From contig CBDBZU010000004.1 in assembly GCA_965213625.1 (NCBI GenBank), forward strand, positions 640,001 to 704,000: a DNA stretch of 64,000 nt, in the 5' to 3' direction. Source of the stretch: a bacterium. GTDB lineage: Bacteria; UBA8248. Below are positions 1 through 64,000 of the stretch, piece after piece (the first letter of the stretch is position 1; every line of letters starts with the position of its first letter). Made by a program: the position numbers and the translations under genes. A model generated the notes under the pieces. The model had not been told where the DNA came from. It saw nothing but the letters and a program-made list of their open reading frames with translations, and did no database searches.

Positions 1-822
1 GATGTCCAGCTTGAAGTGGTCGAAATAATAAAGGGCGGCGACGTTGTTGATGGTGAGTTCCACGCCGAAACAGGCCGCGTATATGATGAACAGCGCCCAC
101 ACGCGGTAGTCCTTCGCCGCGAGTTTGAACGACGTCCACCCCGAACCCTTGGCCGGCTCCATCTCGCCTCGTTCGCGAAGCTCCTTGTAGTTGCCGTCCG
201 GCGCGTCCTGGGTGAGAAAATAGTAGGCGATACCCGTCAGGAACAGCCCCAATCCGGGAACGACCATGGCCAGACGCCAGCCCAGGAATTTATCCGCGCC
301 GAAGGTGAGGGCCGCCGCGAACACCAGCGGCATGGCCATCTGCGTGACGCCCCCGCCAAGGTTCCCCCACCCGGCGGTCGTGGCGTTGGCGGTTCCCACG
401 CAGTTGGGCGCGAACATGACCGAGGTGTGGTATTGCGTGATGACGAACGAAGCGCCGATAGCCCCGATGGCGAGGCGGAAAAGCAAAAAGGTCTCGTAGC
501 TGTTGGCGAGGCCGATTCCCATGACGGGTATGGAACCCAGAACCAGCAGCGCCGAGTACACCAGCCGCGCGCCGTAGCGATCGCACAAGGGGCCGATGAG
601 TAGGCGCACCAGAACCGTGATGGCGACCGAGGCGATAATGGTGTTGCCGATTTGCGCTTTTGTGAGAAGCAATTCCTCGCGTACGACCGCCATGAGCGGC
701 GCGATGCCGAACCAGCCGAAAAAGCATAGAAAGAAGGCGAACCACGTCACGTGAAATGCTCGCATCTGCGGGGTCTTGAAGTCGGTGAGACGGATTCGAG
801 TCGCTTTGTTCGCAAAATCCAT
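1..822 (-). CDS. narK: Nitrate/nitrite MFS transporter (NarK/NRT2 family), runs off window start
   Basis: Not in ORF track (no stop in window). ATG at 822 with GGAGA RBS; translates MDFANKATRIRLTDFKTPQMRAFHVTWFAFFLCFFGWFGIAPLM... and contains the nitrate signature GTANATTAGWGNLGGG; directly downstream of nirA. Confidence 0.9.
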   Translation of the reverse strand, partial: MDFANKATRIRLTDFKTPQMRAFHVTWFAFFLCFFGWFGIAPLMAVVREELLLTKAQIGNTIIASVAITVLVRLLIGPLCDRYGARLVYSALLVLGSIPVMGIGLANSYETFLLFRLAIGAIGASFVITQYHTSVMFAPNCVGTANATTAGWGNLGGGVTQMAMPLVFAAALTFGADKFLGWRLAMVVPGLGLFLTGIAYYFLTQDAPDGNYKELRERGEMEPAKGSGWTSFKLAAKDYRVWALFIIYAACFGVELTINNVAALYYFDHFKLDI

Positions 823-856
823 TTCTGTCTCCTTTTTTAGACTTGGTTTGGCGTGT

Positions 857-2368
857 TTATTTTCTCGTGATGTACGGAACGACCCGGGACAACAGTTCCG
901 GTAGTTCGTCACACGGCACGTTCTCCAGAAGTTTTTGGGGGACTTTTGAGTCCGGGCCGGTCTTTCCCTTCAAGAACACGTCTACTGCGTCGACGACCTC
1001 CTTGCCCCGGCGCGCCTTCTTGCCGAGTAGGCCGATGTCCGCAGCGGCATGGTTCCCGCAGGCGTTGGGGCATCCAGACCAGTGGATCGTCACGGGCAAG
1101 GTTTGCCCCACCTGGTTCTCCAATTGCTTTCCGAGCTCAATCGCGTGTTCTTTGGTTTCGATGGTGGCGAAGTGGCAGTAGTCGATGCCCGTGCAGCTCA
1201 CCATTCCGCGAATCACCTCGGGCGGGTCGTAGCGAAGCTCTTTCAGAAGCGGCTCTTGTGTGAAATCGCCTACCCTGGCGTCGGGGATCCCCGCGATGAT
1301 GATGTTTTGAGACGGCGTGAGGCGGATGTCCCCGCTTCCGTAGTCGTCTGCGAGACGCGATGCCTCGAAGAGTTGCCGGGAGGTGATGCGCCCGACGGGA
1401 ACCACGAGACCCGCGTAATTCAGCCCGGCTCCCTTTTGCCGGAAGATGCCCACATGGGGATTCTTGGCCTTCCTGTCTCTGGCGTCTTCACCTGCTGTGA
1501 CGAGCGGAAAACCCGCTCTGCTCTCCAGTTCTTCGCGGAATTTCTCCGCGCCCCACTCCTGAATCAAAAACGCCAGGCGGTTTTTCTTGCGGTTGCCGCG
1601 AGAGCCGTTGTCTCTGAAAACGCGCGTGATGTTCGCGCACAACTCGGCCGCTTCTTCAGGCAGAACGAAGACGTCCAGCGGCGTGGCGACCGTGTATCCG
1701 CCCGAACCCATCTTCCCGCCCACGGCGACGTTGAAGCCTTTTATCTTCTCCCCACCCATTTCCTTGAAAGCGGGAGTGAGAGAAATATCCTGAGCCTCGC
1801 CGTGCGTGCAATTCTCGCAACATCCCGTGATCGTGACGTTGAACTTGCGCGGCAGGTTCGTGAATTCACGGTTGTCTACGATGATCTCGTCGAACTGCCT
1901 GACGACAGCCGATGCGTCGAAGAGTTCTTTTGGGGTCAGGCCTGCAGCGGGACAGCCCATAATGCCGCGGATGTTGTCCATTCCAGTCTGACGCGAATGC
2001 AGGCCGACGTCTTCGAGTCTTCGCCAGATTTCCTCCACCCGGTCTATCGCCACCCCGCGCAACTGGATCTGCTGGCGCGTGGTGATGTCCGCATGGCCTG
2101 GACCGAACTCATCGCTGATGTGGGCGATTACGCGGAATTGTTCGGAATTCATCAATCCGTTCGAGGAGCGCAGGCGCATCATGAAGTGTCCGGGCGTCTG
2201 TTTGCGGAAAAACACCCCGCGCCACTTCAACCGCTCTTTGTCGTCATCCGGAATCGCCTCCCAACCCTCGCTCACGAACCGCGCGATATCTTCTGCGATG
2301 TCGAAGGGGTCTTTCTCCGCCTTGATTTCCTCGATTTTGTTGATTTTCTGATCCGAAACCACCCGCAT
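857..2368 (-). CDS. nirA: Ferredoxin-nitrite reductase (siroheme, 4Fe-4S)
   Basis: NIR/SIR motifs TTRQQIQL, LPRKFNVTITGC, CTGIDYC and SGCPNACG; start moved to ATG 2368 after GGGAGA RBS. Confidence 0.9.
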   Translation of the reverse strand: MRVVSDQKINKIEEIKAEKDPFDIAEDIARFVSEGWEAIPDDDKERLKWRGVFFRKQTPGHFMMRLRSSNGLMNSEQFRVIAHISDEFGPGHADITTRQQIQLRGVAIDRVEEIWRRLEDVGLHSRQTGMDNIRGIMGCPAAGLTPKELFDASAVVRQFDEIIVDNREFTNLPRKFNVTITGCCENCTHGEAQDISLTPAFKEMGGEKIKGFNVAVGGKMGSGGYTVATPLDVFVLPEEAAELCANITRVFRDNGSRGNRKKNRLAFLIQEWGAEKFREELESRAGFPLVTAGEDARDRKAKNPHVGIFRQKGAGLNYAGLVVPVGRITSRQLFEASRLADDYGSGDIRLTPSQNIIIAGIPDARVGDFTQEPLLKELRYDPPEVIRGMVSCTGIDYCHFATIETKEHAIELGKQLENQVGQTLPVTIHWSGCPNACGNHAAADIGLLGKKARRGKEVVDAVDVFLKGKTGPDSKVPQKLLENVPCDELPELLSRVVPYITRK

Positions 2369-2496
2369 CTGATTTCTCTCCCGAGTCGATGAAACCTGAA
2401 GCACAAACCCTGGTGGAGACCATGCTCATCTCCCTCACCAGGAGTATGAATAGCAGACGGGAGGCGGGTCGGTGGTTTCCATAATTTTAAATATGT

Positions 2497-2560
2497 GTTT
2501 CCTTTGCGTGAAAGTTATGTTGCCACCTTGTTACGTGATGCTTTGTTTCAGGTGTGTTTC
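2497..2560 (-). promoter_or_regulatory. OmpR-family (GlnR/PhoB-like) 11-bp direct-repeat operator upstream of nirA
   Basis: Minus strand reads GAAAC-n6-GAAAC, then GTAAC-n6-GCAAC-n6-TTCAC-n6-GAAAC, followed by a TAAAAT -10 candidate at 2484-2489. Confidence 0.6.
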
Positions 2561-2618
2561 AAGGCGGACATTCGTGCAGAAACACCGCAATGTACGGATT
2601 TCTTCAAAGGAGACCCGC

Positions 2619-3275
2619 ATGGATTCGGACGCTGCTTTTTTCTCGGACGTCGAGACGGCGACGCTCGGCGACGCCGCCACGGCCCTGGGGCTTAATCTCA
2701 TCATGGAAGGCCCCCGGCCCAACGCGCCCGAGACTTATCCACGGTTCGCAGGACCCGCCGCCACCATGGTGTTCGCGCCGGTGCGGGACCCGGGAGCCAA
2801 GGCCCTGTTCAGCCTCTATGACGCGGTGGAAGAAGTGCCCGCGGGCTCGGTGGTCGTCGTCGATGCGGCGAGCTCTCCCCTGGCCGTTTGGGGCGGGGGC
2901 GCGAGCAGCGTCTGCAAAAGACGCGGCGCCGTCGGCTGCGTGATCGACGGGGCGACGCGCGATCTCGAAGCCCTCCGCGATCTCGATTTCCCCGTGTTCA
3001 GCAAATCGGTGTGGAGCCTCGCCTTCCCGAAGCGCCTGGAAGTCGTGGCGAAAGACTCATCCATAACCTGCTGCGGGGTGCGGGTGGAACCAGGCGACAT
3101 GGTCGTCGCGGATATCGACGGCGTGGCCGTCGTTCCGCAAAGTTCTCTGAAAAAGGTGAAACGGCAGGTCACCCGGATTCGGGATATCGAAAACGAGGTA
3201 AAAGGCCGCATCGCCCAGGGAGAATCGATGCGCGACCTCTTCCCCCGCCTCGCGCAGAAGTTCGACACCGATTGA
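2619..3275 (+). CDS. RraA family / HMG-CHA aldolase-like protein
   Basis: FAGPAAT, AVWGG, GCVIDGATRD, VEPGDMVVADIDGV motifs; AGGAGA RBS before ATG 2619. Confidence 0.85.
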   Translation: MDSDAAFFSDVETATLGDAATALGLNLIMEGPRPNAPETYPRFAGPAATMVFAPVRDPGAKALFSLYDAVEEVPAGSVVVVDAASSPLAVWGGGASSVCKRRGAVGCVIDGATRDLEALRDLDFPVFSKSVWSLAFPKRLEVVAKDSSITCCGVRVEPGDMVVADIDGVAVVPQSSLKKVKRQVTRIRDIENEVKGRIAQGESMRDLFPRLAQKFDTD

Positions 3276-3305
3276 AGCGGCGCAAACGATTTACGGGAGA
3301 AGACC

Positions 3306-4406
3306 ATGACGCATGAGGTTTCAGCCGTCGTAGAGACGCCCGGAAAAATCAGCTTACAGGAATTTCCCTTGCCGGAGATAGGTGATGAGGACGGCCTGCT
3401 CCACGTCGACATGGTGGGGGTCTGCTCGTCTGATTATAAATACTTTAACGGCAAGGTCGCTCACAGATGGAGCTACCCCATCATAATGGGCCACGAGATG
3501 GTGGGCCGCCTCGCCAAGGTCGGGAAAAACGTCCAGAAACGCCTCGGCGTCAAGGAGGGCGACCGCCTTGTGGTGGAGGCGCAGGTGGGCTGCAACCAGT
3601 GCTGGTACTGCCACACCGGCAACCGGCGCCTGTGCAAGGACGCGATGGTCTACGGCAGCGTCCGCTCATGTGCTGAGCCACCTCACCTGTGGGGCGCTTA
3701 CGGGCAATACGTCTACCTGCCGCCGGGCGTGGGAATCCACAAGGCGCCCGATGGTCTTACGGATGAATCCGCCGTGCTCATCACCGCCGTGCTGGCGAAC
3801 GGGGTGCGGTGGGCGCACGATCTGGGCGGCATCTCGGTCGGCGACGCCGTGGTGGTGCAAGGCCCCGGTCCCCAGGGTTTATGCGCTTGCGCCGTGGCGA
3901 AGCACACAGGCGCCGGACAGGTAATCGTCACCGGCCTCGCGCGCGACGCGAAGCGCCTGGAGGCGGCGAAGCGCTTCGGTGCGGACCACGCCATCGACAT
4001 AGAGGCCGCAGACCCCGAGGAAGAAGTCCGCAAGCTCACGGACGGGCGCATGGCGGACGTGGTGGTCGACGTGACGGGCAGCCCTGCCGCCGCGAGCCTC
4101 GCCCCCAGGCTCGTCCGCAGGCTGGGAACGGTGGTTCTGGCCGGACTCACCGGCGGGAAGGAAGGAACTCTGGAACTGGACCCTCTCGTGTGGGGCGAAA
4201 TCCGCATCCAGGGTGCATACAGCCACACGAGCGACGCCGTGCGGGGCGCGCTCGACTTCGCGGCCAACTCGCCCTATCCCTTCTCGGAGATGGTGACCCA
4301 CCGCTTCCCGCTCGCCGAGGCGGAGCGCGCCGTGCGCATCACGGGCGGGGAATTTCCCGAAGAAGAACAGGTCAAAACTGTGCTCCAGCCGTGGCGCGAC
4401 CTCTAG
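3306..4406 (+). CDS. Zinc-dependent alcohol dehydrogenase (MDR family)
   Basis: GVCSSD, GHE, CNQCWYC...C structural zinc site, GPGPQG nucleotide-binding motif. Confidence 0.9.
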   Translation: MTHEVSAVVETPGKISLQEFPLPEIGDEDGLLHVDMVGVCSSDYKYFNGKVAHRWSYPIIMGHEMVGRLAKVGKNVQKRLGVKEGDRLVVEAQVGCNQCWYCHTGNRRLCKDAMVYGSVRSCAEPPHLWGAYGQYVYLPPGVGIHKAPDGLTDESAVLITAVLANGVRWAHDLGGISVGDAVVVQGPGPQGLCACAVAKHTGAGQVIVTGLARDAKRLEAAKRFGADHAIDIEAADPEEEVRKLTDGRMADVVVDVTGSPAAASLAPRLVRRLGTVVLAGLTGGKEGTLELDPLVWGEIRIQGAYSHTSDAVRGALDFAANSPYPFSEMVTHRFPLAEAERAVRITGGEFPEEEQVKTVLQPWRDL

Positions 4407-4519
4407 GCGGCCCGAAAACGCCTGGTTGACCCCGATTCCATGCTTCTGTACAAGGGATACATACTGAAAAAGCGGAATTCCGATCACCGGGCACTCGCTT
4501 CCCCATAGGGGGTTATTCC

Positions 4520-5188
4520 GTGTCGGAGTGGATAGCGTTACCTTTCCAGGTGATATTCAAGATATCCTCGTGGGTGTTCTACACCCTGGTCCAGCCGCCG
4601 CTCATCCTGATCGGCATCCCCGTTTTTCATTACATCATCCCCGTCATCCTGCTCGCAGGCGTCGTCATTTATGCCTTCCGCCAGGTGAAGATGGAAGGCT
4701 GGGGTTTCCTGCTGCGCAATCTGGAGGAACTTCTAGCGTATCCCTTCCTGGCGGCCATCGGATATATCGTCTTCATGCAGGTGTATTTCAGATACATTCT
4801 GGACGATCCCATCGTATGGGCCGAGGAAGTTACGCTGCTCTGTTTCCACTGGGCCGTTTTCATCGGCGCTGCGCTCGCATACAAACACGGCGAGAAGCTG
4901 ACGATGGAGACCTTCGTCGGTCAGTTGCCGGAACATTGGCAACGGAAGATTCGCATCGTTATCGAAGTTCTCATTTTCTTCACGCTGCTTCTGCTCCTGT
5001 ACCAGGGAATCCAGGTGGCGATTCTGGAATGGACCTACCCTTCTTCGGCGCTCGAGTTCCCGCAAACCTACCAGAGCGCATCGTTTCCCGTGGGAATGGC
5101 CCTGATGATCATCCACTCGGGACGCCAACTATTGGGATTGATCACGAATAAAATGGAACTGGGCCACCGGAGTTCCCCGGCTGTGTGA
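4520..5188 (+). CDS. dctQ: TRAP transporter small permease (DctQ) with N-terminal hydrophobic extension
   Basis: QVYFRYIL..P..WAEEVT...FIGAA DctQ pattern; directly upstream of dctM. Confidence 0.85.
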   Translation: MSEWIALPFQVIFKISSWVFYTLVQPPLILIGIPVFHYIIPVILLAGVVIYAFRQVKMEGWGFLLRNLEELLAYPFLAAIGYIVFMQVYFRYILDDPIVWAEEVTLLCFHWAVFIGAALAYKHGEKLTMETFVGQLPEHWQRKIRIVIEVLIFFTLLLLLYQGIQVAILEWTYPSSALEFPQTYQSASFPVGMALMIIHSGRQLLGLITNKMELGHRSSPAV

Positions 5189-5204
5189 GCGAGAAGGAGC
5201 CTAC

Positions 5205-6491
5205 ATGAACGCATTGATACTCGTATTGCTGTTCTTCCTCTTCCTCTCCTTCAACACACCGATAGCCCTGGCCCTCGTATTCACCTGTCTGTTTTACCTG
5301 ACGTTCCTCTCCGAGATGCCGGTCACCTTCCTCGCGAGCATCATGATCGGCTCTTTGGAGCATTACTCGCTCATCGCCATTCCGCTGTTCATTTTTGCCG
5401 CCCAGATCATGAACATCGCGAAGGTGACGGACCGGATTTTCGATTTCGCCAAAACGCTGGTCGGTCATTTCACCGGGAGCCTGGGACACGCGAACATCGT
5501 CGCCAGCATCATCTTCGCGGGCATGTCCGGATCGGCATTGGCGGACGCGGCTGGACTTGGACGCGTGGAAATCGAGGGCATGACCAAGGAGGGCTACGAT
5601 AAGCCCTTTTCCGCAGCCGTAACGGCCGCGAGTTCCTGCATCGGGCCCATCATCCCGCCCAGCATCATCATGGTGATATACGCGAGCATCGCCGAGGAAT
5701 CGGCGGGGCGTGTCTTTCTGGGCGGCGTAGTTCCGGGCTTCTTCATGGGTGGCGCGATGATGGTTATCGTCTATTTCATCTCCCGCAAGCGGGGATACAA
5801 GAAATATCCGCGCGCTTCGCTCGTCCAGATATGGAAGAGTTCCCGCTCCGCCTTTCTGGCGCTGATGACGCCTGCGATCATCCTGGGCGGTATCGGCTCG
5901 GGCGCCACGACGCCCACCGAGGCGGCCGTGCTCGCCGTGGCGTGGTCGCTCTTTCTCGGAATGGTGGTCTACAAGGAGGTCCGACTCACGGACATCCCCC
6001 GCATCCTATCGACGGTGATCATCTATACGGCGGTGGTGCTTTTCATATTCTCCGCCGCTTCGGTCTTCACGCGCCTCATCACCATCGAGCGCGTCCCCTT
6101 CATATTCGCCCACTTCCTGATGACCGCACTGCAGGAGAAGTGGCTCATTCTCTTCGTTCTCAACATATTCCTGCTCATCGGCGGCATGGTGATGGAACCG
6201 ACGCCCCTGCTGCTCATCGTCACGCCCGTCATGCTGCCCATCGCACAGGCGCTGGACATCGACCTCGTGCACCTGGGCGTGTTCATGGTCTTGAATCTGG
6301 TTATCGGAAACCTCACGCCGCCATTCGCGCTCGCTCTATACGTGGTGTCGGACATTACGAAAGTGCCTTTCTGGACCATCGTGCGGGCCACTACGCCTTT
6401 TTATATTCCGCTCATCGTCACCCTGTTCGCCATGGTCTACTACTCGCCGCTCGTCATGTGGCTCCCGAACCTGCTGCTGCCGGTCAACTAG
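5205..6491 (+). CDS. dctM: TRAP transporter large permease (DctM)
   Basis: AIPLF, SGSALADAA, IIPPSI, TPTEA, LTPPF motifs. Confidence 0.93.
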   Translation: MNALILVLLFFLFLSFNTPIALALVFTCLFYLTFLSEMPVTFLASIMIGSLEHYSLIAIPLFIFAAQIMNIAKVTDRIFDFAKTLVGHFTGSLGHANIVASIIFAGMSGSALADAAGLGRVEIEGMTKEGYDKPFSAAVTAASSCIGPIIPPSIIMVIYASIAEESAGRVFLGGVVPGFFMGGAMMVIVYFISRKRGYKKYPRASLVQIWKSSRSAFLALMTPAIILGGIGSGATTPTEAAVLAVAWSLFLGMVVYKEVRLTDIPRILSTVIIYTAVVLFIFSAASVFTRLITIERVPFIFAHFLMTALQEKWLILFVLNIFLLIGGMVMEPTPLLLIVTPVMLPIAQALDIDLVHLGVFMVLNLVIGNLTPPFALALYVVSDITKVPFWTIVRATTPFYIPLIVTLFAMVYYSPLVMWLPNLLLPVN

Positions 6492-6497
6492 GACAAC

Positions 6498-6535
6498 AAA
6501 AAACACCGCCGGCTCACCACAACCGGCGGTGTTTA
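6498..6535. terminator. Hairpin terminator between convergent dctM and dctP
   Basis: AAAAAACACCGCCGG-loop-CCGGCGGTGTTT inverted repeat. Confidence 0.7.
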
Positions 6536-6587
6536 ATTTCTTGTTGCGCCGTGCAGCTTACCCGGCGCGACTATCGAAACTACTACC

Positions 6588-7577
6588 TTAGAACTTCGAG
6601 CGCGTCGCCTTGACTTTAGCGAAGAAGTCCTTGCCCCATCCCTTCGTGCCGATGGTCTCAGCAGCCGAGGCGGTTTTCTTGGCGAATTCATCCACGTTGA
6701 TGTTGTAGATGTTCACGCCCTTTTTCTTGAACTTCTCGAGGTAGGCGTTCTCGAGGTCGGTGTAGATTTTCTGCGAGTGGGCGATACCCTTGGACAGCGC
6801 GTCGTCGAACCACTTGCGCTGCTGCTTGTTCAGGCCTTTGCGCCACTTGTCGTTCACCATGAAGTACGACGTCGAAGAGAGGTGAGACGTGAGCGTCAGG
6901 TGTTTGCCCACTTCGTAGAACTTGTTGGTATAGAGCGTCTCGAGGGTGTTCTCCATGGCGTCGACCGTGCCGAGGAGCATGGCGTTGTAAACGTCCGCCC
7001 AGGACATCGGCGTGGGCTTCGCGCCCAGTCCGCGGAAGGCCAGTACCCAAGGAGGCGCCTGGGGAACGCGGATTTTGAGTCCCTTGAAATCGGCGAGCGT
7101 TTTCAGAGGCTTCTTGCGCGAGAGCACGTGCCGCGCGCCCCGGTTGATGACGCTCACCATGATGGTGCCGCGCTTTTTCAGGAACTCCTTGCGCCAGCGT
7201 TCGAACAGCGGCCCGTTGGCGACGGTGCGCACGTGCTTGGTGCTCTTCCAGAAATAGGGCAGGTTCAGACTGTCATAAGCGGGAAACTGCGTGAGTCCCT
7301 GGAACGTCGCCTGAATCGCTCCCAACTGCACCGATTGCAACTGGGTCTTGCCGTCGCCGACCTGGCCCTTCAGGAACACCTGCACTTCCATGGTCCCCTT
7401 GCTGAGCTTGTCGAGTATCTTTCCGAATTCGATAGCCCCGTAATGGGTGGGGTTCTTGTTGCTGTACATGTGGCCGACCTTGATGACGACCTTCTTGGCT
7501 CCCAGGGCAGGCGCCGCCCCCTGGGCGAGGAGAAACGCTGCGGCAACCAAAACGACGGGTATGATTCTTCTTGCCAT
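6588..7577 (-). CDS. dctP: TRAP transporter substrate-binding protein (DctP)
   Basis: Signal peptide MARRIIPVVLVAAA; DFKGLKIRV, GAKPTPM, GTVDAMEN, FYEV motifs; GGAGG RBS. Confidence 0.92.
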   Translation of the reverse strand: MARRIIPVVLVAAAFLLAQGAAPALGAKKVVIKVGHMYSNKNPTHYGAIEFGKILDKLSKGTMEVQVFLKGQVGDGKTQLQSVQLGAIQATFQGLTQFPAYDSLNLPYFWKSTKHVRTVANGPLFERWRKEFLKKRGTIMVSVINRGARHVLSRKKPLKTLADFKGLKIRVPQAPPWVLAFRGLGAKPTPMSWADVYNAMLLGTVDAMENTLETLYTNKFYEVGKHLTLTSHLSSTSYFMVNDKWRKGLNKQQRKWFDDALSKGIAHSQKIYTDLENAYLEKFKKKGVNIYNINVDEFAKKTASAAETIGTKGWGKDFFAKVKATRSKF

Positions 7578-7764
7578 TGGCACTACCCTCCCTGAACAGG
7601 AATGGAAGATATCCCCCTTGCGAGGATACCGATGAGCGCAACGCATAGAAGCGTGAAAACCAATGCAAAAAGATTCGAATGGATGGGGAAATTCTATCTT
7701 TCTTTTCCCCGGCTTACAAGGCACAATAATTTGCTCTCCTTCAATGACCTGCAGAGGCGACAAG

Positions 7765-8442
7765 ATGAACGAGGAATGGAGTCAACTCAGAACCGACCTC
7801 GCGCACTATCCCGATCTCGTATACGGGGAAGTCGAAAGACTGAGCCACGAGCAGATGTGCTACGCGAACGAGGAGCCGCCCTGGGCGCGCTGGTCGATGG
7901 ATTTGCAAATCCGCCATATCGCCCTCATGACCCCGGTGTGGCTTTCCAGGCGGGCAGGCGAGATGCTGAAAAGAGAAGGCTATGCCTTTCCCGATACGGC
8001 AGGCCTCATCGCCGACCTCATCGACTCAGGCATCCGCCACGTCCCGCCCGAAGCGGCCGGCGACAAAAAGGCCGTGGTCGACTTCATGAGGCCCTGGGCC
8101 GCGCTTTGTTGTGAGATCATCGACAAGGAAAGCGAGGACAGGCTGCGCGCCTTGTCGTTCACCTACTACATGGACCCAGAAGCCTCCCGCCCCGGAGACC
8201 CCCACAAGCCCGTTGACTACCACAGGATGTCCGTCCGCCTTCATTCATTCGGGTTTCATGAAGACGCGGAGCGCCCCGGTCTTTTTCGCCTGGAAATCGG
8301 CGGGGTCCTGCGCCACATCTACTGGAACGTGCTCGCGCATTTAAGAACCGTCCAGAGACTGAAGCTAAGACAGGGCCTCCCCTTAAATACGGAACTGCCG
8401 CGCGAAGGCTACCTCACCCTGCCTGAGTTTTACGATCCTTGA
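7765..8442 (+). CDS. Hypothetical protein, DinB/YfiT-like fold suspected
   Basis: WSMDLQIRHI near the N-terminus and LRHIYWNVLAHL near the C-terminus resemble the DinB His pattern. Confidence 0.6.
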   Translation: MNEEWSQLRTDLAHYPDLVYGEVERLSHEQMCYANEEPPWARWSMDLQIRHIALMTPVWLSRRAGEMLKREGYAFPDTAGLIADLIDSGIRHVPPEAAGDKKAVVDFMRPWAALCCEIIDKESEDRLRALSFTYYMDPEASRPGDPHKPVDYHRMSVRLHSFGFHEDAERPGLFRLEIGGVLRHIYWNVLAHLRTVQRLKLRQGLPLNTELPREGYLTLPEFYDP

Positions 8443-8560
8443 ATCGGGCTTTTCGCCTTCATTTGAAACGCATTTGCGCAGGTTTGGGGTATAATGCGTT
8501 TCAGGGAGGTCGCCCCATCCCTATAACGCCGCCGCCGGTTTATCAGAGGATGCTGGAAAG

Positions 8561-9049
8561 ATGAGAACTACGAATCAAACCCCCTGCACTCTACGCAAAT
8601 TGCGGGTATACGCCGCCCTATCGTTCTTCGCCTTTATACTCGCTCTTCCGGTTTCGGCTGCGGCCATCGCGCCCGTTTATTCCACATTGCTGGGAGGCGC
8701 CATCCGGGGATACGACCCGGTCGCCTATTTCACCGAGAGTAAACCCGTCGAGGGGAAAAAGGCCTTTTCCCATAAATGGAAAGGCGCGACGTGGTATTTC
8801 GCGAGCGAGAAAAACCGCGACTTGTTCCGCGCGGATCCGGAAAAATACGCCCCCCGGTACGGCGGCTATTGCGCATACGCCGTGAGCCGGGGCTACACCG
8901 CGAGCATCGTCCCCGAAGCCTGGAAGATCGTGGACGGCAAGCTCTATCTCAACTACAGCAAGGGCGTTCAGCAAGCCTGGGAGCAGGACATCCCCGGCAA
9001 CATCACAACGGCCGACAAAAACTGGCCCAGGCTCCTCAAGGGGAAATAA
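8561..9049 (+). CDS. Exported YHS domain-containing protein (Cys form)
   Basis: Signal peptide; AIRGYDPVAYF, WYFAS, PRYGGYCAYAV, DGKLYLN motifs. Confidence 0.88.
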   Translation: MRTTNQTPCTLRKLRVYAALSFFAFILALPVSAAAIAPVYSTLLGGAIRGYDPVAYFTESKPVEGKKAFSHKWKGATWYFASEKNRDLFRADPEKYAPRYGGYCAYAVSRGYTASIVPEAWKIVDGKLYLNYSKGVQQAWEQDIPGNITTADKNWPRLLKGK

Positions 9050-9075
9050 GCCTTTTTACGAAAAACGGCGGCTCG

Positions 9076-9522
9076 CTAATGCCCCAGATCGCTCGGTTCT
9101 TTTCCCTCGGCCTTGTCGAAAGCCCGTTTCGCCGCTCTGAGCGCGTGGTTCGTTTTGGGCAGCCCGACGTAGGGTGAGCACTGCACGATTGCCTCGATAA
9201 TCTCATCTTGCGTGAGGCCCAGGTTCAGAGCCGAGCGCACGTGCCACTCCAGTTCTTCGGGCAGATCCTGCGCCACCATGGTGGCGAGCACGATGATCTC
9301 GCGCGTTTTCAGGTCGAGCGTCTCCGACTGCGCCCACACCATGCCGAAACAATACTCCATGATGGTCTGCGTGTGCGCCGGTGAAATTTGGAGAAAATCG
9401 CTCGTTGTCTGTCCGCCTTCACCGTAGATTCCCATCGCGCGGCGAATCTCGCCAGCCTTCCTGAAGCGTTCCTGCACATCCGGGTTTTTATCGACGTAAT
9501 TTTCCATCATATCTTCAGCCAT
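9076..9522 (-). CDS. Carboxymuconolactone decarboxylase (CMD/AhpD-like) family protein
   Basis: FGMVW, LDLKTRE, HVRSALNLGLT..EI.E....PYVGLP motifs. Confidence 0.85.
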   Translation of the reverse strand: MAEDMMENYVDKNPDVQERFRKAGEIRRAMGIYGEGGQTTSDFLQISPAHTQTIMEYCFGMVWAQSETLDLKTREIIVLATMVAQDLPEELEWHVRSALNLGLTQDEIIEAIVQCSPYVGLPKTNHALRAAKRAFDKAEGKEPSDLGH

Positions 9523-9553
9523 TGTATTTCTCCTGAATTAGAGCGGGTATTCG

Positions 9554-10471
9554 CTAGCGCGTCCTGAGACGCGGGTCCAAGACATCTCTGAGCCAGTCGC
9601 CCACGAGGTTGGCTCCCAGTACGGTGAAGGTGATGGCGAGTCCCGGGAACGTGACGATCCACCATGAGACATACAGATAGGAGCGACCCTCGGCCAGGAG
9701 TCCGCCCCAGGTGGGCGTGGGCGGCGGGACGCCCAGCCCCAGGAAACTCAAGCCTGCCTCGATGACGATGAGCCGCCCCAGGTAGAGGGAGCCGATGATG
9801 ATAACGGGCGCCAGGACGTTGGGGAGAACATGGCGGAAGATGAGGCGCAAATCGCTTCCACCGACGGCGCGCGAGGCGATGACGAACTCCTGCTCGCGAA
9901 TCGAGAGAACATTGCCGCGCACCACGCGCGCGTACACCGTCCACTGGCGAAACGAGATCAGGGAGACGATGAGCCAGAGGCTCGGCCCCAGAATGGCGAT
10001 TGTCGCCAGGGCCAGCAGAATGAACGGAAACGAGAGGACGAAATCCACAAGCCGCATCAACAGATAGTCCACCCGCCCGCCGAAATAGCCCGCCACCATA
10101 CCGAGGATGAGGCCGATGCTCCCCGCCATGCCCGTCGCGGAGAGTCCGACGATGAGGGACACGCGCGCGCCGTAAATCAACCGGCTCAGGAGGTCGCGTC
10201 CGAGGTGGTCGGTGCCAAGGAGGAAGAGATGCCCCTCCCCCTCCCACATGGGCGGCTTCATCACCCGGGTGAGGGATTGCAAAGTGGGGTCCAGCGGCGC
10301 CAGCAGGGGCGCGAACAACGCGGCAATCAGCACGATGAGCAATATCACGGCTCCCGCCATCGCCGATTTCGTGGCGATGAGCGATCGCGCGAGCCGCCGC
10401 CACCAGGGAGTCTCGTCGAAGTGCTGGAACTCTTCGGACGTCATGAGGACTTCATCGCTTTCACCTCTCAT
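9554..10471 (-). CDS. dppC: Peptide/nickel ABC transporter permease (DppC-like)
   Basis: LGTDHLGRD..SRLIYGARVSL, HVLPN, LSFLGLG, TWGG motifs. Confidence 0.9.
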   Translation of the reverse strand: MRGESDEVLMTSEEFQHFDETPWWRRLARSLIATKSAMAGAVILLIVLIAALFAPLLAPLDPTLQSLTRVMKPPMWEGEGHLFLLGTDHLGRDLLSRLIYGARVSLIVGLSATGMAGSIGLILGMVAGYFGGRVDYLLMRLVDFVLSFPFILLALATIAILGPSLWLIVSLISFRQWTVYARVVRGNVLSIREQEFVIASRAVGGSDLRLIFRHVLPNVLAPVIIIGSLYLGRLIVIEAGLSFLGLGVPPPTPTWGGLLAEGRSYLYVSWWIVTFPGLAITFTVLGANLVGDWLRDVLDPRLRTR

Positions 10472-11385
10472 CGGTACTGAATCCTGGGATCGAGATAGGT
10501 GTAGATGATGTCCACCAGTAAATTGATTCCGACGAAGCCCAGGGCGAGAAGAAAAACCGCCGCCTGAACGATGGGGTAGTCCCGGTGGTGGATGGCGGCG
10601 ACCGTCAGGCGCCCCACGCCGGGCCAGGCGAACACGGTTTCGGTGATGACGGTTCCCCCCAGCGTGAGGGCGAGGTCCAGGCCGAGAATGGTGACGATGG
10701 GGATGGCCGAATTCTTGAGCGCGTGCTTGAACAACACGACCTTCTCATTCAGGCCCTTGGAATACGCCGTGAGAATGTAATCCTGTCTCAGCACCTCCAG
10801 CATTTCGGAGCGCATCAGCCGCGCGAGGCGTGCCGTGTGAAAGACGCCTGCGGCGATGGTCGGCATGATGAAGTGCACCGGCTCCCCGTAGCCGAACGGC
10901 GGGAGCCACCCCAGCTTCACGGAGAAGAGGAGGATCATCATCAGCCCCAGCCAGAAATCGGGAACCGCCTGGCCCAGCACGGCCCCGAACATCAGGCCCT
11001 TGTCGTAGACGGTGTTTTCCTTGAGCGCAGCGATGCACCCGAACGGAAGGCCGATGATGACCGACATGATGAACGCAGCCGCGGCGAGTTCGATGGTGGC
11101 CGGCAGGTGTTCGAGCACGACCTTGAGCGCGGATTCCCCATGCTCAAAGGATTCGCCAAAATTCCCGCGCAAGACGTTGCGGAAGAATATGAAATACTGC
11201 GTCGACAGGGGCTTGTCGAGGCCCATCTCGTTTCTGAGTTCCGCGATGTCTTCTTCAGTGGCGTCGTCGGGCAGCATGATCCGGGCGGGGTCGCCGGAGA
11301 GATGCAAAAGCAGAAACACGAAAATCAGGACGAACTTCATGAGCACGATGGCCTGAAGCATCCGCCGAACGATAAATCCCGTCAT
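10468..11385 (-). CDS. dppB: Peptide/nickel ABC transporter permease (DppB-like)
   Basis: GDPA, LPATIEL, RSEMLEVL.QDYI, ETVFAWPGVG, DYP, LDPRI; ATGA overlap with dppC. Confidence 0.9.
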   Translation of the reverse strand: MTGFIVRRMLQAIVLMKFVLIFVFLLLHLSGDPARIMLPDDATEEDIAELRNEMGLDKPLSTQYFIFFRNVLRGNFGESFEHGESALKVVLEHLPATIELAAAAFIMSVIIGLPFGCIAALKENTVYDKGLMFGAVLGQAVPDFWLGLMMILLFSVKLGWLPPFGYGEPVHFIMPTIAAGVFHTARLARLMRSEMLEVLRQDYILTAYSKGLNEKVVLFKHALKNSAIPIVTILGLDLALTLGGTVITETVFAWPGVGRLTVAAIHHRDYPIVQAAVFLLALGFVGINLLVDIIYTYLDPRIQYR

Positions 11386-11529
11386 TACGCCCCCCGTTGC
11401 AAGGCGAAACCCAAACCCTGTCCCTTACGCCCGCCCGAGGTCACACGTTTGTATTTCCCGGTGTGCTCGGGCTTTGTTCTCTCCCGGGCGCTCCAGACGA
11501 CACCCGGGAGAGAGGTGCGGCATCGCCTT

Positions 11530-13059
11530 TTATTTCCAGCCTGCGTCGGTTGCGATCACGAGGCCTGTGGAACGCATCTTCCAGTCGACGGATTTCTTCT
11601 TCCCGGAAATCTCGTCGAGGTGATACAAAAAGCCCAGGAAGGCCTGCTCCCTGATGTATGCGGCGAGCTTCCGGTATTTCTCCGCCTGCTTGGCCTCGTC
11701 CGGCTCCGAGCGGGCGCCCACGATCATATTGTCCAGCTTCTCGCTCCTCACGCCGCCATGCGTTGATTTGCTGTACAGGAGCCCTGAGTACATCCAGGCC
11801 GCGTGAAGCGCGAGATCGTTGCGGCAGGCGTAATTCCAGTAGGGTTTATAACCCTTCTTCCATTTCGAGCGGCTGTTCCTGCGCCAGGCGCCGTATTCGA
11901 GCGGCTTCACCTTGACGTTGATGTTGATCTTCTTGAGTTGTCCCGCAATGGCCTCCGCACCCTGCACGCCTTTGAGGTAACGCCCCAGGGGAACGACCAG
12001 CGGAACGGTGAAGCCCTTCTCGTAGCCGGCCGCTTTCATGAGGCTCTTCGCCTTGGCCACATCGTAGGCATAAGGTTTCAGGGCCGGGTTGTGGCCGAAA
12101 CTGTTCGGGCCGACGACGGTGCCCATGGCGGCGGTCGCGTGTCCCTGCAAAACGTTTTTGATGATGCTGTCCTTGTCGATGGCGTGGTTCACCGCCTGGC
12201 GCACGCGCACGTCGGACCAGGGCGCTCCGTCCTTGAGAACCATGATGAGCGAGCACGCCTTGGGGCCGGGGCCGGCGACGACGTCGACGTTGGGATTGGA
12301 TTTCGCCATCGGGACCGTCTGCGGCGGAATGTCCTTGATCATGTCGACCGCGCCCGACACGAGCGCGGAGACGCGCGTCGTCGGCTCGGGAATGACCTTG
12401 ACGATCACTTTCTTCACGCGCTGGCGCGATTTATCCCAGTATCCGGAAGCAGCCTCGAAAACCATCTCGGAGCCCTTGCGCCATTTCACGAGGCGGTAGG
12501 GGCCGCTGCCGACCGGCTTGCGCGCGAGTTCTTTGAGTTTGTTACTCCCGTAATGCTTCGGCGGAACCACTGCGCTGAAATCCGCCAGCGGCGAGAGGAG
12601 ATAGCGGTCGGGATGCTTGGTGTGGAGCCGTACGGTGTGCGAATCGACCACTTCGACTTTCGTGAGACTCCTGTAGAAATTGCGGATGCGGCTTTTTATC
12701 TTCTTGTCGAACAGCCTGTCGAGACTGTACTTGATGGCGTTTGCGTCGACGGGCTCTCCGTTATGGAACTTGACGCCCTTGCGAATCTTGAGTTCCAGCA
12801 CCGTTGGAGAAACGTAACTCCAAGACGTCGCGAGGGCGGGGATGATTTTCCCCTTGATGTCACGCGCCAGAATATTGTCGAACACGAGGGGCCAGGACTG
12901 AAGCATGGGAAGCCCGAGCCGGATGTGGGGGTCGAACGTCGTCGGGTCTCCGGGCATCCCGATGAGAAGCTGATCTTTTTTGGCAGAGAGCGCACTCCCA
13001 GACATCAGCGTCAGCGACATGAAAACGGCCATTCCGAAAATCATGAACTTTTTCATCAT
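11530..13059 (-). CDS. dppA: Peptide ABC transporter substrate-binding protein (family 5)
   Basis: Signal peptide; PALATSW, GVKFHNG, PVGSGPY, VRVRQAVNHAID motifs. Confidence 0.9.
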   Translation of the reverse strand: MMKKFMIFGMAVFMSLTLMSGSALSAKKDQLLIGMPGDPTTFDPHIRLGLPMLQSWPLVFDNILARDIKGKIIPALATSWSYVSPTVLELKIRKGVKFHNGEPVDANAIKYSLDRLFDKKIKSRIRNFYRSLTKVEVVDSHTVRLHTKHPDRYLLSPLADFSAVVPPKHYGSNKLKELARKPVGSGPYRLVKWRKGSEMVFEAASGYWDKSRQRVKKVIVKVIPEPTTRVSALVSGAVDMIKDIPPQTVPMAKSNPNVDVVAGPGPKACSLIMVLKDGAPWSDVRVRQAVNHAIDKDSIIKNVLQGHATAAMGTVVGPNSFGHNPALKPYAYDVAKAKSLMKAAGYEKGFTVPLVVPLGRYLKGVQGAEAIAGQLKKININVKVKPLEYGAWRRNSRSKWKKGYKPYWNYACRNDLALHAAWMYSGLLYSKSTHGGVRSEKLDNMIVGARSEPDEAKQAEKYRKLAAYIREQAFLGFLYHLDEISGKKKSVDWKMRSTGLVIATDAGWK

Positions 13060-13543
13060 CTTCACTCCTCCTCTTTTCGGTATCCGGTCGACGATAGTTT
13101 CGCTCTGAAATTCATAAGATTTTGCTCCTGCATATGTTTCATACGATGCAACTGCATGTGTCCGACGACGGGAAAATCGATTCGGTGATCGAAGGGTAAA
13201 ATTCCGGTTATGATGTTGCAGCCTGAAAAATATACCAATCCCTTACCGATTTCCGGCTCGAAAATGCGAGTCCCTTCCCCTTCTGCAGAATCAAAAATCG
13301 CCTGCCTTCCAGCGACGAAAATAAAAAACCGCGGACAGTTATTCTCTTTTCAAGATTATTTCCATGATTGGTTATTGCCACTTGCGTGTCAACCAATAAC
13401 CGGAAGACAGACACAAACCACCTCAGCGCGGTTTATTGCCGGATGAACCGAACCCGCAGGGGGTCGTGAAAACCGGGAGAGGCGTGCTACATATGGTTTT
13501 ATTCTGGAATTTTCGGCAGATGAGAACCCAGGGAGGATGAGAG

Positions 13544-14581
13544 ATGTTCGATAAGATAGCCGTGTTCGGAACCGGAGCCATCGGCAGCAGCGCCGCCGCA
13601 GACCTCACCGATGCGGGCTATGACGTCACCATCGTCGATCAGTGGCCGGCGCATGTTGAAGCGATGAGAAAAGACGGGCTCCACGTCCAGATGCCGGACC
13701 TCGATTTGAAGGTTCGCGTAAAGGCCCTCCACGTGTGCGAGCTGGCCTCGGCCAAGCCCGAGTTCGACCTCATCCTCCTGGCGGTCAAATCTTTCGACAC
13801 GCGCTGGATGGCCGAACTCATGGCCCCGCACCTGAAACCGGACGGCGTGCTGGTGGGACTCCAGAACAGCATGAACGAAGAAGAAATAACAACTTCCATT
13901 ATCGGCCGGGAGCGTGTGGTGGGCTGCTGCATCGAACTTTCCGGAGAGATATTCACCCCGGGTTTCGTGCAGCGAAACACGCCGCGCACCGGCACCTGGT
14001 TCGCCGTGGGCGAACTGGACGGCTCCATCACCCCGCGTCTGGAGGAGATCCGGAGAATCCTGAGCCACGTCGCCAAGGTGGACATTTCCAACAACATCCG
14101 GGGCACGAAATGGACGAAGCTCGTCGTCAACTCGATGAGCATGGGACCCTGGGGACTCATCGGCCTGCACAACAGAGAAGTCGCCAAACTTCCCGGAATC
14201 TTCGATATTGCGGTGAGACTCGGCAAGGAGACGGTAGAGGTCGGTACGGCGATGGGAATCAACATCGAGCCCGTCTTCGGGCTGAGCGCGGATGATTTCG
14301 CGGGCGATGAGGACAAGGTGCTGTTGAACGCCCTGACGACCATGACGGGCCACACCGGGCCGCGCGCCCGCACGGCGCCCATTCACGATCACATCAAGGG
14401 CCGCAAGAACGAAATTGAATTCATTAACGGCCTCGTTTCGCGGAAGGGAAAAGAACTCGGCATCCCCACTCCCTATAACGACGCCGTAAGCGAACTCGCC
14501 CGGGCCATCAACCGCAATGAACTGAAAATGGACCCCTCGAACTACGAACTCCTGAAATCCAGGCTGGGAATCTCAGATTGA
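13544..14581 (+). CDS. Ketopantoate reductase family protein (PanE/ApbA-like)
   Basis: GTGAIG, LAVKS, WTKL..N, EIEFING, GIPTPYN motifs. Confidence 0.85.
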   Translation: MFDKIAVFGTGAIGSSAAADLTDAGYDVTIVDQWPAHVEAMRKDGLHVQMPDLDLKVRVKALHVCELASAKPEFDLILLAVKSFDTRWMAELMAPHLKPDGVLVGLQNSMNEEEITTSIIGRERVVGCCIELSGEIFTPGFVQRNTPRTGTWFAVGELDGSITPRLEEIRRILSHVAKVDISNNIRGTKWTKLVVNSMSMGPWGLIGLHNREVAKLPGIFDIAVRLGKETVEVGTAMGINIEPVFGLSADDFAGDEDKVLLNALTTMTGHTGPRARTAPIHDHIKGRKNEIEFINGLVSRKGKELGIPTPYNDAVSELARAINRNELKMDPSNYELLKSRLGISD

Positions 14582-14691
14582 TTTGAGTAAATCTATCTGG
14601 GCCGCTTTTACAAGGATAGTACGGGTAAACGTGTGGGAGATCGATCAAAGTCTCTTTCAATCGGTAAAACAATTTATGGTGATGAAAGGGA

Positions 14692-15375
14692 CTATGCGAG
14701 CTCGCGTCTGGGGTTCCGGCCTTCCACCATGAAGACGACGGCCTCTGCGATGTTCGTCGCGTGATCGGCGATTCTCTCGAAGTATTTCGAGATGAACGTC
14801 AGTCGGGTCGAGCGGCTGATGTTGCGCGGGTTGTCCAGCATGTAGGTCAGCAGTTCGCGGAACAACTCCTCGTTCATGTCGTCCACTTCATCGTCGCTCG
14901 CCATGACCTTGCGCGCCAGAACGACGTCTTCCTTGATGAAGCTGTCCAGGCTCTCGCGCAGCATCTGGCTCGAAGCGCTGGCCATACGCGGAAGTTCGAT
15001 ATAGGGCTTGAGCGGAGGTTCCTCGTTCAACTCCAGCGCGCGCTCGCAGACGTTGACGGCCAGATCGCCCACCCGTTCGAGGTCTGAGGCGATTTTGAGG
15101 CCCGTCGTGATGAAGCGCAGGTCCACCGAAGTCGGCTGCCTGAGCGCCACCATCTGCAGGCAAAGCTCGTTCACGTCGATTTCGAGTTGGTTGACTTCCG
15201 AGTCACTCTCGATGACGGTCTGCGCGATATCGGAATTACGTTTTGTGAGGCTTTCGATGCTCTTCGCCATCATCGCCTCCACTTTGGCGCCCAATTCCAG
15301 GAGAACGCGTCGGAGCTCCTGGAGTTCGCTTTCGAATTCCGAACTCGTATGTACTCTTCCGCTCGTCAGTGTCAT
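14692..15375 (-). CDS. phoU: Phosphate signalling complex protein PhoU
   Basis: QP...DLR, DLERVGD..VN, ERIADHATNIAE motifs. Confidence 0.96.
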   Translation of the reverse strand: MTLTSGRVHTSSEFESELQELRRVLLELGAKVEAMMAKSIESLTKRNSDIAQTVIESDSEVNQLEIDVNELCLQMVALRQPTSVDLRFITTGLKIASDLERVGDLAVNVCERALELNEEPPLKPYIELPRMASASSQMLRESLDSFIKEDVVLARKVMASDDEVDDMNEELFRELLTYMLDNPRNISRSTRLTFISKYFERIADHATNIAEAVVFMVEGRNPRRELA

Positions 15376-15392
15376 GCAATATCCTCCAGCGC

Positions 15393-16223
15393 TTAGCCGA
15401 ATCGGCCGGTGATGTAATCTGATGTGCGCACGTTCATGGGGTTCATGAAAATTTTCTTCGTTTCTCCGTATTCAATCAACCGGCCCAGGAACATGAAGGC
15501 CGTGTTGTCCGAGACGCGGGCGGCCTGCTGCATGTTGTGCGTCACGATGACGATGGAGAAGTGCTCCTTGAGCTGCGCTATGAGATCCTCGATCCGGGCG
15601 GTAGCGATAGGATCCAGCGCGGAGCAGGGCTCGTCCATCAGGATGATCTCGGGCTCCGAGGCAATCGCCCGGGCGATGCACAGGCGCTGCTGCTGACCGC
15701 CGGAGAGGCCGAGGGCGTTGTCCTGCAGCCGGTCGGACACCTCATCCCAGAGCGCGGCGTCGCGCAGGGAGCGTTCGCAGGTTTCCTCCAGCAATCGCCT
15801 GTCGCGTATTCCATCCACCCGCAGGGGATAGACCACGTTCTCGAATATCGACATCGGGAAGGGGTTGGGCTTCTGGAACACCATACCGAGACGCTTGCGA
15901 AGCTCGATGACTTCCACGCGCGGATCGTGGATGTCGGTTCCTTCAATCGAAATGCTCCCACCGCGGCGGATGCCGTCGATCAGGTCGTTCATGCGGTTGA
16001 ATGAGCGCAGGAGCGTGGATTTCCCGCAACCCGAAGGGCCGATCAGGGAGGTGACGAGCTCTTTCTGGATCTTCAGCGTGTTGTTGAACAGAGCCTGTTT
16101 CTCGTCATACCAAAAGTTGAAGTCTTCGATCTCGATAACACTGCCGAGCGCGCTCTCGACGGGATGGTATGCCGTCGCTTCGAACTCGCCCTGCAATCTG
16201 GTGGTTACCGCGTCAGCCGCCAT
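15393..16223 (-). CDS. pstB: Phosphate ABC transporter ATP-binding protein
   Basis: [47 protein letters not shown]. Confidence 0.97.
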
Positions 16224-16238
16224 TTCAATGCGTCTCCA

Positions 16239-18065
16239 CTAAAATTGGCCTTCCACGAACTTCCGTCGAAGGCGGTTGCGAATCATGATGGCGAAAGCGT
16301 TCATGAGTGCGATGATTGTTATCAGAAGAAGCGTCGTGACGAAAACCATCGGTTTTCCGGCTTCTGAATTCCTGGACTGGAATCCCACGTCGTAGATATG
16401 AAAACCCAGGTGCATGAAACTTCTCTCGGGGTGTAAGAACGGGAAGAAAGTGTCGAAGGGAAGCTCGGGCGCGAGCTTCACCACCCCAACAAGCATGAGG
16501 GGCGCCACTTCGCCCGCGCCGCGCGCCATCGCCAGTATGAGGCCGGTCATGATGCCCGGCATGGCCTGCGGCAGGACGATGTTACGGATGGTCTGCCACT
16601 TCGAGGCGCCGCAGGCGAGGGAACCCTCCCGCATGGAGCGGGGTACGGCGGTGAGCGCTTCTTCGGTCGCCACGATCACCACGGGGACGGTGAGGAGCGC
16701 CAGCGTCAGGGACGCCCACAACAAGCCCCCCGTGCCAAACGTCGGGTTGGGGAGTCTCTCGGGATAGAACAACTGGTCGATACCCACACCGATGGTGTAG
16801 GCGAAAAATCCCAGGCCAAACACGCCGTAGACGATGGAGGGCACGCCCGCCAGGTTGTTCACGCAAATGCGCACGATGGATACCAGAGCGCCCTCCTTGG
16901 CGTATTCACGAAGATAAAGCGCCGTGATAACACCGAACGGGGCGACGAAGACGACCATGAGCAGCGTCATCATGATGGTGCCGAAAATCGCCGGCAAAAC
17001 GCCGCCCTCGGTATTCGCCTCACGCGGATCGTCGGTTAAAAACTCCCCCCACCGGGAGAAATAGACGCCAATCTTTCCAAAGAACGAAAGGTTGTTGGCC
17101 GGGTAGATGCGAACGATCTCGGAGAGCCTTAAGCGTTTCTCGCGACCGCCGACCTCCGCGAGGGTGATTTTATATCTCTCATCCTCTTTGTTGATCGCGG
17201 CGATTTTTTTCTTGAGCACCGCGAATCCGGCCCGCCTCTCCTTTGTCTGGCGTTCGAACTTCTCCATCTCGGCGCGATACTCCGCACTCTTCTTCCCGTA
17301 ATCCAGTTCGGTGCGCCGCAAGGCGAGACGGTCTTCTTCGATGTAGTAATTGATGGCGCCTATCTCATCCACCTCTATGGAACGAATCGCTTCCCGGCGG
17401 TCGACCGCATCATCGTGGGCCACGTACAACGCATCCAGGGATACCTTTTCGCCAGGGATACGGCGGCCATCGAGCGTCAGTGTTTTGATAAAACCGATGA
17501 ACGGGCCCCATTCCCTGCGCTCGATGAAGAAAATGCCGGGCGGCGTCTCGGTCTTCGCGACCTGATGCGCCACCGCCCACTTGAAGTCCTCGTTGTAGAC
17601 GTCGAAATTGCCGATCCTGTAGAGCGTACGATGCGCAAATCCGTCCGCTTCCCGGATAATGCGCCGGGTCTCCGGGTCAAGCCCTTTCATCTGCTCGGGG
17701 GAGGGGCGGAAACTCTCGGAGCGGAACGGTTCGCCGGCGATGCGCTGGCCGTTTTTAAGCGTCACTACCTCGACGGGCCCGGGATAGAACGTCACGATGC
17801 CGTTCCACAGAACGAGCGCGAGAAAACCGATAATCATCAATACACCCAGAGCGAGCGCGCCTCCCATGATCCAGACGAAGGGCTCGCCTCTGGCCTTGAA
17901 ATCAATTGATGCGCGAAGACCCGTCCTGCCGGGCGGGCTTGTTTCCACCTCGGCGGCCTGCGCCACTTCGGGCGGGGGCTCATTGTGGTTGCCGGAGTCG
18001 CCTTCGCGAATCAGTATTTCCGGTTCTTTCTTCTCTTTTTTTTGTTTCGGATCTTTCGCCTTCAT
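16239..18065 (-). CDS. pstA: Phosphate ABC transporter permease PstA (long type with periplasmic coiled coil)
   Basis: PREANTEGG, NNLAGVPSIVYGVFGL, RGAGEVAPL motifs. Confidence 0.93.
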   Translation of the reverse strand: MKAKDPKQKKEKKEPEILIREGDSGNHNEPPPEVAQAAEVETSPPGRTGLRASIDFKARGEPFVWIMGGALALGVLMIIGFLALVLWNGIVTFYPGPVEVVTLKNGQRIAGEPFRSESFRPSPEQMKGLDPETRRIIREADGFAHRTLYRIGNFDVYNEDFKWAVAHQVAKTETPPGIFFIERREWGPFIGFIKTLTLDGRRIPGEKVSLDALYVAHDDAVDRREAIRSIEVDEIGAINYYIEEDRLALRRTELDYGKKSAEYRAEMEKFERQTKERRAGFAVLKKKIAAINKEDERYKITLAEVGGREKRLRLSEIVRIYPANNLSFFGKIGVYFSRWGEFLTDDPREANTEGGVLPAIFGTIMMTLLMVVFVAPFGVITALYLREYAKEGALVSIVRICVNNLAGVPSIVYGVFGLGFFAYTIGVGIDQLFYPERLPNPTFGTGGLLWASLTLALLTVPVVIVATEEALTAVPRSMREGSLACGASKWQTIRNIVLPQAMPGIMTGLILAMARGAGEVAPLMLVGVVKLAPELPFDTFFPFLHPERSFMHLGFHIYDVGFQSRNSEAGKPMVFVTTLLLITIIALMNAFAIMIRNRLRRKFVEGQF

Positions 18066-18072
18066 CCTGTCC

Positions 18073-20709
18073 TCACAACTGCGAAGCGCGCTTGCGGAAT
18101 CGGAGACGAACCACTTCTGCAACCGTATTCACAATGAACGTCATCGCGAAGAGAACGAGGGCCGCCAGGAACAACACCCGGTAAAGCGTCCCGTCCTTGA
18201 CGGCTTCCGGAAGCTCCACCGCGATGTTCGCCGAAAGCGCCCTGAGGCCCGAGAATATGTTCCAGTCCAGAACCGGGGTATTGCCCGCCGCCATGACGAC
18301 GATCATGGTTTCACCCACCGCGCGGCCCATACCGATCATCACGGCGGCGAAAATTCCGCTGGCTGCCGTGGGCAGGATGACCCAAAGGGCCGTCTGCCAG
18401 GGGGTGGCGCCGCATGCGAGGCTCGCCGCTCTGAGGTGGCTCGGCACAGCGTTGAGCGCATCCTCGGCGATGGTATAGATGAGCGGGATGACGGCGAAGC
18501 CCATCGCGAAGCCCACGACGAGGGCGTTGCGCTGGACGTAGGTGTCGATGACCCCGCCGCGCGCGTCCAGGCCGAGCGCCGTAAGCACCGCGGCCGTGAG
18601 CCAGCTGAGCAGTCCGGCGGAGACCAGCATCCCGGCCCAGCGAAGAAGCTCGAAGAGCGCACCGCGCGAATGATCCATCTGTCTGAGCTTTAGTCTCCAT
18701 TCATATCCGAATAACCGCTCGCCCGCGAAAGCAATAATGATAAAAGATACGGGATAGAAAATGATGAACAGCATGGGCGTCGCTATCCCGATGTTCCCGT
18801 TTGCCCAGGCCTTGAAGTCGCCGCCGAATAATAGTCTCTCGAACCCCGGTCCGATGAGAAAACCGAGCAGCGAGCCGAGGATAATTACGATGAACACCAG
18901 CCCGAGTTTGGGAAACCCCGACAGGGGGAGGGAGACGCGCGGCGGCATCACCTGCCATAAATAAGCCGAGAGCAACAGAAGAAACGGGATCAGCATAAAC
19001 GTGAGTAAGACTGCGGCTATCCACGTCTCCACGATGGGCGCGAGAATCAGGGCGGCCACGAAGCCGAGGACCACAGAGGGGAGCGAGGCCATCATCTCCA
19101 TCGCGGGCTTCACGACGGAGCGCACCTGCGGGCCGATGAATTCGGAGGTGAAAATTGCGCCCAGCACCGCGATGGGTATCGCAAAGATCAGGGAATAGAC
19201 CGTTCCCTTGATGGTTCCGAATATCAGGGGGATGAGGGATATCTTCTCCTCGAACGCGTCGTCTCCCGAGGAGGACTGCCATGTATACTCGGGTTTGGGA
19301 TAGCCTTCGTACCAGACCTTGCCGAACAGCGTCTGGAAAGTCGTCTCGGGGTGTTCCGCCTCGAATTTCCAGAAATTCACGACTCCCTTATCGTCTGTGG
19401 CGACAATTGCGTCATCGCGCGGCGAGAGTCGGATGAAGCGCGCGGAGCCATTCACCATCTCCTTCACCTGGAAGCGAAGCAGCGTTGACTCGCTCGTTGC
19501 ATGGCGAAGCCAGATGTTTCCGCCTGAATCCATCGTGGTGAACATCCGGCTGCGCTGGGAGGCGGAAAAACCCGAAACACTCGCGGCGTGCCTCTCCAGT
19601 TCGTGTCCGCGCACCAGCACCAGCCCGTCCGAGGTGGCGGCGCCCGGTCTGCGCGCCTGGAAGAAAATGCTCAAAGACCCCTTGGAGCCTCCCACGATGA
19701 TGGATTCTTCGCCGATGAGGGCTTTGAACACCGTCAGCTTCTCGTCCATGGGAAGCAGGTTGCTCTTTTCCACGAGGGTAATGGCGTCGAAGCTCCTGGT
19801 GTCGTAGCGAAGGAGAAACCCTTTCTCGACGCCGATGTATACCTTGTCGGCTTTTTCCGTGAGGAGTATGTCGACAATGCGTGTTCCGGTCGGCAAATCA
19901 GGCAGAACCACGGTTTCTACGGAAGAAGTGGTCTGCCCCGTCAGAAGATTGATCCTGGTCTCCGTCAGGCTCAGGCGCGCCACGCCCCTGGCGTCCACCG
20001 TGGCGAAGGAGATGCTCGGCCGCTCCGGAGTTCCGCCCACCTTGTAGTCAAGCTTCACGATGGGCGTGCCTTTCGGGGCTACCTGTTGCGGCTTCTCGAG
20101 TTCCGCCTCCAGCCAGATCTTTCGCATCTGGTCGCCCGGAATTTTCGAAAAGACGACTTTTCCGTCGGTGAAATCGCGCGCGTCGATTTTGGTGAGTCCC
20201 TTCGGAACCCTATCCGCCGGCAATATTTGGGTTCTGAAATTGACTTTACCGAACCGGACCGTTCCATCGGGGAAGCCGAAGGCGACGTTTCCGCCCTTGA
20301 GCGTTCGCCCGAAAGCGCTCGCCGGCGCACCTCCAAAATCGAGTTTCAACGGCCTGAGCGCTTTTCCGGTTGATGCGTGTACGGGCGTCAACACGCCGTT
20401 TTTCGAAACCAGGACGGCGATGGTGTTATAATCATCCACCTCGACGCTGAGGAGAGTGCTCTTGGACGCACCCACCCGGAAGACGCCCGAGCCGGTTATC
20501 GTTTCTCCGGCGAACAGCGGCAGCGCCACTGCGACGAGAAACGCCATGATCCCGATAACGGCCAAAATCACAAAAAGCCCGCCGATCGTGATTACGTTGG
20601 TGGCGAGCTTATCGAAAATACGGACGGATTGTCTGGCGCTCAGGTCACGCGTCCGGCCCGGCTTCCTTCTTTCTTTATCATCTGCGTCTGAAACCTGGTT
20701 TTCGTTCAT
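18073..20709 (-). CDS. pstC: Phosphate ABC transporter permease PstC (long type with beta-propeller-like periplasmic domain)
   Basis: KVWYEGY.KPEYTWQSSS, LPSVVLGF, GRAVGETMIV, PEA..GTLYR motifs. Confidence 0.92.
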   Translation of the reverse strand: MNENQVSDADDKERRKPGRTRDLSARQSVRIFDKLATNVITIGGLFVILAVIGIMAFLVAVALPLFAGETITGSGVFRVGASKSTLLSVEVDDYNTIAVLVSKNGVLTPVHASTGKALRPLKLDFGGAPASAFGRTLKGGNVAFGFPDGTVRFGKVNFRTQILPADRVPKGLTKIDARDFTDGKVVFSKIPGDQMRKIWLEAELEKPQQVAPKGTPIVKLDYKVGGTPERPSISFATVDARGVARLSLTETRINLLTGQTTSSVETVVLPDLPTGTRIVDILLTEKADKVYIGVEKGFLLRYDTRSFDAITLVEKSNLLPMDEKLTVFKALIGEESIIVGGSKGSLSIFFQARRPGAATSDGLVLVRGHELERHAASVSGFSASQRSRMFTTMDSGGNIWLRHATSESTLLRFQVKEMVNGSARFIRLSPRDDAIVATDDKGVVNFWKFEAEHPETTFQTLFGKVWYEGYPKPEYTWQSSSGDDAFEEKISLIPLIFGTIKGTVYSLIFAIPIAVLGAIFTSEFIGPQVRSVVKPAMEMMASLPSVVLGFVAALILAPIVETWIAAVLLTFMLIPFLLLLSAYLWQVMPPRVSLPLSGFPKLGLVFIVIILGSLLGFLIGPGFERLLFGGDFKAWANGNIGIATPMLFIIFYPVSFIIIAFAGERLFGYEWRLKLRQMDHSRGALFELLRWAGMLVSAGLLSWLTAAVLTALGLDARGGVIDTYVQRNALVVGFAMGFAVIPLIYTIAEDALNAVPSHLRAASLACGATPWQTALWVILPTAASGIFAAVMIGMGRAVGETMIVVMAAGNTPVLDWNIFSGLRALSANIAVELPEAVKDGTLYRVLFLAALVLFAMTFIVNTVAEVVRLRFRKRASQL

Positions 20710-20787
20710 GTTTTTCTTTTCAAAAATGAAAGCGGGGGGACGGCGAATCCAATCCGCCGTCCCCGCCGCTGCGCTGCACCTGAAAAA

Positions 20788-21795
20788 CTAGTTGCTTCCC
20801 ATCCCGAGGCCGAGGCCGCCGAGGTCTTGTTTCGCGATGGCCGCGTTCACCGGGAAGAAACCGGCCTTGATAACGGCCTGCTGACCACCTTTCGAGAAGA
20901 TGTACTTGACGAACTGGGCTCTCAGGGGATCGAGCGCCTGGTTCGGGTTCTTGTTGACGTAGATGTAGAGGAAACGCGCGATCGGGTAGTTGCCCGAGTA
21001 GGCGTTCTTCGCTTCGGGGCCATAGCATTTGGCGCCGGTTTTTTTGGAGACCGGGAGCGCGATAACGTCGGCGGTCTTGTAGCCGATGCCCGAGTAGCCG
21101 ATGGCGAACTTATCGGAAGCCACGCCTTGCACCACCGCCGAGGAGCCGGGCTGCTCTTTCACGGAGTCTTTGTAGTCGCCTTTGTAGAGGGCTACTTTCT
21201 TGAAGTAGCCGTACGTGCCCGAAGCCGAGTTGCGGCCATACACGGAAATCGGCTTGCTGGCCCACATGCCCTCGAGACCGAGTTGGCCCCACGTGGCGAC
21301 GTTGGACCTCATGCCGCCCTTGCGGGTTTTGGAGAAGATGGCGTCTACCTGCGGGAGGCTCAGGCACTTGAGGGGGTTGTCCTTGTTCGTGAAGACGGCC
21401 AGGGCGTCCACGGCGACGCGGATGCGGCCCGGCTTGTAGCCGAACTTCTTCTCGAATGCGTCCACTTCCTTGGACTTCATGGCGCGAGACATCGGGCCGA
21501 AGTTCGATGTGCCGGCGATGAGCGCCGGAGGAGCCGTGGAGGAGCCTTTGCCCTCGATCTCGATTTTCACGTCCGGGTAGGAACGCCTGAACCCTTCGGC
21601 CCAGAGCGTCATGAGGTTGTTCAGCGTATCGGAGCCGACGGACTTCACGTTCCCGGAAACGCCGCTGGTGGCCTTGTAGGCGGGCAATTTCTTGTCAACC
21701 ATCAGGGCCGCGCCAGCGGGCTGCGCTACGAGCACGAGGCCAATCGCAACCGCGAAGGCCAAGCCACAAATCCTGGATAACCTGCTCATTTTCAC
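20788..21795 (-). CDS. pstS: Phosphate ABC transporter substrate-binding protein
   Basis: SVGSDTL, GKGSSTAPPAL, GPMSR, GRNSASGTYG, GYSGIGY motifs; signal peptide. Confidence 0.95.
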   Translation of the reverse strand: MKMSRLSRICGLAFAVAIGLVLVAQPAGAALMVDKKLPAYKATSGVSGNVKSVGSDTLNNLMTLWAEGFRRSYPDVKIEIEGKGSSTAPPALIAGTSNFGPMSRAMKSKEVDAFEKKFGYKPGRIRVAVDALAVFTNKDNPLKCLSLPQVDAIFSKTRKGGMRSNVATWGQLGLEGMWASKPISVYGRNSASGTYGYFKKVALYKGDYKDSVKEQPGSSAVVQGVASDKFAIGYSGIGYKTADVIALPVSKKTGAKCYGPEAKNAYSGNYPIARFLYIYVNKNPNQALDPLRAQFVKYIFSKGGQQAVIKAGFFPVNAAIAKQDLGGLGLGMGSN

Positions 21796-21842
21796 TTCCT
21801 CCTTTGGATGGATTGAAACTACAGGAAAAAACGCAAGGTTTT

Positions 21843-21869
21843 GTTACATTTTCGTGACAAAATGATGAA
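21843..21869 (-). promoter_or_regulatory. Pho box array (proximal) upstream of pstS
   Basis: Minus strand TTCAT-n6-GTCAC-n6-GTAAC with exact 11-bp period, as in PhoB (C)TGTCAT repeats. Confidence 0.75.
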
Positions 21870-22071
21870 CATACCGAGACACGGACACTCCTCCGCTTCT
21901 AACAGGCACATCTTTCATTTCCCACATTCCCCTTGGACTGCTCGCCTCTGCGTCCGGAGAGCTTCATCGCCTCTTCAGGGGGCTGCGAATTCGCAACCAT
22001 GAGCAAAAACGCTCTGTCGCGCGATCCCTCTCCGAACGAGGTGGAATATAGAGAAAAAAGGAGCCGGGTAT

Positions 22072-22098
22072 GTTACGAAAGGATGAAAATCATATGAC
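22072..22098 (-). promoter_or_regulatory. Pho box array (distal) upstream of pstS
   Basis: Minus strand GTCAT-n6-TTCAT-n6-GTAAC with exact 11-bp period. Confidence 0.7.
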
Positions 22099-22227
22099 TT
22101 TTTGGACAATTCCGGTTTTCAAAATATAATCTTCGTATAACTCATTGAAAAGACGTAAATTTCAGGTTTGCTTTCAATAAAGCGGGCATAAACGATGAAG
22201 GCAAAGACTAGAAGGCGCTTGTCCCGT

Positions 22228-24003
22228 TTAAGGCGTGGGAACGGTGAAGCGGAAGGTGGAGCCCCGGCCCGGCGCGCTCTCGACCCAGACGTCTCCGCCC
22301 ATCTCCTGAACGAGGTGCTTCACGATGGAGAGCCCCAGGCCGGTGCCCCCGTTCTCCCGGGAGCGGGCCGAATCCACACGGTAGAAGCGCTCGAAAATGC
22401 GGGGGAGGTGCTCGGGGGGAATTCCCTCACCCTGATCGGCCACTGAAACCTCGACGAACCCGTCTTCGCACAAGCGCCCGGAAACCGTGATTTCGCTTCC
22501 CTCGGAACTGTAGTTCACCCCGTTTTCGGCCAGATTGATCAGAATTCTTTCCAGGGCGGCCGGGTCCGCCCGAACGTGGTCGGCCTCCTCGTGAATCACC
22601 GATTGCAGATGAACGCCTCTTTTCTCGACAACGGGAGCCAGGGTATGCGCCACCGAATCCATCGTGTTGCGGATGGAAACCTTCTCGGGCCGAACGTGCT
22701 CTTCCTTGGATTCGATTCTGCCGAGTTCGAGCAGGTCCTCCACCAGGGCCGAGAGGCGCCGGGCGTGGCGGTTGATGGTCGAGGCGAACCGGCGCGTCGC
22801 ATCGGGGTCGGATTCTGCCGTCACTTCGAGCGTCTGGGCCGCCCACTGTATCGCCGTCAAGGGCGTACGCAGCTCATGAGAGACGTTTGCGGTGAATTCC
22901 CGCCGTATTCCCGCGAGTCGTTTTACCTCGGTAACGTCGTGAAACACCCAGATGAGGTTGGACTCTTCATCCGCCCTCGCGCGTTTGGCGTGCAGGGTCA
23001 GCGTGCGCGCGGGGAGGACTTCCACCTCGCGCTCCAACTGGGTGGCGAAGCGCGTGAGCATATCCCTCACCGCTTCCTGCACTTCAGTGGAGCGCACGGC
23101 TTCGAGAGGAATCGGCATACTATCTTCGAACTCAGGCAGGGAGGGAAAGAATTCCCGAAACGAGGAATTCACGAGAAGAATGTCTCCCGAGGCGTTCGTG
23201 ACCATGACGCCCTCGGTCATTCCTTCGAGTATCGCCTCCAGCCGGTCGCGCTCGTTGCGCAACTCATCGAGATGCGCCTCCACCTCCGAAGCGAGCCGGT
23301 CCATCGTCCGTGCGAGTTCACCCAGTTCATCCTGCCGCATGGAAGCGATGCGGTAGCTGAAATCGCCTCGAGAAATCTTCTCTACGGACTCGTATATCTC
23401 GTCGAAGCCCCGACGCACGATAACGCCGGCCCCGAAGCTGACCGCGATGGCGAGCAAAAACGCGAAAGCGCCGGCCACCAGGAGAAGGCCCCGCATCTTG
23501 CCGATAGTCTCCTCGATTTCCCTTAAGCTCATGGCCAGGCGAATCACGCCGCCGGATAACGGGCCCGCATTTATCGGCAGAGCCAGATACAGCAAATCTC
23601 CATCACCCCTCGGGCTCACCCGGACGCTCGAACCGATTCCCTTTTTTCTCGCCGCGATGATTTCGGGCCGAGCGGCGCGGCTCTCTTCTCTGCCGGGCGT
23701 GCCAGGAGCGAGGCCGGAATCCGCGAGTAAACGACCGGAAGCGGATACGACCGTCACGCGCACACCGAGCGCGCGGCCGATTTCATCGGCGAGTTCATCC
23801 ATTCGTTGACTTTGCGGATTTTCCGGAATGGAGGAAACCAGCTGGCGGCGGGCAAGGCGCGCGTTGCTGGCGAGGTTCTCCTCTGCCTGCTCCATCAACT
23901 GGGCGGAGAGGCCGAAATGAAGATAGATCATCCCCGCCGCGAACACCACGGTAATGACTACCAGATAGCTCGCCGTCAGCTTCTTGTAGAAGGACCTGCG
24001 CAT
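22228..24003 (-). CDS. phoR: Phosphate regulon sensor histidine kinase
   Basis: HAMP, PAS, ANVSHELRTPLT, FERFYRVD.ARSR..GGTGLGLSIVKH; adjacent to pst operon. Confidence 0.92.
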   Translation of the reverse strand: MRRSFYKKLTASYLVVITVVFAAGMIYLHFGLSAQLMEQAEENLASNARLARRQLVSSIPENPQSQRMDELADEIGRALGVRVTVVSASGRLLADSGLAPGTPGREESRAARPEIIAARKKGIGSSVRVSPRGDGDLLYLALPINAGPLSGGVIRLAMSLREIEETIGKMRGLLLVAGAFAFLLAIAVSFGAGVIVRRGFDEIYESVEKISRGDFSYRIASMRQDELGELARTMDRLASEVEAHLDELRNERDRLEAILEGMTEGVMVTNASGDILLVNSSFREFFPSLPEFEDSMPIPLEAVRSTEVQEAVRDMLTRFATQLEREVEVLPARTLTLHAKRARADEESNLIWVFHDVTEVKRLAGIRREFTANVSHELRTPLTAIQWAAQTLEVTAESDPDATRRFASTINRHARRLSALVEDLLELGRIESKEEHVRPEKVSIRNTMDSVAHTLAPVVEKRGVHLQSVIHEEADHVRADPAALERILINLAENGVNYSSEGSEITVSGRLCEDGFVEVSVADQGEGIPPEHLPRIFERFYRVDSARSRENGGTGLGLSIVKHLVQEMGGDVWVESAPGRGSTFRFTVPTP

Positions 24004-24036
24004 ATGCGGGTCTCCTCCGGGTGTCGGGAAGAGCTA

Positions 24037-24726
24037 CTATTCAGACATTTTCTTGAACCGGTACCCCACGCCCCGAAGCGTCTGGATCATTTCCCCCGCC
24101 GGGCCGAGCTTCTCCCGGAGGCGGCGGATATATGTGTCCACGGTGCGGGGGGTGACGAATTTGTCTTCTCCCCAGATGATGTCGAGCAGGTCGTCACGAT
24201 TCTGGGCGTGCCCCGGGTGAGAGGCCAGATGGTGCAAAAGACGGAACTCCGTCGCCGTCAAGGAGAGCGGGCGCCCGTCGACCGCCGCTTCATATTGCTC
24301 GGGGTCGATGGTGAGCGGCCCGCGCCTGAGCGCCTTGCCCTCAACCTGCGGCATTTTCGAGCGCACGAGCACCGCTTTCACTCGCAGAATCATCTCCCGG
24401 ATGTTGAAGGGCTTGGTCACGTAGTCATCCGCGCCCAATTCGAAGCCGACGATGCGATCCACCTCTTCGCCCTTGGCGGTCAGCATGATGATGGGGAGCC
24501 GGCTCAAGGAGGAATCGCGGCGGATGTAGCGGCAAATCTCGAGGCCGGAAACATCGGGAAGCATCAGATCGAGAACGACCAACTGGATCGGCTCGCTCTT
24601 TAGCGTCTTGAGGGCTTCTTCGCCGTTGGCTACGCCCACCACATCGAATCCCTCGCGGTCGAGGTTGTAGGTGAGGAGTTCCCGAATGTCGGTCTCGTCT
24701 TCGATAATGAGAATCTTTTGAGCCAA
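24037..24726 (-). CDS. phoB: Phosphate regulon response regulator (OmpR family)
   Basis: Receiver LDLMLP, MLTAKGEE.D, GADDYVTKPF; wHTH RTVDTYIRRLREKL; probable TTG start (ORF extends to 24744). Confidence 0.92.
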   Translation of the reverse strand: MAQKILIIEDETDIRELLTYNLDREGFDVVGVANGEEALKTLKSEPIQLVVLDLMLPDVSGLEICRYIRRDSSLSRLPIIMLTAKGEEVDRIVGFELGADDYVTKPFNIREMILRVKAVLVRSKMPQVEGKALRRGPLTIDPEQYEAAVDGRPLSLTATEFRLLHHLASHPGHAQNRDDLLDIIWGEDKFVTPRTVDTYIRRLREKLGPAGEMIQTLRGVGYRFKKMSE

Positions 24727-24982
24727 TATCGCCCCCACCGCCACTTCAGTAATCCATTCGGTATGAATGACGTATTGTTCTACTAATCAATTATGCAGAT
24801 AAATTCAACACGGGGGAAATCAAGTGTCTCAGAGCGCACGGCGATTGAAGTCTTGAATACAAGGGTTGAAAAAAAAAGTGAACCCACGCATACTTTTCAT
24901 ATGGAATAAAAATTTCTACCGCATCGTTCATTGTGTTCGGGATGATGTTCATCGTCCATGCGATTTGAAAGGGATAATTGCG

Positions 24983-26056
24983 GTGGCCTCAATTACGCTC
25001 CAAAATCTCGTTAAAAAATTTGGTGAAACCGTTACCGCCGTAGCGGGCGTCGACCTCGATGTGAACGACGGCGAGTTCATGGTGGTGGTCGGTCCTTCGG
25101 GCTGCGGAAAAACCACAACGCTCAACATGATATCCGGTTTCGAGGAACCCACGGGCGGATCGATCATGATCGGCGAGCGCGAGGTGACCCACCTCGAACC
25201 GGGCGACCGCGGCTTGGGCATGGTGTTCCAGGACCTCGCCCTGTTCCCACACATGACCGTTTTCGAAAACATCGCCTTCGGGATGCGGGTGGACAAGACG
25301 GCGGATTCAGAGGTGAAGGATCGGGTCTCGAAGGTCGCCACGACCATGAAGATCTCCCATCTTCTATCCAAGAAACCCGCCCAGTGCTCCGGCGGCGAGG
25401 CGCAGCGGGTGGCTCTCGCGCGAACGATCGTCACCGAGCCGCAAGTCCTGCTCATGGACGAGCCGCTCTCCAGTCTGGATGCCAAGCTTCGCATCGAGAT
25501 GCGCACCGAACTCAAGCGCCTGCACGAGGAACTCAAGTCCACCTTCCTTTACGTCACCCACGATCAGGCAGAGGCCATGACGATGGCGGACCGCATCATG
25601 GTCATGGAAAGCGGTTACGTGCAGCAGATCGACACCCCTCTCGGCATATACAGAAAACCGACGAACCAGTTCGTCGGCACGTTCTTCGGTCAACCGACGA
25701 TGAACGTTATCTCCGGGCGCGTCGAAAACGGCGGCTCTTCCAAATTCGTCTCCGAGTATTTCGAGTTGGGCATCGAGGCTGACACCGTGCCCGGCTCTTC
25801 CATTGGGAAAGAGATCAACCTCGGGGTGCGTTCCGAGAACGTGACCATCGGGGATGAAGGAGCGTCCGGCGAAGTGAGGCTTATCGAACCGCTGGGAGAC
25901 GAAACGCTGGTATTCTTCTCCTGCGGCAATGAGGACTTTCTGGTGGCCAAAGTCGACGCCGAGCGCGAGTTCAGTCCCGGCGACAATATCCGATTTGGCT
26001 TTCAATCGGGCGGCATGCACTTTTTCGACGCCGAAAGCGGGGTGCGGCTGGAGTAA
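24983..26056 (+). CDS. CUT1 carbohydrate ABC transporter ATP-binding protein (MalK-like)
   Basis: GPSGCGKTT, SGGEAQRVALAR, DEPLSSLD, YVTHDQ.EAMT; GTG start. Confidence 0.92.
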   Translation: MASITLQNLVKKFGETVTAVAGVDLDVNDGEFMVVVGPSGCGKTTTLNMISGFEEPTGGSIMIGEREVTHLEPGDRGLGMVFQDLALFPHMTVFENIAFGMRVDKTADSEVKDRVSKVATTMKISHLLSKKPAQCSGGEAQRVALARTIVTEPQVLLMDEPLSSLDAKLRIEMRTELKRLHEELKSTFLYVTHDQAEAMTMADRIMVMESGYVQQIDTPLGIYRKPTNQFVGTFFGQPTMNVISGRVENGGSSKFVSEYFELGIEADTVPGSSIGKEINLGVRSENVTIGDEGASGEVRLIEPLGDETLVFFSCGNEDFLVAKVDAEREFSPGDNIRFGFQSGGMHFFDAESGVRLE

Positions 26057-26224
26057 CAGCCGGCCCTTAACGATGGGGCAACAAGGGCTGTAAAGCTGTA
26101 TCGCATGGAAGTCACAACGCTGGAGGAAGACGGGAACTACTCGGTATCAGGGATTTTGTGTTCGATCTCGGCGATTCTGAAGCAAGTCATCGCCTTTCCA
26201 AACACGAAGGGAGGAGGAATCGAG

Positions 26225-27703
26225 ATGAAGAGAATTTTTCTCGCAACAATGATTCTGATGGGCATCACGATATTCGTGGCCTCGACGGCCATCGCCGCCA
26301 TGATGGTGCACCCCGGGAAGACGGTTGAGGAGCGGGCCATCAACGGTGCGAAAGCGTACATCAAGAAGCATAATCTGAAGAATCCGACCCAGACCATGCT
26401 TCTTATTTCGCTCTTCAAGAACTCCCAGCCGAAATACCTGAGGGAGTGGGAGAAGCTCACCGGCGTCAAGATGAAGACCATCCAGTACGGCTACACCGAC
26501 ATTCCCGCGAAAATCATGGCCGAAGCCGTGGCGAAGACGGGGCAGTACGATGTCATCAACCACTTCCCCTATGTCATTCCAGACGCGGTGGGCGCTGGCA
26601 CGCTCCAGCCTCTGGACGCATACATGGCCAAGGGAAAACCCGATTTTACGGGAATCGACTCGGGCTTGCTTGCGCAGCAGACGTACAAGGGGAAAACCTA
26701 CTGGTTCATCCTCGACGGCGACCACATCGCGCTTTTCCTGCGCTCGGACATCATGAAGGCGGCCGCGAAGGACTATAAGGCCAAGTTCGGCAAGGAACCG
26801 GGATGTCCCGACACGATGGCCGAGTGGGAGCAGATGGCCAAGTACTTCCACACGAAAAAAGGCCAGACCCGCTGGGGCATGAAGTTCGACGCACCGCTCT
26901 ACGGCGCGCAGGCCTACCGGAGCATCAACTTCTCCTACAGGCACTTCCCGGCCTATATGGGCGGACTGCTCTTCGACAAGGACATGAAGCCCACCATCAA
27001 TAGCCCGAACGGTATCCGGGCCATCAAGGAATTCACCTCGATCGTCAAGTACATGCCGCCGGACGTGCAGGGCTGGGGAACGCCGCAGCTCTATCCCCAC
27101 TGGGCGAGCGGACAGGCCTTCTCGTTCATGTCCTTCCCCTCGGCGATGGGCTACGCCAACCGAAACCCGAAGAGCAAAATCAGCGGCAAGCAACTGGCCT
27201 GCCCGGTTCCCGCGGTTAAAGGAGCGAGCGGCAAGATGGTGCGCCGCGCCCCGCAGGCGGCCGGCACCGGCTACATGGTGAACGCGCACGGCAAACACCC
27301 CGAGCTCGCCTACTACTTCGTCCAGTGGTTCACGGGCCCGACCAAGGGTGACGAAGCCATCGCCGATCCCAAAGGCTTCTGGGACCCGATGCGCGCCTCG
27401 AACCTGACGAACAAGGCCGTGCTCGACAAGCACACCGAGCCGTTCGTCAAGATGACGATGAAGAACGCGAAAAACGCCATCTCCCTGCTCATGATCGAGG
27501 GCAACTACGAGTACTTCAACGTGCTCGACAAGAACATGGCGCAGGTCATGCAGGGCAACATCTCCGCTGCGCAGGCGGCGAAGAACGTCGAGAAGGGCTG
27601 GAACCGCATCACCGAAGACATCGGTCGGAAAGAACAAATTGCGGCTTGGAGAGCGAGCGTCGCAAGCGGCGCTTATATCGACAAGTTCGCGCCGACCAAC
27701 TAA
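26225..27703 (+). CDS. CUT1 ABC transporter substrate-binding protein
   Basis: GGAGG RBS, signal peptide MKRIFLATMILMG, SBP_bac_1-like features, lies between ATPase and permeases. Confidence 0.85.
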   Translation: MKRIFLATMILMGITIFVASTAIAAMMVHPGKTVEERAINGAKAYIKKHNLKNPTQTMLLISLFKNSQPKYLREWEKLTGVKMKTIQYGYTDIPAKIMAEAVAKTGQYDVINHFPYVIPDAVGAGTLQPLDAYMAKGKPDFTGIDSGLLAQQTYKGKTYWFILDGDHIALFLRSDIMKAAAKDYKAKFGKEPGCPDTMAEWEQMAKYFHTKKGQTRWGMKFDAPLYGAQAYRSINFSYRHFPAYMGGLLFDKDMKPTINSPNGIRAIKEFTSIVKYMPPDVQGWGTPQLYPHWASGQAFSFMSFPSAMGYANRNPKSKISGKQLACPVPAVKGASGKMVRRAPQAAGTGYMVNAHGKHPELAYYFVQWFTGPTKGDEAIADPKGFWDPMRASNLTNKAVLDKHTEPFVKMTMKNAKNAISLLMIEGNYEYFNVLDKNMAQVMQGNISAAQAAKNVEKGWNRITEDIGRKEQIAAWRASVASGAYIDKFAPTN

Positions 27704-27793
27704 TCACCGCGCCAAAGAGCGCCCGCTCCGGCCTCGAAACCGGGGCGGGCGCCTAGCGCGATACGTTATGATACGAGTAAAGACGAAGGTAAG

Positions 27794-28747
27794 ATGGCCC
27801 AGGCATCGACGGTAAAAGAACGCAAGAGTCTCTCCGCATGGTTGTCGCAGGAGAAGGTGTTCCGCCTGATTCCGTTCATCATGGTGGAGGCGACATTCCT
27901 CCTGCTACTCGCCATTCCCTTCATGCTCACCATCTACATCAGCCTGCTCAAGTGGCGCGCCAACCGGCCCTTCGAGCAGGCCTACTTTCACGGCTTGTTG
28001 AATTACGTCCGCGTTCTCACCACCGAGGATTTCTGGTGGGCGCTCGGGCGGACTTTCTATTTCGCTGGAACGGCTGTCTTCTTCGAGCTGCTCTTCGGTT
28101 TTCTGCTCGCCATGCTGGCCTACAAGCAGTTCCGGGGCAGGCGGATATACATCACGATTTTCCTGATTCCCATGATGGTGGTGCCCGTGGTGGGAGGGTA
28201 CAACTTTTCGATGATCTACATCGACTCGGGACCCCTCAACCAGATTCTGTCTCCCATCACCGAAGCCATGGGCGTGAACCCGCGCATCCGCTGGCTCTCG
28301 CACCCCATCGCCGCGCAGTGGGCGATCATTCTCGCCGACGTATGGCAGTGGACGTCGCTGACATTCCTGATTTTTCTCTCGGGCTTCGCCGCGCTCCCGC
28401 AGCAGCTCACCAACGCGGCGCGCGTTCTGGGGGCGAGCAAGTGGCAGATATTCTGGAAAGTCCACCTGCCGCTGCTTAAGCCCGCCATCATGATCGCCGT
28501 CATCATCCGCTCGATGGAAGCGCTCAAGCTGTTCGATCTGTCCGTGCTGCTCACCTTCGGCGGGCCGGGCACCTCTACCGAGACAATCGCGTTCTTCCTC
28601 TGGCGGCAGGTGTGGCAGTTCAACAAGTACAGCTTCGGCGCGGCCGCCTCCATCATCCTGCTCTTCATGTTCGGAGCACTCATCTTCTACGGAATCTATC
28701 TACTCGTGCGGGAACGCTCCATCGTCGAAGAGGAGAGCATGAGATGA
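27794..28747 (+). CDS. CUT1 ABC transporter permease (MalF-like)
   Basis: DVWQWT, AARVLGASKWQIF..V.LPLLKP, GGPG.STET motifs. Confidence 0.9.
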   Translation: MAQASTVKERKSLSAWLSQEKVFRLIPFIMVEATFLLLLAIPFMLTIYISLLKWRANRPFEQAYFHGLLNYVRVLTTEDFWWALGRTFYFAGTAVFFELLFGFLLAMLAYKQFRGRRIYITIFLIPMMVVPVVGGYNFSMIYIDSGPLNQILSPITEAMGVNPRIRWLSHPIAAQWAIILADVWQWTSLTFLIFLSGFAALPQQLTNAARVLGASKWQIFWKVHLPLLKPAIMIAVIIRSMEALKLFDLSVLLTFGGPGTSTETIAFFLWRQVWQFNKYSFGAAASIILLFMFGALIFYGIYLLVRERSIVEEESMR

Positions 28748-29712
28748 CGAACAATGCAGGCGCGCGCGCGGAGATGTCCTTCGCCAAGCGCTACAACCTC
28801 TTCTTCTGGTTCCGCCACGCAGCTCTAATGCTCTGGGCGATCATGATTATGTTCCCGATCTTCTGGATGGTTTCCACGTCCTTCAAAGATACGGGTGACT
28901 GGGTGACCTGGCCGCCGAACTGGTTCCCGACCTTTCTAGGCGGGGGATACGAACCCACCCTGCACAATTACATGCAGATTTTCAGTGTGGTCGGGCATGG
29001 CGAAGGCCTCAGCCGCGAATACACCGAACAGGCCTTCACGATCTGGGGAGCGGTGCGCGATTCGATGGTCATCTCCTCCATCAGCGCACTGGTCGCGCTT
29101 CTGCTGGGCACGTTCCTGGCTTATTCGATATCGCGCTTCAACGTGGGAGGCAAGTATTTCCGTTACATGATCCTGACCATCCGCATGGTGCCGCCCATCA
29201 TCATCGCGATACCCGTCGTGATGTACTACGCCATCCTGATTCCGTTCGCGACCCAGACGGTTCTCGGCTACCGGATAAGCTTTATCGACAGCTACGTCGG
29301 CCTGGGACTTCTCTATACCGCGACCACGCTGCCCTTCGTCATCTGGATGATGCTGAACTTCATCGAAGAGATTCCTAAGACCATCGAGCACGCCGCCCAA
29401 ATCATGGGCGCGGGCCGCATCTACACGCTGCGCCGCGTCGTGATGCCCCTGGTCGCTCCGGGCATGGTGGTGACCTTCCTGTTCATCTTCATCCTGAACT
29501 GGAGCGAGTTCCTGCTCGCGCTGACGCTCACCCAGCCGAACGTCATTACACTGCCCATCCTGCTCAACAAGTTCCAGAGCGCGGTGGAGGGCAGGCTCTA
29601 CGGGCCGCAGGCTGCGATTGGCACCGTCATCACCGTCCCCGTTGTCATCCTCGGCGTCCTGATCCAGAAGCACCTCATCACGGGATTCAGCTTCGGTACC
29701 ATCCGCAAGTAG
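28744..29712 (+). CDS. CUT1 ABC transporter permease (MalG-like)
   Basis: FPIFWMVSTSFK, PTLHNY, IEHAAQIMGA, NWSEFL; ATGA overlap with upstream permease. Confidence 0.9.
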   Translation: MTNNAGARAEMSFAKRYNLFFWFRHAALMLWAIMIMFPIFWMVSTSFKDTGDWVTWPPNWFPTFLGGGYEPTLHNYMQIFSVVGHGEGLSREYTEQAFTIWGAVRDSMVISSISALVALLLGTFLAYSISRFNVGGKYFRYMILTIRMVPPIIIAIPVVMYYAILIPFATQTVLGYRISFIDSYVGLGLLYTATTLPFVIWMMLNFIEEIPKTIEHAAQIMGAGRIYTLRRVVMPLVAPGMVVTFLFIFILNWSEFLLALTLTQPNVITLPILLNKFQSAVEGRLYGPQAAIGTVITVPVVILGVLIQKHLITGFSFGTIRK

Positions 29713-29870
29713 CCCCTCAGGCAAGTGCGGGCTGGTGAACCCGCGTGTTCGCCCGGAGGTTGCGTATCACGGACATTCCCCGTCTGGTTTTCACAGATGA
29801 ACCCGGTGAGATTCGTGACTCCCTGAACCCGGGCGGACTACCAGGGTGGGTCCCTACCGATGAGGGAAGA
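29712..29870 (-). ncRNA. ssrS: 6S RNA (probable)
   Basis: About 160-nt rod: terminal CCCTCA/TGAGGG pairing and central-bubble elements GGGAG-TCACG...CGTGA-TACGCAACCT...GCGGGTTCA, resembling the GGGAG...CACCCACCT...GCGGGTTCA elements of 6S RNAs; TATAGC -10 candidate just upstream. Confidence 0.7.
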
Positions 29871-30048
29871 GGCTCCTCGATCCGCTATACAAATTAATGA
29901 CTTCTCACCCGAAATTTTGTTATCGTTCCGGGATTGATCTCCCTGAGATACCGACAACGACAGGGAACCATCAGGTCACCCCATATCCCATCGGGCGAAT
30001 ATGGATGATGGAGTGCAAACAGCTCCCGTCCAAAAGGAGAATTTCCAC

Positions 30049-31041
30049 ATGATACGCCATTTTATTCTGATCCTGTCGGCATTCATTATCCTGGGCTGCG
30101 CCGGAGGCGGGGGAGGCGGCGCGTCTGACATGGAGGACCGCATCGACTTCAAAAGGGTCACACAGTTCGACGGCCGGGTACTCGACGTGGAAGTAATTTC
30201 GAAAAACGGACGCACGCTCAGGCTCAACACCGCAAGAGACACCGCTTATTCCTCATCCGCCACCCCGGCGCTACCCAACCACTCCGGCCGCGTCTGGACG
30301 CTTTTCAACAGAACGAGCGACAACACCACCATCGTCTACGCGCTCCTCAATTGGGACAACGATGTGCAAACCGACTATCTGGCCGCCGGGTGGTGGCTCC
30401 AATACGAGGGGCGGCCCCGCTTTCCGCGCTTTCCCATTTTCGCGTCGGAGCGAGGCATTTTCATCGAGGGTACGGAACTCGACACATCCAATCCGCCCAG
30501 TATGCCCGTAACGGGAGGAGCGACCTACGCCGGCGCCTCGGGCGGCCTTTACGCATACCAGTACGGGAGCAGTTGGGGCGCACTCACCGGAACCGAGGTG
30601 TTCGAAGAGGTTCAAGGGGTCATGACCCTCCGCGCGGACTTTACGAACAATACGATTCAGGGCTGCATCGGCTGCGCGGGAGACTTCGAAATCCAGCGCT
30701 CCCATCTGCGCCTCGCCCTGGGGTGGAGACAAGGCGAACCCCCCGAGGCCATGCCCACCGACTACGAAGTGCATCTCGGCCCCACGCCCTTCACGCGGGG
30801 CGGCGCTTTCCGGGCTGAAGACGTGCGGGTGGCGCATCCGGGTCGCAGCGTGGCGCAATCGGGCGGTTCCTGGGAAGGGCGCTTTTCGAACCGGCCTGAC
30901 GGCGAGGGAAATCCCCGCCTCATGGCGGGCACCAGCCTTGCCGAGTTCACGGAATCAGACGGCAGCCGGGGGTCGCTCGAGGGAATCTTCACCGTCCTGA
31001 GCGATACCTTGAGAGCTTCGGGGAACAACCAGGGTCAATAG
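30049..31041 (+). CDS. TbpB-like (transferrin-binding-protein-like) surface lipoprotein, copy 1
   Basis: AGGAGA RBS; lipobox IILGC followed by Gly-rich linker; DYLAAGWWL, P.MP.TG.ATYAG..GG, LRADF, GSWEGRF beta-barrel pattern. Confidence 0.7.
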   Translation: MIRHFILILSAFIILGCAGGGGGGASDMEDRIDFKRVTQFDGRVLDVEVISKNGRTLRLNTARDTAYSSSATPALPNHSGRVWTLFNRTSDNTTIVYALLNWDNDVQTDYLAAGWWLQYEGRPRFPRFPIFASERGIFIEGTELDTSNPPSMPVTGGATYAGASGGLYAYQYGSSWGALTGTEVFEEVQGVMTLRADFTNNTIQGCIGCAGDFEIQRSHLRLALGWRQGEPPEAMPTDYEVHLGPTPFTRGGAFRAEDVRVAHPGRSVAQSGGSWEGRFSNRPDGEGNPRLMAGTSLAEFTESDGSRGSLEGIFTVLSDTLRASGNNQGQ

Positions 31042-31191
31042 AGCGAAGTCCGGAGCGGGTGTGACGCCGGTATGAGCGGGGGATGGCGGGTCGGCATGGT
31101 GCGCTGCAAACGACTCTCTACCGTCAACGGCCTGGCATCTCCGGGATAAATTTTCTTGACATCTCCCGACATTTAATTTACTTAGATCAGC

Positions 31192-32235
31192 ATGATTACC
31201 AAGGTATATATAAAATTCTCGACACTGATCGTCCTCTTTTTATTATCGCTGACGACGGGCTGTTCGCTCGGCGGTTCGGGAGGAGGTTCCGGCGAAGTAA
31301 CCGCTCCGCCTCCAATCCCGGCGCCGACACTCATGCCCGTGCCCCAACCGTTTCGTACACCGACGAGCTTCGTCGACAACGTCCTCAGTGTCGACGTGCG
31401 CTACCACGACGGCCGTACCCGCACCCTCGATACCGTCAGGCATCAGCAAGCCTCGTGGGGGCTTTACCTGCCCCGACCCTTGCAACCCGGCCATACCAGC
31501 CGAGAATGGCTGCTCACGGAAAACCACTACGACGGCAGGATTCTGCTCTACACCGTCGTCGATTGGGATGACGACAACCCTGCCGACTACCTCGCGGCCG
31601 GATGGTGGCTCGTCTATCCGTCCGGCGCACCCCATTTAGCCGTCGAATACGCCACACGCGGCGTCTTTGTCGATGGCCCGGAACTCGACCCCGCCAGACC
31701 GCCGGACCTCCCCCTGACCGGCACGGCCACCTACATCGGCGGCACCGGCGGCCTGTACACGTACAACTACGGCCGCGACTGGGGCGAGGAGTTGGCCGGT
31801 TCTTCCGAGAGAACTGAATTCGCAGGGGTTATCTCGTTTACCGCCGACTTCGCCGGCAAGCGCATCACCGGTTGCCTGGGTTGCCTCAGGCCGATCGAGA
31901 CCTCACCCGGCCGCCACCTCTATCCGCTCTTGTCCTGGCGGAGTCCCGATCCCGCGGCGTCGCCGGCCGATTACGAAATGCGCTTTTCCGCATCCTTTGA
32001 CGCCAAGGGCGCATTCGAGGACACCGCGATCACCGTCACGCATCCCGAACGCAATATCACGCAAGCCGCCGGGACCTGGCGCGGCCAGTTCTCGAACGTG
32101 CCGGATGTCGACGGCAACCCCCGCCGCGTGGTCGGCTCGACCGATGTCCACTTCGCCGAAGAAGACGGCTCGAGCGGAAACTTTACGGGCATCTTCGATG
32201 CGCTTACGCCCGTTACGCTCGAACCCAAAAACTGA
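31192..32235 (+). CDS. TbpB-like surface lipoprotein, copy 2 (paralog)
   Basis: Lipobox TTGC plus GGSGGGSG and Pro-rich linker; shares DYLAAGWWL, G.ELD, TG.ATY.G..GGLY.Y.YG, GC.GC and W.G.FSN.PD.DGNPR with copy 1. Confidence 0.7.
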   Translation: MITKVYIKFSTLIVLFLLSLTTGCSLGGSGGGSGEVTAPPPIPAPTLMPVPQPFRTPTSFVDNVLSVDVRYHDGRTRTLDTVRHQQASWGLYLPRPLQPGHTSREWLLTENHYDGRILLYTVVDWDDDNPADYLAAGWWLVYPSGAPHLAVEYATRGVFVDGPELDPARPPDLPLTGTATYIGGTGGLYTYNYGRDWGEELAGSSERTEFAGVISFTADFAGKRITGCLGCLRPIETSPGRHLYPLLSWRSPDPAASPADYEMRFSASFDAKGAFEDTAITVTHPERNITQAAGTWRGQFSNVPDVDGNPRRVVGSTDVHFAEEDGSSGNFTGIFDALTPVTLEPKN

Positions 32236-32278
32236 AATACGCCCTGAACGATACATTCAGAGCTTCGGGGAACAACCA

Positions 32279-32456
32279 GGGGCGCTGTAGAAAATCCCGA
32301 TTCCTTGATTCGTCTTATGTAACCGACCCTCAAGGGGTCAATACCACCCGCCTTGGGGTTTTAAAAAACCCTTCCTTGCTCGGTTTTCTCTACTGCCGTC
32401 ATTCCGGTGAACACTCTAGATAAGAGAGGTCAGGCGAGACTTTTTCAAAAAACCCC
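32279..32456. mobile_element. Short non-coding IS-like (MITE) insertion
   Basis: Imperfect terminal inverted repeats GGGGCGCTGTAGAAAA ... TTTTCAAAAAACCCC interrupt a flank that is uninterrupted in the duplicate at 30996-31095. Confidence 0.5.
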
Positions 32457-32527
32457 TAAAGCGAGGTCCGGCGCGCTCCCGATGCCGGTATGAGAGGGTA
32501 TGACGCGCGGCCAATAATTCCCGTTCA

Positions 32528-33532
32528 TCAGCCTTCTGGTGGTTCGTGGATGAGATAGCGTTTCTGAGCCTCGCTAAGCGCGTCTATCGCCACTTCGACG
32601 ATCCGCTTAATCAATACGCCCGCGCCCGGGCGGTCGGATATCAGGTCCAGCCCCTCGCCTGCGAACGTGACCCCCATCTCCATATCCCCACTGCGCAGGG
32701 CCTCGAAGAAGCGTTCGCGCATCGAGGAGCTCTGCTCTCGCAGTTCGTCGTCACGGCCATCCCAGGTATCTGAAAAAGCGTTGCGGATGGCGCGACCCGT
32801 GTAAGGCTCCGGCCAGACGATGCCCCGGGCTGTGTCGAAAACTTTGGTTCTCAGCGTGTGGTCTCCGCCGGTTCGCTCGATCAAAGACTTTTGGTTCGGA
32901 TGCCCCGACGCTTCCTGCGTGGCAAAGAAACGGGTGCCGATCATCACGGCCTCGGCGCCCAGCATCAGAGCGGCAGCCAGGCCGCGCCCATCACTGATGC
33001 CGCCCGCTGCCGCGACCGGAATCGGCGACACCGCATCGACGACCGCCGGAACGAGCGGCAGCGTGGCCCGCTCGGCCCCGTGGCCCCCGGCCTCCGTCCC
33101 TTGGGCGACGATAACTTGGGCGCCCTGCTTCACCGCCTCCTTGGCGTCTTTCAGGGTCTGGACCTGGCAGATCAGCGTCGCGCCGGCCTCCCGGATTTTC
33201 GCGGCGTAAGGCGCGATGTCGCCGAAAGAGAGCATGACGGCCTTAGGCTTACATTCAAGTGCTGCGTCGAGCGCGCCGGGTCGCTCAGCCAGCGCCCAGG
33301 TGATGAAGCCGATGCCGACTGCGCCCTCTTCCGCCTTGTCGAACTCCCCACGAATCCACGCGTCCGAGCCGTAGCCGAAAGCAGGGTCGGCGTAGCCTGC
33401 GCCTATCAGGCCCAACCCGCCGCCGGCCGAAACCGCGCCTGCGAGCACTCCACCCGCGACGCCGCCCATCGGGGCGAGCAATACCGGATGTTCGATGTTC
33501 AGCAGACGTGTGATCGCGGTCGAGAGCATCAT
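32528..33532 (-). CDS. Nitronate monooxygenase / FabK-like flavin oxidoreductase
   Basis: PVLLAPMGG, GGGLG, VAQGTEAGGHG, AAGGI.DGRGLAAAL.LGA, GTRF motifs. Confidence 0.9.
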   Translation of the reverse strand: MMLSTAITRLLNIEHPVLLAPMGGVAGGVLAGAVSAGGGLGLIGAGYADPAFGYGSDAWIRGEFDKAEEGAVGIGFITWALAERPGALDAALECKPKAVMLSFGDIAPYAAKIREAGATLICQVQTLKDAKEAVKQGAQVIVAQGTEAGGHGAERATLPLVPAVVDAVSPIPVAAAGGISDGRGLAAALMLGAEAVMIGTRFFATQEASGHPNQKSLIERTGGDHTLRTKVFDTARGIVWPEPYTGRAIRNAFSDTWDGRDDELREQSSSMRERFFEALRSGDMEMGVTFAGEGLDLISDRPGAGVLIKRIVEVAIDALSEAQKRYLIHEPPEG

Positions 33533-34101
33533 GCGCTGCAACATATCGGCTTTGCCGAGCATTGTAAAACCGAATGGACGAGTCGGGTAAACCACGATAT
33601 CCCGAGGCGTGCTTCAGCGCGAAGTTGAGCTACCGACTCGATGCGCCCTACGGCGGAGTGTCAGCGCACTGTACGAGTCTCCTGGTCACCGGTGCAGTCA
33701 GGTTTCCCATCGCCTGAGTGGCAAATGGGTCGTCGGTCCCTTTGCCCAGAGCTTCGAGGCCATCCTAAAGAAGCCCACCGACCGGGAGGGGTGGGTTACG
33801 AATTCTCGAAGAAAGCTTCCTCGCAGTGGTAGGTGAACAACGACGCCGGTTCATTCACGCATGCCGATCGTTTACGTTTACTGATCGGACGCAAGACGTG
33901 TGTGGACACGTTTGAACAGAGCATGTAGGACCGGCACATCTCGTTCATATCATATCAACTGTGCCCGGATGCGTAGAAGCCTAAATGAATCCGTTTTCGC
34001 TTTGATTATTGTCTGCTTTTAATTCAGGTTCCCACCGGGCTTGCCCATGCGAATGAGGCTACTTGAAATTTGGGCGGTCACAAACCTTGCCCATATGAGA
34101 C

Positions 34102-34193
34102 TGGCGGAGAGGGAGGGATTCGAACCCCCGGTGCAGTTGCCTGCACAACAGATTTCGAGTCTGCCGCCTTAAACCGGACTCGGCCACCTCTCC
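34102..34193 (-). tRNA. tRNA-Ser (CGA)
   Basis: GGAGAGGTGGCCGAG...GCAGA CTCGAAA TCTGT, long variable arm, GGTTCGAATCC T-loop, encoded CCA. Confidence 0.97.
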
Positions 34194-34212
34194 GAAAAAG
34201 TATCATTTTATT

Positions 34213-34704
34213 TCAGCGCGCGGCCTGCCTCGCCTCTCGGGCGATGCGGCGGCGCTCCTCGAAAAAGGCGCGCAACATCACAGCGCTCTCCTCGGCCAAT
34301 ATGCCCGAGGTTATCGGCACGCGGTGGTTCACGCGCGGGTCCGAGGGAATGTCGAACAAAGAACCGCAGGCGCCTCCCTTGGGGTCCTTGGCGCCAAAGA
34401 CGAGCCGCGCGATCCGTGAGTTGACGATAGCCCCCGCGCACATCGGGCACGGCTCGAGCGTTACGTACAAGGTCGCGCCGTCGAGCCGCCAGATGCCGTC
34501 GGTCTCGGCCGCTTCCCTGAGCGCCAGCACTTCGGCGTGCGCTGTGGGGTCGCAGGCGGCCTCCCGCCTGTTGAAGCCCCGGCCCAGCACCCGGCCATCG
34601 CGCACCACCAGGGCCCCCACGGGCACGTCGCCCGCCTCTTCGGCCATGCCGGCCAGCGCGAGCGCCTCTTCCATCCAGCGCTCATCTTCGTTTATCTGTT
34701 CCAC
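34213..34704 (-). CDS. tadA: tRNA adenosine(34) deaminase
   Basis: VPVGA, DPTAHAE, LYVTLEPCPMCAGA, DPKGGA, FF..RR motifs. Confidence 0.95.
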   Translation of the reverse strand: MEQINEDERWMEEALALAGMAEEAGDVPVGALVVRDGRVLGRGFNRREAACDPTAHAEVLALREAAETDGIWRLDGATLYVTLEPCPMCAGAIVNSRIARLVFGAKDPKGGACGSLFDIPSDPRVNHRVPITSGILAEESAVMLRAFFEERRRIAREARQAAR

Positions 34705-34933
34705 CGAATACACTCCTATTCCCTCATCGGGTTCTTCAAGGCCCCTAAAAGACCACGAATCGAAACCGCTGGCAAGCGGGCAAGCGCTTTTCGCGCATGT
34801 GAGCTGTCGATACGCACAGATAGTGAGCGGCGCGCGCTCCCGCCGACGGGGAAGCGCGGCTCTTGCCGGATTCGAAAAAACCTGAGAGTCTTGGGGCCTT
34901 ACCCATCACTCATCATTTATGAAGGATGTCCCT

Positions 34934-35689
34934 ATGCTTTGGGAAGAACTCAGTTGGCCGCAGCACAAGGAAATGGCCCAAAACGGGGCCGTGGTCGTCA
35001 TCCCCTTCGCCTCCATGGAACAGCACGGGCCACACAACCCCGTCGTGGTGGATACCCTGCTTTGTGAGAGCGTCTGCAAAAAGGCGGTGGATGGCCTCGA
35101 TAACGTGCTGCTGACCCGCACCATATGGACGGGCACGTCTCACCACCATTTCGAGTATCCGGGAACCATCTCGCTCAGGCTCGAAACCTACGTCGCCCTC
35201 ATCAAGGACATTATCCGCTCCGTCGCCCATCACGGCTACAAGAAGATATTCGTGGTGAACGGCCACGGCGGCAACGTGCAGCCCCTGCAAGCCACGCTGA
35301 ACGACATCGGCTACGACATCGAACTCACCATCTGGATGATCACCTATTTCCATCTGGGAAACGAAATCGCAGGCGAAATCAGAAAATCGCCCGTCGGCGG
35401 CATGGCCCACAGTGGGGAGTTCGAAACCGCCATGATGCTCCACCTGCGTCCCGATCTGGTGAATATGGACGAGGCGGTGGATCAAATCAACGCGAACCCC
35501 CATCCCCTGGGGACCAAGGACATGCACCACCGCGGAATGCTATTCCGCCCGGTGGACTTCAATAGAAACCGTGCGCCCTCGGGCGTAGCGGGCATGCCCA
35601 CGACGGCCACGGCGGAAAACGGGGCGCAATACTTCGAAGCCGTATCCTCGCGTCTGCGCGGGTTGATTGAAGAACTGGCTGCGCTCTAG
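34934..35689 (+). CDS. Creatininase / creatinine amidohydrolase family protein
   Basis: EQHGPH....D, S.HH..YPGTISL, VNGHGGN, HSGEFET motifs. Confidence 0.9.
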   Translation: MLWEELSWPQHKEMAQNGAVVVIPFASMEQHGPHNPVVVDTLLCESVCKKAVDGLDNVLLTRTIWTGTSHHHFEYPGTISLRLETYVALIKDIIRSVAHHGYKKIFVVNGHGGNVQPLQATLNDIGYDIELTIWMITYFHLGNEIAGEIRKSPVGGMAHSGEFETAMMLHLRPDLVNMDEAVDQINANPHPLGTKDMHHRGMLFRPVDFNRNRAPSGVAGMPTTATAENGAQYFEAVSSRLRGLIEELAAL

Positions 35690-35691
35690 GT

Positions 35692-36573
35692 ATGGTCCGC
35701 GTCGCAGGCGAGTCCTCCCGCAAGGCAAGGTATCTGAACTTAAGCCGCGCGGGTACGGACGATCCCGTCATCATCTGCTATGAGGCCGCCGGAGACGGCA
35801 CGCCGGTCCTCTGCGTTCCAGGCCTGGGCGATACAACCTGGGTGTGGCGCAAGATCGTCCCCACGCTGACGAGCATGCACCGCGTCATCGTCATGGAACA
35901 GAGGGGGCATGGACGCTCATCGTGCCCTCCGGGGAAATACACGCTCGCCGATATGGCGGGCGACATCGGGGCCGTCGCCGCGCGTCTGGGCTTGAACCGG
36001 CCCGTCATCATCGGTCACGGCTTGGGTGCGAGGGCGGCGCTCATGCTCGCGATTGAACAGCCCGGCCTGCCGGGCGCGCTCATCCTCATCGCGACAGGCG
36101 CGGCGCCCGCCGCCAAGAGTGTGCGCAGAGGCGTCGCCGAGCGCATCCACCTGGCCGAGGCGGGCGAGATGCAGGAAGCCTACAGGAACAAAAAGAGCGA
36201 AAGCCGAGAACCCAGAGGCATGACACCCAAGGAGCGCGCAGAGCATCATCGCCTGTTCCTGCGCAACGATCCTTCGGGATACGCATCGGCGGGTTACGCG
36301 GAACTCCTCGCACCCGATTTAACGGAGCGCCTGAATGAGGTCGCCTGTCCGGCGCTCGTAATCACGGGTGAGGAAGACCCCGAATACCACGCGGACGTCC
36401 ATACTCTCTCGGCGGGGATTCCCCGTTGCGAGTCCTTTCTCATCGAGGGGGCGGGTCGCAACGCGCAACTGGACAGGCCGGAGGCCGTGCTTGCGCTCAT
36501 CCACGATTTTTTCAGGAAGCACCATCTTTCAGTCGCCAAATCGACGGAGGAACCCCATGAGCCGATTGATTGA
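35692..36573 (+). CDS. Alpha/beta hydrolase (PcaD-like)
   Basis: RGHGRS, CPALVITGEED; nucleophile elbow reads GHGLG rather than GHSxG. Confidence 0.8.
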   Translation: MVRVAGESSRKARYLNLSRAGTDDPVIICYEAAGDGTPVLCVPGLGDTTWVWRKIVPTLTSMHRVIVMEQRGHGRSSCPPGKYTLADMAGDIGAVAARLGLNRPVIIGHGLGARAALMLAIEQPGLPGALILIATGAAPAAKSVRRGVAERIHLAEAGEMQEAYRNKKSESREPRGMTPKERAEHHRLFLRNDPSGYASAGYAELLAPDLTERLNEVACPALVITGEEDPEYHADVHTLSAGIPRCESFLIEGAGRNAQLDRPEAVLALIHDFFRKHHLSVAKSTEEPHEPID

Positions 36574-37237
36574 TCTCACCGCCCCCCTGGGACACCCCGA
36601 CCTTTGCGAGGTGCCGACGTTTCCCCCGGTGGAATACTGGCAGTTTCACGAACATCCAACCCACGGCCGGCAGAACAGCGCGGTCAGAATGGCCATCCAC
36701 CAGGGAACGCACCTGGACGCGCCCAACCATTTCTATCCCGACGGCGTCACCATCGACGAGATGCCGCTCGATACCTTCTGCGGGCGCGCCGTGAAGATCG
36801 ACTTGAGGGGAAGCGCTCGCGAGGCGAGCCCCATCACTCAGGCTATGATCGAATCGAGCCCCGGCTTCAAGGCGGAACGCCTCGACGGGGCCATCGCCGT
36901 CACATGGACGGGCTGGTCGAAGGAGAAGATTTTTACGCCCGATTACTTCGGGCCCAACCCCTACCTGGACAAGGAGGCGTGCCGCTTCCTGTGCGATTGC
37001 GGCATGAAGGCCCTTTGCATGGACCACGCCATCGACCCCGGCATGCAGCCGGACTCCGTGGTGCACCACGAGGATTCCCCCGGCCACCGCGCCGTGCTGG
37101 GGCGGGGCGTTCCGCTCATCGAGCACGTCATCAACCTGGAAACTTTCGAGGAAACCGAATTCGAGATGTTCGCATTTCCGATGAAACTCTACAAAATCGA
37201 GGGCGCACCCGCTCGCGTGGTCGCGCGGCTCGACTGA
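36557..37237 (+). CDS. Cyclase family protein (kynurenine formamidase-like)
   Basis: IDLT, HQGTHLDAPNH, H.AVL..G..LIEH, FPMK...IEGAPAR motifs. Confidence 0.9.
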   Translation: MSRLIDLTAPLGHPDLCEVPTFPPVEYWQFHEHPTHGRQNSAVRMAIHQGTHLDAPNHFYPDGVTIDEMPLDTFCGRAVKIDLRGSAREASPITQAMIESSPGFKAERLDGAIAVTWTGWSKEKIFTPDYFGPNPYLDKEACRFLCDCGMKALCMDHAIDPGMQPDSVVHHEDSPGHRAVLGRGVPLIEHVINLETFEETEFEMFAFPMKLYKIEGAPARVVARLD

Positions 37238-37254
37238 AAGGGAGGAACCTAGAC

Positions 37255-37647
37255 TTGCCGTTTTACAGAATATCCGAGATGGAAACGAAGCACATCGACA
37301 TGGGCAAGGCCCAGACGCAGAGCGTCGCCGGAGAACTCATGAAGGCCGGCATGATCACCTATCCCGCAGACGGCGGCCCGCCGCCTCATTACCACCCGAA
37401 CGAGGAGCAGTTTCTCCTGGTGATGGCGGGCGAGGCGAACGTGATCCTGGGAGAGGAGACCCGCGTCGTCGTCCCTGGCGATCTGGTGCACATCCGCCGC
37501 AACGAGCGTCACGGTCTTCGCATCACCGAGGGGCCTTTTTCTTTCTTCACCGTGAAGAGCCCCGCAGGCGACGGCGACCTCTACCAGGACTACAACAAGG
37601 CCGAAGACGCCGATAAGGCGCGAGAGAAACTGGAATCCACTTTATAG
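37255..37647 (+). CDS. Cupin domain protein, copy 1
   Basis: TTG start after GGAGG; PPHYHPNEEQ and GDLVHI.RN..HG motifs. Confidence 0.85.
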   Translation: MPFYRISEMETKHIDMGKAQTQSVAGELMKAGMITYPADGGPPPHYHPNEEQFLLVMAGEANVILGEETRVVVPGDLVHIRRNERHGLRITEGPFSFFTVKSPAGDGDLYQDYNKAEDADKAREKLESTL

Positions 37648-37676
37648 GTTAACTTCTAAGACCAAGGAGAGATTGA

Positions 37677-38063
37677 ATGCCGTTTTATAGAATGGAAGAC
37701 CTTCCCCAGGGGTCCTCAAAAGTAGGCCCCGCCACCAGCCACGCGACCGCGGGCGAGTTGATGAAGGTGGGCTGGGTGATTTATCCCCAGGGCGACGGCC
37801 CGCCGCCTCACTTTCATCCCAACGAGGAACAGTACATCCTGATGCTCGAAGGGAAGATGAACATGATCTGCGGTGAGGAGGTGCGCGAAATCGGCGCAGG
37901 CGATCTGGTCCACATTCCGCGAAACACGCGCCACGGCATCCACATCACCGAAGGTCCGGCGAAATTCTTCGCGGTGAAAAGCCCGGCGGGCGACGGCACG
38001 CTGGATCAGGACTACAACAAGGCGTCCGATGCGGACGAGGTATACGAGCGTCTCAAGAACTAA
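37677..38063 (+). CDS. Cupin domain protein, copy 2 (tandem paralog)
   Basis: PPHFHPNEEQ, GDLVHIPRNTRHG, VKSPAGDG.L.QDYNKA shared with copy 1. Confidence 0.88.
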   Translation: MPFYRMEDLPQGSSKVGPATSHATAGELMKVGWVIYPQGDGPPPHFHPNEEQYILMLEGKMNMICGEEVREIGAGDLVHIPRNTRHGIHITEGPAKFFAVKSPAGDGTLDQDYNKASDADEVYERLKN

Positions 38064-38077
38064 CAAGCTGAACCACA

Positions 38078-38113
38078 AATGCCGGTGGGCCACCCCACCG
38101 GCATTTTGTTTTT
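38078..38113. terminator. Bidirectional terminator
   Basis: AAATGCCGGTGGG-loop-CCCACCGGCATTTTGTTTTT between convergent genes. Confidence 0.75.
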
Positions 38114-38638
38114 CTACTGTTGCGCTTGCGCCGCCATCCGCTTTTTTCTGAATTGCACGGCCTGGATGACGTCCTGCCAGACGAGACGCCCCAGGGGTCC
38201 CGAGCTGTAGAGCGAGATGTTTACCTTGCCGTCTGGTGAGAGCAAAAAGTTGGTGGCGTGAAGAAACGGCCTCGGCTTCTCGCCCGCCTCGGGTGAATAG
38301 AATGCACCCGTCACCTCGGATACATAAGCGGGGTCCACGCTGTGCCCGACCGGAAAGTTCACCTTGCTCGCCTCGATAGACTGCAGTGCTTCCTCTTCAG
38401 GGTCGGTGGACGCCGCCACGACCTTGATGCCCTCGGCTTCCAATCTTTCTCCCGCCCGGGAGAATCCCGCCATCTGGGCGAGTCAGTAGGGTCACCAATG
38501 GCTGCGGTAGAACAGGACGACGCCCCATGAGCCCAGCAGGTCATCGGGCAGGGAGATTTTTCCGCCGCCCACCTTGGCGATTTCGATACTCGGGAAATCA
38601 TCCCCGGTGTCGAGGAAGAACCGGTTCACTTTCGGCAT
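38114..38638 (-). CDS. AhpC/TSA (peroxiredoxin-like) selenoprotein with UxxU motif
   Basis: Continuous 174-aa frame reading ...GVVLFYRSHW-TGA-P-Y-TGA-LAQMAGF...VVAASTD; TGAs at 38492-38494 (codon 49) and 38483-38485 (codon 52) occupy both Cys positions of the FYRxxWCPYC motif; SECIS-like hairpins follow. Confidence 0.85.
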
Positions 38639-38741
38639 GATGCGCTCCAATCTGGTTCACGAATATGAATGCGACCATATCAAACGCCTGCGATGTTACA
38701 TCTCCTGCGCGGCCATGAAAACCGGCCTCCGGTTTTCGCGC

Positions 38742-38780
38742 AAAAAAACACCCCCTCGAAGTAAAGACCCGAGGGGGGTG
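38742..38780 (-). terminator. Terminator after upstream Prx-like gene
   Basis: Minus strand CACCCCCCTCG-loop-CGAGGGGGTG followed by a T-run. Confidence 0.65.
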
Positions 38781-38797
38781 CTCGAAAAAGATACGCT

Positions 38798-39295
38798 CTA
38801 GTTTTGTGCCATCATCTTCTTTTGGAACTGAACCAATCCCACTACATCCTGCCACACGAGCCGACCGATGGGGCCCGTGCTGTAGACGGCCACGGCGACC
38901 GTTCCATCGGGCTTTAAGACATAGCCCGTGCTGTGTATGATCTGGCGTTTTTCCTCATAGAAACAACCGGTGAGTTCGGATATCTGCTTGTTGTCCAGGC
39001 CATAGCCAACGGGGAAATTGATTCCGCATTCCTCAATCGTTCCCTTGGCGTTCTCCTCCGTGTCCACGGAAGCTGCAACAACCTTGACGCCCTCTTCTTT
39101 GAGCTTCGCCGCTCTGTCAAAGGCCGTAAGCTGCTGCTTGCAATACGGTCACCAGTGTCCGCGGTAGAGCAGAACCACTCCCCAATCGCCCGAGAGATCG
39201 CCGGGAAGAGAGATTTTGCCTCCCCCCACCTGGCCTACCTCGAGGCTCGGGAAGGGATCGCCCGAGTCGACCATCTTGTCCGTCATACGTGGCAT
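38798..39295 (-). CDS. AhpC/TSA (peroxiredoxin-like) selenoprotein with UxxC motif
   Basis: CAGGAGG RBS; continuous 165-aa frame ...GVVLLYRGHW-TGA-PYC-KQQL...; TGA at 39149-39151 (codon 49); hairpin CCGT..AAGC-AGCA-GCTT-ACGG immediately downstream; paralogous over full length to 38114-38638. Confidence 0.88.
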
Positions 39296-39528
39296 CAATG
39301 CGCCCTCCTGAAATGAATAAAACTTAAACAAGCCTGAATGAATAAGGCTCGAACACGACCACTTATACTCGTGCGATGGGGACATTTCAAACAGAACTGG
39401 GCCTTTCCCGAACCATCGCGCCGATGAAGCTTGCGTTTTCGTCTCGCAAGGTCTTGACACCGAGAGGCTTGGTTTCTAGCATAGGCCTACTTTTTCTGAA
39501 GGCTCGCACTGAGCGCAGGAGACCCTTG

Positions 39529-39807
39529 ATGAGCAACGTAATTTCTTGTGATTGCAAAACCATAAAATTGCAGGGCGAATACGAAAAGGCGGCCGACGCC
39601 TGCAACCGTGAGATTCATCTATCAGATGAGGACGCGGAGCGTTATCTTCCACGCGATGAATCCCAGGAAAATCTGGTCATCTCGAAAGAATGCCAGATTC
39701 CCCCTCTCACCAGTGTCATCCGCTACGGCGAGGGATATTACGTTCTCAAGAAAGGCCGGGTCATGCGGGAGGGCTTCAATAGAACGCTTCCCGAGTACAA
39801 GCAGTAA
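39529..39807 (+). CDS. Small hypothetical protein (92 aa)
   Basis: AGGAGA RBS, natural amino-acid composition, four Cys; no family recognised. Confidence 0.65.
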   Translation: MSNVISCDCKTIKLQGEYEKAADACNREIHLSDEDAERYLPRDESQENLVISKECQIPPLTSVIRYGEGYYVLKKGRVMREGFNRTLPEYKQ

Positions 39808-39871
39808 ATCCCCAGGCGGGTTTCGCCGCCTTCCAAAAACGAACCAACACTCGACCCCAAGGAGATGAACC

Positions 39872-40234
39872 ATGCGCGCCCAAAAATACAGTTGGGATGA
39901 GATGCCCGAGGAGGCCGTGACCGACACATTTTCGAGAAAGATGGTGGTGGGCGAAAAGGAGATGCTTTGCTGGCTCAAGCTCAAACCCGGCTGCGTGGTT
40001 CCCATGCACAGCCACGAGAACGAGCAGATTTCCCACGTCATCAAAGGTAGGCTCAAGTTTTTTGTCGACGATGAGACCGTGGAACTCGGACCTGGGGAAT
40101 CGCTTCTCATACCCCCGCACGTCCCCCACTCGGTAGAAGTCGTAGGCGACGAAACGGCAATTGACTACGACATCTTCAGTCCCATCCGCGAAGACTGGCT
40201 CGACGGGAGTGATAATTACTTAAGGGACGAATAA
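39872..40234 (+). CDS. Cupin domain protein
   Basis: PMHSHENEQ, IPPHVPH, DIFSPIREDW motifs. Confidence 0.9.
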   Translation: MRAQKYSWDEMPEEAVTDTFSRKMVVGEKEMLCWLKLKPGCVVPMHSHENEQISHVIKGRLKFFVDDETVELGPGESLLIPPHVPHSVEVVGDETAIDYDIFSPIREDWLDGSDNYLRDE

Positions 40235-40385
40235 CGGGGAAGTCCTCACCTAAATCTGTGGTAAAGCAAAAACATCTGGAGTGCGGCTCGTTTTGGGCGT
40301 CTTCAGATGCGTCCGTCAATCAATTCAATGGCTTCATCGACCGAACACGAGTTCATAGAAAGCCCGCAAAGAATATTCTTCTTTA

Positions 40386-40555
40386 TCCCAAGATATTGTA
40401 TCCACAACTCATCGACACACAATATATAGAATCTCCATAACTGATTGCTTTTAAAGCGTTAATTCGTTTATCCCCATCTGGATAACTTGTGGGTAAAACC
40501 GCCGTTCTGACCCCATATCTTGTGTAGCAGGAAAAAAATATACTATATTTTGTGC
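40386..40555. promoter_or_regulatory. Cluster of four NrdR-like boxes, four DnaA boxes and an IHF-like site
   Basis: NrdR-like 16-mers at 40386, 40417, 40510, 40540 (pairs 31 and 30 bp apart); one-mismatch DnaA boxes at 40398, 40468, 40477(-), 40488(-); IHF-like TAACTGATTGCTT at 40438-40450. Confidence 0.7.
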
Positions 40556-40563
40556 TAAATTTA

Positions 40564-40592
40564 TTGACAATCGGTAATAATCGCCCTACACT
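40564..40592 (+). promoter_or_regulatory. Sigma70-type promoter
   Basis: TTGACA-17 bp-TACACT. Confidence 0.7.
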
Positions 40593-40855
40593 GATAATTA
40601 AGGGTAGCAGAAATAGTCACTCCGCAACGAGTTCAGGTAGGCGCATCCGCCCCTCATCTTCGCTGGAAAAGTAATTTTTGCAGGCAAGTAGTTGACGTAG
40701 TTCGTGATGACGGGCGGCAGAGTCATCCCTCCGGGCATCGCCTGCCCTTTCCTTCCAGAGGATGCCCCTATCCCACCAAGGGGCCCCCTGCGGGGCCCCA
40801 AGATTCTGAAAGGCCCGAAAAAGCATCAGGCGCTTTTCAGAAACCACGCACCACG

Positions 40856-40884
40856 AAAAAAGCCCCCTCACAGGGAGGGGGCTC
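40856..40884 (-). terminator. Rho-independent terminator of hflKC
   Basis: Minus strand AGCCCCCTC-loop-GAGGGGGCT followed by a T-run. Confidence 0.75.
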
Positions 40885-40903
40885 TCCTGTTCCGGAACCG
40901 GGT

Positions 40904-41824
40904 TTATTCGGATTTTTCCTGGGTCTTTTTCGCGTTTCTGTTCTTCGATCCTTGCAGAAACCGGAGGAAGTCACTGCTCGCGGGCAGCACGAGGGTCGTC
41001 TTGTCCTTCAGAGAGCCCTCATACACCTCCAGGCTCTTCAAGAACGCGTAGAATTCCTCATCCTGACCGAACGCCTGCGCGTTGATGTCGATGCTCTTGG
41101 CGTCGCCCTCGCCCTTGGTGATTTGCTCTTTCTCATAGGCTTCCGCCAGGAGCACGTCGCGCTCACGGTTGGTTTCCGCCCGAATCTTCTGGGCCTGCTC
41201 TTTTCCTTCCGAGCGGTATTGGCGGGCGATTCTTTGGCGCTCGGCCTGCATGCGCCCGTAAATCGCTTTCAAGTTTTCCGTCGGCAAGTCTGCGCGCTTC
41301 AAGCGAACGTCCACTATCTCGATGCCGTATTCGCGCGCTTTCTCGTCGCTTGCTTTCGTGACCTTGGCCATCAGCTGCGCGCGATCCTTGGCTACGATGT
41401 CGATCAAATCCTTGCGGCCGAGTTCCTGGCGCAATTCACTGTAGATAATGTCGTCGAGCCGGGCTTGCGCCCCCGTTTCGTTGCGGACCGTGCGCAGGAA
41501 CTGGAGCGGGTCGACGATGCGCCATCGCGAGAAATTATCCACCACGAGGGATTTCTTGTCTTGCGTGATGATTTCCGTCGGGTTGGAATCGTACTCGAGC
41601 AGGCGACGGTCGAAAAACGTGAGCTGCTCCACGAACGGCAGCCGGTAGTTGAGGCCGGCTTCGCGCAAAACACGCACGGGCTTACCGAACCGGGTGACGA
41701 CCACCTGCCTGTCTTCGCGAACCGTGAATAACAGCGAGTTGACCCCAAAGACGATGATCAGGACCAGAACAAACAACGCGATTGTCTTTTTCGGCAATTT
41801 CACGCCCCCTCCCTCTGCGCTCAT
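40904..41824 (-). CDS. hflC: FtsH protease modulator HflC
   Basis: SPFH domain; T.DKK.LVVD...RWRI.DP, GIEIVDVRLKRADLP, RMQAER, FYAFLKSLE.Y. Confidence 0.95.
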   Translation of the reverse strand: MSAEGGGVKLPKKTIALFVLVLIIVFGVNSLLFTVREDRQVVVTRFGKPVRVLREAGLNYRLPFVEQLTFFDRRLLEYDSNPTEIITQDKKSLVVDNFSRWRIVDPLQFLRTVRNETGAQARLDDIIYSELRQELGRKDLIDIVAKDRAQLMAKVTKASDEKAREYGIEIVDVRLKRADLPTENLKAIYGRMQAERQRIARQYRSEGKEQAQKIRAETNRERDVLLAEAYEKEQITKGEGDAKSIDINAQAFGQDEEFYAFLKSLEVYEGSLKDKTTLVLPASSDFLRFLQGSKNRNAKKTQEKSE

Positions 41825-42870
41825 CGTTTCGTCACCCCTTCTATTCCACCACCCCGCAGCGGGAGTATCGGCAGCACGCCGGATTTGCCCTGATCCAGGA
41901 TCACCTTGTCCACCGTCGGCATCACCTCCTGCATCATTTCGAGATACAGGCGCTCGCGCGTAATGGCCGGCGCTTTTTTGTATTCCTTAAGCGTGGCGAG
42001 GAAGCGGTTCGCATCGCCTCGCGCATGGCGAATCTTGGTTTCGCGGTAGGCTTCCGCTTTTCTGAGAACGGCGGCCACCTTACCGCGCGTCTCCGGTATC
42101 ACCTGGTTTTGATAGCCCTGGGCCTCGTTCACGAGGCGGTTCCTGTCCTCACGGGCGCTGGCCACGTCCTTGAAGGCGTGGATGACTTCCTTGGGAGGCG
42201 TCACGTCCTGGAGCTGCACCGCCGCCACGCGCAAGCCGGTTTCGTAGAGATCCAGAATCTTCTGAATCTCCACCATTGTCTCTTGCTGGATCGCACCCTT
42301 TCCGGTGGTGAGCGCCTCGTCGATGGGCTTGCTGCCCACCACCTGCCGGATGGCGGCCTCGGCGGCGTGCACCACCGTCTCTCTGGGTCTGCGCACTTTG
42401 AAGAGATACTTGTCGGCCTCCACGATGCGGTACTGGACGATCATATCGACGTCCACCATGTTTTCATCCCCGGTCAGCATTCTCGATTCATGGGGCTTGT
42501 CCGAATATCTGGCGGGAGGTCCCGGATCGATCGTGCGGAAACCGATTTCAACGCGCTTCACTTCCGTCACCTTCGGCGTGTAGGCGGTCTCCATCGGGAA
42601 GGGCATATGATAGTTCAAACCCGAGGACACCACCCGATCGATGCGACCGAACCGGAGCACGATCCCCTGCTCATCCGGCCCCACGCTGAAAATGCCCGAA
42701 GCCAGCCAGATCAGGGCCACCACCACGAATATGGCAGCGGAGGGCAACTTGAAATTGGGTATTCGGAACTGCGGCAGCTTGATCTGAGGCGGGATGCCTC
42801 CTCCTCCACCGCCACCTCCACTACCACCGCCTTGTCTTCTCGATTTGAACTCATCCCAGTCCATTGGCAT
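41821..42870 (-). CDS. hflK: FtsH protease modulator HflK
   Basis: Gly-rich N-terminus, MLTGDEN.V, V.PPKEV..AF.DV.SARED, TRERLYLE. Confidence 0.95.
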   Translation of the reverse strand: MPMDWDEFKSRRQGGGSGGGGGGGGIPPQIKLPQFRIPNFKLPSAAIFVVVALIWLASGIFSVGPDEQGIVLRFGRIDRVVSSGLNYHMPFPMETAYTPKVTEVKRVEIGFRTIDPGPPARYSDKPHESRMLTGDENMVDVDMIVQYRIVEADKYLFKVRRPRETVVHAAEAAIRQVVGSKPIDEALTTGKGAIQQETMVEIQKILDLYETGLRVAAVQLQDVTPPKEVIHAFKDVASAREDRNRLVNEAQGYQNQVIPETRGKVAAVLRKAEAYRETKIRHARGDANRFLATLKEYKKAPAITRERLYLEMMQEVMPTVDKVILDQGKSGVLPILPLRGGGIEGVTKR

Positions 42871-42976
42871 GAGCATTTCTCCTATCTGCGACGCTTCATA
42901 ACTTTAAGAGGCGACATGGGAAATTTCGGACACTTAAGACAATACATCCACACCCTATGCGCGTTATGGTTTGAAG

Positions 42977-43939
42977 TCAACCAACGCGAATCCGTTTTTG
43001 GCGCACTTGGCGTTGATTCTTCACAATTTGCCTGCGCGAAGGCAACCCCCCTTGCGCGCCGCGTTTTCTCACCGAACAGGATCCTGCGCTGACGGCGAAG
43101 CGAACCGCTTCTCCAAACGCCGAGACCTCTGCGAGCCTGGCCGCAAGCGCGCCGCAAAACGCATCGCCCGCGCCCGTCGTATCCACTACTTCAATTCCGG
43201 CTGGAGGCCTGAACCAGGAGGCCCTCTCTTCATCCAGCAGAAAAGCCCCTTTTGCTCCCGCAGTGATGACAACCCGGGAAGGCCCCAGCGCCCTTAAGGC
43301 TCTCGCCGCGCCAAGGAACTCTCCATCCGTATCGGGTGTTTTCCCGAGTCCGGCCAGATGCGCCGCTTCGGTTTCGTTCGGCGCCAGCACGTCGGTCAAG
43401 TGTAGCAACTTATCAGGTAGTTCACCCGCCGCCGGGGCCGGGTTCAGGACGTTGCAGGCGCCGCGCCTTCTCCCTTTTTCGAACACGGCCATTATCGATG
43501 GAAGTGGAATCTCGAGCTGCGCCAGAACAACGCCGCCGAAATCCAGCAGACCCGGCCTTCTTCTCATTCGCCCGGGAGTGAGGAGCGTGTTCGCACCGGG
43601 GGCCACGGCGATTTGGTTCTCGCCTTTCTCGTCCACCACGATCAGCGCGGTACCCGTGCTCGCCTTACAGCGCAGTATTCCATCGGGCGATATCCCGCTC
43701 TCCCGCAGATGCCGGGCATAGCCGTCACCCCCCGCGTCGTTTCCCAGCATGGTGACGAAGCAAACCATCGCTCCGGCGCGGGCGGCCGCCAGGGCCTGAT
43801 TCGCCCCTTTCCCGCCCCAATAATCACGCCGCTCATTCCCAAGGACGGTCTCGCCTGCGGAGGGGAGTTTATCCACCCGAACGACGATATCGATGTTCGA
43901 GCTTCCCAGCACCAAAACAGTGGGTTTTTTATTCCTCAT
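42977..43939 (-). CDS. rbsK: Ribokinase
   Basis: GSSNID, GGKGANQA.AAARAGA, QLEIP, NPAPA, PNETE, VDTTGAGDAF. Confidence 0.92.
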   Translation of the reverse strand: MRNKKPTVLVLGSSNIDIVVRVDKLPSAGETVLGNERRDYWGGKGANQALAAARAGAMVCFVTMLGNDAGGDGYARHLRESGISPDGILRCKASTGTALIVVDEKGENQIAVAPGANTLLTPGRMRRRPGLLDFGGVVLAQLEIPLPSIMAVFEKGRRRGACNVLNPAPAAGELPDKLLHLTDVLAPNETEAAHLAGLGKTPDTDGEFLGAARALRALGPSRVVITAGAKGAFLLDEERASWFRPPAGIEVVDTTGAGDAFCGALAARLAEVSAFGEAVRFAVSAGSCSVRKRGAQGGLPSRRQIVKNQRQVRQKRIRVG

Positions 43940-44957
43940 CCTTGTTCCAACCGCGATATTTGCGCAGATGCGAGATAAAAAACGCCAGAAACCTCTTCAC
44001 GTCCAGTTCCAGGGCCACGTCCACAGGGTTTTTGATCTTCGCTCCCCTGTTTTCCCTCAGATCCACCACCGTCATTCCACGTGTGATGCCCCTGCCCGCG
44101 TCCACGTCTACGCGGCACGGGATGGTCTCCACCAAATCCGGCTTCATCGCGACGGCGAGGGCCAGTGGATCGTGGAGGGTAATGTCGTACGCTCCCCTCC
44201 GCTTCCTGGAGAATCGCGCATAGATATTGATGAGGTCTCTCAGCGCCGCGCGGAACGATCCGCCGCCCTCGAATTCATCGACACGCAAGAGAGCGCGCCT
44301 CGTCACGTCCAGACCCACCATGGTGATGGGCAGGCCCGATGAGAACACCTCTTTTGCCGCCAGGGGATCGCAATAGATATTGAACTCGGCCGCAGGGGTC
44401 ACGTTACCGGGCATCCGCGCTACCCCTCCCATGACTACAATACGTTTTACTCGGGAGAAGGCTTCTGGTGCGCGCCGAAGAGCGATAGCCAGATTTGTGA
44501 GTGGTCCCAGCGTGATGATAGTCAATTGAGAGCCTCTCGCTGAGGCCTGCTCGACGATCACCTCCCAAGCCGGTTTCAAACTGCCCCGGCCCAGGCGGGG
44601 CAAACGCCTTTTCTTATCGAACATCGCTCCCATGCCTTCGGGGCCGTGAATCGCGCGCGATTCGCTCCGGTTCAGACGACTCCCGTCCAGAGCCAGCGTG
44701 GCGCCCGGGTAGACGGGAACATCCGGAAAGGAAGAATCGAGATGATCGAGCAAGAGCGAGACGAGCCTTTTTGCGTTTCGGTAGGCCAAACGCGCGGAAA
44801 CGTTGCCGTGCACGGTCGTCACGGCGTCATATCGGAAAAAAGGCGATGCGAAACCCATCGCCAGAGCCAGAGCGTCGTCCACGCCCGGGTCGCAATCCAC
44901 CAGGGCGTATCGAACCGGTAATTTGATTTTTTTGCCCACAGCCACACCTGACCTCAT
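43929..44957 (-). CDS. Inosine/uridine-preferring nucleoside hydrolase
   Basis: DCDPGVDDA, GPLTNLA, GNVTPAAEFN.Y.DP.AA, GLDVT, LHDP motifs. Confidence 0.92.
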   Translation of the reverse strand: MRSGVAVGKKIKLPVRYALVDCDPGVDDALALAMGFASPFFRYDAVTTVHGNVSARLAYRNAKRLVSLLLDHLDSSFPDVPVYPGATLALDGSRLNRSESRAIHGPEGMGAMFDKKRRLPRLGRGSLKPAWEVIVEQASARGSQLTIITLGPLTNLAIALRRAPEAFSRVKRIVVMGGVARMPGNVTPAAEFNIYCDPLAAKEVFSSGLPITMVGLDVTRRALLRVDEFEGGGSFRAALRDLINIYARFSRKRRGAYDITLHDPLALAVAMKPDLVETIPCRVDVDAGRGITRGMTVVDLRENRGAKIKNPVDVALELDVKRFLAFFISHLRKYRGWNKDEE

Positions 44958-45108
44958 TCTCGTCCTACGAAATCACGTCCCCCATCGTATGGATATTCGG
45001 CTTATATTTGCAAACATTGATATTTTACCTTGTGAAGCAACTTGGCTCACCGCTACAGATTGGCCGTTCGCAACGAAACGTGAGCTTATCGCTCTATAAC
45101 GATAAATA

Positions 45109-45121
45109 TATCAATAAGTTA
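45109..45121 (+). promoter_or_regulatory. IHF-binding site candidate in AT-rich divergent promoter region
   Basis: TATCAATAAGTTA matches WATCAANNNNTTR exactly. Confidence 0.5.
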
Positions 45122-45357
45122 ACTCTAATTTCCTATTTTGTTTTATAATTTGCGTTTCTATCTCATACTTCATATATGCTGATAACTTTATAGATTTCAA
45201 TCGCTTAAACCATTTTCATGCAGTCTTGAATTGACAAATCGTCTGATTTCATATACTTATGTCTGGTTTATAGAATTTGAGTTCTACATAATCACCCGTA
45301 ATTACATGGTGCCGCAAATCTATAATCCCCACACAAGAGGCTATCCCACTACTTAGC

Positions 45358-47457
45358 ATGGCCAAATCTGCATCATCTCCCACATCCAGAAAACGAATCA
45401 TTGCCGCGATCGATATCGGGGGTACGTTCACCGATATCGCAATCTATAATCCATCGAACGGAAATACCTCGGTGGGCAAGTATCTCACGACGCCGAACGA
45501 CCCTTCTATCGGCGCGCTTGCGGGACTGCGTACATTGCTCGATGAAGAAAGCCTGCGGTTCCGCGATCTCGGCCAAGCAGTACACGCGACCACTCTTGCC
45601 ACCAACGCGATTATCGAGAAAAAGGGGGCGGCCACAGGCCTACTCGCCACGAAGGGATTCGCCGACATCTTGTTGATGGGCCGTGAATCCAGATATGACA
45701 TCTACGACATCGTGCCTGAATTTCCGGAACCTCTGGTCTCCGGCCCATTTCGCCGTGAATTGACCGAGCGGATTTCCGCGGCCGGGGAGATCCTCCAACC
45801 TCTCAGCACCCAGGAAGTAAAAGTAACGATTCAGGAGCTCGTGGAAAAGGGAGCGAAATCCATCGCGGTTTGCCTCCTGCACTCCTACGCCAACCCGTCC
45901 CATGAGAACGAAGTCGGCGAAGCAATTGCCCAATCGTTTCCAGATGTGAGTTTCAGCCTCTCCTCGCAGGTTTGTCCGGAGATCAGGGAATACGAGAGGA
46001 CTTCCACCACGGTGGCCAACGCCTACATTCAGCCGATCGTCTCGAAATATCTCGAAGACCTCGAGGTCAACCTCGAAAACGTCTCGCTCTATATCATGTT
46101 GTCGAACGGCGGCATCGCCACTGCGCAATCCGCCGGACGCAGTCCCATACGCATGTTCGAGTCGGGTCCCGCGGCGGGAGCCCTTTCCTCGGCCTATTTC
46201 GGGAAACTCGGAGGATTCGAAAACCTCATCGCCTTCGACATGGGCGGCACCACCGCCAAATCCTGTATCATCGAAAATGGCGAACCCCACCTGTCCGTTC
46301 AATTCGAGATTGCGCGCGTCAAGCGTTTCACGAAAGGCAGTGGAATGCCCATTCAGGTGCCGTGCATCGACCTCATCGAAGTCGGCGCCGGAGGAGGCAG
46401 CATCGCGCGAATCGACGATCTGGGATTGCTGAAGGTCGGACCCGAGAGCCAGGGAGCATCCCCGGGTCCCGCCTGCTATGGGCTGGGTGGGGAAGAGCCC
46501 ACGGTGACCGACGCCAACCTGCTTCTCGGCTACATCAACCCCGACTATTTCCTGGGTGGCGAAATGCCCGTTTTCCCCGAGGCGGCAACCGAAGCCATTC
46601 GCACAAAAATCGCCGAGCCGATGAAGATCGAAGATATCCAGGCGGCCTGGGGAATTCATGAACTGGTGAATGAAACCATGGCCGCCTCTGCGCGCATCAA
46701 GCTCTCGGAACGCGGGAAAGACCCTCGCAATTTCACGCTCATGGCCACCGGCGGCGCGGGTCCCGTTCATGCTTTCCGGCTTGCGCGCAAGGTGGGACTC
46801 AAGCGCATCGTCTGCCCACCGGCCGCAGGATTGGCCTCCAGCCTGGGGCTCCACACAGTCCCCTTTAAGGTGGACACTGTGGACAGTCAGGTCATGCCGC
46901 TCGAAGACGTGAACCTCACCAAGCTGAACGACACGCTCACCCGAAGGGAAAAGCGGCTTCGCGAAGTACTCACCGCAGCTGGCGTGAGTACGCGCGAGAT
47001 CCGGATTCAGCGTATGGCGGACATCAGCTTCGAGGGGCAGGGCTTCCCGCTCACCATTCCCATACCGAGCGGAAAATTGACGCGAAACCATTTTGCAGAT
47101 ATCGGCGAAACCTATCGCGAACACTACGCTTCGGCTCATGGGCGCGCCATCGACGAAGTGCCGCTACAGGTGTTCAGTTGGCGAATCTTCGGAATGGGGC
47201 CGGAACCCAACGTGAACTTTGATTTTTCGAACCTATCAGACACCGACGGCAAAAACGCCCAGAAGGGCAACCGGCGCATCTACATGCCGGAAAACAAGGG
47301 CTTCCGAAAAGTAAATATCTTCGACCGTTACCTGTTGAAACCGGGACAGAAGTTCAAGGGGCCAGCGTTGGTGGAAGAGAAAATGACGACGACCGTCATC
47401 GGCCCGCGCTCTAACTTCCAGGTCGATAAATTCCAGAACCTGATCATCGAACTCTAG
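45358..47457 (+). CDS. hyuA: Hydantoinase/oxoprolinase subunit A (N-methylhydantoinase A-like)
   Basis: DIGGTFTD, HATTLATNA, EYERTSTT, ESGPAAG, DMGGTT, GAGGGSIA, PTVTDA. Confidence 0.92.
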   Translation: MAKSASSPTSRKRIIAAIDIGGTFTDIAIYNPSNGNTSVGKYLTTPNDPSIGALAGLRTLLDEESLRFRDLGQAVHATTLATNAIIEKKGAATGLLATKGFADILLMGRESRYDIYDIVPEFPEPLVSGPFRRELTERISAAGEILQPLSTQEVKVTIQELVEKGAKSIAVCLLHSYANPSHENEVGEAIAQSFPDVSFSLSSQVCPEIREYERTSTTVANAYIQPIVSKYLEDLEVNLENVSLYIMLSNGGIATAQSAGRSPIRMFESGPAAGALSSAYFGKLGGFENLIAFDMGGTTAKSCIIENGEPHLSVQFEIARVKRFTKGSGMPIQVPCIDLIEVGAGGGSIARIDDLGLLKVGPESQGASPGPACYGLGGEEPTVTDANLLLGYINPDYFLGGEMPVFPEAATEAIRTKIAEPMKIEDIQAAWGIHELVNETMAASARIKLSERGKDPRNFTLMATGGAGPVHAFRLARKVGLKRIVCPPAAGLASSLGLHTVPFKVDTVDSQVMPLEDVNLTKLNDTLTRREKRLREVLTAAGVSTREIRIQRMADISFEGQGFPLTIPIPSGKLTRNHFADIGETYREHYASAHGRAIDEVPLQVFSWRIFGMGPEPNVNFDFSNLSDTDGKNAQKGNRRIYMPENKGFRKVNIFDRYLLKPGQKFKGPALVEEKMTTTVIGPRSNFQVDKFQNLIIEL

Positions 47458-47470
47458 GAGAGATTCAAAC

Positions 47471-49132
47471 ATGGCCCGCAAGGGTATCGATTCAATAACC
47501 TTGGAAGTCCTCTGGAACCGCTTTATCGCCATCGCCGAAGAGGCGGCCACCGAGATCGTCCGCACCGCTTTTTCGACCACGATACGCGAATCGAGAAATT
47601 TCGCCGTCATCATACTGAACCCCAACGGACAATCCATCGCCCAAGCCAGATCCACCATGCCCAGCTTCGTGGGCGCGTTGCCGATTACGGCCAAAAAACT
47701 GCTCCAGATATACCCGCAGGATACGCTCGAACCCGGTGATCTCATCCTCACGAACGACCCGTGGATGGGAACCGGCCATCTTCAGGATCTCACTTCCCTT
47801 ACGCCGGTGTTCTACAAATCGAAGCTGGTCGCGCTCATCGGCATTACCACCCAGGTTACGGACATGGGGGGAAAACTCCGATCCCCCGAGGTGCGCGAGA
47901 TTTACGAAGAAGGTCTCCAACTCCCTCCCTGCAAGTACATGGCAGCGGGTGAAATCAACGAGGATATTCTGCGCATCATCAGAAATAACGTGCGTGTGCC
48001 GAGCCAGGTGGAGGGAGACATGATCTCCCATATGTCCGCCGGGAGACTCGCCGCCCAGCGCATCGGTGAGATGCTCGAAGAGTACAAACTCGCCGACCTT
48101 GAGGCGCCGGCCACCACGATCTTCCAGCGCTCCGAAAACGCTATGCGCGAGGCCATCAAGAAAGTAGAAGACGGGGAATACCGCTTTCAGGTATCCACAG
48201 ACGGATATGACGAGCCGCTCGTCATTCGCGTGGAAGTGAAGGTTCGAGGCAGCAGCATTCTGGTGGACTACACGGGCTCATCCCCACAGGTCGACCGCGG
48301 CCTGAACGCCGTATTGAATTATGTCTATTCCTATTCCGCCTATTCGCTCAAATGCCTGTTCTGTCCGCAGATTCCCAACAACGAGGGCAACTTCCGGCCC
48401 GTTACGGTATCGGCCCCTGAAGGCAGTATTCTGAATCCGCGTTACCCGGCCCCCGTGAACGGTCGCTCCATGGTGGGACACTTCATTCCTTCGGCCATTT
48501 TCGGCGCGCTGTGCAAAGCGGTTCCCAATCTCGTGCAGGCGGCCAGCGGCAGCCCCACATGGGCTATCAACGCGGCGGGCATCACAAAAGAAAACAGGCG
48601 CTTCGCCGGCAATTTCTTTCTGCATGGTGGACAGGGTGCGACGGACAGGTACGATGGGCGCGTATGCCTCGACTTCCCCTCGAACACGTCGAACACGCCC
48701 ATTGAAATCCTCGAGCATCTCGTACCCCTGCTCGTGGAGAGAAAAGCGTCCATCAGAGACAGCGGCGGTGCGGGCAAATACGCAGGCGGAAACGGCCAGC
48801 AGGTCATCGTGAAATCACTCTCGGACGGGCCGATTCTCCTCACATTCATGAGCGAGCGGACCCGGCACCCCGCCTATGGGTTGTTCGGCGGGAAAAACGG
48901 ACGCGTCGGCAAGGTGACCCTGAACGGACGCCCCATCAACCCCAAGCGTCAATGGGTGATGAACCAGAGCGACAGGCTCGTGCTCGAAGTGCCGAGCGGG
49001 GGTGGCTACGGCGACCCGAAGGATCGCTCCTTGTACGCCATCGAGCACGACCTGCTAGAGGGCCTGCTCTCCGTTCAAAAAGCCAGATCCGAATACAACT
49101 ACGACGGCGATTTCACCGCCGTCGACATGTAG
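47471..49132 (+). CDS. hyuB: Hydantoinase/oxoprolinase subunit B
   Basis: RTAFS..IRE, PGD...TNDP..G.GH..D, EEGL, DSGGAG, GGGYGDP. Confidence 0.92.
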   Translation: MARKGIDSITLEVLWNRFIAIAEEAATEIVRTAFSTTIRESRNFAVIILNPNGQSIAQARSTMPSFVGALPITAKKLLQIYPQDTLEPGDLILTNDPWMGTGHLQDLTSLTPVFYKSKLVALIGITTQVTDMGGKLRSPEVREIYEEGLQLPPCKYMAAGEINEDILRIIRNNVRVPSQVEGDMISHMSAGRLAAQRIGEMLEEYKLADLEAPATTIFQRSENAMREAIKKVEDGEYRFQVSTDGYDEPLVIRVEVKVRGSSILVDYTGSSPQVDRGLNAVLNYVYSYSAYSLKCLFCPQIPNNEGNFRPVTVSAPEGSILNPRYPAPVNGRSMVGHFIPSAIFGALCKAVPNLVQAASGSPTWAINAAGITKENRRFAGNFFLHGGQGATDRYDGRVCLDFPSNTSNTPIEILEHLVPLLVERKASIRDSGGAGKYAGGNGQQVIVKSLSDGPILLTFMSERTRHPAYGLFGGKNGRVGKVTLNGRPINPKRQWVMNQSDRLVLEVPSGGGYGDPKDRSLYAIEHDLLEGLLSVQKARSEYNYDGDFTAVDM

Positions 49133-49140
49133 TTCATCCA

Positions 49141-50136
49141 ATGTCTTCAAAAAAATGTTGGGCCGCCGTCACCTCCACATCCGATTTTCCTGTCGCCATG
49201 ACGCCCGTGAAAAGGGCGATGGCGGACGTCGCGCCTGTCCGTGTCGTGGCGCTGCCCTTCAGGCCCCTGGACGAAGAAGAAGAGGCCGCCTTCGCCAGGA
49301 AGCTGAGGGGTGCTGAGGGAATTCTGCTACGTCCGGGCTACATCACCGATTCCTTGCTAGACCTGCTGCCGGAACTACGCGTCGTGGCCGTGCATGGTGC
49401 GGGCGTAGATCAGGTCGACGTCGGGGCCTGCACTGAGCGCGGCGTACTCGTCACCAACACGCCGGGGGCCAACGCGAACGCCGTGGCCGAGCTGACACTA
49501 GGGTTGATCCTTTCCCTTGCAAGGCAGATCCCCAGAGCGGCCGCCATGGTGGGACAGGAACGGGTATGGGGCGAGGCGCGCCACACGGGGATGGAACTCA
49601 AGGGAAAAACGCTGGGTCTTATCGGCATCGGTCAAGTGGGAAGCAGGCTCACGAAAATGGCGGCCACGATGGGCATGAAGGTCATCGCCCATGACCCGGG
49701 CCTCAAGAGCGAGGAAATCAAGGCGAGAGGGGCAAGGCCCGCGCGATTCGAAACCCTCCTGGGCCGGGCGGATTTCATTTCCTTACACGCGCCGCTCACG
49801 CCCGGTACTCATCACCTGATCGACAAACAAGCGCTCTCGAAAATGAAAAAAGGCGCGTTTCTCGTAAACGCCGCGCGAGGTCCGCTGGTGGATGAGGAGG
49901 CGCTTGCCCGCGCGCTCAAAAGCGGCAAAATCGGCGGGGCGGCGCTCGACGTGCTCGAAGGCGAACCGCCCGACCCGAAAAGCGCCATCTTCGATGCGCC
50001 CAACCTCATCCTCACGCCGCACATGGCGGGCTCCACGCACGAGTGTCTCGAAGCAATCGCGACCTCGGCGGGAGAGGACATCGCCCGCGTCCTGAGCGGC
50101 AAGAAGCCCAGGCATCCGGTGAACGAAATCGATTAG
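49141..50136 (+). CDS. D-isomer-specific 2-hydroxyacid dehydrogenase (SerA-like, no ACT domain)
   Basis: GAGVDQVD, NTPGAN..AVAE, GIGQVG, NAARG, AALDV..EP, TPHMAG. Confidence 0.9.
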   Translation: MSSKKCWAAVTSTSDFPVAMTPVKRAMADVAPVRVVALPFRPLDEEEEAAFARKLRGAEGILLRPGYITDSLLDLLPELRVVAVHGAGVDQVDVGACTERGVLVTNTPGANANAVAELTLGLILSLARQIPRAAAMVGQERVWGEARHTGMELKGKTLGLIGIGQVGSRLTKMAATMGMKVIAHDPGLKSEEIKARGARPARFETLLGRADFISLHAPLTPGTHHLIDKQALSKMKKGAFLVNAARGPLVDEEALARALKSGKIGGAALDVLEGEPPDPKSAIFDAPNLILTPHMAGSTHECLEAIATSAGEDIARVLSGKKPRHPVNEID

Positions 50137-50639
50137 ACCTGCTAAATCAATAAGTTATTTGAACCCACCCGCTTCTTTTATTTTCGTCAATTTACAGAAT
50201 AACCCCGTGAATCTATCGTATTTTATCGAATTGTTCAGGAATTCCGCTTGACCAAATCGAACTGAAGGGGAGAAGTCGATTCCGACTGAGGAGGGAGGAA
50301 TCGAACGCGAGTGATTGGCAATCGCCTGTTCCATTTTCTATTCTCCTCCCATCGCCGAAACACTGCATTTCGAGAAAGATTCTCGCCCGAATTGCGAAAT
50401 AACCGGCGACTGAAAATGCGGGCAAATGCGCGCCCCGCCGATGCCGACCGAGAACGAGCGGCGCGAACAGGAGACGGACTTTACGGAAAAGCGTCCGCTC
50501 GGCCGTTTCGTGCCGTCCGCCTTCATTCTACGCCATTGGCCTGATCTGCACGAGACGGTCAAGATCGCGATTTTTCCGAATCATGCCAGCCACCGCCTTT
50601 CAGTCTTTGGCCGGGTTGGCGTCGCCGGATGCCACTCCA

Positions 50640-51191
50640 TCATCGCATATCACGCAGGACCGATTCCAAACGGGAATCGATGTCCTTTTCGGCACCGAGC
50701 ACCCGCGCCAGATGGCCGAGCGCCAGTACGTATCCGCATCCGAGACGGCCCAGCCATATGGCGAGCCGCAGAAAGCTTTCCGGCGCCTCGGCATCGCCAA
50801 AACCGCCATTCGCCAATGACAAGGCCAAGTTGAGCGGCGTCGCATGTGTGTACGCCGCCAGCCCGTTTCTTGCCTCGCCGGCCCACCAGTTCCCGTCCTC
50901 ATTGAACCGGAACTCGTCCGGGAGGCACTTCCATACGGCGCCCATCTGCTCGTACGCCGTCCGCAGCTCTGTCGTCATTACGTGCACGCCTTCGGCGCTG
51001 ATTTCACACTTGGTGATCGCTACCGCATGGAGGCACACTTTACGCAGGCGGAAAATCCAATCCTGCTCGTCCTGCTCGATCCTGCGCTTCGGGGCGTCGA
51101 TGTCGATATGAATTCGAGTGAGCTTGCGAAGCATGTCGAGACACTTTTCGCACTGAGCGCGCTGCATCTCAATCGGTTCAAGCGCTTCCAT
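50640..51191 (-). CDS. Hypothetical protein, possibly HEPN-like
   Basis: Predicted helical protein with LRTAYE and RNGLAAYTH segments; starts 5 bp after the stop of the upstream gene. Confidence 0.5.
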   Translation of the reverse strand: MEALEPIEMQRAQCEKCLDMLRKLTRIHIDIDAPKRRIEQDEQDWIFRLRKVCLHAVAITKCEISAEGVHVMTTELRTAYEQMGAVWKCLPDEFRFNEDGNWWAGEARNGLAAYTHATPLNLALSLANGGFGDAEAPESFLRLAIWLGRLGCGYVLALGHLARVLGAEKDIDSRLESVLRDMR

Positions 51192-51195
51192 CCGG

Positions 51196-52077
51196 TTATC
51201 CCGTCACGGCGACCCAGGCGACGTCCGTGAGCTTCTTCGACGACTCTCGTACGTCGCTTAGTTGCGCCAATGTAGGTTCTACCCATTCTTTCCAACGATG
51301 GTTCGCGTCTCCCTCGACCGGGCACAACGCTGCTGCAGCGTTCATGAAAGCCACCTGAGCCGCAAGGTAGGACATCAGGCTCAAGAACACGAACTCATCC
51401 TCAACCCTGTCGATCGACATGACACCCCCGCGCCACGATACCCCTTTCCAATCCGCCACCCTGCCGTGGCTGAAGTTCTCGCTCAAGTAGCGGTACCAGT
51501 CACTGCCTCCTGCGAGGGTCGCCACCTTATCTGCCTGATTGAAACGCCGCTCCTTGCGTCTCTTCGGTTTGGGTGCTCCGACAGATGCCGCCGCAGCTTC
51601 CTGCGCCTCCGCCTCCACCTCACGCAACTCTTCGGGACTGACCTGGCCCTTGGTTATTCTGCGGAGTGTCTGAAAATGGTCCGCGTTCAGGCGGGTTCCT
51701 AATACTTCTATGGCCCGCTCCCGCGACATCTGCACGTCCGGCGCAATCATCGTGTTGTGGAAAATGAACACGACCTGCCCGGCACACTCGAGGGCCGGCC
51801 TCATCTGCACCGCGAGCGAGTGCAGGTTGCTGGTTTCGTTGGCTCGGAGGACGGCGTCCGTGTGTATCCGCGCCTTGCGAAGCAGCAGCGCGCCTGTGAT
51901 CCGAATCGCGCTGGCCGGATCTGCATTGAGATCGATTTCCGCTGTGGCCTCACGCCAACCGCCGGTTACATCCAGCCTCCGCTCGAGCTTGCGCGTCGTC
52001 GCGACCGCCTCCGTCAGCAGCTTTGCCATGTCCGTGCGATAACGGGCAATGTCTGGTCTCGACGGCTTGTTACTCAT
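51196..52077 (-). CDS. Hypothetical protein, HEPN/DUF5677-like
   Basis: MRPALE and YRYLSENFSHG resemble the R..LE and Y..LS...H pattern of DUF5677-type HEPN-like proteins. Confidence 0.55.
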   Translation of the reverse strand: MSNKPSRPDIARYRTDMAKLLTEAVATTRKLERRLDVTGGWREATAEIDLNADPASAIRITGALLLRKARIHTDAVLRANETSNLHSLAVQMRPALECAGQVVFIFHNTMIAPDVQMSRERAIEVLGTRLNADHFQTLRRITKGQVSPEELREVEAEAQEAAAASVGAPKPKRRKERRFNQADKVATLAGGSDWYRYLSENFSHGRVADWKGVSWRGGVMSIDRVEDEFVFLSLMSYLAAQVAFMNAAAALCPVEGDANHRWKEWVEPTLAQLSDVRESSKKLTDVAWVAVTG

Positions 52078-52582
52078 CCGCTCACACCCCAATCCTCGAG
52101 TCAATGGTCAGCACCCCGACGCCTGCGACGTGCTCGGGTGGTTCCCGACGTTCCCATTCATGGGCGTCTCTCCTTCGCTTTCGAATCTTTCGCCCCGCTC
52201 GCCCGTCCTGTGTCATGCAGGCGGAAATTCGAACCGTCCGCACTGAGGACGGAAATAAAGCAAAAACCGGCTGTTTGCAAGGGTTTTCGATATCCGGTTT
52301 CCAACGCTTCCCGAAAATTCGCGTCCGCACATGAGACCGCCCGCGCGGGACCCGCATAACCGATGGGATGGACGCGCCCGATTGATCGGTTTTCTAAAAC
52401 CTTCACCAACTCGCAGGAGAACATCTCGCCTACGCGTTCGGAGCGTCCGGGGTTCACACGTACAAATTCTCCATGTCATCGGCGCTGCAGGTTCGGGCTT
52501 TTGGACGATCCGTTTCTATCGGAACGGAAACCGGAGTGTGCTCTGCGGGAGGTCTTCGTTTCACCTCGAGCCGTCCGGGCGT

Positions 52583-53737
52583 TCAGAGGACACCCTCCCG
52601 GGTTTCGGCGAGCACCATATCCACTACGGAGCGCATGGCCTCTTCGCGGCTCTCGCCATTCAGGCGGCAAAGACGGAAATGATCGACTTGCCGATCTGCG
52701 CTGCTGCCCTCCCGGATGATGGTGAGCACGTGGCGCATTTGATCCTCGCACGCCAGTGCCCGGGCGTCGGGGGTGAGTTTCTCGATCAGTTCCGTTGCGT
52801 AGTCCTCGATGTCCACCCGCCCTCCAAGGTCCATGTCGCCGAGAAAGGCCAGCACACCGTACCGCTGGGCGAGCCAGCGGTTCTCGGCGATAATCTCCGT
52901 GGGCGGCTCGGGCGGGAGGCGACCCTCACCGTCCAGGCGCGCCAGCCACCGGATCAGGGAGGCGTAGAGAGCGATGATGCTCGCGGCGTCCTCGAGGCGC
53001 GGGCAGGTATCACAGATGCGAAGCTCCACCGTCGGGTGAGCGTTGGAGGGGCGAATGTCCCACCACACTTCGCTGCCGTCCCTGATGACTTCGATGCGCC
53101 GGTAGTCGTCCACGATGCGGTCGTACTCCGCCCGGGTGCGCAACGGACCGGGAATGCTGGTGCGCGGAAGCACACCGAGGAGGTTCAGCCGCCAGGACTT
53201 CAAGCCGGTCTCACCCCCGCCGTAGAATGGCGAGGACGTCGACAGCGCGTGGAAAAGAGGAAGGTATCTCCGGAGCGCCGTCATGATCCGGATGCGCGAT
53301 TCCGGGTCGCCGAAGCCGGCGTGGACGTGCATGGCGGTCAGGCAGATCCGGCGGAAGCTCTCCTGATAGGTGGCCGCGAACCGCTCGTAGCGATCCTTCG
53401 GCGTGACCAGTTGCGCTCGCCATTGCGCGAAAGGATGCGTGGAGGCGGCCATCACGGCTGCGCCGTGCTCCTCTGCCGCCTCGATAACGACCCGCCGGGT
53501 CTCGCGCAGCGCCTCGCACGCATCGGCCACCGAGCCGCTGACGCGTGTATTGGTTTCGAGCTGGGCGCGAAGGAATTCGGGCACCACTTTGTGAGGGCCG
53601 CGCCTGCTTTCGCAAGCCGCAAGGATGCCCGGGTCGGGTTCGGCCAGAAGGTCGCGTGTGTCGGGATCGACGAGAAACAGCTCCTCCTCCACCCCAAGTG
53701 TGATCTCCGGAACTTCCCCGTGCGCGGAACCACTCAT
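52583..53737 (-). CDS. ybdK: Carboxylate-amine ligase (glutamate-cysteine ligase 2 family)
   Basis: TLGVEEE.FLVDP, STHPF, MHVH, LSTSSPF, WWDIRP...PTVELRICD, ENRW.AQRYG. Confidence 0.92.
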   Translation of the reverse strand: MSGSAHGEVPEITLGVEEELFLVDPDTRDLLAEPDPGILAACESRRGPHKVVPEFLRAQLETNTRVSGSVADACEALRETRRVVIEAAEEHGAAVMAASTHPFAQWRAQLVTPKDRYERFAATYQESFRRICLTAMHVHAGFGDPESRIRIMTALRRYLPLFHALSTSSPFYGGGETGLKSWRLNLLGVLPRTSIPGPLRTRAEYDRIVDDYRRIEVIRDGSEVWWDIRPSNAHPTVELRICDTCPRLEDAASIIALYASLIRWLARLDGEGRLPPEPPTEIIAENRWLAQRYGVLAFLGDMDLGGRVDIEDYATELIEKLTPDARALACEDQMRHVLTIIREGSSADRQVDHFRLCRLNGESREEAMRSVVDMVLAETREGVL

Positions 53738-53984
53738 TATTCAACCCCTCTATTCGGTGCGGAATGCCGCTCTTTGATGTTTCCGGACATGGAAGAGCAA
53801 GCTGGAAATTCATGATACTTCCCAGGGCAGCGCTTGTCATGCCGTGGCGCATCATTGCCGGCCCTGTATGCCTGCATGCACGCGATTACACCCCTCACAG
53901 TTGTATGGCCAAGGCATGGTTTTCCGGCCTGGCCATGGATGAGGAATCACTACCGGACACGTACCGCTTCTAGCATACTCCACT

Positions 53985-54080
53985 CATCCCCGGCTGCCTC
54001 CGGCGCCTCACGGCCCAAAGAAGCACCTGCATCGCGTCCGTGAACAACAGCCGCCTCACGTCGCTACGACCCCGGGGATG
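53985..54080 (-). pseudogene. Possible IS110-family transposase fragment
   Basis: GRSDVRRLLFTDAMQVLLWAVRR resembles the G.RDIRRLLI.GAM.V..WA.R segment of IS110 transposases. Confidence 0.35.
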
Positions 54081-54184
54081 GTCATCAGGCGCAAAGCCTC
54101 CTCTCAAATGTTTCCCAGGCAGGACGAATCGAAGGCTTCCGCGCGCGCAGTCAACGAGACGCGAAGCGTCCCGGAGAATCATTT

Positions 54185-54553
54185 TCAGCGTTTGTCTCTC
54201 TCCTTCCATCCGGGCATCGGCAGTTTGTAGGAAACTTCCGCGAGTTCTTTCGGCCAGACGATTCTGCGCCGGCCGTCGAGAATCTGGAACGTCAGGCCGT
54301 CCCGATCATTGAGGTTGTTCTCATCCACCTTCCATCTTCCCATCACGGTCTGAAACGCCGAGGCGCGTAGCGTCTTCCAGACTTTTTCGCGATCATGGGA
54401 ACCCGCTTTCAGAATCGCCTGCCTCACCACCTCAATCGCCCCGTAGACCATGGCGACATGATCGCTGGGCTTCACTCCGTAGCGCTTCTCATAGGAGGCG
54501 ATGAGTTCTCTCATGCCCGGAAACTTCAGGGCGCCGGGTTGCGGTTCCCACTG
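54185..54553 (-). pseudogene. 3' remnant of a branched-chain amino acid ABC substrate-binding protein
   Basis: Y.KRYG..P..H.A..YGA.EV..QAI.KAGS.DREKV..., FQTV.G.WKVD, IVWP...A....PMP.W.ER is a LivJ-like C-terminus; N-terminal portion missing. Confidence 0.75.
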
Positions 54554-54798
54554 GCGGCGCTTCCGGTGTTGCCCCCACATGCTTAACAATGAAGGCGTCA
54601 TCAATTCATCGATTTCGAGGCTGCGCGGCGCCTCGTCACCTGCTGTTTACGCTTCACGGCGGGCGTTGCCGCACGCCACGCAAGACTCACTTCCGGCAGG
54701 CCGGTTTCACCTTTGCCGGGCGGGAGTCGAACCCCCTGGGTCACTACGAGAGGTTTCAGGTTATGGCATCCTCCTCTCCAGAGCTTAGCCAAGCGCAA
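54554..54798 (-). mobile_element. Group II intron 5' fragment (domain I), no RT ORF
   Basis: Starts TTGCG (GUGCG-like) then CTTGGCTAAGCTCTGGAGAGGAGGAT...CCCGCCCGGCAAAGG...GAGTCTTGCGTGG...GTGAAGCGTAAACAG...GCCTCGAAA, typical of bacterial group II domain I. Confidence 0.75.
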
Positions 54799-55048
54799 TA
54801 AGCGGCGGTCTTGGGAATGGGTTTTCATGGTTCAACTCTACTGTATGCAGTTTGGATTCCAGCGGAATCAGGAACTCTATCAGCCGCAGGAGTCAAGATT
54901 TGCAGCATCTCACGTTCCTGGTGGTGCAGATGTGTTCCTTTGAACATACCGGGCCGTTGCGACAAAGCGCTGAATGCGGATAACATCGAGGATCATCGAC
55001 TCTGGACTTAGTCGGTTCTTTTGCGTTTATCGAGAAAGGGAAATTACG

Positions 55049-57523
55049 ATGAGGATCGCTTTGGCGGCAGCCACCGCTTATGTAGTGCTGGCGGTGATGA
55101 TATCCCATGCCGGACCTCTCGCGCCGGCCCCGCAGGTCATCGCCGAATACGACCGCAAGTTCATCGAGCGCTCGGGTGCTCAGACGCTCGAGGAGCTGTT
55201 GGACACCGGCATCATCCGCTACTTTTTCACCGGGGGACGAGATCTGCTCGTCCTGGTGAACGGCAGACCCTACGCCACCACCGGCCAGAATCTGGATTCC
55301 CTGCCGCTCTCGGCCGTGGAGCGCATCGAGGTTCTGAGAGGCGAGAGTCTGAGCACGCTGGGCGGCCACGCCGCCATAAACGGCGCGTTCAATATCGTGC
55401 TCAGAAAGGACCTGGACGGTTTCGAGATGCGTACGGTTACGCGGAAGCCGAGCCGGGACGGTGGCGACGGCTGGCAGGGCAGTGTCTTCTGGGGCGGCGC
55501 GGTCGGCAAGGGAGGACGCATGACCATCGGCGCAGACATACTGGACCGTCAGGAAATCCTCGGCAAGAACCGGGAACACAGCCGCTCCGAGTGGGTCGAG
55601 GGCGGCAGCTTCAGCCAATCCAAGAATATCAGCGTCGGCGGCAACACCGTCTATGTCTCCCGGAGAGACGACCAGGGAGCACCTACCGCCTTAAGGTCAT
55701 TACCGCTGGGGGACTGCGACCCGGCGCAAGGCTATGCCGGCCCGCTCAGCAATCCGCCCGGTATCCGTACGGGCGACAAGGGCTGTGGTTACGCCTATGG
55801 AAACATCTGGTGGGATACCCCCAGCTATGAACAGAAGAGCGCCATCCTGAACCTGGAGCATCCGCTCGGTGGGGACGCCGAACTCCATCTGGACGCGAAC
55901 ATCAGGCAGGGCCGCGGGGCGTTCCGCTACGCGCCGTCGGTCGACGTGTTTTCCTTTACGCCGAACGAGACATTGCTGGATGAGCTCAAGAGAGCAGCCG
56001 GTTCCGACTTCCGGTTGGGAGAAAACGACGAATTCGTTGTGGGGCACCGCTTTATCGGCCACGGCAACCGTGACTGGGTGACGGATATCGAGGAATACGA
56101 CATTTCCGCAAGCGTCGAAGGTCGTCTGGATGAAGGTCTCGGCTATGACGTGCGCGTCAGCGCCTACCGGCTGGACCATTCCGTGTCCGGCGACACCTTC
56201 GTGCATGCCGGCAAGATCAGGGAAGAGATCGAGAGTGGGGCTTACAACCTCGTGAACCCGTTAGACCCGCGTAATTCCGCAGCGATCGAGAACAGCAGCT
56301 TACAGGAGGAGGATAATTTCAGTTCGGAGTATCTTGGCGCCCGGCTGGCGCTGGAGGGCTCAGGCTTCGCTATCGGCGGGCGCCTGACGGCATGGACCGC
56401 AGGGGTCGAACTGGAGAGCGTGGACGTGCGCCGCCTCCTGGTCTTTCGGGACAAGGACGGCTATACCCATGAAGTGACCGAGGTGCTCGGTTCCGGCGGA
56501 ACCAGCTATGCCGGCAAGCGCGACATTGCGGCGGCTTTTGCGGAGATGTCCCTGCCGCTGACCGACAAACTGGAAATCAGGGTCGGGGGACGCGGCGATG
56601 AATACGACGATATAGGCGGATTGGAATCGTGGCGTTTCGGGGCCGAATACCGGCTGACCGGCATCGTCACGCTGCGCGGCTCGTGGAGCGCGGGCGAGAC
56701 GTCGCCCTCGATGCGGCATATCTACAGCGACGCGTCGCAGGACCACCCTTATGTCGTTTGCGACCCCGGGAGCGGACCGCCGCCCCGCACATGCGATAGT
56801 CCGAACTTCCGGCAGGTGACGCGTGAGACAAGCGGCAACCCGGGTCTCGACCCCGCAGGCTCCGAGATGCTTTCTTTCGGCGCCGAGGCCCGCAAAGGGC
56901 CGTTCTATCTCGTTGCGGACTGGTATCGGCTCGCAATATCCGACCAGCCAGGGCAGAACACCGCCACCTGGGCCATGTTGAACCTGCAAGAATGCCGGGG
57001 CGGCAACCGGAATGACTGCATCGAGCGCATCGGCGGCGACATCACCATTCACGACAGCTTTGCGAACATTGTCGATACCGAGATTTCGGGCGTGAATTTC
57101 CGATACGGCGCGCGCATGAGAACGGGTTGGGGCGTTATCGGGTTGCGCGGGTTCTGGCGGCACGTCATCAGCACCAAACAGCAAATCGCGGGCGAAAAAC
57201 AGCGGTTTCCCCTCCCCCGGAATGCGGTGCGCGTCGTAGTCTCGGCCGGGCGTGACAATCTCACCGCTTTCTGGTCCACGAACTACCGCTCCGAAATCGA
57301 GAGTCAGTCGGGCGAAGGGAGGTTCAGGTCCTGGACCGGCCACGATTTGACGCTCGACTGGGAGCGGCCGCTAGGGCTGGAAAGCGTGCGGGTGACCGCG
57401 GGCGTGTACAACCTCACCGATGCCAAACTCTCGACGAATACAGCCAACCCCTCCGTTACGGACGGGCCCAGAGCGGCTGGTTGGGGCCGCACCTTCTTCC
57501 TCACTCTCAACATGCGGTTCTGA
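55049..57523 (+). CDS. TonB-dependent outer membrane receptor
   Basis: Plug motifs IERSGAQTLEELL, LVLVNGR, LPLSAVERIEVLR; LRGSW, GNPGLDP; C-terminal GVYNLTD...GRTFFLTLNMRF. Confidence 0.92.
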   Translation: MRIALAAATAYVVLAVMISHAGPLAPAPQVIAEYDRKFIERSGAQTLEELLDTGIIRYFFTGGRDLLVLVNGRPYATTGQNLDSLPLSAVERIEVLRGESLSTLGGHAAINGAFNIVLRKDLDGFEMRTVTRKPSRDGGDGWQGSVFWGGAVGKGGRMTIGADILDRQEILGKNREHSRSEWVEGGSFSQSKNISVGGNTVYVSRRDDQGAPTALRSLPLGDCDPAQGYAGPLSNPPGIRTGDKGCGYAYGNIWWDTPSYEQKSAILNLEHPLGGDAELHLDANIRQGRGAFRYAPSVDVFSFTPNETLLDELKRAAGSDFRLGENDEFVVGHRFIGHGNRDWVTDIEEYDISASVEGRLDEGLGYDVRVSAYRLDHSVSGDTFVHAGKIREEIESGAYNLVNPLDPRNSAAIENSSLQEEDNFSSEYLGARLALEGSGFAIGGRLTAWTAGVELESVDVRRLLVFRDKDGYTHEVTEVLGSGGTSYAGKRDIAAAFAEMSLPLTDKLEIRVGGRGDEYDDIGGLESWRFGAEYRLTGIVTLRGSWSAGETSPSMRHIYSDASQDHPYVVCDPGSGPPPRTCDSPNFRQVTRETSGNPGLDPAGSEMLSFGAEARKGPFYLVADWYRLAISDQPGQNTATWAMLNLQECRGGNRNDCIERIGGDITIHDSFANIVDTEISGVNFRYGARMRTGWGVIGLRGFWRHVISTKQQIAGEKQRFPLPRNAVRVVVSAGRDNLTAFWSTNYRSEIESQSGEGRFRSWTGHDLTLDWERPLGLESVRVTAGVYNLTDAKLSTNTANPSVTDGPRAAGWGRTFFLTLNMRF

Positions 57524-57970
57524 GGGTGTGTTTGAGAATGTTCAGGGATAGAGGGTGAAGCGGAAGCAGTGCTGTGGAGATTTCCCGCGGGTTCCGTGAA
57601 CAAGCGCCCTCGACTTACGGTGGCCTGCGAACTATGGAATAGTCCCGTTACGAGGTCATGCATGAGATATCGGATTCCACATGAGAATCGGTGTCATGCG
57701 GACAGCTTCCGGAATTTCGTGTGCCGCCACAGTTGTGGTGCTCTGCACGCTCTTGTTTGGGAGGGGCGCCTGTTTCTCGTCTGAGCCGTGAAGGGATTAG
57801 GGGCGGTTTCTGGGTGCGGGCGTCGGGGTCGACATGCTCTCGGGCGCGCGGCAGGCAGGGCCGAACGCAATACGCCCGTATCGAACCAAAACCGGAATCA
57901 AGAATAACTCCCGATCCGGCGAGGGGGTTAAGTCGTTAAGGCGAACCCATGAGTCCGCTCGTAGTCATTC

Positions 57971-58054
57971 GTAGGGGCGGATCTGCGAGTCCGCTTGAAT
58001 CAAATCAGGAAAAGTGGACGAAAAAATAAGGGAGGACACACGGGTCCTCCCCTA
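57971..58054. repeat. GTAG-family REP inverted pair (REPIN-like)
   Basis: GTAGGGGCGGATCTGCGAGTCCGC ... GGGAGGACACACGGGTCCTCCCCTA in inverted orientation. Confidence 0.6.
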
Positions 58055-58072
58055 TAAAAGAACAACGGTGTT

Positions 58073-58627
58073 TCACTCCGAAAAATAGCGCTCCATCCAC
58101 TGCTCGACGTCGAAGCTCCACACCTGGGCGCCTTCTTCGCGGAAAATGCTCTGGAACACCGGTTTCGACTCTCCGGCCTTCATCACCCGAAAGCCCCAGC
58201 GCACTTGATAATCCGCATCACCCACGTCGTCTCCTTCGTCAGCCTCACCGCCCCATGAGTCGCTCACAAGTATGACCCGGGAAAAGCGTCTCGACAAAAA
58301 AGAACGTAAATCGACGATGTCGTATTCTATCTGAACGAGGTAGTCGGGTTTCTCCAGTGGCGCGCCGCCCTCGTTCATCCGAACGCAGCGGAACCGGGGC
58401 GTAAACGACAATCCCTTGCAGGCGGCTTCGCGCACTTCGGCCTCCTCGGGGGTGAGGGGTGAGATGACGTGATCATCGGTGGGGACCAGCCTGGCCTGAA
58501 CGGCCACGAGATAACTCTCCTTGGGCTGGGCGCGGGAAATCCGCTGGAACGGGGAATCGGTGAGCTCAAAACCCCCGCATCCGCTCAGAAAAACCAACAT
58601 GGTGAGGCAAAAGGCAAGACGTTTCAT
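58073..58627 (-). CDS. Hypothetical lipoprotein
   Basis: Signal peptide with lipobox FLSGC. Confidence 0.7.
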   Translation of the reverse strand: MKRLAFCLTMLVFLSGCGGFELTDSPFQRISRAQPKESYLVAVQARLVPTDDHVISPLTPEEAEVREAACKGLSFTPRFRCVRMNEGGAPLEKPDYLVQIEYDIVDLRSFLSRRFSRVILVSDSWGGEADEGDDVGDADYQVRWGFRVMKAGESKPVFQSIFREEGAQVWSFDVEQWMERYFSE

Positions 58628-58628
58628 C

Positions 58629-59063
58629 TCAAATCCTTTGGCCGGCGGCTAGGGAAACTTTTTTCTGCTGCGCATCGGCGGCGTATTCAATCTTCGGCCA
58701 TAAATCCCATGCGCGGGCGAGCACGCGCGCCTCGCCCTGATCGAGCAGGCTCACGCGCACCCCGCGCGATTGGTTCACGAGCTTCTTGTAGAGAATCGGC
58801 ACGTCGAGATCGCCCACGGCTTCATCCACCTCGCGAAAGCGCTCGAGACCTTTTTTCAGATTGGCGAGCGCGCCCTTGTGGTGGCGCTGCTGGAGTTTCA
58901 CGTAGCCCGCCGCAATCTGGATCAGTCCCTGGTAGAACTTCTTAGGCGTAGGCTCGGCGTGCATCCAGATGCCCTCCCACGCCTCGTGTGCGCACCAGTA
59001 CTCCCCCTGATTGAACAGGAATACGCCTGCGTCGCTGCGCGCTTCCCAGGGAATGGGGAACAA
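58629..59063 (-). CDS. DUF309 domain protein
   Basis: GV.LFN.GEYW.AHEAWE..W, FYQGLIQ.A motif; start uncertain. Confidence 0.85.
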   Translation of the reverse strand: MFPIPWEARSDAGVFLFNQGEYWCAHEAWEGIWMHAEPTPKKFYQGLIQIAAGYVKLQQRHHKGALANLKKGLERFREVDEAVGDLDVPILYKKLVNQSRGVRVSLLDQGEARVLARAWDLWPKIEYAADAQQKKVSLAAGQRI

Positions 59064-59244
59064 TTTATTTCTCCACGTAGGGGAAACCCTCCGGCCCCGA
59101 TGGACGTCACGCCTTTACTGACGTGATGACCATTTCATGATACGGGGCGCTACGACCGCCGCACAAAGCGGACGCCCTTCTCTATAAGATAATCCTCTTC
59201 GCGTGAGGATGCTACCTGAAAATCGCCGATATAGAAGCAATTTT

Positions 59245-59270
59245 GTAGGGACAGGCCTCTGTGCCTGTCC
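59245..59270 (+). repeat. GTAG-family REP element
   Basis: GTAGGGACAGGC-CTCTGT-GCCTGTCC palindrome. Confidence 0.55.

Positions 59271-64000: not shown

Follow-up and report, generated by a model that had tools for sequence, protein, structure and literature searches.

A predicted UxxU selenoprotein gene of the Prx-like thiol:disulfide oxidoreductase family in a UBA8248 bacterium, with a conserved hairpin as candidate SECIS element for both UGA codons

We describe a gene, here called copy A, which we hold with high confidence to be genuine and to have both of its in-frame UGA codons read through as selenocysteine (Sec), as predicted by comparison with its relatives. It is found in a stretch of 64,000 nucleotides (the window) from a bacterium of the GTDB lineage UBA8248 (assembly GCA_965213625.1, contig CBDBZU010000004.1, positions 640,001 to 704,000). 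It is quite likely that the locus encodes a cytoplasmic protein with a peroxiredoxin (Prx) fold, a thiol:disulfide oxidoreductase of the CxxC type with Sec predicted for its two redox residues (W-U-P-Y-U). Two hairpins follow the UGA codons in the RNA, and the one more distant from them, hairpin 2, probably acts alone as the SECIS element of both. The features of the locus are collected in Table 1.

Table 1. Features of the locus, in positions of the window (minus sign, minus strand)
Feature	Position	Strand	Basis or remark
Copy B, 165 codons, UxxC selenoprotein gene (WUPYC)	38798..39295	-	translation; TGA at 39151-39149
SECIS-like extended stem-loop of copy B	39075..39137	-	alignment folds
Terminator-like hairpin with T-rich tail, between copies B and A	38751..38777	-	10 pairs, 7 of them G-C; consensus match only
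GGAG ribosome-binding site of copy A	38645..38648	-	6 nt before the ATG; read from sequence
Copy A coding sequence	38114..38638	-	read-through translation; single open frame from ATG at 38638 to stop at 38114-38116; 174 codons plus stop; AhpC/TSA-fold Prx-like thiol:disulfide oxidoreductase (predicted)
UGA1, codon 49	38492..38494	-	predicted Sec, N-terminal (attacking) position of the CxxC-type motif
UGA2, codon 52	38483..38485	-	predicted Sec, C-terminal (resolving) position; equivalent to the Prx peroxidatic Cys
Hairpin 1, CUCGCC-CAGAU-GGCGGG at about 38466-38482	38467..38481 (5-bp stem)	-	proposed accessory or spacer helix
Hairpin 2, UUCUCCC-GGGC-GGGAGAA	38447..38464	-	proposed SECIS, 18 nt; 7-bp perfect stem, GGGC loop

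An earlier, sequence-only reading of this DNA had claimed that FYRSHW-TGA-CCC-TAC-TGA stands in one unbroken frame, with the TGA codons at positions 49 and 52, and we confirmed this on the minus strand. With TGA read as Sec, the translation runs ...VVLFYRSHW-U-P-Y-U-LAQMAGFSRAGE..., where LAQ comes directly after the second U. The start, MPK, precedes the first U by 48 codons, a distance shared with the orthologs, and the base that follows the UGA is C at both positions. Translation with table 11 splits copy A into ORFs of 52 and 119 aa. The same reading had expected standard gene callers to split or miss the gene, and indeed the public calls of copy A comprise only its C-terminal 100-122 aa, without the active site; relatives of copy B, the neighboring paralog, are likewise public as fragments without the active site. 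Since the public sets hold only these fragments, redox inventories of this selenoprotein-rich marine lineage miss the gene. The neighboring genes (three cupins, a cyclase, a hydrolase, a creatininase-family gene and an SPFH gene) gave no functional lead.

The genome of 4.15 Mb encodes the machinery for Sec insertion: selA, selB, selC and selD, the set that the sequence-only reading had proposed to search for, are all present. The protein genes score 564 bits (selA), 388 bits (selB) and 333 bits (selD) and the tRNA-Sec, with anticodon UCA, 75.9 bits, all of them above the curated cut-offs; this tRNA is the sole tRNA-SeC among the 46 tRNAs predicted by ARAGORN. The selD gene of the same genome carries one in-frame TGA. 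Elsewhere UGA behaves as an ordinary stop, terminating 29 of the 64 ORFs of at least 250 aa in the window. A genome-wide reassignment of UGA was rejected on this count and on the residue that homologs carry at the aligned positions, which is Cys.

The sequence-level counts start from 57 loci (L024, L026-L081) in related Nitrospinota-type genomes, and after removal of duplicates they comprise 36 distinct copy A orthologs and 33 distinct copy B sequences. A locus from Pantoea (L082, 29% identity) was excluded from all counts; from the matches in genomes G008, G015, G017 and G025 the sequence-level counts include only L080 and L081, and the genome-level counts include all. The first position of copy A is TGA in 36/36 distinct orthologs and was never lost. 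The second is TGA in 19, TGC in 16 and TGT in one, giving 19 WUPYU and 17 WUPYC proteins. At the genome level, the phylum is represented by 51 species genomes, and 47 of them give a match at E <=1e-25. The best match carries two TGAs in 20 of the 51, which belong to 5 of the 15 genera; outside the window's own family these genomes have one-TGA forms only. Further afield, positions 49 and 52 are nearly invariant Cys columns in the alignment of homologs. The C-x-x-C of full-length homologs, among them P0030, P0032 and P0033, which read HWCPYC, aligns to codons 49 and 52, so the earlier claim of Cys homologs at both UGAs holds. Among the 150 top-ranking library representatives, 93 carry WCP[YFH]C, 55 are motif-less fragments and 2 differ at the motif.

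Selection on the sequence downstream of the UGAs, which the sequence-only reading had named as a check, is strongly purifying: dN/dS of codons 53-170 against the window gene lies between 0.02 and 0.16 in 28 of 31 pairs and is saturated in the remaining 3 (the copy A sequences of L080 and L081 are outside this table). The same TGA or TGAs recur in independent assemblies. Besides, a contig from an independent study (run X5, record 21) covers 38421-38621 with zero differences and keeps both TGAs, where the earlier reading had counted reads with TGC or TGT as evidence against it. Contigs from RNA libraries (X10 and X20) also span the UGA region; they come from relatives, with 16-29 differences, and may be DNA carry-over, and we did not count them toward expression. 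Stretches without cover by X5, X10 or X20 are uninformative. The recurrence of the TGAs, the dN/dS values and the identical independent contig together rule out sequence error, pseudogene and termination, as far as sequence reaches.

Two other explanations of the second UGA have to be weighed against its reading as Sec. One of them holds that the second TGA results from an error in sequencing or assembly, or from a recent nonsense mutation, and that the gene is broken in this genome. The closest ortholog (L026, 96% identical) has TGC at codon 52, one base away from TGA. Yet we regard it as extremely improbable, given that the second TGA is shared by 19 of 36 distinct orthologs, in independent assemblies and on all deep branches of the clade, that the independent contig is identical over 38421-38621, and that the downstream dN/dS is 0.05 versus the UxxU orthologs L028, L031 and L033. 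The other is that only UGA1 is decoded as Sec and that UGA2 is read as Cys, by a SECIS-dependent tRNA of the tRNA(ReC) or selC* type or by near-cognate read-through, which would make the protein effectively UxxC. Close relatives encode Cys at the UGA2 codon, so Cys is clearly functional there, and a 2026 survey reports that genomes with UxxU hydrogenases more often carry tRNA(ReC)-like genes (PMC13582414). Against this stands that neither a second selC-like tRNA nor a tRNA(ReC) was found among the 46 ARAGORN tRNAs, which include one tRNA-SeC and one ordinary tRNA-Cys(GCA) of 75 nt, or among the sub-threshold matches of the tRNA-Sec model, all 10 of which are ordinary Leu, Ser, Tyr, Asp, Arg or Gly tRNAs; as the genome is 96.6% complete, the absence of such a tRNA is not proven. 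The second TGA is, moreover, kept in 19 distinct orthologs from 5 genera. Decoding of UGA2 as Cys thus seems very unlikely to us, and we keep the prediction of Sec at both positions.

Copy B lies about 150 bp upstream of copy A on the same strand. The two copies are 55% identical in an alignment of 170 aa that extends to either side of the motif, in agreement with the flanking alignment to a neighboring paralog that had been claimed from the sequence. Copy B is itself a selenoprotein gene, a point on which the sequence-only reading was silent, and WUPYC is found in 33/33 distinct copy B sequences. In the RNA, its stem-loop is formed by an outer helix (positions 15-23/69-77 from its UGA) and an inner helix (28-33/58-63). 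Each pair of the outer helix forms in 29-33 of the 33 sequences, and a CG->UA double change occurs in 3 sequences.

Both proteins match the Pfam AhpC-TSA domain (PF00578), copy A with 66.7 bits and copy B with 69.7 bits (cut-off 26). An alignment-based AlphaFold2 model of copy A reached a pLDDT of 95.5 and a pTM of 0.91; a single-sequence model (pLDDT 36.6) was discarded. In the accepted model a helix starts at residue 50, so that U49 and U52 stand at its N-terminal end, the arrangement of CxxC folds. The closest folds are those of Bcp4 (3hjp, TM 0.77), Prx6-type peroxiredoxins and ResA (TM 0.61-0.65), all at about 20% identity. The second predicted Sec of copy A falls on the position of the peroxidatic Cys of canonical peroxiredoxins (AhpC, Prx6, BCP/PrxQ, and the Prx selenoproteins with TxxU), which give the best sequence and fold matches, but Pro, Thr and Arg of the catalytic site are replaced. 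In the alignment to the AhpC-type protein 7kuu (E 2.2e-7) Arg45 takes the place of Pro, Sec49 that of Thr, Sec52 that of the peroxidatic Cys and an Ala that of Arg, and copy A lacks the canonical pattern PxxxTxxC with its conserved Arg. Because these Prx residues are not kept, a role in disulfide/selenylsulfide exchange is predicted to be more likely than that of a canonical peroxidase.

The NCBIfam equivalog models for peroxiredoxins gave 18-32 bits versus cut-offs of 140-456, and all NCBIfam models for peroxiredoxins, ResA and SelL-related proteins score far below their cut-offs. As in proteins of the ResA/TlpA type, a W-C-x-x-C-type motif is located at a helix N-terminus (the sequence match to ResA has E 6e-7); unlike them, copy A has extra C-terminal Prx-type elements, a family-specific YSSGxxGR motif and no visible anchor. 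Neither a signal peptide nor a membrane anchor is visible in the N-terminus of copy A when its translation is read. We assigned the family by the PF00578 domain together with UxxC or UxxU in place of CxxC, both of which copy A has in its read-through translation. In this sense copy A, with a Prx fold and a thioredoxin-type redox motif, is a predicted member of the selenoprotein family called 'Prx-like thiol:disulfide oxidoreductase', with which it shares the AhpC-TSA domain, predicted Sec at the CxxC-type motif, the occurrence of UxxC and UxxU forms and the status of a predicted protein. To this family the present locus adds, for this lineage, a tandem UxxC/UxxU pair, an invariant compact candidate SECIS and repeated Sec/Cys changes of the second position within one genus.

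A further system for comparison is SelL, a UxxU selenoprotein of aquatic eukaryotes that reportedly forms a diselenide. In eukaryotes the SECIS stands in the 3'-UTR. Copy A resembles SelL in combining a thioredoxin/Prx-like fold with a UxxU redox motif and differs from it in its in-frame candidate SECIS of the bacterial kind. Membership in the SelL group was rejected, the model NF040769 (SelL_rel_redox) giving 27.8 bits versus a cut-off of 120 over residues 19-99 only. In the GOS study, SelL is called 'a Prx-like protein' and UxxU is reported in a different family, 'Prx-like 2' (PMC2398784).

In the predicted fold of the 60 nt that follow UGA1, hairpin 2 occupies positions 31-48 counted from UGA1; it encodes F-S-R-A-G-E (codons 59-64). 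The distance to the start of its loop is 34 nt from UGA1 and 25 nt from UGA2, and the rule of bSECISearch is a UGA-to-loop distance of 16-37 nt. The earlier reading had described both hairpins and had put the loop of hairpin 2 about 34 and 25 nt from the two UGAs, and both hairpins exist as described, their fold being predicted. Hairpin 2 is present in both the MFE and the centroid fold and occurs once in the window. [quoted passage not shown] The selD gene of this genome has a SECIS of similar make, a GC-rich hairpin whose loop begins with GG. At gathering thresholds the only Rfam matches in the window were to 5S rRNA, a group II intron domain and tRNA-Ser, with none to a SECIS family; we know of no general model of bacterial SECIS elements in Rfam and gave this result no weight.

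The main support for hairpin 2 comes from its conservation. Its codons (TTC TCC CGG GCG GGA GAA) show zero synonymous change, at 6/6 codons in 34/34 core-clade orthologs, as against variation at 88 of the 89 conserved degenerate codons elsewhere in the same orthologs, with a mean codon entropy of 1.07 bits; L053 and L054 were left out of this analysis because they lack hairpin 2. Two rows have GTG instead of GCG, which is a loop change (GGGU). The paralog and the Cys homologs carry other residues at these codons, which implies that the protein does not demand this sequence. Folding energy in turn is unexceptional: for the hairpin region z is -0.53 and 52 of 200 shuffles fold at least equally well, and neither gene copy differs significantly from its shuffles (z -0.53 to -1.68), so the case rests on conservation and not on stability. 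Being invariant, hairpin 2 offers no covariation; the sole apparent double change comes from the divergent L053 and L054. These observations point to a SECIS-type hairpin within reach of both UGAs and under constraint at the nucleotide level.

On whether the two codons have one shared or two staggered SECIS elements, between which the sequence-only reading had left the choice, the shared one, hairpin 2, fits better, and the staggered arrangement fares worse. In the latter, hairpin 1 would serve UGA1 and hairpin 2 only UGA2. The stem of hairpin 1 spans positions 14-28 from UGA1 and starts 1 nt after UGA2; it is predicted in single-sequence and alignment folds and is present in UxxU and UxxC orthologs, with 93.6% of cells paired. 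The UGA-to-SECIS spacing of E. coli fdhF is 11 nt, and hairpin 1 begins 10 nt after UGA1, near that value. Compensatory changes affect 2 of its 5 pairs (CG->GC in 3 rows at 15/27 and 9 double changes at 18/24), and the covariation of both helices together is 0.126 versus 0.059 in shuffles, with 0/500 shuffles as high. With its position about 10 nt after UGA1 and its covariation, hairpin 1 gives the staggered arrangement some weight.

However, the 15 core-clade UxxC orthologs, which have no UGA2, keep the stem of hairpin 2 unchanged despite a dS of 0.41-0.82 to the window gene, the loop being GGGU in only 2 of them. This contradicts a hairpin 2 that serves UGA2 only, and it indicates that hairpin 2 is needed for UGA1 as well. 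Hairpin 1, for its part, has a loop (CAGAU or CAGCU) without G in the first two positions, unlike the apical loops of bacterial SECIS elements, and two of its pairs are disrupted in 3-5 of the 28 distinct rows. Moreover, as it starts 1 nt after UGA2, it would be melted with UGA2 in the A site and thus could not serve that codon. From these two points, that hairpin 2 is needed for UGA1 and that hairpin 1 is unable to serve UGA2, it follows that hairpin 2 would serve both codons. We therefore consider staggered elements unlikely and prefer hairpin 2 as the only SECIS, with hairpin 1 as a probable accessory helix or spacer. The distance from UGA to SECIS is reportedly tight in E. coli; for a single hairpin to act at two distances that differ by 9 nt, SelB would have to be more tolerant.

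In the mechanism that we propose, SelB with Sec-tRNA(Sec) would bind hairpin 2 at its G-first loop and Sec would be delivered first at UGA1, with the loop 34 nt away. Three codons on, Sec would be delivered at UGA2, with the loop 25 nt away and hairpin 2 still outside the ribosome. In the finished protein the two Sec may cycle between selenols and diselenide, as SelL is said to do, and by this analogy we infer a putative diselenide couple in copy A.

A maximum-likelihood tree separates copies A and B with full support. Within copy A all deep branches are UxxU, and UxxC is nested mostly in the window's own genus, plus L045; the UxxC label needs 7 changes on the tree, and well-supported branches force 5 of them. 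The nearest relatives of the window gene (92-96% identical) are a mixture of UxxU and UxxC. The sister pair L053/L054 is UxxC and, without hairpin 2, has a copy-B-like stem instead. The extraction for this tree read every TGA as Sec, so that genes ending in TGA ran on; the run-on rows are L042, L044, L049 and L081 of copy A and L044, L053 and L054 of copy B. The rows L053_B and L054_B are fused B+A read-throughs that were aligned as copy A, and for this reason the '3 changes' obtained for label B are an artefact. A truncated copy A row (L080, 128 aa) was dropped from the tree. The simplest reading of the tree is that a tandem duplication of a UxxC gene gave rise to copy A, that the second Sec may have appeared together with the compact hairpin, once, in one lineage, and that single-base changes from TGA to TGC or TGT would then have occurred repeatedly at the second position, with reversals possible.

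A wider interpretation, which we offer as speculative and rather doubtful, is that one invariant hairpin serves one or two UGAs, and that the resolving position is a one-base Sec/Cys switch (TGA<->TGC) flipped repeatedly by congeneric species. Such a switch would tune the enzyme between a selenylsulfide and a diselenide couple, perhaps in step with the supply of selenium or with the oxidative niche, and hairpin 1 would be a spacer melted by the ribosome (folded at UGA1, unfolded at UGA2) that holds hairpin 2 at a workable distance. If true, switch and spacer together would amount to a new rule for the decoding of closely spaced Sec codons in bacteria. The invariant 18-nt hairpin, the covarying second hairpin and the UxxU and UxxC alleles one base apart in one genus provide a natural test set, and copy A is a candidate, from bacteria, for a Prx-fold protein with a diselenide redox couple.

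The question of how two UGAs three codons apart are decoded was raised again in 2026 for UxxU hydrogenases, for which a single SECIS downstream of both UGAs was also raised (PMC13582414). Those genes likewise have the two UGAs three codons apart in bacteria, and a Sec/Cys mosaic on the tree. They differ in that the protein is unrelated, that Sec is a metal ligand and that tRNA(ReC) co-occurs with UxxU (PMC13582414); no such tRNA was found here. The sequence-only reading overstated the novelty of the gene. The entry 'Prx-like thiol:disulfide oxidoreductase, PF00578, UxxC, UxxU' is already tabulated in two reviews, with WP_010940744.1 as the reference protein of the family (PMC9312934, PMC13188914) and with '1~2' Sec (PMC13188914). 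As the family is already catalogued, the novelty of the gene is modest. We found no paper on this gene pair, its SECIS or its Sec/Cys toggling; the supplements of PMC13326102, PMC13188914 and PMC2398784 may list the gene. What the locus adds is the comparative evidence suggesting one SECIS for two UGAs, together with a natural Sec/Cys series at the predicted resolving position. In BSepDB, Nitrospinota-labelled MAGs are within the ten most selenoprotein-rich bacteria (PMC13326102), and one of these top-ten MAGs is that of locus L075, which carries a WUPYU ortholog.

In the tandem UxxC paralog (copy B) of the UxxU selenoprotein gene (copy A), we found an extended SECIS-like structure unlike that of copy A. 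Folding of the copy B alignment places a 9-bp outer helix beginning 11 nt 3' of the UGA, each of its pairs being retained in 29-33 of the 33 sequences, with CG replaced by UA in 3. This outer helix encloses a 6-bp inner helix and an apical hairpin that varies. The difference between the two structures indicates that SECIS architecture diverged between the tandem paralogs.

In a congeneric genome, the match to the copy A ortholog (G008:C1:1512442-1512837, in the same record as locus L080) is split, covering residues 1-98 and then 141-178, and the ortholog is 128 aa long as read. Both the split match and this length indicate an internal deletion, and the gene may thus be a decaying copy. In the sister loci L053 and L054 (genomes G029 and G033, of one genus), copy A is of the UxxC form, without hairpin 2, the proposed SECIS of copy A. 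Copy B there terminates at a TGA in frame with copy A, and reading this TGA as Sec joins both into proteins of 414 and 409 residues; we take the fused product as an artefact of sequence extraction that reads TGA as Sec.

In the sequencing runs compared, several otherwise unrelated contigs align solely over ~35-40 nt around the YR(S/G)HW-UGA-PY motif, some of them at high depth (112.8 in run X10 and 65.2 in X20). These matches suggest that the family has further members sharing this motif and its UGA, and that such members are well represented among metatranscriptome libraries. In the source genome, selD (G000:C4, 1518852-1519814) has a single in-frame TGA, at about 1528-1530 of locus L011, followed by a GGUCC-GGA-GGACC hairpin, and is itself a selenoprotein gene.

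As regards the neighbourhood, cyclase, alpha/beta-hydrolase and creatininase-family genes lie upstream of the Cupin_2 genes; the Cupin_2 genes and other features are listed in the table.

Features located in the window
Feature	Coordinates	Strand	Basis
Copy B UGA and extended SECIS-like structure	39075-39151	minus	alignment folds, 33 copy B sequences
Stretches matched by motif-only contigs	38484-38520 and 39131-39172		contig matches
Three small Cupin_2 genes, either side of the selenoprotein pair	37264-38063 and 39872-40234	plus	
Group II intron domain (RF02005)	54514-54729	minus	73.8 bits
5S rRNA	63795-63909	minus	
tRNA-Ser(CGA)	34102-34193	minus

What the first reader, a model, noticed from the sequence alone, without database searches (positions are those of the whole stretch)
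40386..40592. Orphan NrdR/DnaA/IHF operator cluster with no ribonucleotide reductase gene
Seen: four matches to the NrdR box acaCwAtATaTwGtgt (TCCCAAGATATTGTAT 40386, ACACAATATATAGAAT 40417, ACCCCATATCTTGTGT 40510, ATACTATATTTTGTGC 40540) form two pairs 31 and 30 bp apart. They are interleaved with one-mismatch DnaA boxes (40398, plus a tight trio at 40468, 40477, 40488) and an IHF-like site, and followed by a TTGACA-17-TACACT promoter. The flanking genes (cupin, hflC) both point toward the locus. Known: tandem NrdR boxes about 31 bp apart plus DnaA boxes mark nrd promoters, and DnaA plus IHF clusters mark oriC, datA and DARS2. Inferred: a dNTP-sensing control element coupling nucleotide pools to DnaA, such as an NrdR-gated origin, a datA/DARS-like site, or the promoter of an NrdR-controlled RNA.
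Basis: partly seen in the sequence, partly recalled or inferred. Interest (0 to 1): 0.8.

Follow-up and report, generated by a model that had tools for sequence, protein, structure and literature searches.

The report
NrdR/DnaA-gated promoter of unknown RNA
A gene-free gap in a Nitrospinota genome holds well-conserved binding sites for the dNTP sensor NrdR and the replication initiator DnaA, the same combination that this organism uses at its ribonucleotide reductase gene, and here they most likely control a conserved RNA of unknown type, not a replication origin.

Summary
All four NrdR boxes, four DnaA boxes and the TTGACA-17-TACACT promoter are at the stated places. In the 4.15-Mb genome only 18 sites match the NrdR consensus with 3 or fewer mismatches, and 3 of them lie here.

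- **Conservation:** the cluster is kept between cupin and hflC in 22 of 22 other genomes of the genus. No relative has an nrd gene there.
- **Same module elsewhere:** DnaA boxes plus NrdR boxes also precede nrdJ (the only RNR) and dcd. nrdR is present.
- **Not an origin:** in a complete relative the GC-skew minimum sits at dnaA, 186 kb from the locus.
- **Likely product:** about 200 nt downstream of the promoter are conserved, fold stably and hit no Rfam family. A model of this RNA finds it in 19 of 23 genus genomes. A candidate small ORF is frameshifted or runs on in several species.
- **Open point:** two species keep the boxes but lose the TTGACA promoter and the RNA, so a DNA-only role (DnaA or NrdR titration) is not excluded. 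Transcription is not shown.

The scan has noted orphan NrdR boxes on other DNA (phages, a Gemmatimonadota small protein), but not this locus.

The parts
40386..40401 (.). NrdR box 1 (TCCCAAGATATTGTAT), 4 mismatches to the consensus. It pairs with box 2 across a 15-bp spacer.
   Evidence: column identity 0.89 in 17 species
40398..40406 (+). DnaA box a (GTATCCACA), overlapping the right end of NrdR box 1.
   Evidence: column identity 0.98
40417..40432 (.). NrdR box 2 (ACACAATATATAGAAT), 2 mismatches.
   Evidence: column identity 0.87
40438..40450 (-). IHF-like site, one mismatch to WATCAANNNNTTR. It lies in the conserved stretch GTAACTGATTGCTTT.
   Evidence: column identity 0.90. The genome has 7 HU/IHF-family genes, none above the ihfA cut-off.
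40468..40476 (+). DnaA box I (TTATCCCCA). The same variant is conserved upstream of nrdJ.
   Evidence: column identity 0.82
40477..40496 (-). DnaA boxes II and III in tandem (TCTGGATAA-ct-TGTGGGTAA). This is the same two-box module and orientation as TGGGGATAA-gg-TGTGGGTAA upstream of nrdJ.
   Evidence: column identity 0.99 and 0.94
40510..40525 (.). NrdR box 3 (ACCCCATATCTTGTGT). Its right half holds a weak -35 (TTGTGT, 40520-40525) of the embedded promoter P'.
   Evidence: column identity 0.84
40540..40555 (.). NrdR box 4 (ATACTATATTTTGTGC), 14-bp spacer from box 3. It holds a -10-like TATATT (40544-40549) of P' and ends 8 nt before the -35 of P.
   Evidence: column identity 0.86. P' was read from the alignment and is an inference.
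40564..40592 (+). Sigma-70-type promoter P: TTGACA, 17 nt, TACACT. The start of transcription is inferred near 40599.
   Evidence: TTGACA-17-TACAYT is kept in the species that carry the RNA
40600..40803 (+). Conserved core of the putative non-coding RNA: 5' GGGUAGCA, a near-invariant block at 40726-40800, and a closing GGGGCCCC hairpin.
   Evidence: alignments A1 and A2; MFE z-score -3.34; 98% of cells paired and helix 3 varies yet stays paired; model R1 hits 19 of 23 genus genomes; no Rfam match
40804..40892 (+). Less conserved 3' stretch, running to the hairpin shared with hflC (stem 40862-40869 with 40875-40882). T-rich tails follow the hairpin on both strands, so it may end the plus-strand transcript as well.
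   Evidence: The minus-strand terminator was found by the scan; use on the plus strand is inferred from the conserved T-rich tails.

Best explanation
The 210-bp cluster is the operator region of a promoter under joint control of NrdR (the dATP/ATP sensor) and DnaA. The promoter drives a genus-specific, structured non-coding RNA of about 200-290 nt, read on the plus strand towards the end of hflC.

Shown:
- The sites are real, non-random and conserved.
- The same module of DnaA and NrdR boxes precedes nrdJ and dcd.
- A conserved sigma-70 promoter points into a conserved, stably folding, Rfam-negative sequence.

Inferred:
- NrdR and DnaA bind here.
- The RNA is made.
- It belongs to one regulon with nrdJ and dcd and so reports the dNTP and replication state.

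At nrdJ and dcd one NrdR box covers the promoter spacer or -10. Here both pairs lie upstream of the -35 of promoter P (about -44 to -89 and -167 to -213). Control is therefore more likely by looping of the two pairs across the IHF-like bend, by blocking the UP-element region, or by activation, than by plain occlusion. A weaker promoter P' embedded in boxes 3-4 could be occluded directly. The RNA most likely acts in trans. Its conserved C/U-rich loop CCCUUUCCUUCC would fit Shine-Dalgarno regions, which is a guess.
For: 1. Boxes are real and non-random.
2. The cluster is conserved at the same place in 22 of 22 other genus genomes, with boxes more conserved than spacers.
3. nrdR is present. The only RNR is nrdJ.
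4. The nrdJ upstream region has TTATCCACA, then TGGGGATAA-gg-TGTGGGTAA, then an NrdR box, then TTGACA, 18 nt, and TACATT inside a second NrdR box, with a third box about 32 bp on. It is conserved in 20 of 23 genus genomes.
5. The dcd upstream region has three DnaA boxes and two NrdR boxes 42 bp apart around its promoter, conserved in 23 of 23.
6. TTGACA-17-TACAYT is conserved.
7. The RNA region is conserved, including a 74-nt block that is near-invariant where flanking non-coding DNA diverges. It is single-copy and more stable than 200 of 200 shuffles.
8. 12 of 35 predicted pairs show G-U in some species, which would be C-A mismatches on the other strand. This favours the plus strand.
9. Model R1 finds the RNA once per genome, always at this locus, in 19 of 23 genus genomes.
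10. An AT-rich Nitrospinaceae genus (L041, L044, L045) has an NrdR-like pair 31 bp apart, then TTGACA 6 nt on, then a different RNA of about 170 nt with a long closing stem and U tail. It lies at the same place downstream of hflC.
Against: - No transcript is shown.
- G001 (L025) and G007 (L034) keep the boxes but have neither the TTGACA promoter nor the RNA, so the operator is under selection apart from this RNA.
- Covariation is thin: 2 pairs with changes on both sides, in 2 related sequences.
- No NrdR box overlaps promoter P, unlike at nrdJ and dcd.
- The spacer of pair 3-4 is 14 bp, one short of the canonical 15-16. In vitro 14 bp binds well for one of four tested NrdRs and about 2- to 17-fold worse for the other three (PMC12051234, Table 5).
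- A short ORF cannot be fully excluded.
- The RNA of the AT-rich genus is not detectably related to this one.
Confidence: 0.5

Rival explanations
1. The cluster is a DNA-only regulatory site. It would be a chromosomal DnaA-binding locus, in the manner of datA, DARS or the oriC-proximal DnaA-box clusters of Bacillus, or a sink for NrdR. It would act by binding these proteins, with transcription secondary.
For: - The operator is kept in 23 of 23 genus genomes, while the RNA and the TTGACA promoter are missing in G001 and G007 and only weak in G009 and G015.
- The DnaA boxes are the most conserved part, at 0.94-0.99.
- Boxes I and II are oppositely oriented and II and III are in tandem, as in the DARS core (PMC6868365, passages). 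An IHF-like site lies 27 bp away.
- The locus lies 155-305 kb from dnaA in 9 of 11 genomes.
Against: - The same DnaA II/III module, in the same orientation to a promoter, sits at nrdJ, where ordinary transcriptional control explains it.
- There are only 3-4 DnaA boxes.
- The I-II spacing is 0 bp, against the 5 bp given for DARS.
- This reading does not explain the near-invariant 74-nt block downstream in 19 genomes.
- Distance to dnaA is 719 kb and 1.37 Mb in 2 of 11 genomes.
Confidence: 0.22
2. The promoter drives a small protein gene: a proline-rich peptide of about 30-38 residues, MMTGGRVIPPGIACPFLPEDAPIPPRGPHGAP.., starting near 40707.
For: - A closed ORF of 30-38 aa with this core is present in 8 of 13 species.
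- By my reading of alignment A1, 7 of 11 variable columns of the conserved block fall in one codon phase.
- The scan found small proteins behind NrdR-boxed promoters in other phyla.
- A 73-aa ORF follows the second orphan NrdR pair of this same genome.
Against: - There is no Shine-Dalgarno sequence before the start.
- The frame is broken by a 2-nt insertion in L026 and L012.
- It runs on to 64 aa or more in the window, L018 and L022, because the hairpin loop has 4 nt instead of 3. L171 and L172 share that loop.
- It is deleted in L031, and shifted by 1 nt in L033 while the RNA hairpins stay.
- The phase bias is about P=0.1 after correction for three phases (my own binomial estimate).
- Third positions inside predicted stems never vary.
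Confidence: 0.1
3. The locus is a relic of an nrd promoter whose gene was lost (a deletion scar) and has no present function.
For: - The module resembles the nrdJ promoter.
- The -10 region of P (CTACA..) looks like the left half of an NrdR box.
Against: - The boxes are conserved above the spacers across the whole genus.
- No relative, in or outside the genus, has an RNR gene here.
- The downstream block is near-invariant.
Confidence: 0.05
4. The locus is the chromosomal replication origin, gated by NrdR.
For: The region is AT-rich with a DnaA-box cluster and an IHF-like site.
Against: - There is no GC-skew turn at the locus. The minimum is near 860 kb and the locus is at 680 kb.
- In complete G007 the skew minimum is at 360 kb, which is dnaA (361,958), with DnaA boxes in the dnaA-dnaN gap. 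The locus lies at 175,527 on the falling arm.
- The classic rnpA-rpmH/dnaA-dnaN region has 4 DnaA boxes upstream of dnaA and a perfect box after it.
Confidence: 0.02

Closest known systems
E. coli nrdAB control region (NrdR boxes plus DnaA 9-mers, with Fis and IciA)
   Same: NrdR boxes and DnaA boxes sit together upstream of a sigma-70 promoter. DnaA-ATP and NrdR jointly tune expression with replication (PMC2500167 passages; PMC12176259 passage). In this genome nrdJ and dcd follow this pattern.
   Different: No RNR gene follows. There are two NrdR pairs. All boxes lie upstream of the -35 of the strong promoter. The product appears to be an RNA.
Listeria monocytogenes nrdAB operator with two pairs of NrdR boxes
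   Same: Two NrdR pairs in one control region, with spacers of 15 and 16 bp (PMC12051234, section 2.5).
   Different: The Listeria pairs control an RNR operon. Here the spacers are 15 and 14 bp, the pairs lie 124 bp apart, and DnaA and IHF-like sites sit between them.
Pseudomonas aeruginosa topA, a non-RNR target of NrdR
   Same: An NrdR box at a gene that is not an RNR. There NrdR activates rather than represses (PMC4409342 abstract and passages). This gives a precedent for boxes that do not occlude a promoter.
   Different: topA has a single box and encodes a protein. Here there are four boxes in two canonical pairs and no protein gene.
E. coli DARS1/DARS2 and datA; Bacillus subtilis oriC-proximal DnaA-box clusters (the latter recalled, from no call)
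   Same: Intergenic DnaA-box clusters away from oriC. The DARS core has boxes I and II in opposite orientation and box III in tandem, and DARS2 and datA need IHF (PMC6868365; listing and abstracts).
   Different: The I-II spacing is 0 bp, not 5. NrdR boxes are unknown at those loci. The same DnaA module here also serves an ordinary promoter (nrdJ).
Cell-cycle-controlled regulatory RNAs such as Caulobacter CcnA (recalled, from no call)
   Same: The idea of an RNA whose promoter is read by replication or cell-cycle regulators.
   Different: Different regulators, no sequence or structural likeness tested, and no Rfam family matches this RNA.

Membership tests
NrdR operator (tandem NrdR boxes) | 16-bp partly palindromic boxes matching acaCwAtATaTwGtgt | tested here: met
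   Four boxes with 4, 2, 3 and 3 mismatches. 3 of the 18 genome sites with 3 or fewer mismatches lie here. They are as close to the consensus as the boxes at nrdJ.
NrdR operator (tandem NrdR boxes) | Two boxes separated by a 15-16 bp spacer (25-26 bp in some taxa) | tested here: met
   Pair 1-2 has a 15-bp spacer. Pair 3-4 has 14 bp, one short, and this is the same in the relatives. For 14 bp see Table 5 of PMC12051234.
NrdR operator (tandem NrdR boxes) | nrdR gene in the genome | tested here: met
   TIGR00244 at 186 bits against a cut-off of 124.65, at C4:3257832-3258296.
NrdR operator (tandem NrdR boxes) | Lies at the promoter of a ribonucleotide reductase operon | tested here: not met
   The flanks are cupin and hflC. 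The only RNR gene is 1.65 Mb away. No RNR stands at this place in relatives.
NrdR operator (tandem NrdR boxes) | NrdR loaded with ATP and dATP binds the DNA | not testable with these tools
   Needs EMSA or MST with the purified protein.
Chromosomal origin oriC | Coincides with the GC-skew minimum | tested here: not met
   own genome; G007: minimum at dnaA, locus 186 kb away.
Chromosomal origin oriC | DnaA-box cluster next to an AT-rich unwinding element | tested here: inconclusive
   A cluster of 4 boxes in an AT-rich gap. No unwinding element or DnaA-trio was identified. The dnaA region has an equal cluster.
DARS/datA-type DnaA-control locus | Three DnaA boxes with I and II opposed (5-bp gap) and III in tandem; IHF site | tested here: inconclusive
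   The orientation pattern is met (40468+, 40477-, 40488-), the spacing is not (0 bp), and the IHF-like site is weak.
DARS/datA-type DnaA-control locus | Promotes ADP release from DnaA or hydrolysis of DnaA-ATP | not testable with these tools
   A biochemical assay is needed.
Any Rfam RNA family | Covariance-model match | tested here: not met
   0 matches at E up to 1 over 39000-42000. Only terminator-level noise at E up to 10 over 40590-40900. 6S and SRP RNAs are found elsewhere in the genome.
Independent small-RNA gene | Own promoter, conserved sequence, stable fold, terminator | tested here: met
   Promoter; conservation; z-score -3.34; shared hairpin with T-rich tails on both strands.
Independent small-RNA gene | Transcript detected | tested here: inconclusive
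   No result either way. Only assembled contigs of 4 RNA runs could be laid, and these cannot show a start, an end or an absence.

The most novel reading that the evidence does not exclude
In this Nitrospinota genus NrdR is not RNR-specific. Together with DnaA it would run a small regulon for replication supply: nrdJ, dcd, a 73-aa protein, and this locus. The output of this locus would be a regulatory RNA switched by the dATP/ATP state.

Because its boxes sit where activators sit (-44 to -89), the RNA could be made when dNTPs are plentiful and feed back on dNTP synthesis or on initiation. Alternatively the same DNA could double as an NrdR-gated DnaA-titrating or DnaA-recharging site near the origin. 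Either would be a direct link between nucleotide pools and the initiator that has not been described.
Probability: 0.2. Interest if true: 0.8.

Novelty: new variant of a known kind. Interest (0 to 1): 0.55.

Why it matters
NrdR is treated as a repressor dedicated to ribonucleotide reductase genes, and targets outside them are very few (topA in Pseudomonas). Here a full operator with two NrdR pairs, interleaved with DnaA boxes, is kept across a whole genus with no protein gene to control. It points into a conserved RNA of no known family.

If the RNA is real, it would be the first regulatory RNA, as far as my two literature searches show, whose synthesis is tied to the dNTP sensor and the replication initiator. 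That would add a post-transcriptional arm to the control of DNA-precursor supply.

The finding also gives a clean computational picture of an NrdR plus DnaA regulon (nrdJ, dcd, this locus) in an uncultured nitrite-oxidiser lineage from sponges and sea water.

Tried and rejected
- **Origin of replication:** rejected on GC skew in this genome and in complete G007.
- **Deletion scar or misassembly:** rejected. Synteny is the same in all genus genomes, and there is no RNR domain in 23 neighbouring ORFs of 9 loci.
- **Known RNA families:** no Rfam match. The RNA is not 6S or SRP, which lie elsewhere.
- **Expression:** contigs of 4 RNA runs from 4 studies covered hflC/hflK but left 40235-40915 uncovered. 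Contigs cannot show absence, so this says nothing either way.
- **More relatives:** the one metagenome scan with a box pattern gave only 2 loci, both close to the window's clade.
- **Targets or second copies:** short-word BLAST of the RNA against the genome gave only chance-level matches of 15 nt or less.
- **Link to the RNA of the AT-rich genus:** model R1 does not match it. The shared 15-nt motif ACGGGCGGCnGAGTC may be chance.
- **Minus-strand promoter:** TTGTCA-17-TATAGT inside box 4 becomes TGTAGT in about half of the species, so it was not pursued.
- **Minus-strand ORFs:** those of 67 and 84 aa are not conserved.
- **The 164-aa ORF beside the second NrdR pair:** it looks spurious. A 73-aa ORF is the conserved one. 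It has no Pfam or Atlas relative.

Full report
**Where and what.** The window is C4:640001-704000 of a 4.15-Mb Nitrospinota assembly. Related records are titled Nitrospinota or Nitrospinaceae MAGs. The finding lies in a 669-bp gap (40235-40903) between a cupin gene (39872-40234, +) and an SPFH/HflC-like gene (40904-41824, -), which is followed by an HflK-like gene.

**Check of the observation.**
- All four NrdR-box matches are at the stated coordinates, with 4, 2, 3 and 3 mismatches to ACACWATATATWGTGT. They form pairs 31 and 30 bp apart.
- The window has 3 matches with 3 or fewer mismatches against 0.12 expected, and 0 of 100 shuffles reach 3.
- The whole genome has 18 such matches, 3 of them here.
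- The four one-mismatch DnaA boxes are confirmed. With 4 boxes in 400 bp the locus ties with the dnaA upstream region as the densest of the 7 clusters of 3 or more boxes in the genome.
- TTGACA (40564-40569), 17 nt, TACACT (40587-40592) is confirmed.
- The IHF-like site is two one-mismatch matches to WATCAANNNNTTR (40438-40450 and 40452-40464, minus strand). These are weak alone, since the window has 23 such matches, but the first lies in a conserved stretch.

**Conservation and synteny.**
- The gap matches DNA in 22 of 22 other genomes of the genus and in 0 of 18 genomes of 15 other genera sampled.
- In every case it lies just downstream of hflC with the cupin gene on the other side.
- Across 17 species the boxes have column identities of 0.82-0.99 (DnaA II 0.99, DnaA a 0.98) and the spacers 0.58-0.79. 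This is a classical footprint.
- No relative has an RNR gene at this place. Other genera carry an unknown gene of about 230 aa between cupin and hflC. None of the 23 neighbouring ORFs of 9 loci has an RNR domain.

**The same module at real dNTP genes.**
- The genome has nrdR (TIGR00244, 186 bits) and a single RNR, a 1196-aa B12-dependent NrdJ.
- Upstream of nrdJ, in its reading direction, lie TTATCCACA, TGGGGATAA-gg-TGTGGGTAA, an NrdR box, TTGACA, 18 nt, and TACATT inside a second NrdR box, with a third box about 32 bp on. This is conserved in 20 of 23 genus genomes. No match was found in G009, G015 and G018.
- Upstream of dcd (dCTP deaminase, TIGR02274) lie three DnaA boxes and two NrdR boxes 42 bp apart (26-bp spacer) around TTGACG. 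These are conserved in 23 of 23.
- Three of the seven DnaA-box clusters of the genome thus coincide with NrdR boxes: nrdJ, dcd and this locus.
- The tandem TnnGGATAA-NN-TGTGGGTAA element has the same orientation to the promoter at nrdJ and here.
- Spacers of 15-16 bp are canonical. Spacers of 25-26 bp occur in streptococci and are accepted by some NrdRs. A 14-bp spacer binds well for one of four tested proteins (PMC12051234, abstract, passages and section 2.5 with Table 5).
- DnaA boxes together with NrdR boxes are known from E. coli nrdAB (PMC2500167 passages; PMC12176259 passage).

**Not an origin.**
- In this genome the cumulative GC skew falls steadily through the locus (680 kb), turns near 860 kb and peaks at 2,885 kb. 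dnaA is at 985 kb in the classic rnpA-rpmH/dnaA-dnaN setting, with 4 DnaA boxes upstream and a perfect box just after it.
- In the complete 3.04-Mb relative G007 I fetched the first 400 kb. The skew minimum is at 360 kb, which is dnaA (361,958), with DnaA boxes in the dnaA-dnaN gap. The locus (175,527) lies on the falling arm.
- The locus is 155-305 kb from dnaA in 9 of 11 genomes, and 719 kb and 1.37 Mb away in the other two.

**What the promoter points into.**
- From about 40600 the plus strand is conserved. It starts with 5' GGGUAGCA, has a variable middle, then a 74-nt near-invariant block (40726-40800) that ends in a GGGGCCCC hairpin. A less conserved stretch follows, up to the hairpin shared with hflC, which has T-rich tails on both strands.
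- The 298-nt stretch folds at -116.2 kcal/mol, z = -3.34, and 0 of 200 shuffles fold as well.
- The consensus fold has 35 pairs with 98% of cells paired. Helix 3 varies at all 8 pairs and stays 95.8% paired. Only 2 pairs change on both sides, in 2 related sequences. 1 of 500 shuffles reaches the observed covariation score, a figure that relatedness inflates.
- 12 of 35 pairs show G-U in some species, which fits the plus strand only.
- Rfam gives nothing. 6S and SRP RNAs are elsewhere. The sequence is single-copy.
- A covariance model (R1) finds it once, at this locus, in 19 of 23 genus genomes and in 0 of 28 genomes of 14 other genera. With filters off it also gives weak syntenic matches in L030 and L032, and none in L025 or L034.

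**Coding or not.**
- A plus-strand ORF (MMTGGRVIPPGIACPFLPEDAPIPPRGPHGAP..) is closed at 30-38 aa in 8 of 13 species.
- It runs on in 3 species (window, L018, L022), because the hairpin loop has 4 nt instead of 3. L171 and L172 share that loop.
- It is frameshifted by a 2-nt insertion in L026, which L012 shares. It is deleted in L031, and shifted by 1 nt in L033 while the hairpins stay.
- There is no ribosome-binding site. I therefore favour a non-coding RNA, at roughly 5 to 1 within the 'transcribed product' readings.

**A parallel in another genus.** Three AT-rich Nitrospinaceae contigs (L041, L044, L045) have, at the same place downstream of hflC, an NrdR-like pair 31 bp apart, TTGACA 6 nt after the second box, and a different RNA of about 170 nt with a long closing stem and U tail. 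It has no Rfam match either. R1 does not match it, so homology of the RNAs is unproven. The arrangement is still the same.

**What does not fit.**
- G001 and G007 keep all the boxes but have lost the TTGACA promoter and the RNA, and their short downstream stretches are unlike each other. The operator is therefore selected for itself.
- One way out, by inference, is a weaker promoter P' embedded in boxes 3-4 (TTGTGT at 40520-40525, 18 nt, TATATT at 40544-40549). It is kept as TTGYGY-18-TAYATT in nearly all 18 species, including those two. It would be occluded directly by NrdR, as at nrdJ.
- The other way out is a DNA-only function. The box I/II/III orientation resembles the DARS core (PMC6868365 passages), though the spacing differs.
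- No transcript could be shown. RNA-run contigs covered hflC/hflK only, which proves nothing.

**Mechanism proposed.**
- When dATP is high, NrdR loaded with ATP and dATP binds the two pairs. These lie 124 bp, about 12 helical turns, apart, and the IHF-like bend between them would favour a loop. DnaA binds boxes a and I-III.
- At nrdJ and dcd a box covers the core promoter, so binding represses. Here the boxes lie at about -44 to -89 and -167 to -213 of P. The effect could therefore be repression by looping or UP-element blocking, or activation, for which topA of P. aeruginosa is a precedent (PMC4409342).
- The RNA then carries the dNTP and replication state to targets still unknown.
- Binding, transcription and direction of control are all inferred.

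**Prior notes and literature.**
- The scan had no note on this locus or on look-alike DNA.
- It had notes of orphan NrdR boxes elsewhere: in phages, at a Lachnospiraceae small-protein gene, and at a Gemmatimonadota small protein with NrdR and DnaA boxes. Those made me test the ORF reading.
- Two searches for NrdR together with small RNAs gave no paper describing an NrdR-controlled RNA. I judged this from listings and abstracts, plus passages of PMC3848588.
- A search for Nitrospina with small RNA or RNR gave nothing relevant.

**Verdict.** The origin reading is refuted. The best reading is an NrdR/DnaA-gated promoter of a new, genus-specific RNA (0.5), with a DNA-only DnaA/NrdR site as the main rival (0.22).

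Noticed in passing
G000:C4:3995413-3995459 (L099:3414-3460) and L099:3141-3362 (-): A second orphan NrdR pair (AGTCTATATATAGTAC and GCACTACATTTTGTGT, 31 bp apart) is conserved in 23 of 23 genus genomes. It lies about 50 nt upstream of a 73-aa ORF with a strong AAAGGAGG ribosome-binding site. The ORF is 73 aa in 5 of 5 full-length relatives and has no Pfam or Atlas relative. It is probably another non-RNR member of the NrdR regulon.
   Followed up: partly
L099:~2990-3140 (G000:C4:~3994990-3995140): Downstream of the 73-aa ORF on the minus strand lies a GC-rich stretch that is almost invariant among 5 species, more so than coding DNA nearby. It has no Rfam match. Then comes a csp gene (L099:2521-2802, -) with a cspA-thermoregulator-like leader below the Rfam cut-off (55.9 against 78 bits).
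   Followed up: no
G000:C4:2068726-2068741: A single good NrdR-like box (ACACAAAATATTGTGG, 2 mismatches) ends 7 nt before a TTGACA, upstream of a mutL-like ORF. This is the same 'box just upstream of -35' geometry as at the orphan locus.
   Followed up: no
G000:C4 860 kb against 985 kb: The GC-skew minimum (about 860 kb) lies 125 kb from dnaA (985 kb) in this MAG, whereas in complete G007 the two coincide. This suggests a rearrangement or an assembly problem near the origin of this genome.
   Followed up: no
L035, L036, L037, L042, L043 (other Nitrospinota and Tectomicrobia-labelled genera): A conserved gene of about 230-260 aa with no Pfam match sits between cupin and hflC, where this genus has the operator and RNA. 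Its N-terminus looks like a lipoprotein signal.
   Followed up: no
window 36604-40234: Three cupin-domain ORFs lie in a row (36604-37647, 37677-38063, 39872-40234), interspersed with two ORFs that have no Pfam match.
   Followed up: no
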